Origin: Trichosphaerium sp. ATCC 40318
Lineage: Eukaryota > Protista > Tubulinea
Length of the DNA: 55,071 bases
Assembly (NCBI GenBank): GCA_038496445.1
Contig: JALMLS010000467.1
Location: forward strand, 1 to 55,071
Direction of reading: 5' to 3'
A program made the translations under genes and the position numbers. The notes under the pieces were generated by a model. It was not told the origin of the DNA. It made no database searches and was given only the letters and a program-made list of their open reading frames with translations. Numbering within the stretch: the stretch's first letter is position 1; the number at the start of each line of letters is the position of its first letter. Shown piece by piece: positions 1-55,071 of the stretch.

Positions 1-1955
1 TAAAGGCATGTAATTGTGAACAAGTGCCTTTTGTGTTGCTGTCATTCTGTTACAAAGTACTGTTTTTTTTGTATTAGAAATTAGACACGTGATAAAAAAG
101 TTTGAACGGGACTAGTCTTGACTATTTGGCTATGTGGTTCCTAGATGCAAACAAACCAATTTCCGCTTTGACCACATTGTACATAGAGGTACACGTTTTT
201 AAGTTAAACACAAGATACAGTGATGCCATAATACGTATGTTTGTGCTTCTTGCCTATGGAGTCAATGAGATGCAACTATGAAGGAGCCCTAATGTGGGTC
301 TTAAATGTAGCCATAGACTTATTAAACTAGAATTTATTCATCCGTTTCTGTCTTCTTGGAAGTAAAGCATATCTTCTTTATGTCTTTGTAGTAGTGCTTC
401 CTTCTTCAGGAATACTTGCTTCAGAAAGCGTTTCATATCCTACTGTTTGTTAGTTGTTAGATCAAATATAACATGAAAGAAAAGTACTAGTAATACTTGT
501 GTCTCCATTCTCTTCACTGTTTTCAGTGTGGTGCATAATTGTTGTTTCATTTCCATTTTCTTTTAATCCTTCTTCTAGAAATACATCAAAAGAAAGACAA
601 TCAAGTATAAAACAGTACGTTGCATTTTTGAGTATTCTACATGTTTTCTTCTTTTACTTCAAGAATAAGACAATCGTCACAAACAATAACGACAAAAGGA
701 CTACAGAATATATACTACCCAGTATAATACCAAGGCTGTATTTGTCAATAAGCCCTACTACCACAGCATGTTTCATTATCAGGATTGCAAAAAGAATGCA
801 GCTTCTGTTCACTTACACATTGCAACAAGTGAGTGTTATCACATCTACCACATTCAATATTGTTACAAGATAATTTACTGTATCACTAACGTTAGCAAGT
901 TTAATTGTTATGAAATAAGCACACCATTCTATAAGGCGAGAGTTGTTAAATGTCCGTTCATCAGGACAAATACTCAATAAGTTGTTTTCAAGATTCCTAC
1001 AATTTTCTTATCAGATGCCAGACACGATACAGCACCAAACAAAGTTGGCTTGAATGCAACTTACATTCTTCTTAAATTATTCCCTACTGGAGGTACACTA
1101 CCATATAGTAGATTATCGCTTAGATCTCTAGTGAGCTAAGTTAGTATCAACCGCAGAAATTATCTTGCATTTGGGTTATTCGTCCTTCAAAAAAGCTCTT
1201 TGGAATCGATCCAGTTATGTTGTTACTTGATAATAACCTACCGTGCCATTAGATAAATCCTATATTATTCATAGTAGACGTACAGTAAACTCATGTCTCG
1301 AGGTAACTCTGTAGGTAGAGTTGTGAAAAAGTTGGCTTCTCCAAAACTAGTTTTTTGTTATTCCTAACAACCCAAGGTTAAAACGCACAAACTGACTAAT
1401 CTCGATTGTGAAATAGCCTCAAGAGAACCACTTAATTCGTTTTCTGATACGTCCCTAAACAAGAAAACCAATTGGCAAACAATCATGAATGAAAATGCTT
1501 ACAAGCTTAGCATTGAAGGTGATATTGCCTTTAGAGGACCATATAAGTTGTTGTTATTGAGAGTCACAAACTGAAGTGACGTTGCATCACCAATGAAATC
1601 AGGTAAACCTCCAGTAAGTAGATTGTCTGATAAATTCCTGAAGAAAGTTAAAAAAACCTGACAGGTTAAGCAAAAACACGTGTACAAGTCCACAAGTATT
1701 GGGGAAACTGTATTTGATATCTCCCCGGTGATATTAGTACCGCGTATAGATATAATCTCTAAAGAAGCATCTAATAATGTCGGTGGTATAGTGCCATGAA
1801 CTCCTCTTTGTTGATGAATTGCGCTTAGTAATTTTTTTAGAGCGCAAAGCAGTCTCTTTTACGCAACGTACAATTCTTGAAAGTTAGAATCTACTCTGTC
1901 AAAGATATCGGGGATAGTACCAAATAGCGTGTTTTCTTCGAAAAACAATTCCCTA
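1..1955 (-). pseudogene. Decayed LRR-cysteine-rich-transmembrane receptor-like (possibly kinase) gene
   Basis: Exons read as plant-type LRRs (NLSDNLLTGGLPDF, TLNNNNLYGPL, LSSNNITGSIPK, DLSDNLLYGSVP), then a Cys-rich stretch and a TM helix (LGIILGSIYSVVLLSLLFVTIVLFL). An apparent frameshift precedes the TM and an in-frame TAA follows it. A kinase-like fragment (KALVHNYMPL) lies at the window edge. Confidence 0.55.
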
Positions 1956-2761
1956 CGCACGTGTCATTAGACATACAGGATTATTTGATTGGTATTTTTC
2001 ACGTGGATCACAGAACGCACATTCGAGAAACCGAACTCCCTGAGCAAACGAGAAAGCTATGACCAGTGCTATCTTGTATACTACACCAAGAATCAACGTT
2101 GGTTGTATCTAACTCAAAAGGCCATCCGGAGAAGCTCGCTAGAGGCACGTATAGTTAGCTATACATACCCAAACAGCATTTCACCTTTAAAGTCTTTCAA
2201 GAAGCTCACGTATCGAGAGGAGAGTTTAGCATTTACTAAAATAAAGAAGCTGAGTGCTAAAACGAATACTGACAATAGGGTCGGATGTTGAGGACTCATT
2301 GTTGTGGCCAAATGTTGCTGTGGTTTTCTTTAAATTCAACGAACAACCTCCTGGCTGAAGCCACAAAACCTGTTCACAGAAGTGCTCTTGTCTTTGGTGT
2401 ATTTTCACTTACACTATCTCCCTGTTGAACCTGGTGACAAAAGAACACTGTAGTCAAATGATACAAGAAGTATTCAGGCTATGAAGCTAACGAAAGGTTT
2501 TGCTGTAATTGAGCGTACCTCAAGTCAAACTTTTAGCGCTTTGATGTTGCTATATCAGGTAAAAAACACCCAAATTAAACCATTTACGATACTGTAAGTT
2601 TATCACTTACATGCAAGAATACAAGACGTAACATATCAAACTAAGTGGTTGTGCAACGACCTCCACCATCTTAGAATATGAAAACTTATCTCAGTAAAAA
2701 AAAAAAGTTTGAAGTATTCTGTTGTTTATTGTTCTACACTTTATCGTTCATGTCAGTTTAG

Positions 2762-4169
2762 TTATCCAAGTAACCAACCCATGCTAGTGCTTTTAGGAGC
2801 AACTTTTATTTGGCTTGGTTGATTCCAGCTTAAGTAGTATCCTATCTGTGCTTCTTTGATATCAGTAGATTTAGAAAAAGCATCAATTTTCCAAAGACGT
2901 TCAATGTACGCCCTGATGTTTGGATACTCATGAATGTGCTTTTCGTTAAGCTTGTATAATCCGTAATAAACAGAGTCGAACCGAATCACGTGTACGAAAA
3001 CATAGACATCAGCAAGAGTGAGTTTGTCGCCGAACACATATTTTCTTCCGTCAGAAAATCGCTTGTCCAAGTCTTCAAGAGCTTTAAAGACAGAGTCGTA
3101 GTACTTACTGTATACATCCTTATCTTTAGCGAAACCAGCACGATATATAGCGGATACGAAGCTACTTCCGATATTGTCGTTGAAAGCGTCAATGTCCTTA
3201 CGCTGGGATTCAGGGTATAAGTCCAGTTCTGGGGCTTTTGAAACGTCATTAAAGCTACTGTTTAGCATTCTTATTATTTCAGCTGACTCTGTATTTACGA
3301 CTTTGTTAAGCTTCTTATCGTAGAATACGGGTACAGAAAATCGCGATGGAGGATTATCAGTACCAAGCTATGAACTTTGTTAACATGAACATACCTTCAG
3401 AAAATAAACTTACTCGGTAAATATCAGGTACAGTCTTGGTGTCTTTCACTGGATTAGGTTCTCCATCCTTCGCTATATGTGGTGTAAGTGTTTATGTAGC
3501 TGTGGGGCGAAAGTTTAAGTCTTACCAGCGTAGACATTGTCTAGTTTCCATCCCGTCTCAGATTGAATAGAGCAAGCTATAGTTAACCCAATGCTATCTT
3601 CTAAGCCTTTCAGTCTTCTCACAATTTCTGTTCTATCAATGCAAATAAGCACAACAGTGTCAAGCGCAAAGTTAAAGGCAAAGAGAAGAAAAAACAAAAG
3701 CAACAAATGCCTACACTCTCGCTATACTTCAAAAAGGAAAAGCACGTGACAGCGGATAAATTTGCGGTAAATTTTTCACTATGAATTTCTAACGGTGCTT
3801 GGTTATACACCTTGCAAACTATGGGTTGACAATCAGACGACCACAAAAGGTGTGAATGATTTCGGAATAATTTAAAGGCAAAAAAGGAAAGACACCCGAG
3901 GGTAGCTTGAAGAAGCGTAGATACCCTTATGGTCAATAGTAATACGTGCCTGTGTGCGAATGGGCATAGTTTTGCTGTAAATAAATGATAGCGACCAGCT
4001 TCTGGTTGGTGTGGTCCTTCTTTTGTTATTTCGTTTTGTACGCCAACTGTAGTGACATGACACGTTTTAAAGTCGTCTCTAAAGGCAAGTTAATGTTGGA
4101 AAGTGTCAAAGAGCATAAATGCTCTAGAAATAAGATAAAGCTCCACCCTTTAGTTGATTTAGATGCCAT
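2762..4169 (-). CDS. Glutathionyl-hydroquinone reductase / GST omega-Xi class (ECM4/YqjG-like), multi-exon
   Basis: Spliced reading gives EAGRYHLF..CPFAHR-TEIVRRLKGLED, RFSVPVFYDKK, and the C-terminal exon LDLYPE...IYRAGFA...LTLADV...IRFDSVY, all typical of this family. The start exon MASKSTKG is inferred. Confidence 0.9.
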
Positions 4170-4236
4170 AGTGTGACGTTGGATTGATTGTGGTGAGTTT
4201 GATGTGAATTAACGTCAATTCTGGTCAAAACGTGAG

Positions 4237-5533
4237 ATGGCGTCAAAAAAGGGGGCGAATAGGCGGAAAATACTATTTTGTGGCCTAGGTGGAGGTTTGG
4301 ACATTGTTAATGCCAGTCTCCTTTATTTTATGGCAAAACGCGAGGGTACACATGATGTCGCTATAGGAAGTAGTAGACCATGTACTGTTGACAAAATGAC
4401 TAATCACAAAAAATTTCACCAATTTGGCACAGTAATTAACCCAGAGACCGTTATAAATTACCCCGGAAGGTACCATGACGCAAAAAATAAGGAAAACCAA
4501 TCAAGGCGCCTTCAGTGACTTTTTTTTGCTGAAACGGAGTAGATACGCAGAACCAAAGATCTCAAAGGCCCTAAATGAAGATGTTATTTATTATGCAAGG
4601 TGGAAAGATGAAAACTCTAGGTTCTACGAACCAAGAAACCTCAAAAATGCCGTTTCAACATCATTTAAAAAATTTGGTTTATCAAACATTATATTCGTTG
4701 TACGTCACAGCCTACCCTTTAAAAGCGTTAATAACAGGACCTCTCTTAAATTAAAAATACTCACAGATACTAGGATGGTGGTGGAGACTCTCTAATCCTC
4801 CAAAAGTCAGACTGGACGTCGCCAAAAACTGATCCTTTTAAAGGAGGAGATGCACAAGTTTTATCATCGATAAAGTCCGTAAAAAACGTATACCACGTAT
4901 GTACACAATGTCTTATGAGTTGATTGAACTCCCATGAGTTGTTTTAGTAAGCTTAGCTCTTGTTTTAGGCTGTCATCTCAGTTGGCTTAGACATTCTCGA
5001 AGAAGCGTTTCAAAAAAACGTTGACATGCTTAGAAATGCAGGCGGTTTTTATGGCTGTATTAATCTCAAGACAGGTAAGATCAATATCTATTGAGTATAA
5101 GTTGTACTAATATTGTTCGCATTGTAAAAAGGTGAAAAGAAAGAGTGGAAGTTAGAACACTTGCTTGCTTTTAATGATACTTCATTTCTTGAAGATTATT
5201 TCGCTTTTGCAGAAAAGGTTCTTGTGATCAAACCTGAAGATCAAAAAGACAAATCCAAGACAAAGTCGCATACAGCTGTTACTACATATCATGCACTAAA
5301 GGTGAGTAATTATTATACATTTAACTTTGTGTCAACGCTTTATTTTTATCCTTTATTTATCAGCTTTTCCTGTTTTTTTCTCACTTGCGCCCCAGGGTAA
5401 TTATGGTCCACAACCCACCTATGTGCAGTGGTGTCCAAAAGGAGGCGTACAAGTTAAACCAGAGCATTGTTGGATGTACTTTTTTAATCCAAAAATCGTT
5501 GAACAAGTAAAGTACCAGCTACGACAGAAATAA
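4237..5533 (+). CDS. DUF1152-like protein, multi-exon
   Basis: GLGGGLDI motif near the N-terminus and spliced FVDGGGDSLIL resemble the DUF1152 family; GT-AG introns join the short ORFs. Confidence 0.65.
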
Positions 5534-6008
5534 TCTGCGTTTGCATCACAACCACTTGTCAGACTCAACGTCTTTACAGTTGCATATCTATTCTATAGAT
5601 GGCCAGTCTATAAAATCATCAAAAAAGTAACTTATATATGAGAGGTACCAAAAAAAACAGAATTCAAAAAAACCAGCGGCCTCACCTAGCTTTTGGTTTG
5701 ATTGCATTGCGGATTTTTTACCCTGATGCAAAGCACATACAAAATGACAGTGTATAAAGTAAAATGAGGTTATTTCGTCGCCTTATCACTGGACAACATG
5801 TCCAAGGCATCAAACTTGAAACTGTTTGCAATACGTCATTTGTTCAAAACTGTTGTCGGTAACCCTCAAACCAAATTAGGTTGGTGTTATCAACTGTCAT
5901 TCTCGCAACAACAAAAAATTAGCTTTCAGAGCGTGCTAAATATCAGCGAAATAAAATGCAATACACTATCTATCAAAGAGAGCAGCAATTAATACTCATT
6001 TTGATGAA

Positions 6009-6436
6009 ATGTTACAAAAGAAAGGAATATGGATACAATGGTATGAAAGTGGAGAGGTTGCACAACATGCCATGTGGGTTAATGGCATAAGGGATGGTGT
6101 GAGCGGTCAAATTAAGTATCAGGGTACATGGGTTGATGGTAAAGCACATGGCAAATTTAGCTGGTACAAAAATAGACAACTAGTGTTCCAGACCACATGG
6201 GCTGATGGTAAAAAACATGGTGAACATAAAGAGGCATGAAAATAGACAGCTTAGAGAACAAAGTATGTGGATCAATGGTAAACTACACGGTGAAAGCAAA
6301 GTCTGGTATGAAAATAGACAACTTCAGTCACAAGGTATGTAAGTTGATGATATACAACACGAAACCAATATGGAAAGAAAATGGACAACTTAAGAAAGAG
6401 TTACTGTGGATTGAAGGTAAATTACAACAAGTTTAG
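6009..6436 (+). pseudogene. MORN-variant (YwqK-like) repeat ORF, frameshifted
   Basis: Repeats of WYESG..., WVDGKAHGKF.WY, WADGKKHGEH and WKENGQLK are spread over shifting frames; no introns seen. Confidence 0.6.
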
Positions 6437-7396
6437 ATTGTTGTTTTAACGCTGCACTTTCTATACTCTTGCAAATCTACAAGGAAAATTACACTTTTGG
6501 AACTTTATTTCAACTAACGCAGAGGAATGCAGATTCTTGTCATCATAGTCAGTTAAACCAATTAATTTCACAACATGCGTGTTTTTTTAATAGTTGATTT
6601 GTGGTTTAAGGCATGTCCTCTTCTTTTATTAGTTGGCTATGCATGTCCTCTAATTTTACTAATTAGATTACGTCGAATTATTTTCTGATTATAGACCATT
6701 GGTAGCACATTTTTCACAATCACGTGTTTTAGAAAATTACCATTCTGTTAACAGTAATTTAAACACAAACCAGCCGTAAATCCTTTTCAGTGAGGGCTAT
6801 TTGGCCTAATTACTGTTACAATAATGCCTCTACAGTAGGCCTCTAATTTAGGTCGCTCACTATGGGGCTCGACCCTTTATTTTGCCCCTTACTTAACACA
6901 CCTAATGCCCATTAGTGAAACTTTGTGAAAATTTAAGACAATAAAACTGTAACAAGTGGTAAAGAACCAGTTTTGTGTTGTCACAAGGTAGAAAACTCAG
7001 GTAATTTGCAGCTTGCTTGAGCTTCGCTGTTGCATTAAGGTACTCTAGTACTCTGCCAATGGTAAGTAATAATGATAATTAGTGCATTAAGTGAGCGCCT
7101 TAATAGTAAGATTACCCCAGTAAGACACATATTGTGAATATGAAAATAGATATTTTATGTGAACTGCAAGCCCTCAGATGATCTAATACGCTGCCAATGG
7201 TAGATATACATAGTACTGTTAAATACCCCTTTAAGGGTCTGTCTTTTTTATTTCTCTTTGTTGTATACCAAGGTTTGCAAAAGATCATGAATATGACCAG
7301 AAATGAAATAATCTTTAAAAGGTGTTCTTGAGTCGCGTATAACATAATCAACATCAACATGAGACTATATTCAGCTTAGTGACCTTGTATTTTATA

Positions 7397-8234
7397 CTAA
7401 CGACGAACCTGTTTTATGTTAAGAGTATCTCCATATTGGTACCATACATCGCTACCTAATGGGTATTTTATACCCACTTTGAGGTTGACAAGCTTTTGAA
7501 ATTCTTCTTTCTTTGTTGACTTCACCAAAATTGTTAAAAGTGAGTCGTATTCATTTATTGCTGCCCATACAAACGCTCTAGTATGCTTTCCTCCAGATAA
7601 TATACCTACATGATCTACATTAACCACTTGAACAAAGTTAAAACCTCAGAGGTGAAACGTACCAGAGACGAAGTTATGAAGGATGAATTGTTGACCTTTA
7701 AAACCCTTGTCTTTGCGACAGTACTCACAAAATTTGTCTCCACGTGCTATCATATTAATTCTTAACAAATAGACGACCTATAGATTGTACTTACTGACAT
7801 ACTTGACCAAAAGAGCAAGACCAACCCTGTTAGAAAAAAGTCAAAAAAAAAAAACATGTTTTACTCAAAAAACTCAACTTTCCTTGCTTTGAAGTGGTAA
7901 GACTGTTCCTCTGAACTTCTCTTCTCTCTGATGAAGTAGTAACGTGATACAGGCGATCTCTCAGTGCTAGTAGTAGATCCTCCAAAAGATTTCTAGGAAA
8001 GAAAATAAGTTTTGAATGAAAAGCTTCTGTTTTCAAATAAAATGGTATTGCGCTTCCAAAAGCACGACGTACGTTAAAACTATACTTCCATATATCGTCT
8101 GACGTTAATATACCGTTCCATGCTTTCGAAACAATGATACAAGAGCATAGAGAGTCTACAAGTAACTGTTTAAAACACATATGATGTATTTCGCTAGGTA
8201 AATCATTAAAACAAAGTGCAGCTGTTATTGACAT
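7397..8234 (-). CDS. F-box protein, multi-exon
   Basis: N-terminal FNDLPSEIHHMCF..L....L..C..VSKAWN.I...D.IWK matches the F-box pattern; downstream exons are inferred. Confidence 0.7.
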
Positions 8235-8820
8235 TGTTGCTAATGCGTTTTGGTTTTAAGTCAAACCAGAAAGTTTAAGTAGAGACGAAAAAGGAAATTT
8301 GAAAAAAAGTTTCAACAAGTGCCGTTGAATGACCTGAACATTTGGGGTAATAGCGTATGTTACATGGTTGAGAAAAAAGTACGATGAATCACACGTATCA
8401 ATCTCAAAAAACCTTCAAAGAAGAGGTGCCCGCTGTGAGAAAAAACTTGGTTTTTTTTTGAAATTTTTTGTTTATTAACCAATATTTACACTCGAATAGG
8501 AAAGAGAGTGAGACACCACGTTTACTTTTTTTCAAATAAAATAACATGGAGAAACTCCTTGTGTTTCACCTATCTTACAAAGGTGCAGAAAAATCACATT
8601 GAGATCCTTTGGTTTCATCGGAAACAAGAAGCTAAAAAACAACAATAAGTCAAAAATAGGCAAAAAAAAAAAAGAAAAAGAAAGCTCCCACGTGTTTCAA
8701 ATGAAATAAAACTCTTATTTACAAAAACTCTAATAATGGGAGGCTCTTTAGACATATTAAAATATATGAATAGTACGGCATGTCAAATGAAAAAACATGC
8801 AAAAAAAAAAACCTCAAAAA

Positions 8821-11015
8821 TCATGAGTAAAAAAAATTCAACTTTCTATCGATCTTGTCTTGTCTTATCTTTCGTACATTTTTGGCTTTTTCTTCTTCAC
8901 CAGCATCTAGAGCCTTTTTCTTTTCCTCTCTCTCTTGCCAGTAATTATTTTTATAGATATAGGTCCATCCAGCAGGTTCATTAACATCATCTATTTTTTC
9001 AAACCATTTTGGTACCCATGGCTTATCACCACGCTTAGTAGCATTATCTCTTTGTCTTTGCTCAACCTTTAGCTTGAGTGCAGTAGCCTCTTCGATTTTT
9101 TCTTGTTCGAGTAGAATACGGTCAGGACGAAGTCTAGAGTCGGTAGGAGGTAAAAGTTTTTCATAAGCTTCATCTCTATCTAAAAGAAAAACGTGTAAGC
9201 ACAATAACAAAAAAAAAAAAGCGAGTCTCCCATGACGTACCACTAAGTGTTTTTGCATATTGAGTCATATTATGTTTATCACCAGTATACCATTTCTAAA
9301 ATAATCTATTAATATCATATTTTGTTCACATGACTCGGAGATAAAAATACTTTTTGAAAATTTTTAGTCGAAAGGGCTCAGGCCGTTTTTATCATCAAAG
9401 AGAGTGCTACAAGGTAAAACACCAAGAGCTCTCGATATGACTCGTCATGTTGTAACCATCATAACGCCCAACCATATTTTTTTTTAAACGTCAAGTTTGA
9501 AAACCAAAAAAAAAAAATCTTGGCTGAAATGTTTAGAGTGACGTACTTCAGGTACACGCCATAATTCAATTTCTTCACCAGCTTTGTGGCTAGAACTATC
9601 TACGAGCCATTTTGCTTTGATGAAGGTGTTCCATTTACCAGTAAGCTCAATTCTATAAACGAATTAGTAAAGACAATCAGATAACGTAAAAACAAAAGCC
9701 AGATGCAAGGTCAAAGCAATCTGCTGTTATAACATACAATTTCTCGCCCTTGGAGTTGGTAATGTATCCTTTGATATCATATATAGCGCTGAACAAGTTT
9801 GTCCAACCACATTTTTGGAAGGTAACAGAGCAAGACTCTTTTGTTTTCAAGTTAATGATTTTCAATTCGCCAAAATGCTCCAACCATGTTTGGCCGACAA
9901 TAATGCTCTGAACACGAGTGCTAGTAATAAGTATAAGTACCACATAGAAGGGGAAGGAAATCAAAGGTCATATAGCGAAGATAGGACATAATTAATCCAA
10001 TTTTTTCTCAAATGCTATAAACACGTACCTTGGTGTTCTGAACCAGTAATGCTCATCCTTTGCTGGGAAAACAAGATGAGAACTTGCTCTATAAGTGCAT
10101 CAGTGATGATATGTCGGAGTAAGGAGACTAGGTTATGAAGCCAACTTATATTGCCAAAAGGTACTAGTAACGTACTTGGTATCAATGTCCAATGCGTTAC
10201 CCAAAAAGCGAGTTTCGAGACGACTTACTTGCCAAAATTTCCACGTATCAGCTTCTACGTGGTTCGCTGTTATTGGAGGGTGGTGACTGACCTATTCTAG
10301 TGATTAGAATTCGAATGTACGCACATCTTAAAACAAGAATTCACCAACATAAAATGGGGTAACGTGCCTGCTCAGCGAGGAATTTGCAACCATTGCTTGA
10401 TACATGCTCGTAAGTCTCACCAAGTACTGGGTTGAAATTTGTGTCTTAAAAGATATTAGATTCATTGTTTAAACTCGTTTTAACGCTTTTTAGGCGTTTG
10501 GGTAACGACTACGTGTTTCGAAAATATTTATGCGTACAATAACGCTCTGTACTGGCAACACCAGACACAGCAAATGCACACACATACGCCAATCTATCCA
10601 TGGAATCGACTTGTTTTTCAGCGTCGTGTAGCAATTTACAGAAAGCCATTGTTTCTGCTGACCTCTGTAGTACAGTGAGAGGCTCATAGTACTGACAAGG
10701 TAGCGATAGGCCAGCTCTTATTAGATCAACGCCTAATTTTCCTGGGGACACTGTAAGGCAAAGAACGGCGCAAAAAACAACAAATAATTGCAAAAGTGGC
10801 CGGAAAAGGATTAATGAGCGCGTTTAACGCGTCCCAACAAATGTTACAAGTTAAATACCGTAAGTGAGGTTCCACAGCGTAGCAGCCCATGTATCTGCCT
10901 CGTCTGGTTTATCCGGCATTTCTGCTTTCTCATCTTTTTGAGCACTTTGCTCGGTACCACCCCAAACCCAACCGGAAACAGCGTCAGTAAGTCCTGTGAT
11001 ATTAAACATGGACAT
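8821..11015 (-). CDS. Oxysterol-binding protein family (ORD-only), multi-exon
   Basis: Signature EQ/VSHHPP is split by a GC-AG intron (10292-10367); also SLPCQYYEPLTVLQR, FNPVLGETYE and LPPTDSRLRPD. Confidence 0.93.
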
Positions 11016-11167
11016 TCAATGTGTAGTTCGGCAGTTTTGATCCGACAAGATTTTAACACCAAAACCAGTTTGAGCCAAATGCGGAAATGCGCTAACAACT
11101 CCCAATTTCGTTTCTATTAGTTACAATACCACGTCAACTACTAACATATAACCCCGGGAACCTTGTT

Positions 11168-14100
11168 ATGATGTCATACACAATAAAACAGGCAACGCAT
11201 CACGTGGTAGCGAAGCAAAGTCTTTCAAGGTCAGCCCTCACAAAAGAAAACTTCCTACTTTTTCAGAGGTGTACGAATGGACCGTTGGAGGCAACACGCC
11301 AAGTTGCTTGTTGGGGTTGGCGGTTTAGTTGACGTTTTGTGCAAGGTATGAGCCAAAAACGTTTGTAATCTCACTAATACTCGAACAGCCTACTTTTAAG
11401 GCGTCGAGAGAGTCGTTTATAGATTTATGGACGCGTTTACAAAATTTTAATACAAATCACTCTACGGTCCCACAAACCGCTGCTGAATGCCTAAAATACT
11501 ACGTGGTTATGTGTAGAAGATTGTTAGAGGAATTACACGCTCACTTCGCAAACAAGACAGAACCAAACCCAAATCCAGAAATTCCGCTCTTATCGCTTCA
11601 AGTACGGTATTGCAAAGTACCACGTAACATGTTAGTAGGACTTAGCGTTCACTGTTACGATATGTGGATCGTTACTAGCTTGGGATGTATCACCAAGTCT
11701 ACCAGTGTCTCTACCCATCAAAAAATACAGCCTGAACAAAATTGTTCAAACACAACCGAAACAAACTCACCAAAACGTATACATCACTATACGCGCAATA
11801 ATAGACTTGCTATCACTAAAAGACGAACAATTAGTGCATCAGATAGTTGATTTATTTTTCGCAAACATTTGGCTTGCACTACAGTTCCTCTCTTGTTTAC
11901 CTTCTGTATCCTCCACGCCTCTTGCAACAAACCCAAGCGCTATGACGCAATTCCAACAATCGTCTAATAAGGCACGTGTAAGTGTTGCTGGTCATGTGAC
12001 TTATAGTTCTTAGGACTCGGATGCATATGGAGCAGAACACATTAGGCCTTGGGCTTTACATCAAGCCAAAGTGTTTTTTTCCTCAGCTGGAACACACGTG
12101 ATTATTCCACAGCTATTGACAGTCCTTGCTATTCATAGAAACAAGAAGGTAGATGCTCGCTTGATGCGTATCATCAGCTCAGGCCTCACAGAAGCTCTGT
12201 TAAAAGAAGGAGGATTTGCAACACTGACGAGAACTTTGATTCATCCAGGCGGTACATTGACGTACTATAATACATCCAATAACGTTCGCAGCTGATGCTA
12301 GAACATATACTATGATTGCTAAAATTGTGTGTTCGACACCAAGCTCTATGGATGATGAACAATATTACAGGTATCTCAACATTTTTTTTTGTTTTTGGTT
12401 AACGCTCTGTTAGCGTTATAGCTCCTCAGGTGTTGTCTTGTATGAAGGTCAAACCAAGGAAAAAAATGACACAGGATATGGCAGATGCTTTGTATCATTA
12501 TAGAGCATCTGGTGCTCATGTGGCTTCAACTTTGTTTGAAGCAAAGCCAAACATTGCCAGGGAATTACTGTTTTTGCCGTTACTAAAACCATTACTTAAT
12601 CAAACAATCGATGCGAAACCAGACCATTTACTAGTTCAAGAGATGGATGCTGATACTAAAAACACTATGGATCCATCCACAAGTGAATGTCTGGCTATTG
12701 TGAGTGGAACACTCTGTTTTCCGCCGAATCCTAAGTTCGCAGTACCAGTGAAAGAATTGGGTAACAAACTTGATATTTTTTTTGACAACTTTGTTTTGAC
12801 GTTATTTTTTTAGCCCTGGACAAACTTTTCTCTATTTTGTGCGTGGTAAAAGGAGAAGACTTTACATCCGCCAGACAGATTATCGCACAGCTTCTTAAAA
12901 GTGACCCACATCCTGCAAAGTTGATTTTTCGCCTGGCTAAAAATAAAGGAAAACGAGGGATTAAAACTTTGGCTTCCACGCTTGATTTCTTGACCAGTAA
13001 TACCTCGTTTATTACTTCCATATTCTTGGATTTACTCCATATTTTGCATATATCAGAAATGTAAGTATTATGAATGTTGGAGTGAATGTTGATTTACATC
13101 ATAGGGTTGATATGTCAGTGGCAGAACATTATGAACTCATGATTCATATTATTGAGATTGCATCGCCGCATGTCCATAAAAAGCCAGTTGAAGTATTGGT
13201 GCTCCTGAAACAGATGCTTGAGAGAGATGATGAATCTATTACAAAGCTTACTTTGGCGATACTCGAGTTGGTTTTGGGTACTACTTTTTTCTTTTCAATC
13301 TTGGCTAACACGACTTCGCTCAGGTGGTACTAATATCGACAGTGCGCAGGCAATTCTAGTATATGATTTAGTACCTACATTAAAGACTATTGTTGATGCA
13401 AAAGCATACGACAAGGTAGTATGTGATAATGCAGAGAGTATTTTGGATACGATTGATAAAAAAGGATGGATCAAAGAAAATAGTATGTTTGCTTTTCTGG
13501 TTTTTTTCTTTCTTTATGACAGGATTGTTTATTTATGTTTGTTGTTAGATACTGTTATGAAGAAGGGAGAAGAAGAGAAAATAATAGAGGACGCATTAAA
13601 GAATATTCAAAGCAGGGTCCTGCCTATTCGCCGTCAAAGTGTCATTCAACTTCGTCAACTTTTCTTCTTAAAATCAAAGGTGGCTTTATCACGACTTGAT
13701 GATATTATAGCTTCCTTCAAATCCCAGCTGACACACAATGACAGGTAATGACATCTCAATTAATATCCTTAAATTATTTACATACAACTAGCTATGTGTA
13801 CTTGAGTGGTGTGTATGGATTAAATGGTCTTGGCGAAATGTTTCCAGCTAAAATTTTGCCGATTTTGTCTGAAATTTATTTATCACCAACTGAGAACCTT
13901 AACTTGCGATTGGCTGTTGGTGAGGCTTTATTACAAATATCGCTTAGATTAAATGAGATGCTTGTCAAACATGGTACATAAACAAACAACTTTAATTGTT
14001 AAGAGAGAAAGGCTAACGTGATTGTTTAGACAATCTTCTTGTGAGTACTTTTCTTAAAGGCATAAATGACAAGGAACCAATTTTTCAAGCAAGTACTATA

Positions 14101-14538
14101 CTTAACCTGGGTCAACTATGTCAAATACTTCGATTCGGATTACATAGTCACCTTGAACAGATTGTTGATTGTATTGTCAATGTGATAAAGTTTGGAGCGC
14201 CAGAACCAAAACAAGGTACACCAATTTCAACTTTTTTGACCTTTCCTTCTATTGGTCCATAATTTTCCTTCAATGTGAGCTATGTTACTGACTTGTATTT
14301 TTCTCTTATAGCTGCACTTGTACTACTTAATCAACTTATTGAAGGCGCATACGATGCTTTATTAACACTTATTCCACATCATTTATTGCCTTTGTATAAA
14401 CTTCTTAAAAATGTTGATACAAGTGACCCTATAGCGTATATGCATGCTGAAGTTGCACTCAAGTCTATAGGAGTACTATGTAAGGATATATTAGTACCGC
14501 AAAAGTCACATGTTGAGTCATTGTTCCAAATAAACTAA
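11168..14538 (+). CDS. TANGO6: Transport and Golgi organization 6 / Rtp1-like ARM-repeat protein
   Basis: Motifs GLTEALLKEGG, IAKIVCSTP, EEQYYSVIAPQV, LPIRRQSVIQLRQL, HNDSYVYLSGVYGL, RLAVGEALLQI and ASTILNLGQLC match TANGO6/Rtp1 from recall. Confidence 0.8.
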
Positions 14539-15200
14539 AAAAAAACAATAGAAAATGTCAAACGTTTTAGTCAAGTATAAGTCGCTCATCCAGCGCAATA
14601 CACCGTGACGTAGTTTTTATGGTGCACAGCACACCTAGGAGCTGTTTGTGATGAAATCACATTATGTAGAGCAGTAAAGTCACGTTCGTTTTTACAACGA
14701 AAAAGTTGGCCAAAAACATTGCGACATTTTTTTTTTTTTGTAAAATGCGAGATTACGGCTATGGCTTCTTGTAATGTACCAGATGGTTTGGAGGTACCCG
14801 AGAACCCACAAAAGCAGCTTATGGTTAGCTTTGGAAACCATAAAGCCAGTACGTAATTTATATACAATTAAACACCTTCTAAAGCGTTTAAAAAGCCCAA
14901 CAAACAGATCAAGCGCATGTACGATCTGACAGGTGGAACACTATTATTCTAAATAACGCAGAGCTTACTGCACGCGTCGCTAGTACGTATTATACATAAA
15001 AATTGATTCCTTACGTCTATGACGGAAATTCAACGCTCATTTTCTCGAACTGTTAATTTATCTTAATTCTATCGTTTTTTAAAGCAATACACGTTCAAGT
15101 ATACCGCGACGAGGGTAAAAAACTAAAACGAAAAGTCTTCAACTGCAAAAAACACTCTACACCTTTCGTCCTGGAAAAGGCTAAAGAACAACATAACGTA

Positions 15201-18200
15201 ATGGTGGCTACATGTAATCACAACGGAGAGCGTAAAATAAAGGTACACTATTTGTTCATCGGACTTTTCTCACTTTTTTGATTTTTAGCTCAAATTTCAT
15301 TGTGGCGAGCGTTGCCTATCCACGCGATCCAAACCTGTATTCTTACAGTTCAAGGCAGTCCATCCAGGTAACTTCCGAGCTACCATTGTAGTTCAATTGA
15401 AAAGGATTATTGTCGCTTTAACACCTATCTAGTAAGCGGAGAAGCTTGGATATCTCATTTTCATCAAATATTCATCACTAGACAGAGCAAACGGAAAGCT
15501 ACAGGTTTTATACAAGTTCGTCAAATCACGTTTTTTCTAACACCATCAAGACACCCCCACAGAGACGTTACAGAGGGCTGTTAAGCGGGCTCGTACTAGG
15601 CAAGATCGTGCGGTGAATAGATTGACTCTAGAGACACGTAGTATGGCTCATGCGGATGATATTGCAAGACAAGTTGTAAAGCATGTTCCACAGCCAACTG
15701 CTAATAATCTGAACTTCTCAATTGACGCTGTACGTCTTTAGAAGTGTTTGTTTGCTACGCTTGAGTTATTGAAGGGTTAAATAAGGTACCTAGGTATGGA
15801 AAGCGGCAGAATTGAGCGATGAACATCCTAAAGGATCACGTATTGCTGCGATTTTACAAGATAATAGACCTCTTGTTTTGGGTCAAATTCTTAAGAGCAA
15901 TGGTAATACACCTTTACATGTCGCTGCTGCCAAAGGTTCTCGTATGTTTGTACGTACGATACTGGGACAATTGAAACCAACAGAGCAACTTGACGCTTTC
16001 TGCAAGGTACATAAGGAGTAAAACAAAGCGAAAGATTGTGTTGATCCATTTTTTCTTTTTTTGTCATCTTAGATTGATATACCTCTTAGACGCTTGATAA
16101 TGATGGATTTTCAGCTTTTGGATATGCTGTAAAGCATAGTCACTATGAGGTATACTTTGGATTTAGAAGTTACGAAGTATTAACTAACCTTGGATTCTAA
16201 TAAGATTCTTGACGAATTTTTTCATATTCTACACGATGATAAGCGTAAGCATGTCAAAGACTGGGATAAGGGCATGGGACCTGATAATATATATCCTCTT
16301 ACTTGGGCAGCTAATAAAGGAGATGCTTCAACACTTCTCACTCTACTTAAAGAAGGTACGCGAAGGAGAAGTTAAAAAATCACGTGCTTTTGAGTAATCA
16401 CAAAATAGGTGCTGGTATAGACAGGTTGTCAAAAAATGATGATACGATTCTTCATGTTTGTGCAAGAAATGGAGGTGTAACGTTTATTCATAAGTACGCT
16501 CTGGAAGATATACTGCAGCGTAAAGGAATAGGTACAAAAAAAAACTGCACCAAAACTCATATTCTCCTTTTTTATAATCTTGTTGCCGAAATAATGCTTA
16601 CATACTCCTTTCAGAAGCTTTGCTTGTTAGAAATGCTAAAGGATATACACCGCTTCACATTGCAGCGGGAAGAGGTCATTTAAGAATGGTCTCTTATCTA
16701 CTTACGTAAGTAAAGTTATTTGACTTTTTCTGTTTTTATCTTTTTTTTCGTTTAACTTTCTTTTTAGGAAGTGTCCTTCAGCTTTACGTATAAAAGATGG
16801 AAAACAATGTACTGCATTACATAGAGCTGCACTCATTGGACATTTTCCTATTGTTAAATTATTTATTTGTAACATAACAACACTTGAAGAGCTTGTCGAA
16901 AGAACTGTACTTGGTGATACCATACTACACCTAGCAGCTAGCAGTACGTTCCTCTAGAACGCTACAACATTTCTATAAATCTTTCAATGTTTTTGACTAG
17001 TCGTTATGTACTAACGTTACTCCCTTGCAGGTGGGAATAAGGAAATGTTCAAGTTTATTATTGATAAGATAAGAGAATTGGCTCCTCAAGAAAGTATTGA
17101 GCAGATAATTCAAAATTGTTTAAATCAAGTCAGTAGAAAAGGTCTGACACCTCTTGGTAGAGCTATAAGGGTGCATCATATTTGTAATAACTGTATAGGT
17201 ATTACTAATAGCTCGTAAATAGGCCAGGCGATGGGGTCTTACCGAGTATTTGATTGGAATGCAAGATGACTTACATCATTTGGTAGGAATTTATTATCAC
17301 AACCGAATTGTTTATTCTCTATGTAGCGTAATCATATGTATAGTACTGTATTACATGAAGCTTGTCAAAGGGATAATCCTATAACGGCAAAGTTGCTATG
17401 GAATCTTAAAGGTAAGCCAGAGCAGTGTGTTCTTGTTTTTTTTAACTTTTTGTACAGACACGCAAAACAAATATGGATGGACACCTATATCGTGCTCGGC
17501 ACGATATGGTGGTGTACAAGCATTAAAAGTTATACTAAATGCACATGGACCTAATGTGGCGGAGAGTGTTAATCATAAGGATATTCACAATCGAACGCCT
17601 CTTCATCATGCTGTAGCGGGAGGTCACGTTTGGCTTACTGAGTTGCTACTCAATACACGTGCGCAAAATATTGTTATGTTAGTGTACTCTTTTATTAATT
17701 GTTTGACAACATAGATGTCATTAATACAAACGTCCGCTGTAATGAACGCAAAACTCCTTTGGATGTTTTGAATTTATGTCTTGAGAGATACAAGGCTCAT
17801 GAACCTGGATCTAAACGAAAGCGTTATGAGAGGATACAGGTACGGATTACTTACACTTTACAATTTCCCTTGGCAAACTAACGTGATCGTTGAAGGAGAT
17901 TTTTTCACGTTTTGGTGTTTCGAAGGTTGACGATGAAGATGCACCTCCTGTTAATGCTATTGAAGATATTTTGGGTAATGTTGATGTACATATTAAACAC
18001 ACAGCTCTTCATCGTGTTGCTTCAGTATACTTTGGAGAAATAACAGACGAGATAAGTAAACTGGTAAGAAGTTATTTCTTATTTTATTCTGTTTATGAAC
18101 TCCGCCTTTGTGACCTTGTTGAGTGTTTTTTAGTGCGAGATGACTACTTATACAACAGCTGATATTCATGGCGATTTACCTCTTCATCTAGCTGCTGCAT

Positions 18201-19411
18201 CAAATAATACAAAGATATTCAAGAGAATGTTTACTGAGCTTTCAGATGACACAAGGATGAAGTGGTTATTACAAAAGAACAATAATTGTTATACACCACT
18301 TCAGGAAGCTGTGGTAATATTATGATTTTATGCCTTAATTATTAAACAATTTTTGTCCATGCGCATTAACACTGATGCGTTGCATTTAACAAACTGCAAA
18401 ACGTGCATAGTTTAACTTTTTTTGGTTATTTTTTTTTGCTGTCGCTGTTAACATCACTTGTAGTTTCATGGCTCGTACGATATTGTTGATTTTATTATTC
18501 AGAGCTTGGACGAAGATGATCGTATTGAAGTATGCTCTTGTATTGACTATGATGCTAATACACTAATGCACACAGCAGCACAAAGCAATGAGGTATTTAT
18601 TGAACTATAAACAATAGCTTTTAATGTTTTACTTAGCCGCTTATAATGCAGTTACTTCTTGATAGTATACCTAATATAAAGACACAATTAAAGGCCGTTA
18701 ATCACAATACTCGAATACCAATAAGTATGGCTGTGGTCTATGGAAGGTAACTTTTTCTTATCAAAAAATTATGTTGAATTTTCTAACAAACGTTTAGTGT
18801 GGAGGTATTTGAGATGCTTCTTTTATTGTGTAGTATTGAAGAAAGATATAAAATGCTTTCAAAAAAAGATGCATATGGATATACATGTATTCACCTAGCG
18901 GCTATCGAAGGACGAAAAGAAATAGTTGAGGTAAAAAAAAGCGAAAAAAAAACTGCAAAGAAACTAGTCATCAAGGTCATTGATTTTATTCTAGATTCTT
19001 ATACGAGAGAAAGCCCAATTATCTGTTATATCTTACCAAGGTTTATCACCTCTTGATAATGCTAAGCAACGGTACTGTGAAGATTTTTTTCTGTTTTTTT
19101 TGAATGTTCTAATCTTTTTTCTTGGCAGGGTCAAAGAGATGGAAACATACTTCCCTGATGAAACAGAAGATAGCAATTTTTTACTTGGACGTTTTAAAGA
19201 AATTGTTAAACTTCTGGAGTATCAAACCAATCCGAGTCCTTCACCCACGTGGGATATTACAGAAGAAATCGTCAGTAAGTCAACAAGCTGTTTTGGTTTT
19301 GTTATGTGATTAACTTTTTTTTCAGATGCACTCCCTTATGACGTAGAGATTGGTGATGGTGCTATGATGGAACTGTTATCTGGAGCCAATAGCACTTCTT
19401 ACTGGACTTAG
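15201..19411 (+). CDS. Large ankyrin-repeat protein, multi-exon
   Basis: Many ankyrin motifs (GNTPLHVAAAKG, GYTPLHIAAGRGH, NRTPLHHAVAGGH, GDLPLHLAA, GYTCIHLAAIEG). Start is approximate. Confidence 0.85.
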
Positions 19412-20254
19412 ACGAAGAAAACCTGTACAGCCAACAATGTATTTTTATAAATTGTACAAGAATTTTAGACATAGGTTGCGAAAAACAAGAAAAAATCGCG
19501 AATCTCTATCACACAATGTTGAATAGTTGTAAGCCTACTATTGGGGGGTCGTATAAGCATATTGTATGTTCAATAGGTCATTTTTTTTTGATCTTTTAAG
19601 AATTTCAGTGAAATGAAACAAGTCATTGCTTTTTGAAGTCCCACAATTTTTTCAAGTTCAATATTGTTCTGTTCTTAAACTCTTCCACTTGTATATTTAT
19701 TAACGGGCATTAGTGTAAATAATATGTATAAACATGAGTGCGCACTCGATGATACATTAGATACTAAAATAATAATATAATGATAACTTGGTCTTGTTCA
19801 ACAAAAAACAAAGTTAAGGAAGTAGAATATGAAAATTAAAAAAATGAACAAGTATCAATTAAAAACAACAGCCCGGAAATAAATTTTGCTTTTTTCCACA
19901 GCTACATTGTCAATCACATATTGAAGAAGGTCATTCAAAAAAGAAAACCAGCTTTGTGCTGAAGTGTAAGCACATTTTGCTTCGGCGTCATTTCTTGATT
20001 TACATTTTGTGACCTAAGGTCGGTTACTTAGTATAAGTTAAGTACGCTGTAGTGCAACGTCTGTCGTCTGCAGTCTGCAAGTTGAACCCTACATTTAGTA
20101 CGTAGTGACAAATTAGCAGCGTCTATGTACTCGTTAAGAATCAATTCACACTCGCTTAAACGCCCGAAGCTCTAAAAAAAGTTCCAGTATCAAAAAACCG
20201 ATCTTTCCCTGGTGACCCTTTTCAAAATAATATCTAATAATCGCTTCCATTAAC

Positions 20255-21943
20255 ATGTGGAATGCGAAAACTGTTTGTTGTACGTAATTACTATAATTCC
20301 AAAAACGTGTATTAAAAACACCAAAGGTACTTGTCTATTGTTTATCATGTTTGTGAGGGGATATAATCACGAATTTTGGAAAAACACAGAAGAATTTGAA
20401 GTAATTAAAATAGGTACCTGCAGTACCAGATTAACTAGTATTCATCTCGTTTTAGTATCACTACTACGCGTGGATGAATACCACCATAGAGTGGTACTGA
20501 AGTTCGAGTTAAACACCACTATGACCTTCATTTGTGTTAAACACTCAGCATACGCGACAAATACAAAAGTACGCCTTAAATTTAATTATCACGTGACTCC
20601 TAAAATTGTTGTAGATACAAATTCAAAATGGCGATAACGAGACATTTATTGATGCGCCTTCAAACACGTTCAAAGCTATAGGAGAAAGCCATCGACATTT
20701 TCGAATTACCAAATACTCTGATGGTACCTTTTCTGGTTTTTGGTACTCAGAACAAGGTCATTGGCAATTCTTCGATGCTCTTAACAGGCACGACCCTCCA
20801 TTGTAGCAAGTTTGCTTACGGAACAAACAAGACACGTGGCATTCATGCTTCCTCGTCACAAGTCGTTGATAGGGAATGGCACTCACTTGGTGTTCAGGTA
20901 TATGTAGCATTGTACTTGAGCTATCACTTACTTTATATATTTAGAGAACCTGAGCAAGCTATAAAAACAGTAAAAAGAGGTGCAGCTGTTGGAGATAAAG
21001 CTCCGCTTTCTCCTCCTCCTTCTTCTTGTCCTGCTGAAATCCACGAAGTTACAGTTGTGCGTTTTAACAACCTTTGTAAGTATTTGTTAACGCTGCGTTA
21101 TAGAGTATTGCTGTAACTGTTGCGTACTTTAATGTTCATAGTAGTATTGAAAACACTGTAAATTTCATTGCTGAAGGTACATTAGACCTTTCATCTAACT
21201 AGCTTAACTACATATTAGCTATCATGAGTCTCAATGTTTGGTTTGAGATTGATTTGGTATGAAAGACGAGACTGAAAATCTTCACCTTTTTACCACCTTT
21301 GACCCCTTTTGTAGAAGTTGCACATCTCAATACAGAACGCTATCGTATACACAACTCAAGGTATATTGATTTCCTTTGAACTCAAGGTATTATTCAACAT
21401 GTAGAACCTTAGTTTTTCTTTCAAGGAAGAGTGCCTTGGAATGTTGAACGCTCAAGCGATTGTGAGAATCCTAGTACTACTTTTGTTCCTGGATGGGAAA
21501 CTCAAATAACTCAATGCTGTGGAACTACAGCAATGGCTATATTATTTCATAATTGTGGAACGTTTTCTTCTTTGCCAAACTCCAGAATACTATGTGGAAA
21601 CGTACGCCCTTTACTTTTTTTTTGAAGTTGTCGCCTACTAAGTGAGTTCCACTCTTAGCCAGCCTTACCTTCCTTCACAATTCCTGATCGCACACCGTTA
21701 ATTACACGTCGTGATATAGGATGGTCTATTGGTAGAATGATTGGAGTGCCTGATGACAATGATGGGATTATGGGCCCATCATCAAGCAATTCGTATGTTA
21801 GGTGTATACTTGCATTTCACTTTGTTAACTTTAGTTAACATAGAAACTCCGGGTTTGACAGGTTTTCTAAAGTAAGCCAAGGACTAGCATGTGATGCAAT
21901 TTCAGGATTAATCAGTACTGGGTGTTTGAAGCCGTATGAATAA
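20255..21943 (+). CDS. Secreted reprolysin/M12B-like protein lacking zinc ligands (putative pseudo-protease)
   Basis: C-terminal DIGWSIGRMIGVPDDNDGIMGP...RFSKVSQ...GCL has the spacing of HExGHxxGxxHD...IM...FSxCS...CL but no His or Glu residues at those positions. Confidence 0.45.
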
Positions 21944-22940
21944 AAAAAACGTTCTTAAAATACTTAACAATTCATTTTATGGGTACATTTCTTTTCTAAG
22001 CTGCGACGTTTTATATTATTGCCTGGAAGAGTGAAGGGCTTACATAGGAGGTGCACCTACCGCTCTCAATGCGAGAAAAACTTAGAGTGAATTTCAGGTT
22101 AACTATTTTGTAATGAGTCCATGCGGACCGTAATTGTGAGGAAAAGACTGACCAAGATTGTAGTTGATTTTGTATGATGTTTGAATGAAGTAATGATTGT
22201 AAGCACTCGTATTTGAACTTGCTGAGGAATAGTTTACGGGAGCACATGCTTCCACCGTGGTAGAAGTGATTGTATTGTAACCAGACAACACGAAGTAGTA
22301 TCAGGAATTGAACCTAGTGCTTAGGTGAAAAGCCAATCCTTTGTCAGAGCTGCAGGCTAGATCAGTGGGAGGTGAGTGAAAGAGGATGCAAGTGACTATG
22401 ACCTGTGCAGTGTTGTAAGCACACTTGAGAGTACGCTAAATGTACATTCTTATTGACACTTGTACGTTTGTTTCTAAGTTTTCAAACATACATTGCAAGC
22501 AAGATCAATCACCATTTGTTTTCCAAATAATGGGTTTAAGACAAAGTAACACATGGTCACTTGCCTGGAGCTGAACTTTTATTACACATGATCAAAGCCA
22601 ATAGGCCGAGAAACACATGAAAAGATACTTCAACACTCTTTTAACCACAATTCCCATATTTGTTGTTGATAGTGATTGATTAAAAATGAAAACTGAGATT
22701 GAAAACGAGTCGAAAATGATTGAAAGGTTCTTGTGATTGATGATCTGATTGATAGTTCATGGATAGGGTTTTCATTATCCAGTATTCAAGGAGTGGCCAT
22801 CAGTCAATCGGATTGTTGACGAAAGTTATAAGATTTGATTGATTTTTTGTTAAGCGCAGAAAACATATTTTAAGTTGCATCTTTAAACATTAAACAACAA
22901 TTACAACAACATCAGCCACACTTCTCATTATTAATCAACA

Positions 22941-23358
22941 ATGTATCTCAACCTATATCTTATTTGCTTCCTCGCTCTAGGTACGTTCATCAAAAAGTTG
23001 CTGTGGACAAAGATTGAATGACAAGCTCAATCTTACTTTTTGTTACAGTTTCAGTTGCTGCCTGCGGCCATCTTGAACCAAAATTGATATTTACTTTGCG
23101 TTATGGTGGGTTAAACCACGAAGATCCTATTAAAGATTGCTCTATTCATAGTACGTCCAGATAACTGATTGGAATGTTTCTTTGATTTATGTTTAACTAT
23201 CACTCAGGTGCTCCTATTCTATTCTGTGTAACAAGCAAAGGAGCCATTGTTAGGGTAGATATCACCAATTTAAAAGGTAACTACCAAAGCTATAAGTGTT
23301 TAACAAAGTAATCTTTAAATTAGGTGAACATTCTTTCGACTCCTTACCACGCATCTGA
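22941..23358 (+). pseudogene. Short, probably truncated secreted-protein gene (4 exons)
   Basis: Signal-peptide-like MYLNLYLICFLALVSVAA with canonical introns; ends after ~80 aa, and stop-interrupted exon-like remnants lie downstream. Confidence 0.4.
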
Positions 23359-23721
23359 GCAAATCAAAACGTCTTTATTAATAAATACATTTCACTTAAT
23401 TGCTTTTGTTTGTTTGTTCATGAAAAATGCTCACTCTGTGTGCTACGTAGCAGTCTGTATCGTTCATTGTTTCCCTATTTTGAGGTTTGTTTTCAACAGA
23501 GCAACAATGCTTTGTTAGTTGTTGGCTTACCGGCTACTTTCTTAGATTAAAAGTAGCCTAAAACGCCTTAAAGTTCTGCACATAGAGTGGTTGAAAGCCC
23601 TCTATCAGCCCTTGAATGCCTTGACTCTATGGTTGTATACTAAATAACCTTATCCCCTACCAATTTCAATCAAAACTCATGTTACTTAACCGCCAGGGCA
23701 AGGTTGTTTCTAGTGATCAGT

Positions 23722-23927
23722 GTAATCATAGGGACACTCAAGGGATATTGGTCAGCAATCAAAGTATTACGGCACCTCGAGTGCCAAGTGATTGAAAACT
23801 ATGGTGGTAGAATATTAACACCTGTAACCACCCTAACCAAAAAACTTATATGTAATCAAAGGGACACACTCAAGGGATAATGGTCAGCAATCAAAGTATT
23901 ACGGCATGGCGGTAGAATATTAACACC
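23722..23927. repeat. Imperfect direct repeat (two copies; the second lacks ~27 bp)
   Basis: gtaatca.agggacac..tcaagggata.tggtcagcaatcaaagtattacggca ... tgg.ggtagaatattaacacc occurs at ~23722 and ~23852. Confidence 0.85.
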
Positions 23928-25121
23928 ATTTACACACTGTGAGTAAGCCAATGGATGGAGGCCTCTGAGATTTTGAGACACCGGATTGTTTGGACTGCAT
24001 TGATACACCACCGTTTGAACACTGAATTCAACCAACCTTTAACGTAAACAAGACTAAGTTTCAATTTCGATTCTAACACTGTCACTTGCAAAGCAAATTT
24101 CAGACCTTTTAGAGATGACAGAAATACCAGTCCGGACCGGTTATGGACCGAAACGCAAAAGAATGGTCTGTAAACAGTCCCAACGGTCGGCTTTCAAAGA
24201 GAGTACCCTTGTCCTATATAAAAGCGCTGTTTTTATGTTGGTGAAGAATGCCGACATGTGTTTTTTCAGTGAGTGTTGCTTTTTATGAAAGTGGCCAATA
24301 ATTTCATCAACAATAGAAGAAAATAGACGACATGCTATGGGAGCTGCAAAAGCAGATTTTGTTGCTGTAGCATAATTGCTAGAACCTCATAGGTAAGTCA
24401 AGGTGTTAGGACTAGGTCAAATAGCGGTTTTGGTTACTCTGTGCTAAACATTAATTCGCTTTGTGTTGTGGTTGCGTTTGTGGAAACCAAGTTTGTTAAG
24501 TGCGCTTATTTTGTTTGTTTACATTAAGTTGACATACCCTTCATGCAAACTCATAGTCAAACAAAGTAAAATATCTTTTGTGAACTAACGCAATTCAACA
24601 TTGAATTTGGATACTACTCCTACAACTTCAGGGTGACCGTACTTCGATTCATAAAATCATAAATGGGTATTAGATTGTCAACAAGAAAAAGAACAAGACC
24701 TAGTGGTGAGGGGCATCATAGAGGAAGAGCAGGCGGTAAAACACGTTTCAGGGTCAGAGCAAGGCGTAGAGGGCATGGAAGACGTTAAGATATCAGCACG
24801 CGGCTGTTCACATGTACTGTTCCAAATCTACGTTCCTACGTGCAGAAATAAATCTAACAACCTCTTGTTTGAAAAAAGAAAAAAGAAATAAATCTTACGA
24901 AAGTCACGTGAAAATATCCTTATAAATTGAAGTCAATCTGAAGTTTGCTTGCGATGTCCTTCTGATAGGTTAACAATACACTGGTCTTGTGACACTCTAA
25001 AATGAGTGGCACCTTGTGAAAAGAGAAGACTTCGCAACACTCACATTTCGCTGAAGCTAAACCGAGAAAAAGCAACGACACTTAATCCTTTTTACAATAA
25101 CTCAGTTTGGATCCATTTTGA

Positions 25122-28100
25122 ATGGAATCTCTTCCAATAGAGCTGTTGACACATATTGCTTCACTACTGACACTTCACGAGCGATGGTCGTTATCAACTG
25201 CGTTTAAACTCGCTTCAAAGGCGGTTGCGAGTCCATTAACTTGGCATGCGGTTTCGTTTCATTATTCACCCGTACCGTTCAAATTATGGCGTAGTATAGC
25301 CGGTACGTAACGATTTAAGGTATTTCCGCGGAATCAACGTTTAATAGGAACGTTTGGTCAGTACATTCACTCTTTAGACCTTTTTTCAGCGCCTACAGTA
25401 ATAACGCCACCCTTTCAAATGATCTTGCGAGAATGCCCGCGAATTGAACGTTTGGCAATTCTGAAGTAAGCTAAAACGCACTTTTACGCATGTTGTAAAC
25501 CTTTTTTAGGCCCATTAGCTTAATACCAAGTGCAGACTCTAAAATAGAGCATTCCAGTTCGACACTTACGAAACTAGTCCTTTGTAGTGCTTCACGCCTT
25601 GACTGGGTATTTAATGGTTCGTACTACGTACTTTATAACAACGTCAATGCTTATCACGCATCACAAATTGCGTTTCTGCTCAAGTTATTTTGTTGTACAT
25701 AATCTTCAAAAGCCTGATGTTTTTTTAGTCTCTCAAAGCGATACCTGGTTCATAAACTCTACTACAAACCTTAAAGAATTATGTATCATCCGTAGCGAGT
25801 TTCCTATAACAAAACGTGATCAATTAGCGAAGATATCATCAATATTACCAAATTTAGAAAGACTGGATCTTACTCTTTCTTGTTCTTCTGAAGCATGTCA
25901 AGTTCTTTCAGATCCGAATGTTTTCCCAAATCTACATACATTTTATTGTCCTATAAAAAGCAATAAGCATCAAACTGATGTAATCGAAGAGAGTATTAAA
26001 TCAAAAAGGGAAAAAAAACTCAATATAACATTGAACGCTCCTTTATTGACTTGGATGCCGAGTAATAGATTCAAGTTATCTGATGATATAAAATGGTCAG
26101 TTTCAACAATTACAGAATTCTTTACCCTCCTTGGATCATCAAACCCTCCTGTATTAACGCCCAGTATTGCTATGAATCTACCTATTGATGAAATGTATCA
26201 AACATTAACAAAAGCTTGTCGAGATGTTTTTACTTCAACTCTACCTCACCCGTATACTCTTTTAATACCAAAGGTACACTGGTTATTAATGAGCACTTTG
26301 GATTGTTTTCTCTCAGGGTTGTAGGTGTTAAAGTGCTAACATTTCTTCGTTAGATTGCCTTTCTTTTAAAGTTTTCACTTCTTGCTGCATTTGGGACTGA
26401 TCATAAGACTATGGTTTTCTTTTCTAATGCTGTACACTTTACAATAACTATAAATGATCTCCTGGCATCTATCTGGATAGTACCAGTAGTGGCAAAATCC
26501 ATTTTTACAAAAGTACGCTTTATTCTTTACATTCCTTTTATTTTCTTAACTTTTTAATCTTTTTTTTAGAACATAAAGCTGACGAAGAGATATCAAGGCT
26601 TACTCTTGTTTTATGCTATCGTATTGGTACTTACTTTAAAACGATTAAATATAAACTCACAAAGACCTATAGAATAGATATGCAATTGTAAAGACGTTGA
26701 TAGACATTGGTTGTGATGCAAACGCACCTTGCCCATTTTTAGAGTATAAAAAGTTTCTTAGCAAGTATGAAGCAATAAATGCTAATCACCTTTTTCATGA
26801 TGACTGTACTCATGGATATATTCCACAACTTACATGCACGTGATAACATTTTAATAACTTCAAAGTGTTAATACCAATCATAGTACTCGCTAAAGATCAA
26901 GTCACCCCAATGACCCTTGCAATGACTATGAATAAAAAGCGTGCGGTTGAGATATTACTTCAAGCGCCTAGTTTAGAGTATGGTCCTCACGTGTCTGTTT
27001 GGTACTAATGTATTTATTCTAGTTTGAGTACATCTATAACGCGCATACCAAGGACTATAGCAAAAGGAAGCACGATTGTTCATTTTTTTGTGAGTACACG
27101 TGATGTGAAATCTTTGAGGGTTTTGTGTTCAAGCAAACATGAAATACGACTTCCTGAGGGTGGTATTAACGCAATGGGTACTACTTTCCAAAGTCCCTTT
27201 GGTTCTCATATAATATAATATAGACGCTAATGGGCATACTCCTTTACACATTCTTTGTTCCGAGTATGGAGATAACGAGCAGGCGGTTGATGTTTTTCAG
27301 GTATAGAAAAAAAAATTACTTTGTGTAACCTGACTCTTCAAATAGACGCTTATTACTTTTGGTGCTTCTTTGGACTGTATTCAACAAAATGATATTTCTT
27401 TACTTCATTTGGCATTAAGTAAGAATCAAATTTATACCTTTGTCTCTAATAGCCAACAGGATCAACAAAAAAGTTTCACAACTATGATTTAATACCTAGA
27501 TTGATAAATGCATACTATGTTGAAATTGTACCAAAGTTATTACAAAACCTATTCGCTGTACCATTCACAGATGGTCTTTATGCTGGTATGGCTCCTATAC
27601 ATATTATGATGAAATACTCGAGCTATCATTCACGATCATGGCTTGATGTACTAGCTAATCTTGGAGTTGACATTGGTACTTTACTTTTCATTGGGAAATG
27701 TTTAGCAACAAAACTGACAATACATTTACTTCCAGATTTGACAACTTCTGATGGAGATACATGTCTACTGAGTATGCAAAGTATACTATTTAATAATATA
27801 TTGACTTTGTACTTTAGTAGCAGCAAGGCATAGAATGATAAATGTTATTCATAAACTTATTAACATTGGAGCAAATTGGCGTATCTCAAATGATAATGAC
27901 CAAAATATACTTCACATTGCTATTGAAGTTGATGAAGCTGCTGCAATTTGTATCATACGCACATACCCGAGAATACTAGAATACCATATTAACAACTACG
28001 TATGATATCCTAATAATATGTATCAAACCATATCTTCTAACCACTTGTTTCAGGACAACAAAGGACAGACGCTTTTAATGTAAGCACTGTTTTTTTTGTT

Positions 28101-28672
28101 TTTGTCAAAGTTTGCATGTACCATTACATTAGTTACTCATAGTTATTAGGTATGCATCCAAGAGAGATTATATAACACTTGTTAAGTTGCTGCTCACTTA
28201 CAATACAAAAGTGTCAGGTAAGGGGTAAAACAAACCCAAAAAAAAGCTTCAGCTGTTTTTGGATTTTCTAAATATTGACATGCATACTTTAGCTTGCGAT
28301 GATCAAGGGTTAACAGCGTTTGATCATGCAGAGGAAAATAAATCCTATAAAGTTGTGTCACACCTAAAATCGATACGAGTCACACATGAAAGGAATTCGA
28401 ATACAACAAAAAGAAGGCTTCCTAGCCTTCCTAGACTATCAAGATTAGAGCCAGCTCAAAATCTTTACAACGAGGAATTTCGGGAACACAGACCAAAAAG
28501 GTATGTGGCTATTCATAGTGCCATGACTGCATTGCAGTCCATTCGAACAAAATATAATCAAGGATATCATTACATTGTACGAAAACCTTGCGTTAATGTT
28601 TTTCTTAGAAAATTTAAATTCAGCTCTAAAAATAGAAGGAAAAGTAAACGGCATAGAAGAAAACCACCCTAA
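25122..28672 (+). CDS. F-box + LRR-like + ankyrin-repeat protein, multi-exon
   Basis: MESLPIELLTHIASLL (F-box), LKELCI / LPNLERLDL / FPNLHTF (LRR-like), then ankyrin motifs GHTPLHILC, GDTCLL, DQNILHIA and QGLTAFDHA. Confidence 0.75.
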
Positions 28673-29120
28673 ACCTCAGTATGAAACTGTTAGAAGTATT
28701 TTAAATAATAAATAATAAATAATAAATAGGCTATTAGCAACAGCTTTGCCTATACTAAACTGAGATAGCGAAAGGGCACAGTTTTTGCACAAGTTTTACA
28801 ATTTTATCAAAATTGTAGAAATTCACCATCGTTTTTATCTTATACAGTACAATATACAAACTGGTACTGTATTTTTGGTGAGTGTGACAAGCGTGTAAGG
28901 CCTTGTGAAAACGTAGGTGTGATTACAAAGATAGCATAGACACAAATAGCTTATGAATTCAAAAAAAATAGTGTGCTTTCAACTTACCAAGAACAAGTTG
29001 GGAGTCCTAGTTACCCTCCAAGATACTGCAAGTATAGGGTGTTGATATGCAGCTCAAAACAAAAAGATCCATGGAACCGAAGCTCCAAGATTAATTAGAC
29101 AATTTAATAAGGAATTACTG

Positions 29121-29591
29121 ATGGATCTGGGAGGAGTACATACCATCAATCTTGAGAAGACTTCAGTGACAAATGAAGGTGTCAAAGCTATTGCAGGAGT
29201 ACATACTATCAATCTTAACAACACTTCAGTGACAGATGAAGGTGTCAAAGCTATTGCAGGAGTACATACTATTTCCCTTCGCAGCACTTCAGTAACTGAT
29301 GAAGGTGTCAAAGCTCTTGCAGGAGTACATACTATCAATCTTGACTACACTTCAGTGACAGATGAAGGTGTCAAAGCTATTGCAGGAGTACATACTATTA
29401 ATCTTGGCAACACTTCAGTGACAGATGAAGGTGTCAAAGCTCTTGCAGGAGTACATACTATCAATCTTAACTACACTTCCGTGACAGATGAAAGCATCAA
29501 AGAACTTGTTGGTGCTCATAAAATTAGCGCTTGGGGTACAAATGGAGTAACAAATGAAGCTATCAGATCTTGCACACATAAAAATCGTTAA
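29121..29591 (+). CDS. Intronless 24-aa leucine-rich repeat protein (possibly a fragment)
   Basis: GVHTINLxxTSVTDEGVKA[IL]A units; five near-identical 72-bp repeats plus a degenerate sixth. Confidence 0.75.
   Translation: MDLGGVHTINLEKTSVTNEGVKAIAGVHTINLNNTSVTDEGVKAIAGVHTISLRSTSVTDEGVKALAGVHTINLDYTSVTDEGVKAIAGVHTINLGNTSVTDEGVKALAGVHTINLNYTSVTDESIKELVGAHKISAWGTNGVTNEAIRSCTHKNR
29133..29510 (+). repeat. 72-bp coding tandem repeat
   Basis: ggagtacatactatcaatctt-N6-acttcagtgacagatgaaggtgtcaaagct.ttgca recurs every 72 bp. Confidence 0.95.
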
Positions 29592-29815
29592 GGTTGCTCA
29601 ATTTTTAGTATCAAAGCTCTTTTGACAGCAGGTTGAATCAGGAAAAGATCAATGAATAATTCTTCATTTTATTTCAATAATAATAAATAACAAAATAATG
29701 TTGTTTTGCACTATCAATATATCCTTTTGTTGCCATGTGACCAATGTAATATAGCCCCGTGTCCAGTGGATGTAACAGTGAGCATGAGTGTTTTAAAGGA
29801 ACTCAGCAGGGAATC

Positions 29816-30506
29816 TAGCTGAAGCAGGACATAAAGTCAAGATATTCAAGAGCAGAAACTTGTATTCAGTATTTTTTATTATTTGATAGTAAAAAAAAAA
29901 CGAAAGGTTGGATATCTTTTGAATAGTTTAGTGATTTTCGGATACCTTTTACAGTAGACAACAAGGCAAATACACATATAATACATATAGTATCCATTTT
30001 GAAACAACAACTCCTAATCCTAGTTTCCATGTTGATGGTGCATAATCCAAGCACTCTCTACTCTCTGCAACAAGTACAGTGCCAGCAATTATAGATACTA
30101 GTATCATAAAGTAATATGAAAAAATAATCCAATGTATACAACCATAATACTTGTAAACTATGCCAAACCATAAACAAACAAGGCAACATGTTAAGTTGAA
30201 CACAATGGAGAAAACACCATCACTTATCGTCCACGCCAAGACCCACAACTAAAGAAAAGGTCATTATCTAGTAGGAGTAAGGCTATAAGCTTTTGTCGTA
30301 CAAGCGGTTTCCTTGCATTTATTATTCCCATAGAACACTGCCAAGAATATTTGAAGAATTGAGAATAAGTAAATAAATGAGGAGCATACAAACCAATAAA
30401 AAAGATTTATACTTCTAATTCGCTTGTCTCTTTCCATCTTTTCATAAAAATCTTCTTCAGAAAAGCACTCACTGCCAAACTGCTTTTCTATCGCTGCCAA
30501 TGTCAT
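29816..30506 (-). CDS. Small multi-pass membrane protein of unknown function
   Basis: Several hydrophobic helices across ORFs 30264-30506 and 29949-30248, joined by plausible introns; 3' end approximate. Confidence 0.5.
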
Positions 30507-31104
30507 ACCATATTTATTAGCAAAAAGATTGTGCTCTCTAATGCATAAAGCCAGTTCTTTGACACAAAACGTGATATCAAAGCTTCGTTAAGGGAAAGAT
30601 ATCCAAAAATGTGACAAATAATCAAGTGGTAAAACAGCAAAGAGAGTACTAGCATTGCTACCACCTACGATAAAACTACATAAAACTACTACTACATAAA
30701 ATGACATACTCGTAAGCGAAGTTCGCTGCTGTACTATTGTTTCTGTTACCACATCTTTTTGTGTTTTGCTCATTACTTGTGTTAGAGTTATAACTGTAAA
30801 TTAAACCTTTTTGAAGCAATCTATTAGTGGTACATGATTTGAAACGATTCCAGAGATAAAAAACTACCTCGATTTTCTCCAGTGACGTACCACGTAGGTG
30901 TTAAATACGTTAAGTAGTTTTTGTGTTTAATCCTAGGCAAAAAAAATGTCGTTTTCAATAGTGGCTTAACGTTCATCTTGATAAGTTGCATTCATTTTTG
31001 CGTTTACATGAATTTGGTAAAAGACATCAACTAATACTACATCCGTTATTCTTACGTGCATTTAAGATGGTATAAACCTGATACAAAAGCTTTATTTTAC
31101 ATTT

Positions 31105-33682
31105 CTAGTAAGATAAATCATTATAAAGTACTTGCTTTCGGCCACAAGGGCCAGTCAAAGCCCCATATTCATCCCGTATTGAATGCCTACTGCTGTAAGG
31201 ATTCTCGCTACCATATCCAGAGTAGGAGCTTCTAGAAGCAGAATATCCTCTTCTGTTTGCTGGAGCATAACTTCGACTTGCTGAAGTACATCTTCCGTAA
31301 TCACCTGCAGGAGGTCCTTCCATGCGGTTATACGAACTTCTTGCTCCATATTGACTTCTAGATGAGGTGTCTGAGCCAGAATAAGGTCCAGGTCTATGAG
31401 AATAATCGTATGAAGGTGGTTGTATTCCACCTGTGCGTTGTTTATTAGAGCGAGCCTTTCGTCTTTCTTTCGCTCTATTGACGTTTCTGAAATGAGATTG
31501 AAGAGTTGTATTTGTATTTGATTCTAAGCTATCGTTGTATAAAGGTTTTTCAAAATGGTGAGATGTCATAAACTCGTTGAAAGTACTAGAGAAGAGTAAA
31601 TACATTTGAAAAACAAAAGTAAGAAAAAAGCTGGAAAGTAAAATAAAGAAAATATAGCCATTAATGGTCACAAGTGTAGCTTTGTTTCCAAATAAAGAAA
31701 AAATATAATTCAGTATTACGTACTCTGATTGAACTCCATAATGGAACTTAGCTTGGTAAACCAAGTTCTTATCATTGGAGAGAAGCCAAACATCTTTCGA
31801 TACATTATTTCTTGTAAAATACAACGCACAATTTATGATCCACTCATCGCTTGTGCGTGGATCCATGCCCTTTTGGTTATGTTAGAAACGCTATACTAAC
31901 TAATGCAACACAAGAAAAACGGCACAAATCAAAAATAATGTGGTGCACCAGCGAGCTTTTTTCTTCGAATTAGGGCTGTAGTTTGCAAAAAAAACAGTGA
32001 ACAAATACGTACACGATTGAGCTGATAGAACTCCATTTGTCTTTGACCTCTAATATATGGGGAGCTTCTTGTGTTAAACAAAAAGTCATTGGCATGACGT
32101 GCGTCTGCACGTGTATTTGGACTTGAATTATTCTTTAACCCATCAAGTTCTCGGGACACTACAAAAAAACCCAGTCAACAATACAACTAACAAATCACGT
32201 GAAAGAACACGTGACATAAAAAAACAACTTTGGTTGGGTGTCCCAAAGATAATTCATATAGGGGTACGTACCAGCAAGAGGAACAATGATAGAAACGCAC
32301 TTTAAGTCCTCTATAAACTTGATTTGACACAGCTGACTTAAATAGCAATTGGTGTCTATGATCAATACAGTATCACCTGAAATCAACGTGTAAGGATAAC
32401 GTGCTCAACGAAAAACAAGAAAAAGGTAAATCTCGTACATGTGACAGCTGTGTCTTTTGGTTTTTTTGCGTCCTTAACAAGTTGTTCCCATGTCTCAGCT
32501 TCCTCCTGTTTCACTTTAAGCCTCTTGTTTAGCTGAGTACATAGTTGCTCATAGTGTCCGGTGGAGGTCTTTAATTTATCCACTGTCTCTTGCAGCTTTA
32601 TAGCTTTACGCTTTGCTGTATGTAGAAGATCACCAGACGTCTTTGCTGCTAAGGCATAGAGCTTAACATGCTTTGTCTTCTGCTTCAAAATCGTTGTTTG
32701 CTGCTTCTCCTTTTGCAACCGCTTCTGTAGAGCAAAAACGCGGGTTCTTAACGTTCGAGGTGTCATTGTGAGTAACTCAGGCATTGTAACTAAAATAAGA
32801 CGAAAGCTCTGTGAGAAGTAACCCAAAAAATCAGTTTTGGTTTCGTACCTATTTTTGGAGTTGCTGGAGTCGCTGGTGTTGATGGAGTTGTTGGTGAGTG
32901 TTTGGATTTGACGGGAGTCTTGAAACTATCAGCAGGTAAAGTATCCGTAGGTGTCGGTTTCTTAGTAGGTGTTTTGGCAACAGAGACCTTCGCCTTTGGG
33001 GTTACTGCACGTGTGACGACAGGTTTTGGTTTTGAAGTAGTTTGAATCTTTGGTTCAGGCTTGCTCGAAGCCACTGCTTCTCGTTTGATAGGTGGTTCAG
33101 AAGCCTAGAGTATACTTAGATAGTGAACCACAACGCGCACTATGAGGTTCGTACTTGCTTAGATTTTTCTTCTGCTTCACGTGGTTGTTTGGCCGCATTT
33201 AGCTGCTTGGGTTGTCTTGAAAGGTTTCGTTCCTAGTTAAAAATGAACAGCCGTTACAAATCCAAAAATAAAAAAGACGAAAATATCTTACAGAAGAACT
33301 CAAGAAGCTAATTTGAATTGGTTTAACAACTTTAAGCGTTACGCTCTCAGATAGCGATGGATTGGCGATAGTTGCTTTCGGTTTGGATTTACTTTTTGAA
33401 AGGTCGCTAGATAGCGCTTGAGGACGCGTTTTAGAGCGAGTGCGCTTGCTGATGTTCGCTTTGACACGTTACTTTGGAGAAATGAACTGAAACGTACTTG
33501 GTAGCTGTTTGGCTTTTTTAGGAGTTTTAAAGCCTGCACGCACAGACCTTGCCGTGTTGTCACGGTTGTCAATATCTTTTTGACTCAGACCAGCCAAAGG
33601 GCGCCTTTCACATACATTAGACGCTGTAGCGTAGCGTTAAACAAAAAAGACGAGTTTCTCACCTAGTTTTAGCGCTTATCAT
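31105..33682 (-). CDS. PIN-domain protein (Swt1/SMG6-like PIN) with basic and Pro/Thr-rich N-terminus, coiled coil and G/S/Y/R-rich tail
   Basis: TVLIIDTNCYL, IIVPLAV-SRELDGLK, ARHANDFL, SDEWIINCA and VWLLSNDKNL give the acidic PIN active-site pattern. Confidence 0.8.
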
Positions 33683-33818
33683 TTTATTTATCTCTTACAC
33701 CCACAAGAGTAATACTTGCAGGCCAGTACAACGTAACAGGTTTGATTCTGACCTTTTAGCGGGAGCAAGGACTTAGTTTGAATAAAAAATATTGCGGTTA
33801 CAAAAATTAAATAATAAA

Positions 33819-35901
33819 TTACAATATCTCTTCTACAAGTCTTGGTGGAGCGAGCTTACTGCTCGATATTGTTTCACACGTATTGATTACAGCAGCAGGA
33901 GGTGTTGCTATATTCTTAGACTCTTCTGTATAATCGCCTTTCGACTGGCCTTCTGATCCCGTTTGTTCATGTTTGTAAAGCAAGTCGTTTGTACGTAGAT
34001 GCGTCTCAATAATTGTTGGCCTATATTGTAGCGAGGTAAGCCTTGTTTACGTATTTTTCAGGAAAATGTTAATGCGCACGTGTCACCAGTTGTTGAGTCC
34101 CGTTTACCTCCTTTTCTTGGTGGTCGAAGAGCAAATAGTTGTATAGTAATAAGAGAACACATAACAACCCAAACAAACCAGAAAAATATGAGTTCAGATG
34201 CAGGATGGAAGGTGACTCCAGTACTACAGGATAGTAAGATAAACTCAAGGGTTTTTAACTAGGACGCACAATAGGACAATGAAGAGAGTGTATACAGCCA
34301 TTATACCAATTATTATCGCGTACAGTTCGTATTTAATCTAGGAAATGATAAAGTCAGTTTTGTCAAAAACATGTGCTTACAATACGTAAGTGTCTCTTTG
34401 TGTCTTTACTTCTAACTTTTATCTTTTCCACGCGTTGTTTTAAACGTACAAGAGTTACAACACAATAAGTTAAAACGATTGTGAACCCTATAATATCCAA
34501 GCAAGGCGAGATCAAAAGAACAAAAATCGATGGCCTCTAGAAAGTTGACAAAAGTGATTAATTGATCTAAGTATAGCTTGTCCCTACCTCCATTACAGCG
34601 CTAATAGATGATACAACTAATTCTTGTACGATTAAAAAAGTAATCCAGACATAGAATACCCACCTGGAGCTTATGATAAGAAAAGAAGAAAGAAGTAAAA
34701 ACTTTCTGTACTCACCTAAAACTTGGCAACCTTGGATGAAGCTGAACCCTCAGAGACCCCAAAAGTGTGTGCCTGAAATGTACGATGGGTATAAAAGATA
34801 GTATAAACTCAAAAAACCTTACCACCATAGCGTCATTAGAAACAAAGGCGCTAACACTATCGGCAAAGGAAGCGCGAATATAACACCACGTGCCCACCAA
34901 GGAAGAAGACGACGCATGCCCAATGGATCCGTAGAAAACACAAAAAGCATCTCTATCGATGCTATAAAGCATAACACCACGGCTGCTAAACCTACAGTAG
35001 GTTTACAACCGCCAAAATGAATAGCAAGCTTATAAATCCTAAACAAATTATATGATTTGTTGAAACAAAAGGTGGTTTTTTTATGCCAGCATTCTTTGCC
35101 CGCAACATACCTGGCTAAAGCAAATGCAGTATTGAATAGAGCAAATATGATAAGACTACCCTGCCACGCCCACGCCCATCCAGACTCATAAACGGTAATG
35201 TATTCATTAGGTTCTATTCCTCAACGTCAATTCTTGAAAGCGCTAGTTCTAAAAAAAACTTGCCTGTTTCGATGCACACTATCACGGTTTTATTTTTTTC
35301 CCACGTGATAAAATTAAAGTCACTTTCTTTAGCTGTAACTATTGGTACATGAATATCACTTGTTTTGCTTCCATCGATTTTGTACATCTCCTGAAAATTG
35401 AAAAAAGGCTAAGCTGTAATCCTTTTATAGTTCCTATTAGTATTTTTTCTTACGTTTCCTGGTTCACGTGGAGTGAATACTGCACAAATTACAGCAATGA
35501 CACCTTCTGCTTGTAATTTTCTATACTCTGGTTCATAAGGGGTATCACAACCTCGAAGTAATACTATCTTATCTAAAAACAACGCTGTAAATAAACTTGC
35601 GGCATTTGGTAAAAGAAATCAAAACCAAAAAAAAATTCAAAAAAAGATAAATTAAAAAATGACCGCACCCGTTTTGTTTGAGTGTGTTGAATCAACAAGC
35701 TGACCAAAGACAGGGCTGAAATTTACAGTATTACCATCGTATTTCTGTGGCCATACGCGTATATATGTATTTGATAGCGTTTTAGGAGATACAACACGTA
35801 TTATCGCGAACACGTGAGGTAGTAATAATAGTACTAGAAAAAAGACTAAATTAGCTGTCAAAAAACTACTGTGTGGTACCTATAGGTATAATCTTAATCA
35901 T
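33819..35901 (-). CDS. PA-domain + multi-TM (7TM-like) membrane protein, paralogue 1
   Basis: Signal peptide, PA-like KIVLLRGCD.PYE...LQAEGVIAVI...IHVPIVT, then about seven hydrophobic helices; same exon layout as the other two copies. Confidence 0.75.
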
Positions 35902-36072
35902 AATACCCAAGATGTAGTGTTTCGGTATCACAAAGGTATTTATTTTATGCACAGCGTGACTAAACGACGGAGTAATTAATGAAACATAGAGTCACGTTTA
36001 TTGTTACAAAGTTGATTAAATCAAAAAAAGAATGTCTTCTTGGACAATACAATACAATAGTATCCCGAGTTT

Positions 36073-38165
36073 TTATGTCTCTTCTATAGTCGTAATCTCG
36101 CCAACTGTGGCTACAGTCTTCTCAAGTTTTGTATCACTCAAGGTACCTTGAGGAGAAGATTGAGAGGAAGATTCTTCATTTTTGTATCTATCATTTGTTT
36201 TCATATTCATATCGATGATAGTCGGCCTACAAGATTACAATACATTACATGTTTGTAAGATAAAATAAAAAGCGTACTTTGCAGACTTATTGGCGGAAGA
36301 ATCAGATTTGCTTGTGCTTCTAGGAGGGTGTAATGAAACAAGTTGAACAGTTATCAATGCACTCATGATTAAGGAAAAAAACCACTCCCATAATACCCAC
36401 CCAGTAGGCTGTCCAGTAACTCCAGCCCTTAAAAAAAAATAAGAAAATATCGGTACATTTAGCAACCAACACGTGGTGTCAGTAAACAACGTACAGCAAC
36501 GAAATGAATATGAGGTATGCAAAAAATATAACTATGACAACAGCGTACAGTTGTGCTCTTATCTGTAAACGAGGTAAGTATGTACAAGCACAAAAACATA
36601 ACAGTACTGTACCAGAAATAGCTGTTTTCTTGTTTCACTGTTTTTTCCTTGTATTTTCTTTACTCTTCGTTTTAACCGATAAAGAGTAATGCAACAATAA
36701 ACCAATACTATAGTGTATCCAATAAAGTATAGTGTAGGAGAAATAGCTTGAACGATTGCTGGGAACTGAAAGAAATAAGAAAGTGTTTTCTACTACTGTT
36801 CATACCCGAAACAATATGTCTGCTATTGATATTGCTATCTCTTGAACAATAAGAAACGTGACCCAAGCATAGAATATCCACCTTTTTAAATAACTTACAT
36901 TAACACATTCTATGCTATAAATTATAGAAAAGATAATACCTGAAACGTGGGAGACCAGGATGAACCTGAAACTTGAGTGACTTCAAAAGAGTGTGCCTAA
37001 AAATAAAAAGATGAGGAAAAAAAACGCAAGAAAAGTAGGTACCACCACAAGGCCATTAAAAATAGAGGTGCAATCACAATTGGTACTGGTAATGTCTGTA
37101 TAAATGCTGTTTATAATAAAAAAATATGAGATTCTTTACTGGATTGTATTAACACTATGTACCTCTAAACCAAAAGGGACTTCGTCTTCTGCATCCTAAA
37201 GGGTCCACAGAAAAATGTATGAGCAGACCTTAATGAAAGTGTTATGAAGGACTCACATAGTAATACTATAATACCTATGGTTGAAACCAGGCATAATATC
37301 ATACAGCATAATCCAACAGTCATCTTACAACTACCATAGTACCTTACCAGCCTAACAATTCTTTGATACAAAACAAGTTAGTGTGGAATAGTTCAGCGTT
37401 CTATACGTACCTGTATACAGCAAATACAGCATTGAATAAACTGATTGCAATTAAAGATATTTGCCATGCCCACATCCATCCAGATTCGAATAAATCTATG
37501 AACTCATTGCGTTCTGAAATGTGTCAAAATACACAACAATAATTAAACAAATGGAATCTCAACAATTACCTGTTATCAGTTGAATGAATAGTGTTTGGTT
37601 TGGTTGTAAGATAGCTTCCATATCTTCAATAAGCACTGTGACTATCGGTACATTTATGTCAGTTGTGTCACTCCCGTCAAGAACATACATTTCCTGAACA
37701 ACAAACAAATAAGGATAGAATACCCAAAAAACAGAATTACGTTTCCAGCCAAGTCCCGAGGAGGCCCTAATATTGCGCACAACACTGCAATAGCTCCTTC
37801 GTCTTGTAATTTACGATACTTCGGTTCGTAAGGCTTGTCGCAAGTTCGTATGAGAACGATTTTTCCTACAATGGACTAAATGGGCTACTAAGCCGCTTAA
37901 TATGTATGAATTACCTGTTTTATTTGAGTGAGTGGTGTCAACAAGCTGACCTCGGACAGGGCTGAAATCTACAGTATTACCATCGTATTTTTGAGGCCAC
38001 ACGCGTATAGATACGTTTGATAACGTCTGAGGTGTTATTACGTGTATTGACGCAAAGACTTGCAATACTATAATTAAAAACGCTAATCGGGTAACAATTA
38101 GATTTAAAACAATAAATATCAACGTTAGACATGACATTACCAAGTATATGCGTACAACCAGCCAT
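36073..38165 (-). CDS. PA-domain + multi-TM (7TM-like) membrane protein, paralogue 2
   Basis: Starts MAGCTHILG; homologous exons (RVWPQKYDGNTVDFSPV, HPGLPRFR, PTGWVLW). The retroelement 3' end lies 43 bp upstream of its ATG. Confidence 0.75.
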
Positions 38166-38195
38166 CTTTGTTAAAAACAAATAACATCCGAAAGG

Positions 38196-38208
38196 TTTCG
38201 GAGTTTTA
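38196..38208 (+). repeat. Target-site duplication, left copy (TTTCGGAGTTTTA)
   Basis: Identical 13-mer at 46203-46215 on the other side of the element. Confidence 0.92.
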
Positions 38209-38232
38209 GTTAGTTTATTGTTATTTTGTTAA

Positions 38233-38298
38233 GGCAGGTCATTGAACAAAGCGCCCTAAAGTCGCATTCTCTTCCCCTGAAGATTGTTCGATTCTGCC
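38233..38298 (-). ncRNA. Structured 3' UTR (multi-stem) of the retroelement
   Basis: Nested pairings GGCAG/CUGCC and GAACAA/UUGUUC enclose a UCUUC-AGGG-GAAGA hairpin and a weaker GCG...CGC hairpin. Confidence 0.65.
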
Positions 38299-38310
38299 GT
38301 GTTAGATTTA

Positions 38311-41300
38311 TTATTTACCTCTATCAATTGGAAAAATTTCAGTAATTGGTATATTACCGTATCTGATATTCCAGCGTATGTAATCTGTGCTTACGTATTG
38401 TTTAAGGTGTTTCTTTATTTTTATTGTTCTATTGCACCTTACGCGGTATTTTTCGTATAGTAATCTCGTATATAATGTGTTGAGTTTATTCGCTAATTTT
38501 GTGGCAGATGCAGGTTCGATTTCGAAGTTTGTTTCTAGTTCTTTTACAAATTTTTTAGTTACGTATCCTTGTGCTCCACGGTATAGGTTCGGGTCGTTAG
38601 CTTCTTCTTCAGTAGTGAATATCCATTTCACTTTGAATGGTTTTGGGTTATTAATTTCTTTTTTTCCTATTATCGCTAGTTCTAATCTTTCGTTTGACGG
38701 TTCCTCCTTTCGGAACCATTTACATTTACAGAAGGAGTTCTTTGGGTTCACAATATTGTTGTATTTCTTTTTATTGCTTACTTTATCCTCTACGTTGTTT
38801 TTTAGGTGTTCTTGCGTTATTCGGTTTGCGTGATGTTGCAGTCTTTCAAAGAAGTATGTTGAGTGACATAAGACAAAGTGCGTAAAGTTTTCTTCTTTTT
38901 CTAATTTCTTACGGGATTGGCATATAGAACAAAAAGGATTAGGGTACATTTTCATGTATCTCGCTTGAGTGATTGGGAATTTTATATGTTTACCTTTTTT
39001 ATGCATGAAATTATTTAATGGAAGGCCGTTGCTTCTTACTTTTAACAGCCATGACGATATCGTTCTGTCAATATGTAGTTTATTTTCTGTAACGCTGGCT
39101 TTGAAATTGATATTTTTTCTCGTTCTACAGTGTTTGTTAGAGTTCTCTTCGAGTTTGTCGAAAAAATATTCTGTAAAGCTATTTGTTACATGTTCTCTCA
39201 ATCCTGATTCAAGTATGGATCCATTGAACGTTATATTCCAGTTTGGTAGACCTTTTGGGATTCCTATAACTTTATTGTTACTTCTTTCTTTATCCGCTAG
39301 TTTGTCTGCTTTAAAATTCATTAGTAAGAGTTTTTGCGTGATGATGGTACCGTGTTTACTTTCCAGTTGTTTGATTCGTTTAACGATATTAGGTTTATTA
39401 GCTTTTATTTTATCTTCTAGGGTGTGACTAGGCACCCATAAGAATCTAATTGGTTCCGATCTTTTATTAATTTCTCTGTGGATTCTGTTAATGGTATGGT
39501 AATGCGGTTTGTTTATCTTTTTCTTTTTTGGCCAGTTATTCCAGTTGATGATAGATTCTATTGCTGATGTACAGTCTGAGGCAATCATTATTTTGGTGTC
39601 TAATGGAGATATTTTTAGTACTACTTCTATTGCTTCTAATTCCGCGTTAATTGACGTTTTGTTAAATAAAACTGGGAGGCTAATGTTGATATTATTTGGG
39701 GCATATATGCCTATACCTGCTTCGCCTTTATTTGATAGAGAGCCATCTGTAGCTATTGTGATATATTCATTGATGATGAGAGCGTTATTGTTGAATTCGG
39801 TTTTATCTCTTCTTGTCATTTTTCTTTCTATCTTTGATAATTCGTAATTGTGTTGTAATCTTAGGCCTGTTTTTTTTAGTAATTCTGAGGCAATCGTTAC
39901 CGAGTCTGAGTTTATATCAATATCTAATTCTTCATTTGTATTACATGAGGTACAGTACGTGGGTGAAGAGAAACATCTTCTTTCCGTGATTTTCCGTAGT
40001 GCTATATTGTCTGAATTTAGGCATTTTGAGATTAGGTTATTAACGTAACCCACTGTCTGATTTACGAAGAGGGATTTTAGGTTAGCGCCTGTAAGGGGTA
40101 TTAGGAATCTTGCATTGAGAAGGTTATGACGTAGTTTGGCTGAGCCTTTAATTATACCTATTGCGTTGTTGTCCATTTCGTTAAGTGCTTCATTTCCCAA
40201 AAAGATCGAGGTGCTTACAAAATCTACAGCTGGATTAATTACTGTATTGATTAGTTTAACTTTGTTGTGTACCGATAGTTTATTAGACCAAAGCGTCTTA
40301 AGTCTTTTTCTGTGAGTAGCAACTGTTTTATTTATCTGTTTTGTAAAGTCAAGGTTTGCATTCGTTAAAATACCTAGGTCTTTGTAATTTGTTTTTTCGT
40401 CTATGACCGGTATGATTTTGTCTTTCCAGATTAATGATGGTATGTTTTTCAAGTTTACGTACTTGTTGTATGTTAGGGCTGATTTGGAGCAGTTTATTTC
40501 CATTCCGAAAAAAGAGCACCATTTTTTTAGTATTTTGAACATTTTTTCCATGTCTTGTTTAGATTTGGCCATAATTTTCAGGTCATCCGCATATGCTAGC
40601 ACTGCAATTATGATATCTGACCACATATACCCCAGGTTAGATTGTTCTAATTCTTTAAGTAAGACGTTAATGAAAAGGGAGAAAAGGATAGGGCTTATTA
40701 CGTCACCTTGTCTAACGCCTTTGTTTATGGGAAATTTCTTTGATCCTACTGGGATATTTAACTCTGTACTCACATCTTTCAGTAGGGACATAATTATGTC
40801 GCACCATTCTTTGGATAGTCCTTGTATTTTCAGTGCTGCCAGAAGGGCCCAGAATTGTACCGAATCGTAAGCCTTCTTGAAATCTATGTAAAGGATAAAT
40901 AAAGGTTTTTTTTTTAAATTTGCGTCTTCTAGTATTTGGTGATACATTTTGTGAGCCATGTGGATCGATCTATTGTTATAGAACCCAAATTGGAAATCTG
41001 ATATTACCTTGTTCCTCCTTAGGATACTTGTTAGTCTCTTCGTTATAAGTGTGCTGTAGATTTTGTACATCGAGTTTAAGAGGCATATTGGGCGGTATTG
41101 TGAGACGTCATCCTTTTTCTGTTTGTTTTTTTCAAGAAGGATCATCGTTGATTCTTTCCATTGCCCTGGTATTTTCTTTGTTTTGAGGCATATGTTGCAT
41201 AAGTTCTTTATTATTTTTATATTGTCGTATGAAAGTTCTTTATATATTTCGGCTCCTAGGCCAGTCGTACCTGGTGCTTTGAAAGACTTCATCTGTTTTA

Positions 41301-44300
41301 TAATTGTGGTTATTTCTAGCGTATTTATACTACATATTTCCTGATTGTATATCGTGTTGAAACTAGCTTTAAAGTTAGGAGGTCTTGAGAGTGTAGGTAT
41401 TGGACATTTTTTACTTTGGTCTTTGTATGGGTGATCGAAGTTGCTTTCAAATAGTTTAGACCAAAAGCTATAAAACTCATTGAAGATGGATTCGTCATCG
41501 TTCATTATTATTGGAATACCGTCGATTGAGCTTATAACACTTTCTGTGAAAGAGTTAGTTCCTTTTTTGTCGTTGAATTGTTTTAAATATTTGTATTTCT
41601 TGTATACCGTACGGTTCGATAGTTCTGAAAGTTCATCTATTGATCTGTCTACGCAGATTTTCTTCATGTTGTTTGTGAGGGCTTTGATCCAATGATTTAG
41701 TAAATTCGTGTTCTTTTTTAATATGATTTTTTGTACCGAGTTTTTTTCTTCAATTCTTGGGATCCTTAGGAGTTTGTTTTCTTCAGCTTTGTCCATCCAT
41801 TTATTTACTTTGTTTATATTTCTATTGATAGGTCTATTAGGTTCCTCATTAGTTATTTGGTTATTGATCTTTCTACACATATTTTTTAGGCTTTTTAATC
41901 TTTTATGTTCTGAGTGTTCCACGTACGGTTTTCTGTTGTGATTGTTGTTTCTGATTCCTACTTCTCTAGCTGTGTATTTAAATAATTCTTTTGTAAAATT
42001 CGTTACTGCTCTGTCGACATAAATGTCACTTAGGTACTCGTCTTCTCCTGCATTTTTAATTAAATTCATAGTGTAGTCAGAGGGAGAGAAGAGAGGGATT
42101 TTGAGCTTTAGCTTTGGACTTCTCGTGTTTAGTTTCTTCTTTGTTTTTCTTGTCTTGGGTGTGTTCTTTACTTTGCTACATGGGATGAAACGTGTTGTCA
42201 ATATAATTGGTTTATGATCTGATGCGCACTCGTCTAATATTGTAATTAGTGATGATGTTTTTTTGGGATTTGTGGTTAACGCGAAGTCGATTCTTTCATG
42301 GAGTGTACCTTTACCATATTTCTTTATTTTTGTATTTAGTTTGAAGGTAAGACTCTTAGTACAGTTCTTTAAGTGATCTATTGGGTCTGTAAGGCCGTTA
42401 TGTAACTTAAATGTATTGAGAATGTTTTCGTACTTTGTTTTGATTTCTATGAATTTTTCGTTGAACCAAAATTGTTTATCTTTGTCGTATTGGGCCATAT
42501 TCCAGTCCCCTATGAGTATTACGTTATTGATATCCTTATTTTTGTTTGTCATTTTTTTTGTGAACTTACTGATGATTTCGAGTTGTTCGATTTTGTTGTG
42601 GATTTTATAAGCGCATAGATACACATTGTATATTAGCGTTAGTTTGTTGTCTTTGTTTTTGATGGTGATGGCTTGGAAGAAATTATTTGGATGACTAATT
42701 ATTTTTGTAACTTTCATTAGCTCCTTGTGAACGAGGATTGCGAGGCCGCCTTTTGCTCTTGCCGATTTCGTTGTTAGTTTGTTTTTTAGGTCTATTTTTT
42801 CTGCATCAGACCAAGACATGTTATCTATGAGATCAGAGTTAGTCTTCATGTACGTGTTATTTATTTCATTTCTATTTGGGACGTTTGCGAAGAATTTGAA
42901 GTTTATGAAGTGTTTTTTGAGTACTTTGTTGAAGGCGTCGCTCTTTATTTGTTCCGTGGATCTATGTATTTCTTGAAGGCATATGATATCTAGGTTATTA
43001 TTTTCGATTAGTGCTTTCACATTGCTTGATTTAGTTTCTATCCTACCTTTAATGTTCCATGAGGCAATGTTTATCTTGTTTTTGTATGATTTCGTAGTTT
43101 TTTGTTTGCCTCCTCCTCTTAGACGCCTTATAATTGTTATTTTGTTATTGATAAGCGTACTTACGCGTGACGATGTAGTAACGTACTTGAAACAGGAGAG
43201 AAAGAAAAAGTCGTCAATCTTGGCATCAGAGTTAGGTTTCATTATGTTATTTAGGAGCGTACTTATCTTTATATCATAGTGACATGTGTAGAGGGTGGAA
43301 AAGAAGCCGTTGATTTGGATGGTCTTTGGTTTTCTAAATTTGAGGACTTGACAAATATTGTGAACTATACGTGGTATGATTAATCGATTAATACAAATGT
43401 TAGAGGAAAAACCATGTTTATTAGGTATCTTAACATGTACGAAAAGGGGCTTTCGGTTGAACTCTAAAAATAATTTGGGTCTTAATGCTGTCGTAGCGCG
43501 TCGTGCATCGTATCTAGAATCTTTTATCGCCAAAACGAAGAAGTCTTTGTTTCTTGTTAATCTTGAGAGAGAACATTCCTTTGAACTGTCTTTCAACAGT
43601 CTTCTTAGCAGATACACTACCGAAACTGACAATATAATGCGATGTCTTGTTACCTTTTGCTGTGCAATCATAGCAAATACTGCGGGCGTATACCTAATAT
43701 CCTTAGAAGCTATGTAAGTTGTTTTTGTTACCTTAATTTCAGCGAGTGCAATTAAAATATCTTTAGGAGTGCCCATCCATGTCTTACCAAGATACAAGGA
43801 GAGATTCTTGTCAAATTTCATTCTACAAGGAATAAAGCGACCGAACCCATTATCTTCTGCTAGAGCAAGGTGATATCCAGCGTTCTTGAGGACTGTAACT
43901 ACTGAGCTCTTGTTTTGGTTTGGAGCTAAGATAATATCGGCGATAAATGACGTCCTTGATATTCCGTGGTTCGAATACGTTTGAGAGTCTACTATTACCG
44001 CTGGTTTTGGAGCATTGGGTTTCCATTTGGTCAAGATGTCGTTAACATTGAAGGGCTCGGTGTTACTCCATAGCGTCAGTATACGGCAGTTCATGAAATC
44101 TTCCATATAGCGAAGGAAATCAATCAACGTTTTGGTTCTGTCGATATCGAAGAAGGTATGAGCACTGGCAGGAATCAAGTTCTTTCTCAGCGTATCTTTG
44201 AAGAATTTGACTTCTTCTAAGTACGCTTCAGGAACAGTACCAATTTTCAAACCAAAAACGAATGCGCAATGACCATGTGGAAGGGGAACTGATGCGTAAC

Positions 44301-46131
44301 CAACATATCCTATAGCATGATGAGTATTTGTTAACATTAAATAAAACTGTTTTTTTAGATTTTTTGTATTTTCGTAATTACTGCAATTGTTTACATTGTA
44401 TTTTACAGTGCGAGAGGTATTGATATTTTTGAAGGTGTTGAAACGGGCATAGTTTAGTTCGTATTTTTTGAAAACAAGGGAGGATTTAGTTTTTAGTTTA
44501 GAGAAAATGTTCGTTTTAGATTTGTTTAATACTACATTTTCAGAAAAGGAAAGAGAGTGAAGAGATAATGTCTTCTTTTGTTTAAAAGAGGAGAAAATAT
44601 AAAAGCGAATCTTAAAAATAGGGTTTACGTTACCTTTAGTTAGCCAGTTTCTGAATTTAGTAGGTAACTCTATCATCTTATTAACATCGATATCGGGAGA
44701 TATTGGACCGCCTGGGTAGAAAACACCGAAAGCCGCTGAGAAGTGGATGAGCTGTGTCCATTCCACCAAGCGACCATAGCGCGTCGAAAGATCAACCTTA
44801 TCTGGGTCATGTTGTTCGTTTGCAAAGATACCATCCTCGTCCTGAAGAGAGATTAGGATTTTTTGGAGTTTGAGAAAAAGAAAAGAAGGTGATACAATAC
44901 TTACTTCCTCGTCCTTGTTGGATGCATTAACAAAAGAGAGGAGAAGGTTTATATTCTCTTGTTCTTCTCTCTTTGTAATGGAATCCAGGACTTGTTTTTC
45001 GAGGGTTGCTTTGAAGGGACTATCTTGGAGTGATCCTAGTCTTACCATAGCTTCTTCACGGGTCATATTGGCGAAACCATTGAGACGATTGTTGTTGTTA
45101 TTTGCAGACATGTTGTGTATGTGTTGATGAGGCGACAAAAAGGATAAGGACTGAAAATAAATTATTTTATTAATTTTATTATATGTCCGTCGGGAGTTTA
45201 TGGGGGAGTGTGGTTTTCCATCACTTGTGTTATATTTGTTTCTGTTGTATCTTTTTTTGAGATTTGGCTTTGCCGTAAAATGTTTACTTCTACTTCTTTT
45301 ATTCTTGATTTCTGAACATTCGTTGGAGTAATTTGTGTTGTTATTTGGGGTGTTGTTTAGGGACATTATGAGTTCTGGTAAGATTTGAAAAGCTATTATG
45401 CGAAAATATAAAGAGACGAGAGGGAGAATTTTAAAGTTTACTGTACTTACCTTTTTGTAATGTACGTTGTTACGCGTTTTGCAATTGTGTGGGATTTTTG
45501 TATTTTCTGTAAGAAGGAGGAGCAAGATAAATGTAATACTTGGTAACGTTACGGTTGCCAGGATTAAAGGTTTGGGTAGATTTGTTTTTATTACGTTTTT
45601 TACAACATTTTTTACTAATCTTGAGGGGAAAGAGGTATATGTGAGGTTGTGGTAACTAAGCGTTTTGTGTTTTGTGTGTTTTCTGTAGATGAATTCCGTG
45701 TTTATCTTAATTTGTCTATTCTCTTGATGGTAATGAGGTTGATTTATACGTACTGGCACGGTGTCTGTTACTAGTCTTTTGTGGTTTGGGTTGTATCTTT
45801 CGAAAGATTTTGTGTTTGGGTTGCATATGTCTATCGACGATAGGTACAAACCTAACACTAGAATTCTCATTATGATTATTGATATTTTCTTAAGGTTAAT
45901 TCTCGATTTTTGGGGAGAAGCTCGAACTCGCTTCTTCGCTACACCGCGGCACCTTATGGTATAAGCCTTGGCCGGTGTAATTGCACGATATTCCCTCGAT
46001 TTTTTTTTGTTTTTTGTTTTTTGTTTTTGTTTACGGGGAACTTGTTCCCCGACCAGCACGTTAGCCGACGGTTGCAAAACTTTTTGGCCATCGACCAACG
46101 TACCGGTTCCTTTTGACGTTGTCGATGGCAT
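38311..46131 (-). CDS. 2606-aa retrotransposon polyprotein: leader + ORF1-like region + RLRGG + APE endonuclease + RT + RNase H + zinc knuckle
   Basis: APE: ASWNIKG, CLQEIH, GDWN, ERIDFAL, SDHKPI. RT: KAPG, YRPICLL, DFKKAYDSV, GVRQGDVISP, YADD (40582-40593). RNase H: ATDGS, AELEAI, SDC, WVPSH, N..AD.LA. Knuckle: C-x2-C...H-x3-C. Confidence 0.95.
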   Translation of the reverse strand: MPSTTSKGTGTLVDGQKVLQPSANVLVGEQVPRKQKQKTKNKKKSREYRAITPAKAYTIRCRGVAKKRVRASPQKSRINLKKISIIIMRILVLGLYLSSIDICNPNTKSFERYNPNHKRLVTDTVPVRINQPHYHQENRQIKINTEFIYRKHTKHKTLSYHNLTYTSFPSRLVKNVVKNVIKTNLPKPLILATVTLPSITFILLLLLTENTKIPHNCKTRNNVHYKKVSTVNFKILPLVSLYFRIIAFQILPELIMSLNNTPNNNTNYSNECSEIKNKRSRSKHFTAKPNLKKRYNRNKYNTSDGKPHSPINSRRTYNKINKIIYFQSLSFLSPHQHIHNMSANNNNNRLNGFANMTREEAMVRLGSLQDSPFKATLEKQVLDSITKREEQENINLLLSFVNASNKDEEVSIVSPSFLFLKLQKILISLQDEDGIFANEQHDPDKVDLSTRYGRLVEWTQLIHFSAAFGVFYPGGPISPDIDVNKMIELPTKFRNWLTKGNVNPIFKIRFYIFSSFKQKKTLSLHSLSFSENVVLNKSKTNIFSKLKTKSSLVFKKYELNYARFNTFKNINTSRTVKYNVNNCSNYENTKNLKKQFYLMLTNTHHAIGYVGYASVPLPHGHCAFVFGLKIGTVPEAYLEEVKFFKDTLRKNLIPASAHTFFDIDRTKTLIDFLRYMEDFMNCRILTLWSNTEPFNVNDILTKWKPNAPKPAVIVDSQTYSNHGISRTSFIADIILAPNQNKSSVVTVLKNAGYHLALAEDNGFGRFIPCRMKFDKNLSLYLGKTWMGTPKDILIALAEIKVTKTTYIASKDIRYTPAVFAMIAQQKVTRHRIILSVSVVYLLRRLLKDSSKECSLSRLTRNKDFFVLAIKDSRYDARRATTALRPKLFLEFNRKPLFVHVKIPNKHGFSSNICINRLIIPRIVHNICQVLKFRKPKTIQINGFFSTLYTCHYDIKISTLLNNIMKPNSDAKIDDFFFLSCFKYVTTSSRVSTLINNKITIIRRLRGGGKQKTTKSYKNKINIASWNIKGRIETKSSNVKALIENNNLDIICLQEIHRSTEQIKSDAFNKVLKKHFINFKFFANVPNRNEINNTYMKTNSDLIDNMSWSDAEKIDLKNKLTTKSARAKGGLAILVHKELMKVTKIISHPNNFFQAITIKNKDNKLTLIYNVYLCAYKIHNKIEQLEIISKFTKKMTNKNKDINNVILIGDWNMAQYDKDKQFWFNEKFIEIKTKYENILNTFKLHNGLTDPIDHLKNCTKSLTFKLNTKIKKYGKGTLHERIDFALTTNPKKTSSLITILDECASDHKPIILTTRFIPCSKVKNTPKTRKTKKKLNTRSPKLKLKIPLFSPSDYTMNLIKNAGEDEYLSDIYVDRAVTNFTKELFKYTAREVGIRNNNHNRKPYVEHSEHKRLKSLKNMCRKINNQITNEEPNRPINRNINKVNKWMDKAEENKLLRIPRIEEKNSVQKIILKKNTNLLNHWIKALTNNMKKICVDRSIDELSELSNRTVYKKYKYLKQFNDKKGTNSFTESVISSIDGIPIIMNDDESIFNEFYSFWSKLFESNFDHPYKDQSKKCPIPTLSRPPNFKASFNTIYNQEICSINTLEITTIIKQMKSFKAPGTTGLGAEIYKELSYDNIKIIKNLCNICLKTKKIPGQWKESTMILLEKNKQKKDDVSQYRPICLLNSMYKIYSTLITKRLTSILRRNKVISDFQFGFYNNRSIHMAHKMYHQILEDANLKKKPLFILYIDFKKAYDSVQFWALLAALKIQGLSKEWCDIIMSLLKDVSTELNIPVGSKKFPINKGVRQGDVISPILFSLFINVLLKELEQSNLGYMWSDIIIAVLAYADDLKIMAKSKQDMEKMFKILKKWCSFFGMEINCSKSALTYNKYVNLKNIPSLIWKDKIIPVIDEKTNYKDLGILTNANLDFTKQINKTVATHRKRLKTLWSNKLSVHNKVKLINTVINPAVDFVSTSIFLGNEALNEMDNNAIGIIKGSAKLRHNLLNARFLIPLTGANLKSLFVNQTVGYVNNLISKCLNSDNIALRKITERRCFSSPTYCTSCNTNEELDIDINSDSVTIASELLKKTGLRLQHNYELSKIERKMTRRDKTEFNNNALIINEYITIATDGSLSNKGEAGIGIYAPNNINISLPVLFNKTSINAELEAIEVVLKISPLDTKIMIASDCTSAIESIINWNNWPKKKKINKPHYHTINRIHREINKRSEPIRFLWVPSHTLEDKIKANKPNIVKRIKQLESKHGTIITQKLLLMNFKADKLADKERSNNKVIGIPKGLPNWNITFNGSILESGLREHVTNSFTEYFFDKLEENSNKHCRTRKNINFKASVTENKLHIDRTISSWLLKVRSNGLPLNNFMHKKGKHIKFPITQARYMKMYPNPFCSICQSRKKLEKEENFTHFVLCHSTYFFERLQHHANRITQEHLKNNVEDKVSNKKKYNNIVNPKNSFCKCKWFRKEEPSNERLELAIIGKKEINNPKPFKVKWIFTTEEEANDPNLYRGAQGYVTKKFVKELETNFEIEPASATKLANKLNTLYTRLLYEKYRVRCNRTIKIKKHLKQYVSTDYIRWNIRYGNIPITEIFPIDRGK
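43417..43422 (-). terminator. Candidate polyadenylation signal of the nested ORF1 transcript
   Basis: AATAAA ~90 nt after the spliced-ORF1 stop; weak alone because the strand is A-rich. Confidence 0.4.
43514..45111 (-). CDS. Nested spliced ORF1-like gene (~390 aa, RRM-like folds); exons 45111-44905, 44841-44634, 44309-43732, 43693-43514
   Basis: Introns: 44904-44842 (GTAAGT...CTAAT...TTCAG, 63 nt), 44633-44310 (GTAACG...TAG, 324 nt), 43731-43694 (GTAACA...CTAAG...TTAG, 38 nt). Exons total 1173 nt and end in TAG. The last exon completes a beta-alpha-beta-beta-alpha-beta pattern. Confidence 0.75.
45150..45183 (-). promoter_or_regulatory. Candidate internal Pol II core promoter (TATA + initiator)
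   Basis: TATAATAAAA begins at 45183, 31 nt upstream of the A (45152) of TCAGT; ATG in an ACAAC context 41 nt further downstream. Confidence 0.5.
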
Positions 46132-46151
46132 AGATCTTGTTTTATTTAATT

Positions 46152-46202
46152 AGCGTCGTTGCCCAGGGTGAACTGCGTGGAAGTCGCTGGTGTTGTCACC
46201 CC
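46152..46202 (-). ncRNA. Minimal HDV-like self-cleaving ribozyme (no P4), 51 nt
   Basis: GGGGUGA(P1)-CAACACC-AGCG(P2)-ACU(P3)-UCCACGC(L3)-AGU(P3')-UCACCCU(P1', G1.U wobble)-GG(P1.1)-GCAA-CGA(J4/2)-CGCU(P2'); G1 abuts the TSD. Confidence 0.88.
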
Positions 46203-46215
46203 TTTCGGAGTTTTA
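46203..46215 (+). repeat. Target-site duplication, right copy (TTTCGGAGTTTTA)
   Basis: Identical to 38196-38208. Confidence 0.92.
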
Positions 46216-46488
46216 TTAATACCCTGGTGACTTAAGACAAGGAAAATCCTATTCTAGAATTTCTTAGTCGATCATTTGAGCGGGTTAGAGGACATTAAGC
46301 AATAATATTTTTATCTCTTATGCATGTTGTTCGAGCAAGTTCAGAGTTGTCTATCTGTCTCACAAAAACTAACAATAACACCATCACAGGTAATTGTAAG
46401 GTGTCATTGTACCGGTTTTCTTGAACAGTATTTTTAAACCAAACATAAATACAATTTATTATTATTTTCCTAAAACATAGTGTTGTTT

Positions 46489-48572
46489 TTATATCTCTTC
46501 AATACTTGTAAGCTCGCCCGTAACTATAGTTTCCTCAATTTTTGTATCACTAGGTTGTTCGAGGGGTTCAGACTGACATGATATTTGTTCATTTTTGTAT
46601 CTGTCATTTGTTTTCAAATTCATGTCGATGATCGTTGGCCTACACCGTTTAAATACGTTTTTATAAATCGTATAAAACAAGCGTACTTTGAAGTTGAATT
46701 GGTGCCAGACGAATCAGCTGAAAGTGCGTTTCTTGGAGGATGTAATGAAAAAAGTTGAACAGTTATTAAGGCGTTTAATATCATAGAAAAAAACCAATGC
46801 CACAATACCCAGCCAGTTGGTGTTGAAGTAACGCCAGTTCTATTACAACAAAATAAATACGAGAGCTTGCAACAAACACGTGATAACAATATAACGTACA
46901 GTAATGATACATACAGCAGGTAGGCCAAAAATATAACTATGACAACAGCGTACAGTTGTGCTCTTATCTGTATTGAATTAAGGTTAGCGGGAAATGTCAA
47001 AGTTGAAGGAACATTCGAGGTACCAGAAAAAGCTGTTTTCTTGTTTCCTTGTTTTTGGCTTGTATTTTCTTTACTCTTCGTTTTAACCGATAAAGAGTAA
47101 TACAACAATAAACTAATACTATAGTGTATCCAACAAAGTACAATGTAGGAGATATACCTTGAACAACTCCTGGGAACTAAACCAAGAAATAAGTGAGAAA
47201 ATGTTGGCTGCTGTTCATACCCGAAAGAAAAAGTCCGCTATTGATATTGCTATTTGTTGAACAATGAGAAATGTGACCCAAGCATAAAATATCCACCTTT
47301 GAATAAACGAAATTACTCTATAAATTATAGAAAAGATAATACCTGAAACGTGGGAGACCTGGATGAACCTGAAACTTGAGTGACTTCAAAAGAGTGTGCC
47401 TAAAAATAAAACAATGAGGTAAAAAAACGCAGGAAAAAAGTAGGTACCACCACAAAGCCATTAAAAATAGAGGTGCAATCACAATTGGCACTGGTAATGT
47501 CTGTATAAACCTATTAATAACACAACGTTTAGCTAGATGAAATTTAGGATAGGTAACTATACCTCGAACCCAATAAGGAGCTATTCTTCTACATCCAAAA
47601 GGATCAAGAGAAACAGCAATCATAATTCCTTATTAAATGTTGGTTATAACTACGAAATAACATAAACAACTGTCTATACTGTACCTATGGTTGAAATCAG
47701 GCATAATATTATGCAGCATAATCCAACAGTTCTCTTACAGCCACCATAGTGCCTTACCAAGCTAACAATTCTTTGAAACAACCATTAGTATTAATTGTAG
47801 GTAAAAAAGCTTCAACGTACCTGTACACTGCGAATCCGGCATTGAACAAACTAATTGCAATTAAAGATATTTGCCATGCCCACATCCATCCAGATTCGAA
47901 TAAATCTATGAACTCATTGCGTTCTGAAATGTGTCAAAATACACAAAATAATTAAACAAATGAGTAAATAATGATTACCTGTTATCAGTTGAATGAATAG
48001 TGTTTGGTTTGGTTGTAAGATAGCTTCCATATCTTTAATAAGCACTGTGACTATCGGTACATTGATGTCAGTTGTGTCACTCCCGTCAAGAACATACATT
48101 TCCTGAACAACAAACAAATAAGGATAGAATACCCAAAAAACAGAATTACGTTTCCAGCCAAGTCCCGAGGAGGTCCTAATATTGCGCACAACACTGCAAT
48201 GGCTCCTTCGTCTTGTAATTTACGATACTTCGGTTCGTAAGGCTTGTCGCAACCTCGTAAGAGAATTATTTTTCCTACAACAGAAATGAATTTCATTGTA
48301 AGGTTTTTTTTTCTACACGCAAGATTTGTTACTTTACCCGTTTTGTTTGAATGTGTTGCTTCAACAAGCTGACCTCGGACAGGGCTGAAATCTACAGTAT
48401 TACCATCGTATTTTTGAGGCCACACGCGTATAGATACGTTTGATAACGTCTGAGGTGTTATTACGTGGAATGACGCATACACGTGATAAACCAGAGTTAA
48501 AAATACTATTTGTGTAAGTTAAAAACAGTATTTTTCGATGAGAATACCAACTACTCGCGTAAAACCTGCCAT
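46489..48572 (-). CDS. PA-domain + multi-TM (7TM-like) membrane protein, paralogue 3
   Basis: Starts MAGFTRVVG; exons homologous to paralogues 1 and 2; ends TSIEEI*. Confidence 0.75.
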
Positions 48573-48848
48573 AATTCGCGTAATCTCGCTAGCATTTAAA
48601 CGGGTTCGGAGTTATTACTAAGTTAGCTTAAGCGATGATCTTTTCTGCCACAATAAGAAGTTCTTACTATCGTATATTGCCCAAATAAACCCAAAAACAA
48701 ATTATATAACTTACACGTTACCATGTGATGTGTTGCCATTCACTATAATTTACAAGAGTCAGATAAGAAAGCCATTGACCATTTGTTGCATTTGTGTCCT
48801 TTACCCTTTTGTAGAAATAGCCACATCTTACTTTATGACGTACTAGCG

Positions 48849-51800
48849 ATGTCAGAAACACCAATAAGCACTTTAAGCCAGAATTTAGTGCTCCATATGT
48901 ATCCGATCATATTTTTTTTTTGTCTGTAATTATAAGTAGTACTGTACGCGTATTTCTTTGACTCCACTAGCAAAAACATAAAGGGTAGCGTAGAAAAGTT
49001 ACAAGTAAAGCCGTTAAGTCCCACAGTACTTCCTGAGCCCGACCACAGGTACTTTAGAGGGGCTACCCGAATTCTCGCAGTTTTTAACCAAATTGAGTGG
49101 ATATTTTTACATAAACGCGCGTATTAGCATCTAAACGTTGTATTTAGTTGGGCTAAAGAAATATGCGTATCCTGTAGTTTATTCACAAGCGCAACTTGCC
49201 TATGTGCACCACAATACACGCAATTCGCGTCTTTGGACAATCAAGAGTACAATTTTAACCAAAATATAACCTTTCCAATTAAATACAGGTAACTTCACCA
49301 TTCAGCGCCCATAAAATGTTCTACCTAGCTTATTAACTGTCAAACTGACATTCATTGTAGAGATTTGCCAATCGACAGCTTCTTATTTATTGCCATCTGG
49401 GGCGTTGCTAGTACGCGAGAATTTGTGCCTATAGCTTCAAACCTCTTGCCGCTTTTTGACAAGCAATCATGGTACAGACCGTTTTGAAAACCAAAAAACA
49501 ATTCCAAAAAAAAAAACAATAATGTTTAGCTTGGATTGATTTGACGTGTGATTTTTTAGGTTGATGCGTAGAGGAAGTCAAAAGCTTACCTTGTTTCTAT
49601 TGGATAGTAAATCTCTATCGTTGAGGACAGATAGCTTACACTACTCACATACAGAACACAAGAAAATACTGCAAAATGCACGTGATGAAATCATTTTTTG
49701 AAACTGAATTTTGTATTTTTTTGTTTTGTGCTCTTCAGCGAATTGTAAGAAATTCTTTTGTGACGATAATCTCAATCTATTTTCTTTAACACCATAAGAG
49801 CCAGAATTTCACAGGACAGTAATTGGCGTTAATCTGTTATTGATTCCTTTTTTTCTGCCTTCTAATTTGCTGTTTTTAGGTACTCCAACAGGCAGGTTTA
49901 GATAGTCTAACAAGAAGTACAGAACAGCCTCTTGGTATTGAACAGCTTAAAGAGCGCGGTATTGTACCGTTAGCAAATATGGACCCGTTTTTCCAAGATG
50001 AAGTTGCTCTGTTTGTTGAGCTTCCTGTACTCCGCAACCCAATAATCTTCTATCAAAACGTTCGTACTCTGTACACAATAATTACTTGTACTTACCTTAA
50101 CGTGTAGTTCTATGAGCAAGAAAACAGTGATATGGAGTACAAACATTCTTATCCTTTTGGTAGCTATGTTTTTGACCCTGAAACTTATTGTGACAACCCA
50201 GCTGATAAAGTACGCAACAAATACTCTCAAATACAATTACTTAAAGCAAACTCCTCAATCCTACAATGCACTTATTACCAATTTAGATGCATTGGAGTCT
50301 TATGCGCGCTGAAACAAGTGATTATGATGCAAGAAGACTTCTTCCTAATACAGACGAACGAAAGACAATACAGGTATAGCTCCTATGTTTTTTCTTTGTA
50401 GATGGAAGTATTTCTTTGTGTGACATGTGTTTTAACCTACGACCTTATTAGATGATATTGGCGTACCCGCCATCAAGGGAACTGAATAACCGTGAACAGA
50501 ATATTCTTTGGCGTTATAGATATTATCTTCAAAAAAACAAGAAAGCACTGACAAAGTTCCTTCGATCTTCTGTTCGTTGGAGTCAACAAAAAGGCAAAGA
50601 AGCTGTACAGCTTCTTAAAGAGTACGTACCTATACGATACTTTGATCAGTAAAATGATAGGTGGGAGGCATCCTCCGGCTGTTACAGGACGCTATGAATG
50701 TTGAAAAAATATTTTATTTACTAGTCATTAGGTGGGAACCTATTGAAACTGTTGATGCATTAGAGTTATTGTCAAAGGATTTTTCAAGTCTGCCTTGGCC
50801 TGAGATAAGCACAAAGATTAGACAATACGCAGCAAGCGTACTTAAGAAATCTTCAGACGAAGTACGTGTCAGAACAGTAGCCCTTTATTGTTTTTTTTGT
50901 ATATATACCATTAACCACTTTGTAGGAACTTCGCTATTGCTTGCTGCAACTTGTGCAAAGTCTGCGCTACGATCGTGTAGCTTCAACGTCTGCTGTTGTT
51001 GCGTTACTAATTGACCGAGCTTCAACTAGCTTTTACCTGGCTAATAACTTGTACTGGTATGCCTTCTTTTATTGACTCTGTTTTCTGTGAAGAAAAGTTT
51101 TTAATTTAGTTGATAGGTTTCTCACTGTTGAAAAAACGAGTACACTCAACGACAATGACGATGTAGAATTTTTTACTCAAGTTTTTGATATGTTTTGGAG
51201 AAAACTAAGCAAGGTAACGAATGGTTGTAGAAATAATTTTAAAAAAACCTTTTTAGTTTTCAATCTCATTTTTTTCTTCTTTCCTTTCTTGTCATTTCCA
51301 ACTTGCTTTGTTGCCTTTGTAAATGAAGTTACTTACTTGGTGTTAATGAATATCAATAGACGCCAAGTGGTCGTATCTTTCAAGGACACCTTCAAAAGCA
51401 GCATGAACTTGTTGATATTCTCACTTCTGTTGCAAATAAAATATCGTCAACAAGTGACTTTGATAAAAAGGTACAAACCAAACGACGTAAAAAACATTTT
51501 AGTTATTTTCAAATACTAATTTAAAAAAAAACAAGGAACGTATGGCTACAGCGGAAATAGAAAAAATATCCAATAAATTCACTGGTGTACCAATTCCTGC
51601 AAATCCTGAACTCATAATCCATAAGATAAAACGTAAGTAAAATATCTACTAAATTTCTAACTCGTGACTAACAACCCTGACACGTGGGGTTTTTTTGGAG
51701 TTATTTGTGTTCGGTTTTTTGTTAATTTGTTTATTTTAGCCAAAGTTAAGGTTTTTACATCAGCTCAAGCACCTATGAAGGTTGATATTATAACACAAGA

Positions 51801-53124
51801 TGATTCTGTATTCAGTATTATTTTTAAGCTTGGTGATGACTTACGACAAGATCAACTTATCATACAGGTAAAACAAATAACAAAACATAAAAAAAAACTG
51901 AAGGCGAACTTTTCAAATTTTGAATAACCGTCGCCCAAGTCTCCAAAATTTGTGAGGGCGGTAAAACATCATACCCAGATATTTATTGAATTAGCAATGG
52001 CCTATTCTATGTTTGATAACTGTAGTAAGCGCTGTCTAATGAATTTTTAGTTGATTTCATTAATGGACAATCTTTTGAAAGAAGAGAATTTGGACTTATC
52101 GTTACTTCCGTATGCTGTTCTAGCTACTTCTTCTAGTAGTGGTATGATTTTCCCATCTTCTTAATCAAACTATATTAATACTTACCGGATAGGAATGATA
52201 GAATTTGTCCCAAAGAGCCATAATATATCAAGCTACAAAAAAGATCTCAAAAAGTTTTTTATGAAGTACAGCCCAGATAGTACAGGTATGTCTCATTACC
52301 ACGTTGTATCTAGCCTAATAAGTGCTTACTTAAATACACAGGTCCTTATGGCATCAACCCTGCTGTACACGATACATACGTAAGGTCTCTAGGTACGTAA
52401 AAACCATAAGTATTTCGAGTGCTAATTGTTATTAGCTGGCTTTTCTGTTATAACTTATGTTCTTGGTATTGGTGATCGCCATTTGGATAACTTACTACTC
52501 ACCGAAAGCGGTAACTTTTTCCACATCGATTATGGATGGATACTCGGTACGACAAGAACAAAGAATAAGAGAAAATATTGCTCATAGTCTAATTTAGGTC
52601 ATGATCCTAAAGGATGGGAATCACCAATGGTATTAAATTGTTTCTGTCTATTTGCCTTATATTAAACAACCATACTCTCTAGCGCCTTACCTCAGAGATG
52701 ATAGATGTGTTGGGCGGGTACACAAGTGAACATTATGAGTCATTTGTACAGTATGGATGTTTGGCGTATAGCAAACTTCGGAAATCGGCGAATTTAATTT
52801 TTAATTTACTCTCACTGATGACTGATGCAAACTTGAAACATTTGACACGAAGAGGATTGCAAGAGGTATGTTACAGCTCGTATATATCATGTTTAGATTA
52901 TACTCAAAAGCTGATACACAATAGGTTGAGGATAGACTAGGACTGACGCTAACAGAGGTTGCTTCTATTGAACATATAAAGTCTATGATTGTTATCAGTG
53001 TTGAGGCGTTTGGACCAAAGGTAATACCTTATTTTATATTGTTCATTGTACATATTAATTTGATTAGGTCATTGAAATACTACATCACTTGAGGCAGAGA
53101 TTGTATAATGTTAAAACGCCTTAA
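48849..53124 (+). CDS. VPS34: Class III phosphatidylinositol 3-kinase (Vps34-like), multi-exon
   Basis: C2 ([12 protein letters not shown]), helical ([32 protein letters not shown]-like) and kinase ([45 protein letters not shown]) regions. Confidence 0.88.
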
Positions 53125-53364
53125 AACTGTTTTTTTTTTGTTCTTTTGATTCAAAAAAATTGGAATACTGTAAATTTTTGTAAAATTGTTACAATAGATA
53201 AGTTAGTAGATACATTTCTTGCCATATTTCACTTGAAACACGTCTAATTTAACCATTTGGCGATAATGATCAATAAATTTTATGTCATTGAACCAGTTCT
53301 TCGGCCAAGGACGGGAAAGGAAAAACAATGTCAAACATTTTCAAAAGTGTCATAAAAAAAAAAT

Positions 53365-55071
53365 ATGGCATTGAATCGCACTGTACTTGTAGGCTTTGGA
53401 TTTGTTGTAGCATTAATATGCGAACTAGTATCAGGTTTTAAAAAAAGAAAATGCTTTCCTTATCCTTAAATAATCGGCATCTCATTTAGGAAGTCTAAGA
53501 GGAGCATTCAACGCATACGCAGAAGGTACTACAACATGCTTTTATTATTCTAAGCGTTTTTTAAGCGTTAAAACAGCAATTGAACTTGGATCAGCAACAA
53601 GTTACTCTTCTTGGGTCTATTAGCTTTATAGGTACCTTATACTACATCAAAGTTTAAAAATAAAGCTGCACGTGACAAGGCACATGAAATTTCTCGTATT
53701 TTTTATTCGTAGTTGTAAGAATTGGTAGTGACTTTGCCCTATTTTAGTGCACTCCATTTTTTGGATTTAAAGGATATTTTTAGGCTTTTATGGAGTGTTT
53801 GCTGGATACATTAGCGATAATTTTGGAGCAAAGATAGGTCTGTTTTGTGGTATGGTGTGCACTACTGTTGGGTACTTGCTTTTGTGGCAACTGATGCTGG
53901 GAAACATTGCATTTAACTATGCTTTGCTATGTTTTATATTCATACTTGTTGGCGCCGGAAATTGTTTTGGATACATCGCTGCTCTATCAACACAGGTAAA
54001 TCTTGGATGTAAAGTTCAATTTAGGAGCAGTTTAAACTAACTTGACTAGGTGGTAAACTTTCCAGTTGACAAGCGAGGCAAGCAGTAGAAAACTTTGCTG
54101 AGCGTGGTTTGGTTAAGTGGTTTTGTTTAGGTTTGATCATTGGATGCTTGAGCTTCATGTTCGCTTTTAGTGGTGTTGTGTTTGCTCCTATGTACTCTCA
54201 AGTATATGGAGATACACCCTTATTTGAAGACCACGATGTAGCGGGTTATGCATTATTCCTAGCACTTGTGCACATGGTCCGTTAAAACACATTTCTCTTA
54301 AAACTTCTCTAAACTAGAAATTAGGTGACCTACTTTGTTTGTGTTGTAGTCATTGATATCTATCCAGAGAAAAAACCATATACCAAGAAAATAGACGTAC
54401 TTCTGAATTCGAACCCTGAGGATATGCCGTTAACATTGAAAGGAGACGCACCCAAAAAAAGTACTTTCCCACTTCATGTTGTTGTGCTAAAATTACTGCT
54501 AGATAATTCACTGTTGCAAGATTTTATCAGTTTAGACTTTTGGTTATACTCTTCGACATGGTGTGCTAGTTCAGCTACAAATCTTACACTCATGTATAGA
54601 AAACACATGTTTTTTCATATTATTAAGTCATGTTTAGATATAGCATTGGATACTTGGCAGTATCGCTCCATGGCATAGATACAGATACGACTAAAACACT
54701 CATTGATGTCAATGCTACAGCTTTAGCTGTAACGGGTGGCATAGGACGTATTATAGGTGGTATACTCTACGATGTTATAAAGAAACGCTGGCCTAAATCA
54801 GGGAGCGTATGGTACGAAAATGCTCCTGACCTGGATTTCTTTAATGTTGTTTTTTGATCCTCAGGTACTTATTGGTTTGAATTTACTGGCAACATTCATT
54901 AATGCATTGTTTTTATTTGGAATGAAGGCAGAGTGGGTATTCTATTTTGGTTGTATACTAACTGGGTTAATTACGGAATGCTTTAGCATTACACCCAGTA
55001 TAGCAAGCACGTGATTTTCGATAAAAAAGTTATACTGCAATTTGTAAATATTTCTCCACGTGATTGTATGG
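53365..55071 (+). CDS. MFS transporter (nodulin-like/MCH1-like), runs off the window
   Basis: FNAYAEALKQQLNLDQQQV, AGYISDNFG, VNFPVDKRGLIIG and GRIIGGILYD, with many TM helices. Confidence 0.85.

What the first reader, a model, noticed from the sequence alone, without database searches (positions are those of the whole stretch)
38209..46202. LINE with a two-transcript design: a ribozyme-trimmed unspliced polyprotein RNA plus a nested, intron-containing ORF1 gene inside the same ORF
Seen: one 2606-codon ORF; a same-strand embedded gene with promoter-like motifs, three introns, its own stop and AATAAA; an HDV-like fold at base 1; RLRGG before APE; a perfect TSD. Established: non-LTR elements normally lack introns because they copy through RNA and usually express ORF1 and ORF2 from one bicistronic RNA. 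Intron retention is known for Penelope-like elements and spliced gag RNAs for copia-type LTR elements; L1Tc pairs an HDV ribozyme with a 2A peptide. Inference: a capped, spliced subgenomic mRNA makes ORF1p, while the unspliced full-length RNA is read through leader, exons and introns to reach Pol, which is then cut free. Only RNA retaining intron 3 encodes RT, so cis-preference would preserve that intron. I do not know of a described LINE with this combination.
Basis: partly seen in the sequence, partly recalled or inferred. Interest (0 to 1): 0.95.

Follow-up and report, generated by a model that had tools for sequence, protein, structure and literature searches.

The report
LINE with intron-controlled ORF1/Pol switch
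A young jumping gene (LINE) in this AT-rich protist carries three ordinary-looking introns in its first gene. Comparison with a diverged relative suggests that removing the last intron yields only the first protein, and keeping it lets translation run on into the copying enzyme. That strategy is known from plant copia elements, and I found no report of it for LINEs.

Summary
The described sequence features are all present. Window 38209-46202 (minus strand) is a 7,994-bp LINE encoding APE, RT and RNase H in one 2,606-codon frame, flanked by a 13-bp TSD. A second, near-identical copy elsewhere has its own TSD and all three introns, so intron-bearing RNA was copied recently.

A relative with 54% amino-acid identity (contig C361) keeps GT..AG at the same three places. 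Intron lengths are 63/324/38 nt here and 72/177/47 nt there, the same classes modulo 3. After the third intron is removed, both elements encode a conserved 59-codon tail ending RF-stop at the same position. That frame is closed by the intron's own final TAG, which favours splicing over ribosomal frameshifting. The unspliced frame is also stop-free in both elements.

An AATAAA block after the ORF1 stop and an [L]xGG site before the endonuclease are also conserved. An HDV-like ribozyme core places its cleavage site at element base 1, but it scores below the Rfam threshold.

No RNA run was listed, so splicing, the internal promoter, ribozyme activity and LxGG cleavage remain inferences. The scan already noted similar intron switches in other LINE families of this genome.

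The parts
38209..46202 (-). Full-length non-LTR retrotransposon, 7,994 bp
   Evidence: TSDs. A second copy, identical apart from one mismatch and a 153-bp tandem duplication, lies at C30 with its own 16-bp TSD and the same first base.
46203..46215 (-). 5' target-site duplication TAAAACTCCGAAA
38196..38208 (-). 3' target-site duplication TAAAACTCCGAAA
46052..46202 (-). Candidate HDV-like ribozyme, element nt 1-151. P1 1-7/32-38, P3 19-21/29-31, L3 UCCACGC, P1.1 CC/GG, J1/4 GGGCAAC, P4 base 45-49/133-137, J4/2 GCUAACG, P2 12-18/145-151.
   Evidence: Rfam RF00094 24.5 bits with cleavage site at nt 1. Pair counts, including the A15-U148 to G-C compensatory change in C361. A competing 20-bp hairpin appears in the MFE fold.
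45863..46202 (-). 5' ~340 nt conserved at the RNA/DNA level rather than the protein level
   Evidence: 78% nt identity to C361. Mismatches are even over codon positions (13/16/14). Two further hairpins show compensatory changes.
45112..46131 (-). Leader: 340 stop-free codons from the 5'-proximal ATG (46131) to the ORF1 ATG. The peptide is not conserved.
   Evidence: The C361 leader pieces are also stop-free.
45153..45184 (-). AT-rich TATA-like motif about 45-70 nt upstream of the ORF1 ATG, partly conserved in C361. Candidate internal promoter.
   Evidence: inference
44905..45111 (-). ORF1 exon 1. Its ATG at 45111 has a conserved context ACAACATGTC.
44842..44904 (-). Intron 1: 63 nt, GTAAGT..CAG, in frame, stop-free, 6% G
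44634..44841 (-). ORF1 exon 2
44310..44633 (-). Intron 2: 324 nt, GTAACG..TAG, in frame, stop-free, 7% G
43732..44309 (-). ORF1 exon 3: 192 aa, an orphan domain
   Evidence: Codon-position bias 63/52/110. No relatives found.
43694..43731 (-). Intron 3: 38 nt, GTAACA..TAG, length 2 mod 3. The proposed frame switch.
43514..43693 (-). ORF1 exon 4: 59 codons plus TAG in the spliced frame. It overlaps the open unspliced frame, so the segment is dual-coding.
   Evidence: Spliced-frame tail 25/60 identical to C361, BLOSUM score 127. Unspliced frame 17/59, score 26. The stop falls at the same position in both.
43417..43422 (-). AATAAA inside a conserved ~27-nt block, 92 nt after the ORF1 stop. Candidate internal poly(A) signal.
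43111..43122 (-). LRGG motif just before the endonuclease. Candidate processing site.
   Evidence: LKGG in C361. IKGG, LRGG and IIGG in three other LINE families.
42214..43065 (-). Apurinic/apyrimidinic-type endonuclease domain
   Evidence: PF03372, E 2.6e-9
40453..41118 (-). Reverse transcriptase domain
   Evidence: PF00078, E 2.8e-37
39421..39768 (-). RNase H domain
   Evidence: PF00075, E 3.2e-10
38209..38310 (-). 3' UTR ending AATAAACTAAC. There is no poly(A) tail. TAAC occurs once here and twice in the C30 copy.

Best explanation
This is a recently active, low-copy APE-type LINE (APE-RT-RNase H). Its ORF1 gene holds three spliceosomal introns that stay in the RNA used as transposition template.

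Proposed mechanism (inferred unless marked):
- Removing intron 3 (38 nt, 2 mod 3) shifts reading into a conserved 59-codon tail and a stop. The product is a 390-aa ORF1 protein only. That RNA probably ends at a conserved AATAAA about 90 nt further on.
- If the introns are kept, one 2,606-codon frame runs from the 5'-proximal AUG through leader, exons and introns into Pol.
- Because only intron-retaining RNA encodes RT, cis-preference would keep the introns in the progeny. That intron-bearing RNA is copied is shown by two near-identical copies at different sites.
- The ratio of spliced to unspliced RNA would set the ORF1p:Pol ratio, as in plant Ty1/copia elements.

Three add-ons are less certain:
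- ORF1 mRNA may start at an internal promoter just upstream of its ATG (about 50%).
- An HDV-like ribozyme may cut the full-length RNA at base 1 (about 60%).
- Pol may be released after a conserved [L/I]xGG site by a ubiquitin-type protease (about 40-45%).
For: 1. Two copies (C265, C30) have different TSDs, differ otherwise by one mismatch and a 153-bp duplication, and both keep all introns.
2. The relative C361 has 54% aa identity over aa 312-2606. GT..AG is kept at the same three exon boundaries. Intron lengths are 72/177/47 against 63/324/38, giving the same residues mod 3.
3. Exons are 57-61% identical at nt level with coding-type third-position bias (63/52/110). Introns cannot be aligned as protein and are very G-poor: 6-7% in five of the six, 13% in the 38-nt intron 3.
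4. The spliced-frame tail is gapless and ends RF-stop at the same codon. Its BLOSUM score is 127, against 26 for the unspliced frame. Mismatches by codon position are 30/21/34 in the spliced frame.
5. That frame is closed by the TAG forming the last 3 nt of intron 3 in both elements, and no slippery heptamer is present.
6. The unspliced frame is stop-free in leader and introns of both elements. The C361 leader is interrupted only by a nested TIR transposon, and its two open pieces are in compatible phase.
7. Host introns in HSP70 paralogs are 43-120 nt, with GTACGT or GTAAAT donors and mostly TAG acceptors, like those in the LINE.
8. Conserved blocks: the AATAAACATGG block, the ATG context and an AT-rich motif.
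9. Ribozyme evidence.
10. LxGG occurs in five families.
Against: - No RNA evidence: no RNA run was listed, so no junction, 5' end or poly(A) site was observed.
- There is only one diverged relative, so each covariation or conservation argument rests on a single pair.
- At 38 nt, intron 3 is shorter than any of the 13 host introns I measured (minimum 43 nt).
- Introns 1 and 2 could be variable in-frame linkers that happen to begin with GT and end with AG.
- The ribozyme scores below the Rfam gathering threshold, and a 20-bp hairpin competes with P2 and P4.
- The ubiquitin-like fold is not supported. Pfam gives no hit, the PDB profile hits have E about 1, and the AlphaFold models have pLDDT about 40.
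- No intron-less (processed) copies exist to prove that splicing occurs.
Confidence: 0.66

Rival explanations
1. One transcript only. There is no internal promoter. The full-length RNA is alternatively spliced. Translation always starts at the 5'-proximal AUG, giving leader-ORF1 fusion protein from spliced RNA and leader-ORF1-Pol from unspliced RNA.
For: The leader is in frame with ORF1 and stop-free in both elements. No transcription start was observed. The TTTCAG upstream of the ATG is not conserved, so nothing else marks a boundary there.
Against: Protein conservation starts exactly at the ORF1 ATG, whose context ACAACATGTC is conserved. An AT-rich motif 45-70 nt upstream is conserved inside an otherwise unalignable leader. 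The leader peptide itself is not conserved.
Confidence: 0.22
2. There is no splicing. The three segments are variable low-complexity linkers in a polyprotein. The conserved alternative-frame tail is reached by programmed ribosomal frameshifting, or is not expressed.
For: All three segments are translatable in frame. Length differences between the two families are multiples of 3. There are no RNA data.
Against: The alternative frame is closed by TAG immediately before the conserved tail in both elements. The local sequences (ATTAGGT and AATAGAT) are not slippery and not conserved. Donors and acceptors match the host consensus at all six sites. The segments have intron-like composition.
Confidence: 0.08
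3. The 5' end is set by transcription initiation from an internal promoter in the conserved 340-nt leader, as in Drosophila LINEs. The HDV-like resemblance is non-functional.
For: The Rfam score is only 24.5 bits against a threshold of 50. The MFE fold prefers a 20-bp hairpin that sequesters P2 and J4/2. No other LINE family in the genome carries the core motif. No same-strand host gene was identified upstream.
Against: The modelled cleavage site coincides to the base with the element's 5' end in three loci. L3 (UCCACGC) and J1/4 (GGGCAAC) nearly copy those of HDV. One compensatory double change preserves a 7-bp P2. L1Tc combines a promoter and an HDV-like ribozyme in the same 77 nt (PMC4035085), so the two readings are not exclusive.
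Confidence: 0.35

Closest known systems
Plant Ty1/copia elements (EVD; shGAG RNA) and BARE. Sources: PMC5580714, PMC3735527.
   Same: Gag and Pol sit in a single open frame. Alternative splicing coupled to premature termination yields a short RNA dedicated to the structural protein, and the unspliced RNA encodes Pol and is the template. Here the matching parts are intron 3, its own stop and a conserved AATAAA about 90 nt downstream.
   Different: Those are LTR elements replicating in virus-like particles. This is a non-LTR element copied by target-primed reverse transcription, where cis-preference ties template choice to the RNA that encodes RT. This element also has two additional in-frame introns and a translated leader.
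L1Tc/ingi of trypanosomatids. Source: PMC4035085.
   Same: A LINE with APE-RT-RNase H in one long ORF. An HDV-like ribozyme lies at nt 1 inside a conserved 5' hallmark that also acts as a promoter. The polyprotein is processed (2A peptide, from my own knowledge).
   Different: L1Tc has no introns and no separate ORF1 gene. It uses a 2A peptide rather than LxGG. The ribozyme here has a large P4 domain containing the start codon.
R2 and other LINEs with 5' HDV-like ribozymes. Sources: PMC3774820, PMC4908430.
   Same: The ribozyme cleavage site is the exact 5' end of the element. Large peripheral domains occur in HDV-like ribozymes.
   Different: R2 is site-specific, co-transcribed with rRNA, and has a restriction-like endonuclease. 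This element inserts at varied sites.
Retroelements with reported introns: Penelope-like elements, Tad, L1 (cryptic splicing) and TART antisense RNAs. Sources: PMC1636488, PMC8557442.
   Same: These are retroelements whose genomic copies carry spliceosomal introns or splice sites.
   Different: I found no report of multiple introns inside ORF1 that are kept open in frame, nor of a frame-switching intron deciding between ORF1 alone and ORF1-Pol.
Other LINE families of the same genome noted earlier by this scan (s1-390474, s1-406595).
   Same: Introns in ORF1, with the unspliced frame running on into Pol.
   Different: They are different families with unrelated ORF1. In the families I inspected (C47/C153) I did not see a conserved alternative-frame tail.

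Membership tests
APE-type non-LTR retrotransposon (LINE) | APE endonuclease and RT domains in one element | tested here: met
   PF03372 and PF00078, plus PF00075 RNase H
APE-type non-LTR retrotransposon (LINE) | Target-site duplications of variable sequence; independent copies | tested here: met
   13-bp TSD here and a 16-bp TSD at C30
APE-type non-LTR retrotransposon (LINE) | 5'-truncated copies and a simple 3' tail | tested here: met
   ~85-bp 3'-terminal fragments at C209 and C152. The tail is TAAC, one or two copies.
APE-type non-LTR retrotransposon (LINE) | Assignment to a named RT clade (I, Tad1, L1, Tx1 and others) | not testable with these tools
   No reference clade sequences were available. 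The nearest RTs are 32-35% identical and unnamed.
HDV-like self-cleaving ribozyme | Nested double pseudoknot core: P1 starting with a G-U pair, P3/L3, P1.1, J1/4 | tested here: met
   P1 7/7, P3 3/3 and P1.1 2/2 pairs in both intact families
HDV-like self-cleaving ribozyme | P2 closing helix and a catalytic C in J4/2 | tested here: inconclusive
   The 7-bp P2 (12-18/145-151) has one compensatory change, and GGCUAA precedes it. A 20-bp alternative hairpin competes. The P4-less P2 drops to 3/4 pairs in C361.
HDV-like self-cleaving ribozyme | Rfam RF00094 gathering score | tested here: not met
   24.5 bits against 50. No hit in the whole-window gathering search.
HDV-like self-cleaving ribozyme | Self-cleavage | not testable with these tools
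   Needs an in vitro transcription assay
Spliceosomal introns | GT..AG with host-like extended consensus and host-like length | tested here: met
   Six of six sites. At 38 nt, intron 3 lies just below the measured host range of 43-120 nt (n=13).
Spliceosomal introns | Position conserved in a relative while the sequence and length diverge | tested here: met
Spliceosomal introns | Exon-exon junctions in RNA | not testable with these tools
   No RNA run was listed
Ubiquitin-like domain fused before Pol | C-terminal LRGG-type motif at the domain end | tested here: met
   LRGG, LKGG, IKGG, LRGG and IIGG in five families
Ubiquitin-like domain fused before Pol | Beta-grasp fold or sequence membership in PF00240 | tested here: inconclusive
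   No Pfam hit. PF00240 hits in the genome do not include the LINE loci. The PDB profile search gives ISG15 and ubiquitin at E 1.2-1.4. AlphaFold pLDDT is 39-42.
Splicing-coupled subgenomic Gag RNA strategy (Ty1/copia type) | Alternative splicing that creates a stop, plus a premature poly(A) site downstream | tested here: inconclusive
   The sequence signals are present and conserved. RNA was not observed.

The most novel reading that the evidence does not exclude
A lineage of non-LTR retrotransposons keeps spliceosomal introns in ORF1 as a regulatory device. Intron retention versus splicing sets the ORF1p:Pol ratio and marks the RNA that will be copied. All retained introns and a 1-kb leader are held open in frame. 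A 5' HDV-like ribozyme holds the start codon, and a ubiquitin-type LxGG junction releases Pol. This would be a LINE counterpart of retroviral and copia Gag/Gag-Pol control.
Probability: 0.5. Interest if true: 0.88.

Novelty: new variant of a known kind. Interest (0 to 1): 0.8.

Why it matters
LINEs are textbook intron-free elements because they copy through processed RNA. They are thought to set the ORF1p:ORF2p ratio by inefficient reinitiation on a bicistronic RNA.

An element that keeps introns through retrotransposition, and is selected to stay translatable across them, would have three consequences:
- LINEs could use the host spliceosome as a Gag/Pol switch, convergent with copia elements.
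- Cis-preference could preserve introns.
- Unspliced, possibly uncapped, ribozyme-processed RNA would have to be exported and translated in this host.

It would also give a natural system for studying intron retention, control of a poly(A) site by a nearby splice donor, and a possible host-protease (LxGG) processing step in a retroelement.

Tried and rejected
- **ORF1 identity.** The 192-aa exon 3 has no Pfam hit. Among 1.84 billion representative proteins there was no true relative; the single hit is a repeat artefact. There was no ESM Atlas hit. The only genomic relatives are C30 and C361.
- **Ubiquitin-like fold.** Two AlphaFold jobs gave pLDDT 39 and 42, so fold search was not attempted. 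PDB profile searches were non-significant.
- **More ribozyme copies for covariation.** A core-motif pattern search found only the three known loci. Rfam found no HDV hit in three other LINE families or in two external relatives.
- **C478.** This is a decayed 248-bp 5' fragment and is uninformative.
- **Leader intron.** I considered a leader intron (GTAAGT at 45449 to TTTCAG at 45151) as the source of ORF1 mRNA. I rejected it because the acceptor is not conserved in C361.
- **Ribosomal frameshifting.** Rejected.
- **External relatives.** P0003 and P0005 (2,291 and 2,492 aa, single ORF) lack LxGG before the APE domain.
- **RT clade phylogeny.** Not possible without reference sequences.


Full report
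**1. What is there**

The minus strand of window 38311-46131 is one ORF of 2,606 codons. Pfam finds an APE-type endonuclease (aa 1023-1306), a reverse transcriptase (1672-1893) and RNase H (2122-2237). The element runs from 46202 to 38209. It is flanked by a perfect 13-bp duplication, TAAAACTCCGAAA.

The genome is 70.3 Mb in 642 contigs, and earlier notes of this scan call it an amoeba-like protist. It holds a second full-length copy on contig C30. That copy differs only by one base and an in-frame 153-bp tandem duplication in ORF1 exon 3. It has its own 16-bp TSD and starts at the same base, GGGGTGAC. The element has therefore transposed very recently, and the RNA that was copied carried everything described below.

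The remaining members of the family are a decayed 248-bp 5' fragment (C478), an internal fragment (C132) and roughly 85-bp 3' fragments.

**2. The key comparison**

Contig C361 holds a diverged relative, 54% amino-acid identical over aa 312-2606 and 67% nt identical in Pol. Its ORF1 exons align at 57-61% nt identity.

| | Intron 1 | Intron 2 | Intron 3 |
|---|---|---|---|
| This element, donor..acceptor | GTAAGT..CAG | GTAACG..TAG | GTAACA..TAG |
| C361, donor..acceptor | GTACAC..CAG | GTACGC..CAG | GTAAAT..TAG |
| This element, length (nt) | 63 | 324 | 38 |
| C361, length (nt) | 72 | 177 | 47 |
| Length modulo 3 (both) | 0 | 0 | 2 |

- All six boundaries sit at the edges of protein conservation.
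- The segments are G-poor: 6-7% G in five of the six and 13% in the 38-nt intron 3. Their GC is 0.21-0.36, against 0.35-0.45 for the exons.
- Introns I reconstructed in host HSP70 paralogs are 43-120 nt, with GTACGT, GTAAAT or GTACAC donors and mostly TAG acceptors. The LINE's signals therefore look like the host's. At 38 nt, intron 3 is just below my small sample of 13.

**3. The frame switch**

After intron 3 is removed, both elements read a gapless 59-codon tail that ends RF-stop at the same codon.

- The tail is 25/60 identical, BLOSUM62 score 127. The same nucleotides read in the unspliced frame give 17/59 and score 26.
- Mismatches by codon position are 30/21/34 in the spliced frame and 21/34/30 in the unspliced frame. 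The spliced frame is the one under protein-level selection.
- In both elements that frame is closed by the TAG that forms the last three bases of the intron. The local sequences are neither slippery nor conserved.

Splicing explains access to the tail far better than ribosomal frameshifting does. The spliced ORF1 would be 390 aa.

**4. The open frame through non-coding sequence**

| Segment | Stops, main frame | Stops, other two frames | Source |
|---|---|---|---|
| Leader, this element (340 codons) | 0 | 27 and 19 | |
| Intron 2, this element (108 codons) | 0 | 11 and 8 | |
| Intron 2, C361 | 0 | 3 and 6 | |

Intron 2 of this element was stop-free in about 0.08% of shuffles. All three introns of C361 are stop-free in the main frame.

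The C361 leader is interrupted by a nested 2,066-bp TIR transposon composite that has more than 40 copies genome-wide. The two leader pieces on either side are each stop-free, with 10/9 and 18/17 stops in the other frames. They are in phases that are continuous if the insertion plus a 2-bp duplication is discounted. I only counted this.

The leader peptide is not conserved, so selection appears to act on openness and not on the protein.

**5. Signals for a separate ORF1 mRNA**

- Protein conservation begins exactly at the ORF1 ATG (45111). Its context ACAACATGTC is conserved.
- An AT-rich motif 45-70 nt upstream is also conserved, inside an otherwise unalignable leader.
- Eight ATGs, five of them out of frame, precede this ATG on the full-length RNA.
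- Ninety-two nt after the ORF1 stop, a roughly 27-nt block around AATAAACATGG followed by a T-rich run is conserved within a poorly conserved linker. The element's own 3' end also carries AATAAA.

These features fit an internal promoter and an internal poly(A) site, but they are inferences. A single alternatively spliced transcript remains a live rival.

**6. The 5' end**

The first ~340 nt are 78% identical to C361. Mismatches are spread evenly over codon positions (13/16/14, against 63/52/110 in exon 3). Two further hairpins show compensatory changes: GGGGAA/TTCCCC becomes GGGGAG/CTCCCC, and GAAGC/GCTTC becomes GAAGT/ACTTC. The conservation is therefore at the RNA/DNA level.

Rfam's HDV ribozyme model matches at 24.5 bits, below the gathering score of 50 (E 0.16 in a 401-nt search). 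The modelled cleavage site falls exactly before G at 46202. The core is as follows:
- P1 is 7 bp and starts with a G-U pair.
- P3 is 3 bp.
- L3 is UCCACGC.
- P1.1 is CC/GG.
- J1/4 is GGGCAAC.

All of these are intact in both families.

A longer version keeps 7 of 7 pairs through an A-U to G-C double change. It has a P4 base at 45-49/133-137, GGCUAACG as J4/2, and P2 at 12-18/145-151. In this version the start codon lies inside the P4 domain. Large peripheral domains are known in HDV-like ribozymes (PMC4908430).

Against it, the MFE fold prefers a 20-bp hairpin (96-115/132-151) that would compete with P2 and P4. No further copies exist for covariation. Activity is untested.

**7. The LRGG site**

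RRLRGG|G lies 14 residues before the Pfam APE match begins. C361 has KLKGGGG. Three other LINE families of this genome have giant frames (2,135, 2,761 and 1,823+1,007 aa; RT about 42% identical). They carry RKIKGG, SKLRGGG and EPIIGGG at the same place. An [L/I]xGG junction is therefore conserved.

Whether the ~75 residues before it form a ubiquitin-like fold is unresolved:
- There is no Pfam hit.
- ISG15 and ubiquitin appear among only three PDB profile hits, aligned end to end up to the terminal GG, but at E about 1.
- The AlphaFold models have pLDDT about 40.

Cleavage by a host ubiquitin-type protease is a hypothesis. Two external single-ORF relatives lack the motif.

**8. What is known**

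- The closest functional analogue is plant Ty1/copia. [quoted passage not shown] BARE is similar (PMC3735527).
- L1Tc combines a promoter and an HDV-like ribozyme at nt 1 of a single-ORF LINE (PMC4035085).
- R2 ribozymes define the exact 5' end of the element (PMC3774820).
- Introns have been reported in transcripts of Tad, L1, Penelope and TART antisense RNA (PMC1636488).

My literature searches found no LINE with several ORF1 introns held open in frame, or with a frame-switching intron.

This scan had already flagged similar intron switches in other LINE families of the same genome (s1-390474, s1-406595). I did not re-examine those loci. In the C47/C153 pair that I did inspect, I saw no conserved alternative-frame tail.

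**9. Verdict**

The splice-dependent ORF1/ORF1-Pol switch and the retention of introns in the template have good comparative support, at about 0.65-0.8. The internal promoter, ribozyme activity and LxGG cleavage are plausible but unproven. No RNA data could be obtained.

Noticed in passing
L017/L018 (contig C361 18013-20078, minus strand): A 2,066-bp composite TIR DNA transposon (TIR CAGGGCTGAAACTCAAC) is nested in the leader of the relative LINE. Its ~1,035-bp unit has more than 40 genomic copies at 96-100% identity, so it is a very young, abundant MITE-like family.
   Followed up: partly
L019 (contig C30 14340-14645 approx.): The second LINE copy carries an in-frame 153-bp tandem duplication inside ORF1 exon 3 (element nt 2130-2282). 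This lengthens the frame to 2,663 codons (stop to stop).
   Followed up: partly
L065 (C47), L066 (C153), L067 (C99): Three further LINE families have giant single frames of 2,761, 1,823+1,007 (one TGA) and 2,135 aa. Each has an [L/I]xGG(G) motif 10-25 aa before the APE domain. The 5' ~280 nt of C47 and C153 are conserved in all three frames, which indicates RNA-level conservation.
   Followed up: partly
window 38209-38222 vs L019: The element has no poly(A) tail. It ends AATAAACTAAC, with TAAC once here and twice in the C30 copy, which looks like a short microsatellite-type 3' tail.
   Followed up: no
window 50661-51927 (+): ORF pieces here carry PI3-kinase-like motifs (the [11 protein letters not shown] type). 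They look like exons of a host PI3K gene on the strand opposite to the LINE.
   Followed up: no
window 31108-31866 (-): A 253-aa ORF has a PIN_4 domain match (E 7.9e-6).
   Followed up: no
L044-L047 (host HSP70 paralogs): Host introns are short (43-120 nt). Donors are mostly GTACGT, and acceptors are mostly TAG rather than CAG.
   Followed up: partly
window 46087-46128 (element nt 75-116 region): The start codon of the long ORF sits at the base of a perfectly conserved 9-bp (extendable to 13-bp) hairpin, GCCAUCGAC/GUCGAUGGC. This could affect translation initiation.
   Followed up: no

Follow-up and report, generated by a model that had tools for sequence, protein, structure and literature searches.

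A predicted HDV-like ribozyme at the exact 5' end of a protist LINE probably fits a long canonical fold better than a minimal, P4-less one

Introduction

HDV-like ribozymes are known at the 5' ends of LINEs. Examples are found in R2, in the RTE-type drz-Agam-2, and, as L1TcRz, in L1Tc/NARTc. Their proposed role is to release the element from host co-transcripts (PMC3185411; PMC4908430). Across the HDV-like family, structure is conserved more than sequence (PMC10879173). Minimal forms that lack P4 occur almost exclusively in Caudoviricetes, and none was found in the eukaryotic genomes searched (PMC10879173). Our own literature search returned no paper linking HDV-like ribozymes with amoebae and no report of P4-less forms in retrotransposons.

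Here, we scrutinized a 55,071-nt stretch of DNA from Trichosphaerium sp. ATCC 40318, hereafter the window, in which an earlier, sequence-only reading had placed a minimal, 51-nt P4-less ribozyme at the exact 5' end of a mobile element. It named R2, RTE, and L1Tc as elements with HDV-like ribozymes and described minimal forms as known mostly from metagenomic and phage sequences; phages account for nearly 99% of minimal forms (PMC10879173). In silico evidence and cDNA ends both lend good support to an HDV-like double-pseudoknot core positioned exactly at the LINE 5' end. The label "P4-less", in contrast, is probably wrong, with a longer canonical fold providing the better fit.

Results

Boundaries and Coding Content of the LINE

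The window carries a full-length non-LTR retrotransposon (LINE) of 7,994 bp on the minus strand (38209..46202), with an exact 13-bp TSD, TAAAACTCCGAAA, at both ends. The 5' copy (46203..46215, minus strand) and the 3' copy (38196..38208, minus strand) are identical, while the bases just outside the two copies differ on both sides. Given an exact TSD bounded by unlike outer bases, 46202 is the first base of the LINE, and we therefore number nucleotides along the minus strand with G1 = 46202. The flank base 46203 (nt -1) lies immediately 5' of the predicted scissile bond. Hence, the coincidence of predicted cleavage site and TSD boundary, as proposed in the sequence-only reading, holds to the base. 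The insertion site is non-rDNA, and the LINE is single-copy within the window, where neither blastn nor tblastn detected a second copy.

A single 2,606-aa ORF (38311..46131, minus strand) encodes an AP endonuclease (residues 1023-1306), a reverse transcriptase (1672-1893), and an RNase H (2122-2237), making this an APE-RT-RNaseH-type LINE with its domains in one ORF. The nearest protein relatives of the APE-RT-RNaseH region were at most 30% identical, and searches with the N-terminal 1-1000 aa of the ORF and with aa 341-500 found no homologue. No other contig encoding this exact ORF was found in the contig search, and two distant relatives, L049 and L050, each contained no HDV-like match. The first AUG of the LINE RNA occupies nt 72-74 (46131..46129), and upstream of it the ORF frame is interrupted by a stop at nt 51-53. 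Over ORF codons 1 to ~1,000 (43134-46131, minus strand), protein-like stretches alternate with low-complexity, intron-like ones, with the frame open throughout. A (CAAAAA)n-type microsatellite within the ORF (45996-46037) codes for a K/Q-rich stretch, and contigs break there.

A Ribozyme Core at the First Base of the Element

The first 44 nt of the LINE (46159..46202, minus strand) comprise the P1 5' strand, J1/2, the P2 5' strand, P3, L3, the P1 3' strand, P1.1, and GCAA. P1 pairs nt 1-7 with nt 32-38 over 7 bp, including a G1.U38 wobble, and P3, nested inside it, pairs nt 19-21 with nt 29-31 over 3 bp (ACU/AGU). L3 reads UCCACGC, P1.1 joins C23 and C24 to G40 and G39 (CC/GG), and GCAA follows at nt 41-44. 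Together with a P2 pseudoknot and a candidate catalytic C heading J4/2, the features of an HDV-like ribozyme (P1, P3/L3/P1.1, P2, and the C) are present. Two completions of this shared core are available: P2 can form between nt 15-18 and 48-51 (4 bp) or between nt 12-18 and 145-151 (7 bp), and the candidate catalytic C is either C45 in CGA or C139 in GGCUAA. Since nt 45-51 are used by both, the short and the long fold are mutually exclusive. Every pairing and motif previously listed for 46202..46152, that is P1, P3, L3, P1.1, GCAA, CGA, and P2, is indeed present.

Two further pairings touch this region. In the nested minimum-energy fold, GCG (nt 16-18) pairs with CGC (nt 26-28) over 3 bp (46175-46188, minus strand), an alternative that would sequester P2a and L3 and is a possible misfold competitor. 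In addition, CCAGGGU in the flank (46221-46227, minus strand) can pair with ribozyme nt 34-40, comprising the P1 3' strand and the G's of P1.1, and is thus a potential competitor of P1 in read-through RNA from this locus.

A Predicted Long Completion with a Candidate P4 and a 7-bp P2

In its long form, the predicted ribozyme spans ~151 nt (46202..46052). Directly after GCAA, CGACG (nt 45-49) pairs with CGUCG (nt 133-137; 46066..46070, minus strand) to form a 5-bp P4 base, with G138 (46065) opposite A44 as an A44.G138 closure. J4/2 follows as CUAA (46061..46064, minus strand). Its first base, C139 (46064), is the candidate catalytic C, and the surrounding GGCUAA matches the Rfam HDV consensus letter for letter. 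The P2 3' strand (46052..46060, minus strand) then supplies UGCUGGU (nt 145-151), complementary to ACCAGCG (nt 12-18) along 7 bp including one G.U, with a duplex energy of -9.4 kcal/mol. J4/2 thus consists of CUAA plus two bases (6 nt), unless P2 adopts an alternative register that pairs C143 with G18 and G144 with C17 at the cost of a 2-nt bulge. Both the 7-bp P2 and the CUAA J4/2 are canonical in the published list of theta and minimal ribozymes (PMC10879173). The loop enclosed by the P4 base is large, and the P4 domain as a whole (nt 45-138) would hold the first AUG and an inner helix, P4a, of nine Watson-Crick pairs (nt 74-82/108-116), AUG and helix together covering 46087..46131 (minus strand).

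To gauge how readily such completions arise, nt 1-44 were kept fixed and the next 216 nt were shuffled 20,000 times, with all allowed registers counted. A long completion (P4 base and P2 jointly) that equaled the real one appeared in 4 of the 20,000 shuffles (0.02%) and in none of the 508 natural-sequence controls, figures that apply to a model found post hoc, from one sequence. The short completion, scored with the same fixed core, appeared in 2.6% of shuffles and 0.6% of natural-sequence controls. The sequence-only reading had called the ribozyme minimal and P4-less, and on this point it fares poorly, the canonical downstream completion being the rarer of the two by chance (0.02% vs. 2.6%).

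Two other placements of the 3' elements were rejected. Rfam itself puts P4 at G46..C84 and takes nt 87 as the catalytic C, a layout that leaves P2 without a partner further on, and a P2' candidate at nt 103-109 is accompanied by neither a P4 nor a suitably placed C.

The 3' strands of the long fold are contested by a 20-bp hairpin (nt ~96-151; -34 kcal/mol), which competes for nt 131-151 and, with a 7-bp hairpin behind it (nt 152-169), covers 46034..46107 (minus strand) at the start of the ORF. Summed energies were ~-43 kcal/mol for the long fold (nested part plus P2) vs. ~-47 kcal/mol for P1 plus the hairpin, a gap within error, and sequence order allows P4a to form while the hairpin's 3' arm is still untranscribed. 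The 171-nt leader as a whole folds at -61.6 kcal/mol, with a z score of -3.7. Base composition changes sharply along it, with GC at 63% in nt 1-51, 14% in nt 52-73, and 54% in nt 74-171, against 35% for the whole element; the two GC-rich hairpins sit within the first 33 ORF codons, inside this 54% island.

Possible Roles for Both Completions or for the Short One Alone

Two readings give both completions a part. According to the first, which is built from the predicted pairings and which we regard as rather unlikely, the 51-nt fold would cut as the RNA is synthesized and the 151-nt fold would then exchange with the 20-bp hairpin, thereby freeing the AUG. If true, P4-less HDV-like ribozymes would have here their first representative in a mobile element of eukaryotes, and the leader would be a ribozyme-to-translation switch on uncapped LINE RNA. 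In the second, the short fold would act early and be replaced by the long one, or a switch between ribozyme and 20-bp hairpin would expose the AUG after cleavage. This too is compatible with the data: each completion is individually rarer than chance, the two folds share nt 45-51 and exclude each other, and the energies of the long and the hairpin fold are close. Nevertheless, it is derived wholly from one sequence, and a short completion seen in 2.6% of shuffles could itself be chance, such that we consider it distinctly unlikely.

The short fold uses C45, G46, A47, and P2' CGCU (nt 48-51; 46152..46158, minus strand), the same bases that form the P4-base 5' strand in the long model. Its P2, AGCG (nt 15-18) with CGCU, is 4 bp long and has a duplex energy of only -3.3 kcal/mol. 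If this fold were the active one, with GCAA as linker, C45 as catalytic base within CGA, and the 4-bp P2, then the downstream complementarities would be unrelated hairpins of the ORF start. All its pairings exist and could form once nt 51 is transcribed, and an AU-rich spacer (nt 52-73) begins right after that nucleotide. HDV-like ribozymes of the minimal, P4-less kind do show activity in vitro, and the combination of a P3 of ACU/AGU with an L3 of UCCACGY is also found among the theta ribozymes listed (PMC10879173). However, the dimensions of the short fold are atypical. L4 is 4 nt, J4/2 3 nt, P2 4 bp, and J1/2 7 nt, compared with 5-8 nt, 4-5 nt of the form CNRA..., 7 bp, and 1-3 nt, respectively, in ~120 theta and minimal ribozymes (PMC10879173), placing it outside the range in all four features of a supplementary list that is bounded by its authors' descriptor. 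Assignment to the minimal class, as made in the sequence-only reading, is weakened accordingly. The nested fold of the 51-mer is also unremarkable (z -0.36). With the long completion the rarer of the two by chance and with minimal forms so nearly restricted to phages, the 51-nt form is the less probable active fold, and we consider it quite improbable that it acts alone.

The 5' End of the LINE RNA

Contigs from runs X1 and X2, which derive from one sample, matched 46038..46202 with zero differences and continued past 46202 into CCCGTACTCTGCGTTGATAC on the plus strand. The reverse complement of this extension ends in ...GTATCAACGCAGAGTACGGG, a template-switch oligo used to label RNA 5' ends (PMC9245221). 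The contigs ending in this oligo are therefore cDNA, which shows that the family is expressed as RNA and puts the 5' end of that RNA in the opening GGGG of the element. The junction fell at 46202 in X1 and one G short of it in X2; because the G's of the oligo merge with the GGGG of the element, the position of the end carries an uncertainty of 1-3 nt. Template switching works on uncapped ends too (PMC9245221), so the cDNA 5' end fits ribozyme cleavage, and it fits initiation at +1 equally well.

Upstream of the LINE lies the terminal exon of a host gene on the same strand (46491-46641, minus strand). Its AG acceptor occupies 46641-46640, and its stop, near 46491, precedes the LINE insertion by ~276 nt. 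A spliced exon of this gene (46639..46520) was recovered in contigs of X1 and of X3, the latter representing organism B. Read-through co-transcription from the host gene is possible, and none of the contigs matching the locus crossed 46203/46202 into the flank.

An internal promoter at +1 could also set the 5' end, leaving the HDV-like fold inactive or as a back-up (cf. Pr77/L1TcRz). The template-switch end at nt 1-3 and the absence of a read-through contig are compatible with this, and the first 77 nt of L1Tc do combine promoter and ribozyme functions (PMC3185411). A promoter, however, gives no reason for the full core, with its L3, P1.1, GGCUAA, and P2, to stand at precisely that base, and we consider it very improbable as the explanation.

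Chance and Homology Tests of the Core

A generic P4-less descriptor detected the 46202..46152 site in the window. Its background was 0.47 matches per 110 kb of shuffled sequence, falling to 0.017 when a CC/GG P1.1 was required, and with CC/GG and G1.U both imposed there were 0 matches in 60 shuffles. The core alone (P1, P3, CC/GG P1.1, and G1.U) occurred 0.03 times per shuffled window and must, in addition, start at the base after the TSD, making chance an unlikely origin. The loose P4-less descriptor also matched an AT-rich segment at 51098-51150 (plus strand) with a P1.1 of AA/UU, which we take as noise given the chance rate of 0.47 per window.

Alignment to the Rfam HDV model covered P1, P3, L3, and GGGCAAC and scored 24.5 bits (E 0.07-0.22), short of the RF00094 gathering score of 50 bits. 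Neither a tRNA nor any other RNA family came up when the window was searched with Rfam. Viral and metagenome contigs served as a control: a search with the core pattern gave 48 and at least 120 contig matches, respectively. Among the core-pattern matches listed from both sources, 0 of 168 possessed P1, P2, and P3 together; with the helices absent from those listed, these matches were dismissed as chance. A mere chance resemblance at the LINE 5' end, with no ribozyme at all, would sit comfortably with a single sequence, a subthreshold Rfam score, and an unremarkable 51-mer fold, but is barely credible for a core this rare in 110 kb of shuffled sequence, placed on one particular base, for which the completion odds multiply further and whose helices were found in none of the sequence-only core matches listed.

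Discussion

The rarity of the core, its position at the first base of the LINE, and the cDNA ends suggest that the element very probably begins with a functional HDV-like ribozyme of some form, catalysis being predicted from the fold. As to which form, we favor, on balance and with moderate confidence, a genuine HDV-like ribozyme whose active fold would be the long one of ~151 nt, both its catalysis and its completion being read from the predicted structure.

In this long-fold model, the LINE would be transcribed, possibly as read-through of the same-strand host gene ~276 nt upstream, and the nascent RNA would fold into a nested double pseudoknot. The active fold would combine the P4 base (nt 45-49/133-137), C139 in GGCUAA, and the 7-bp P2 (nt 12-18/145-151). 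In a general acid-base cleavage, the C at the start of J4/2 would promote attack by the 2'-OH of 46203, the last base of the flank, on the scissile bond 5' of G1. The product RNA would have a 5'-OH, start at the first base of the element, and retain the ribozyme; as the ribozyme stays on the cleaved RNA, every new LINE copy would inherit it. A further possible function of the folded 5' end is cap-independent initiation at AUG72.

If so, ribozyme-defined LINE 5' ends extend to a protist lineage and to a single-ORF APE-RT-RNaseH element, with in vivo support for the 5' end. The locus further illustrates that a 51-nt "minimal" match can head a larger canonical ribozyme, which calls for caution in motif-based P4-less assignments. 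Were the short fold active instead, minimal HDV-like ribozymes, nearly phage-only so far, would gain a eukaryotic function.

The short fold has the same length as drz-Mtgn-1 (51 nt), and its L3 (U-CC-ACGC) is that of theta and minimal ribozymes, some theta members also sharing the ACU/AGU P3. Unlike those ribozymes, the short fold departs in L4, J4/2, P2, and J1/2 (4 vs. 5-8, 3 vs. 4-5, 4 vs. 7, and 7 vs. 1-3, respectively). Theta ribozymes belong to gut Caudoviricetes and often lie directly 3' of a tRNA, whereas the site described here heads a eukaryotic LINE with no tRNA or phage context.

The resemblance to HDV (RF00094) encompasses G1.U, a 7-bp P1, an L3 of UCCNCGC, and a CC/GG P1.1, as well as GGGCAA, a predicted A.G that would close P4, and GGCUAA with its C, a candidate catalytic base here; L3 and GGGCAA match HDV exactly or nearly so. 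In HDV, G74 stands opposite A43, matching G138 opposite A44 in the LINE. Unlike HDV, the site scores 24.5 bits vs. the gathering score of 50, its predicted P4 domain is branched and ~94 nt long, J1/2 is 4 nt, and J4/2 is two bases longer or else P2 is bulged; it also resides in a nuclear retrotransposon and not in a circular RNA.

The ribozymes of R2, RTE, and L1Tc differ from the present one in genomic setting. Here the host is a protist and the element is a single-ORF, 2,606-aa APE-RT-RNaseH LINE with protein relatives at most 30% identical, inserted outside rDNA with a 13-bp TSD and, on the long model, with its first AUG in the P4 domain. In agreement with those ribozymes, a predicted double pseudoknot starts at the first base of the element, would cleave upstream of itself and be inherited with each copy, and the transcript 5' end lies at +1.
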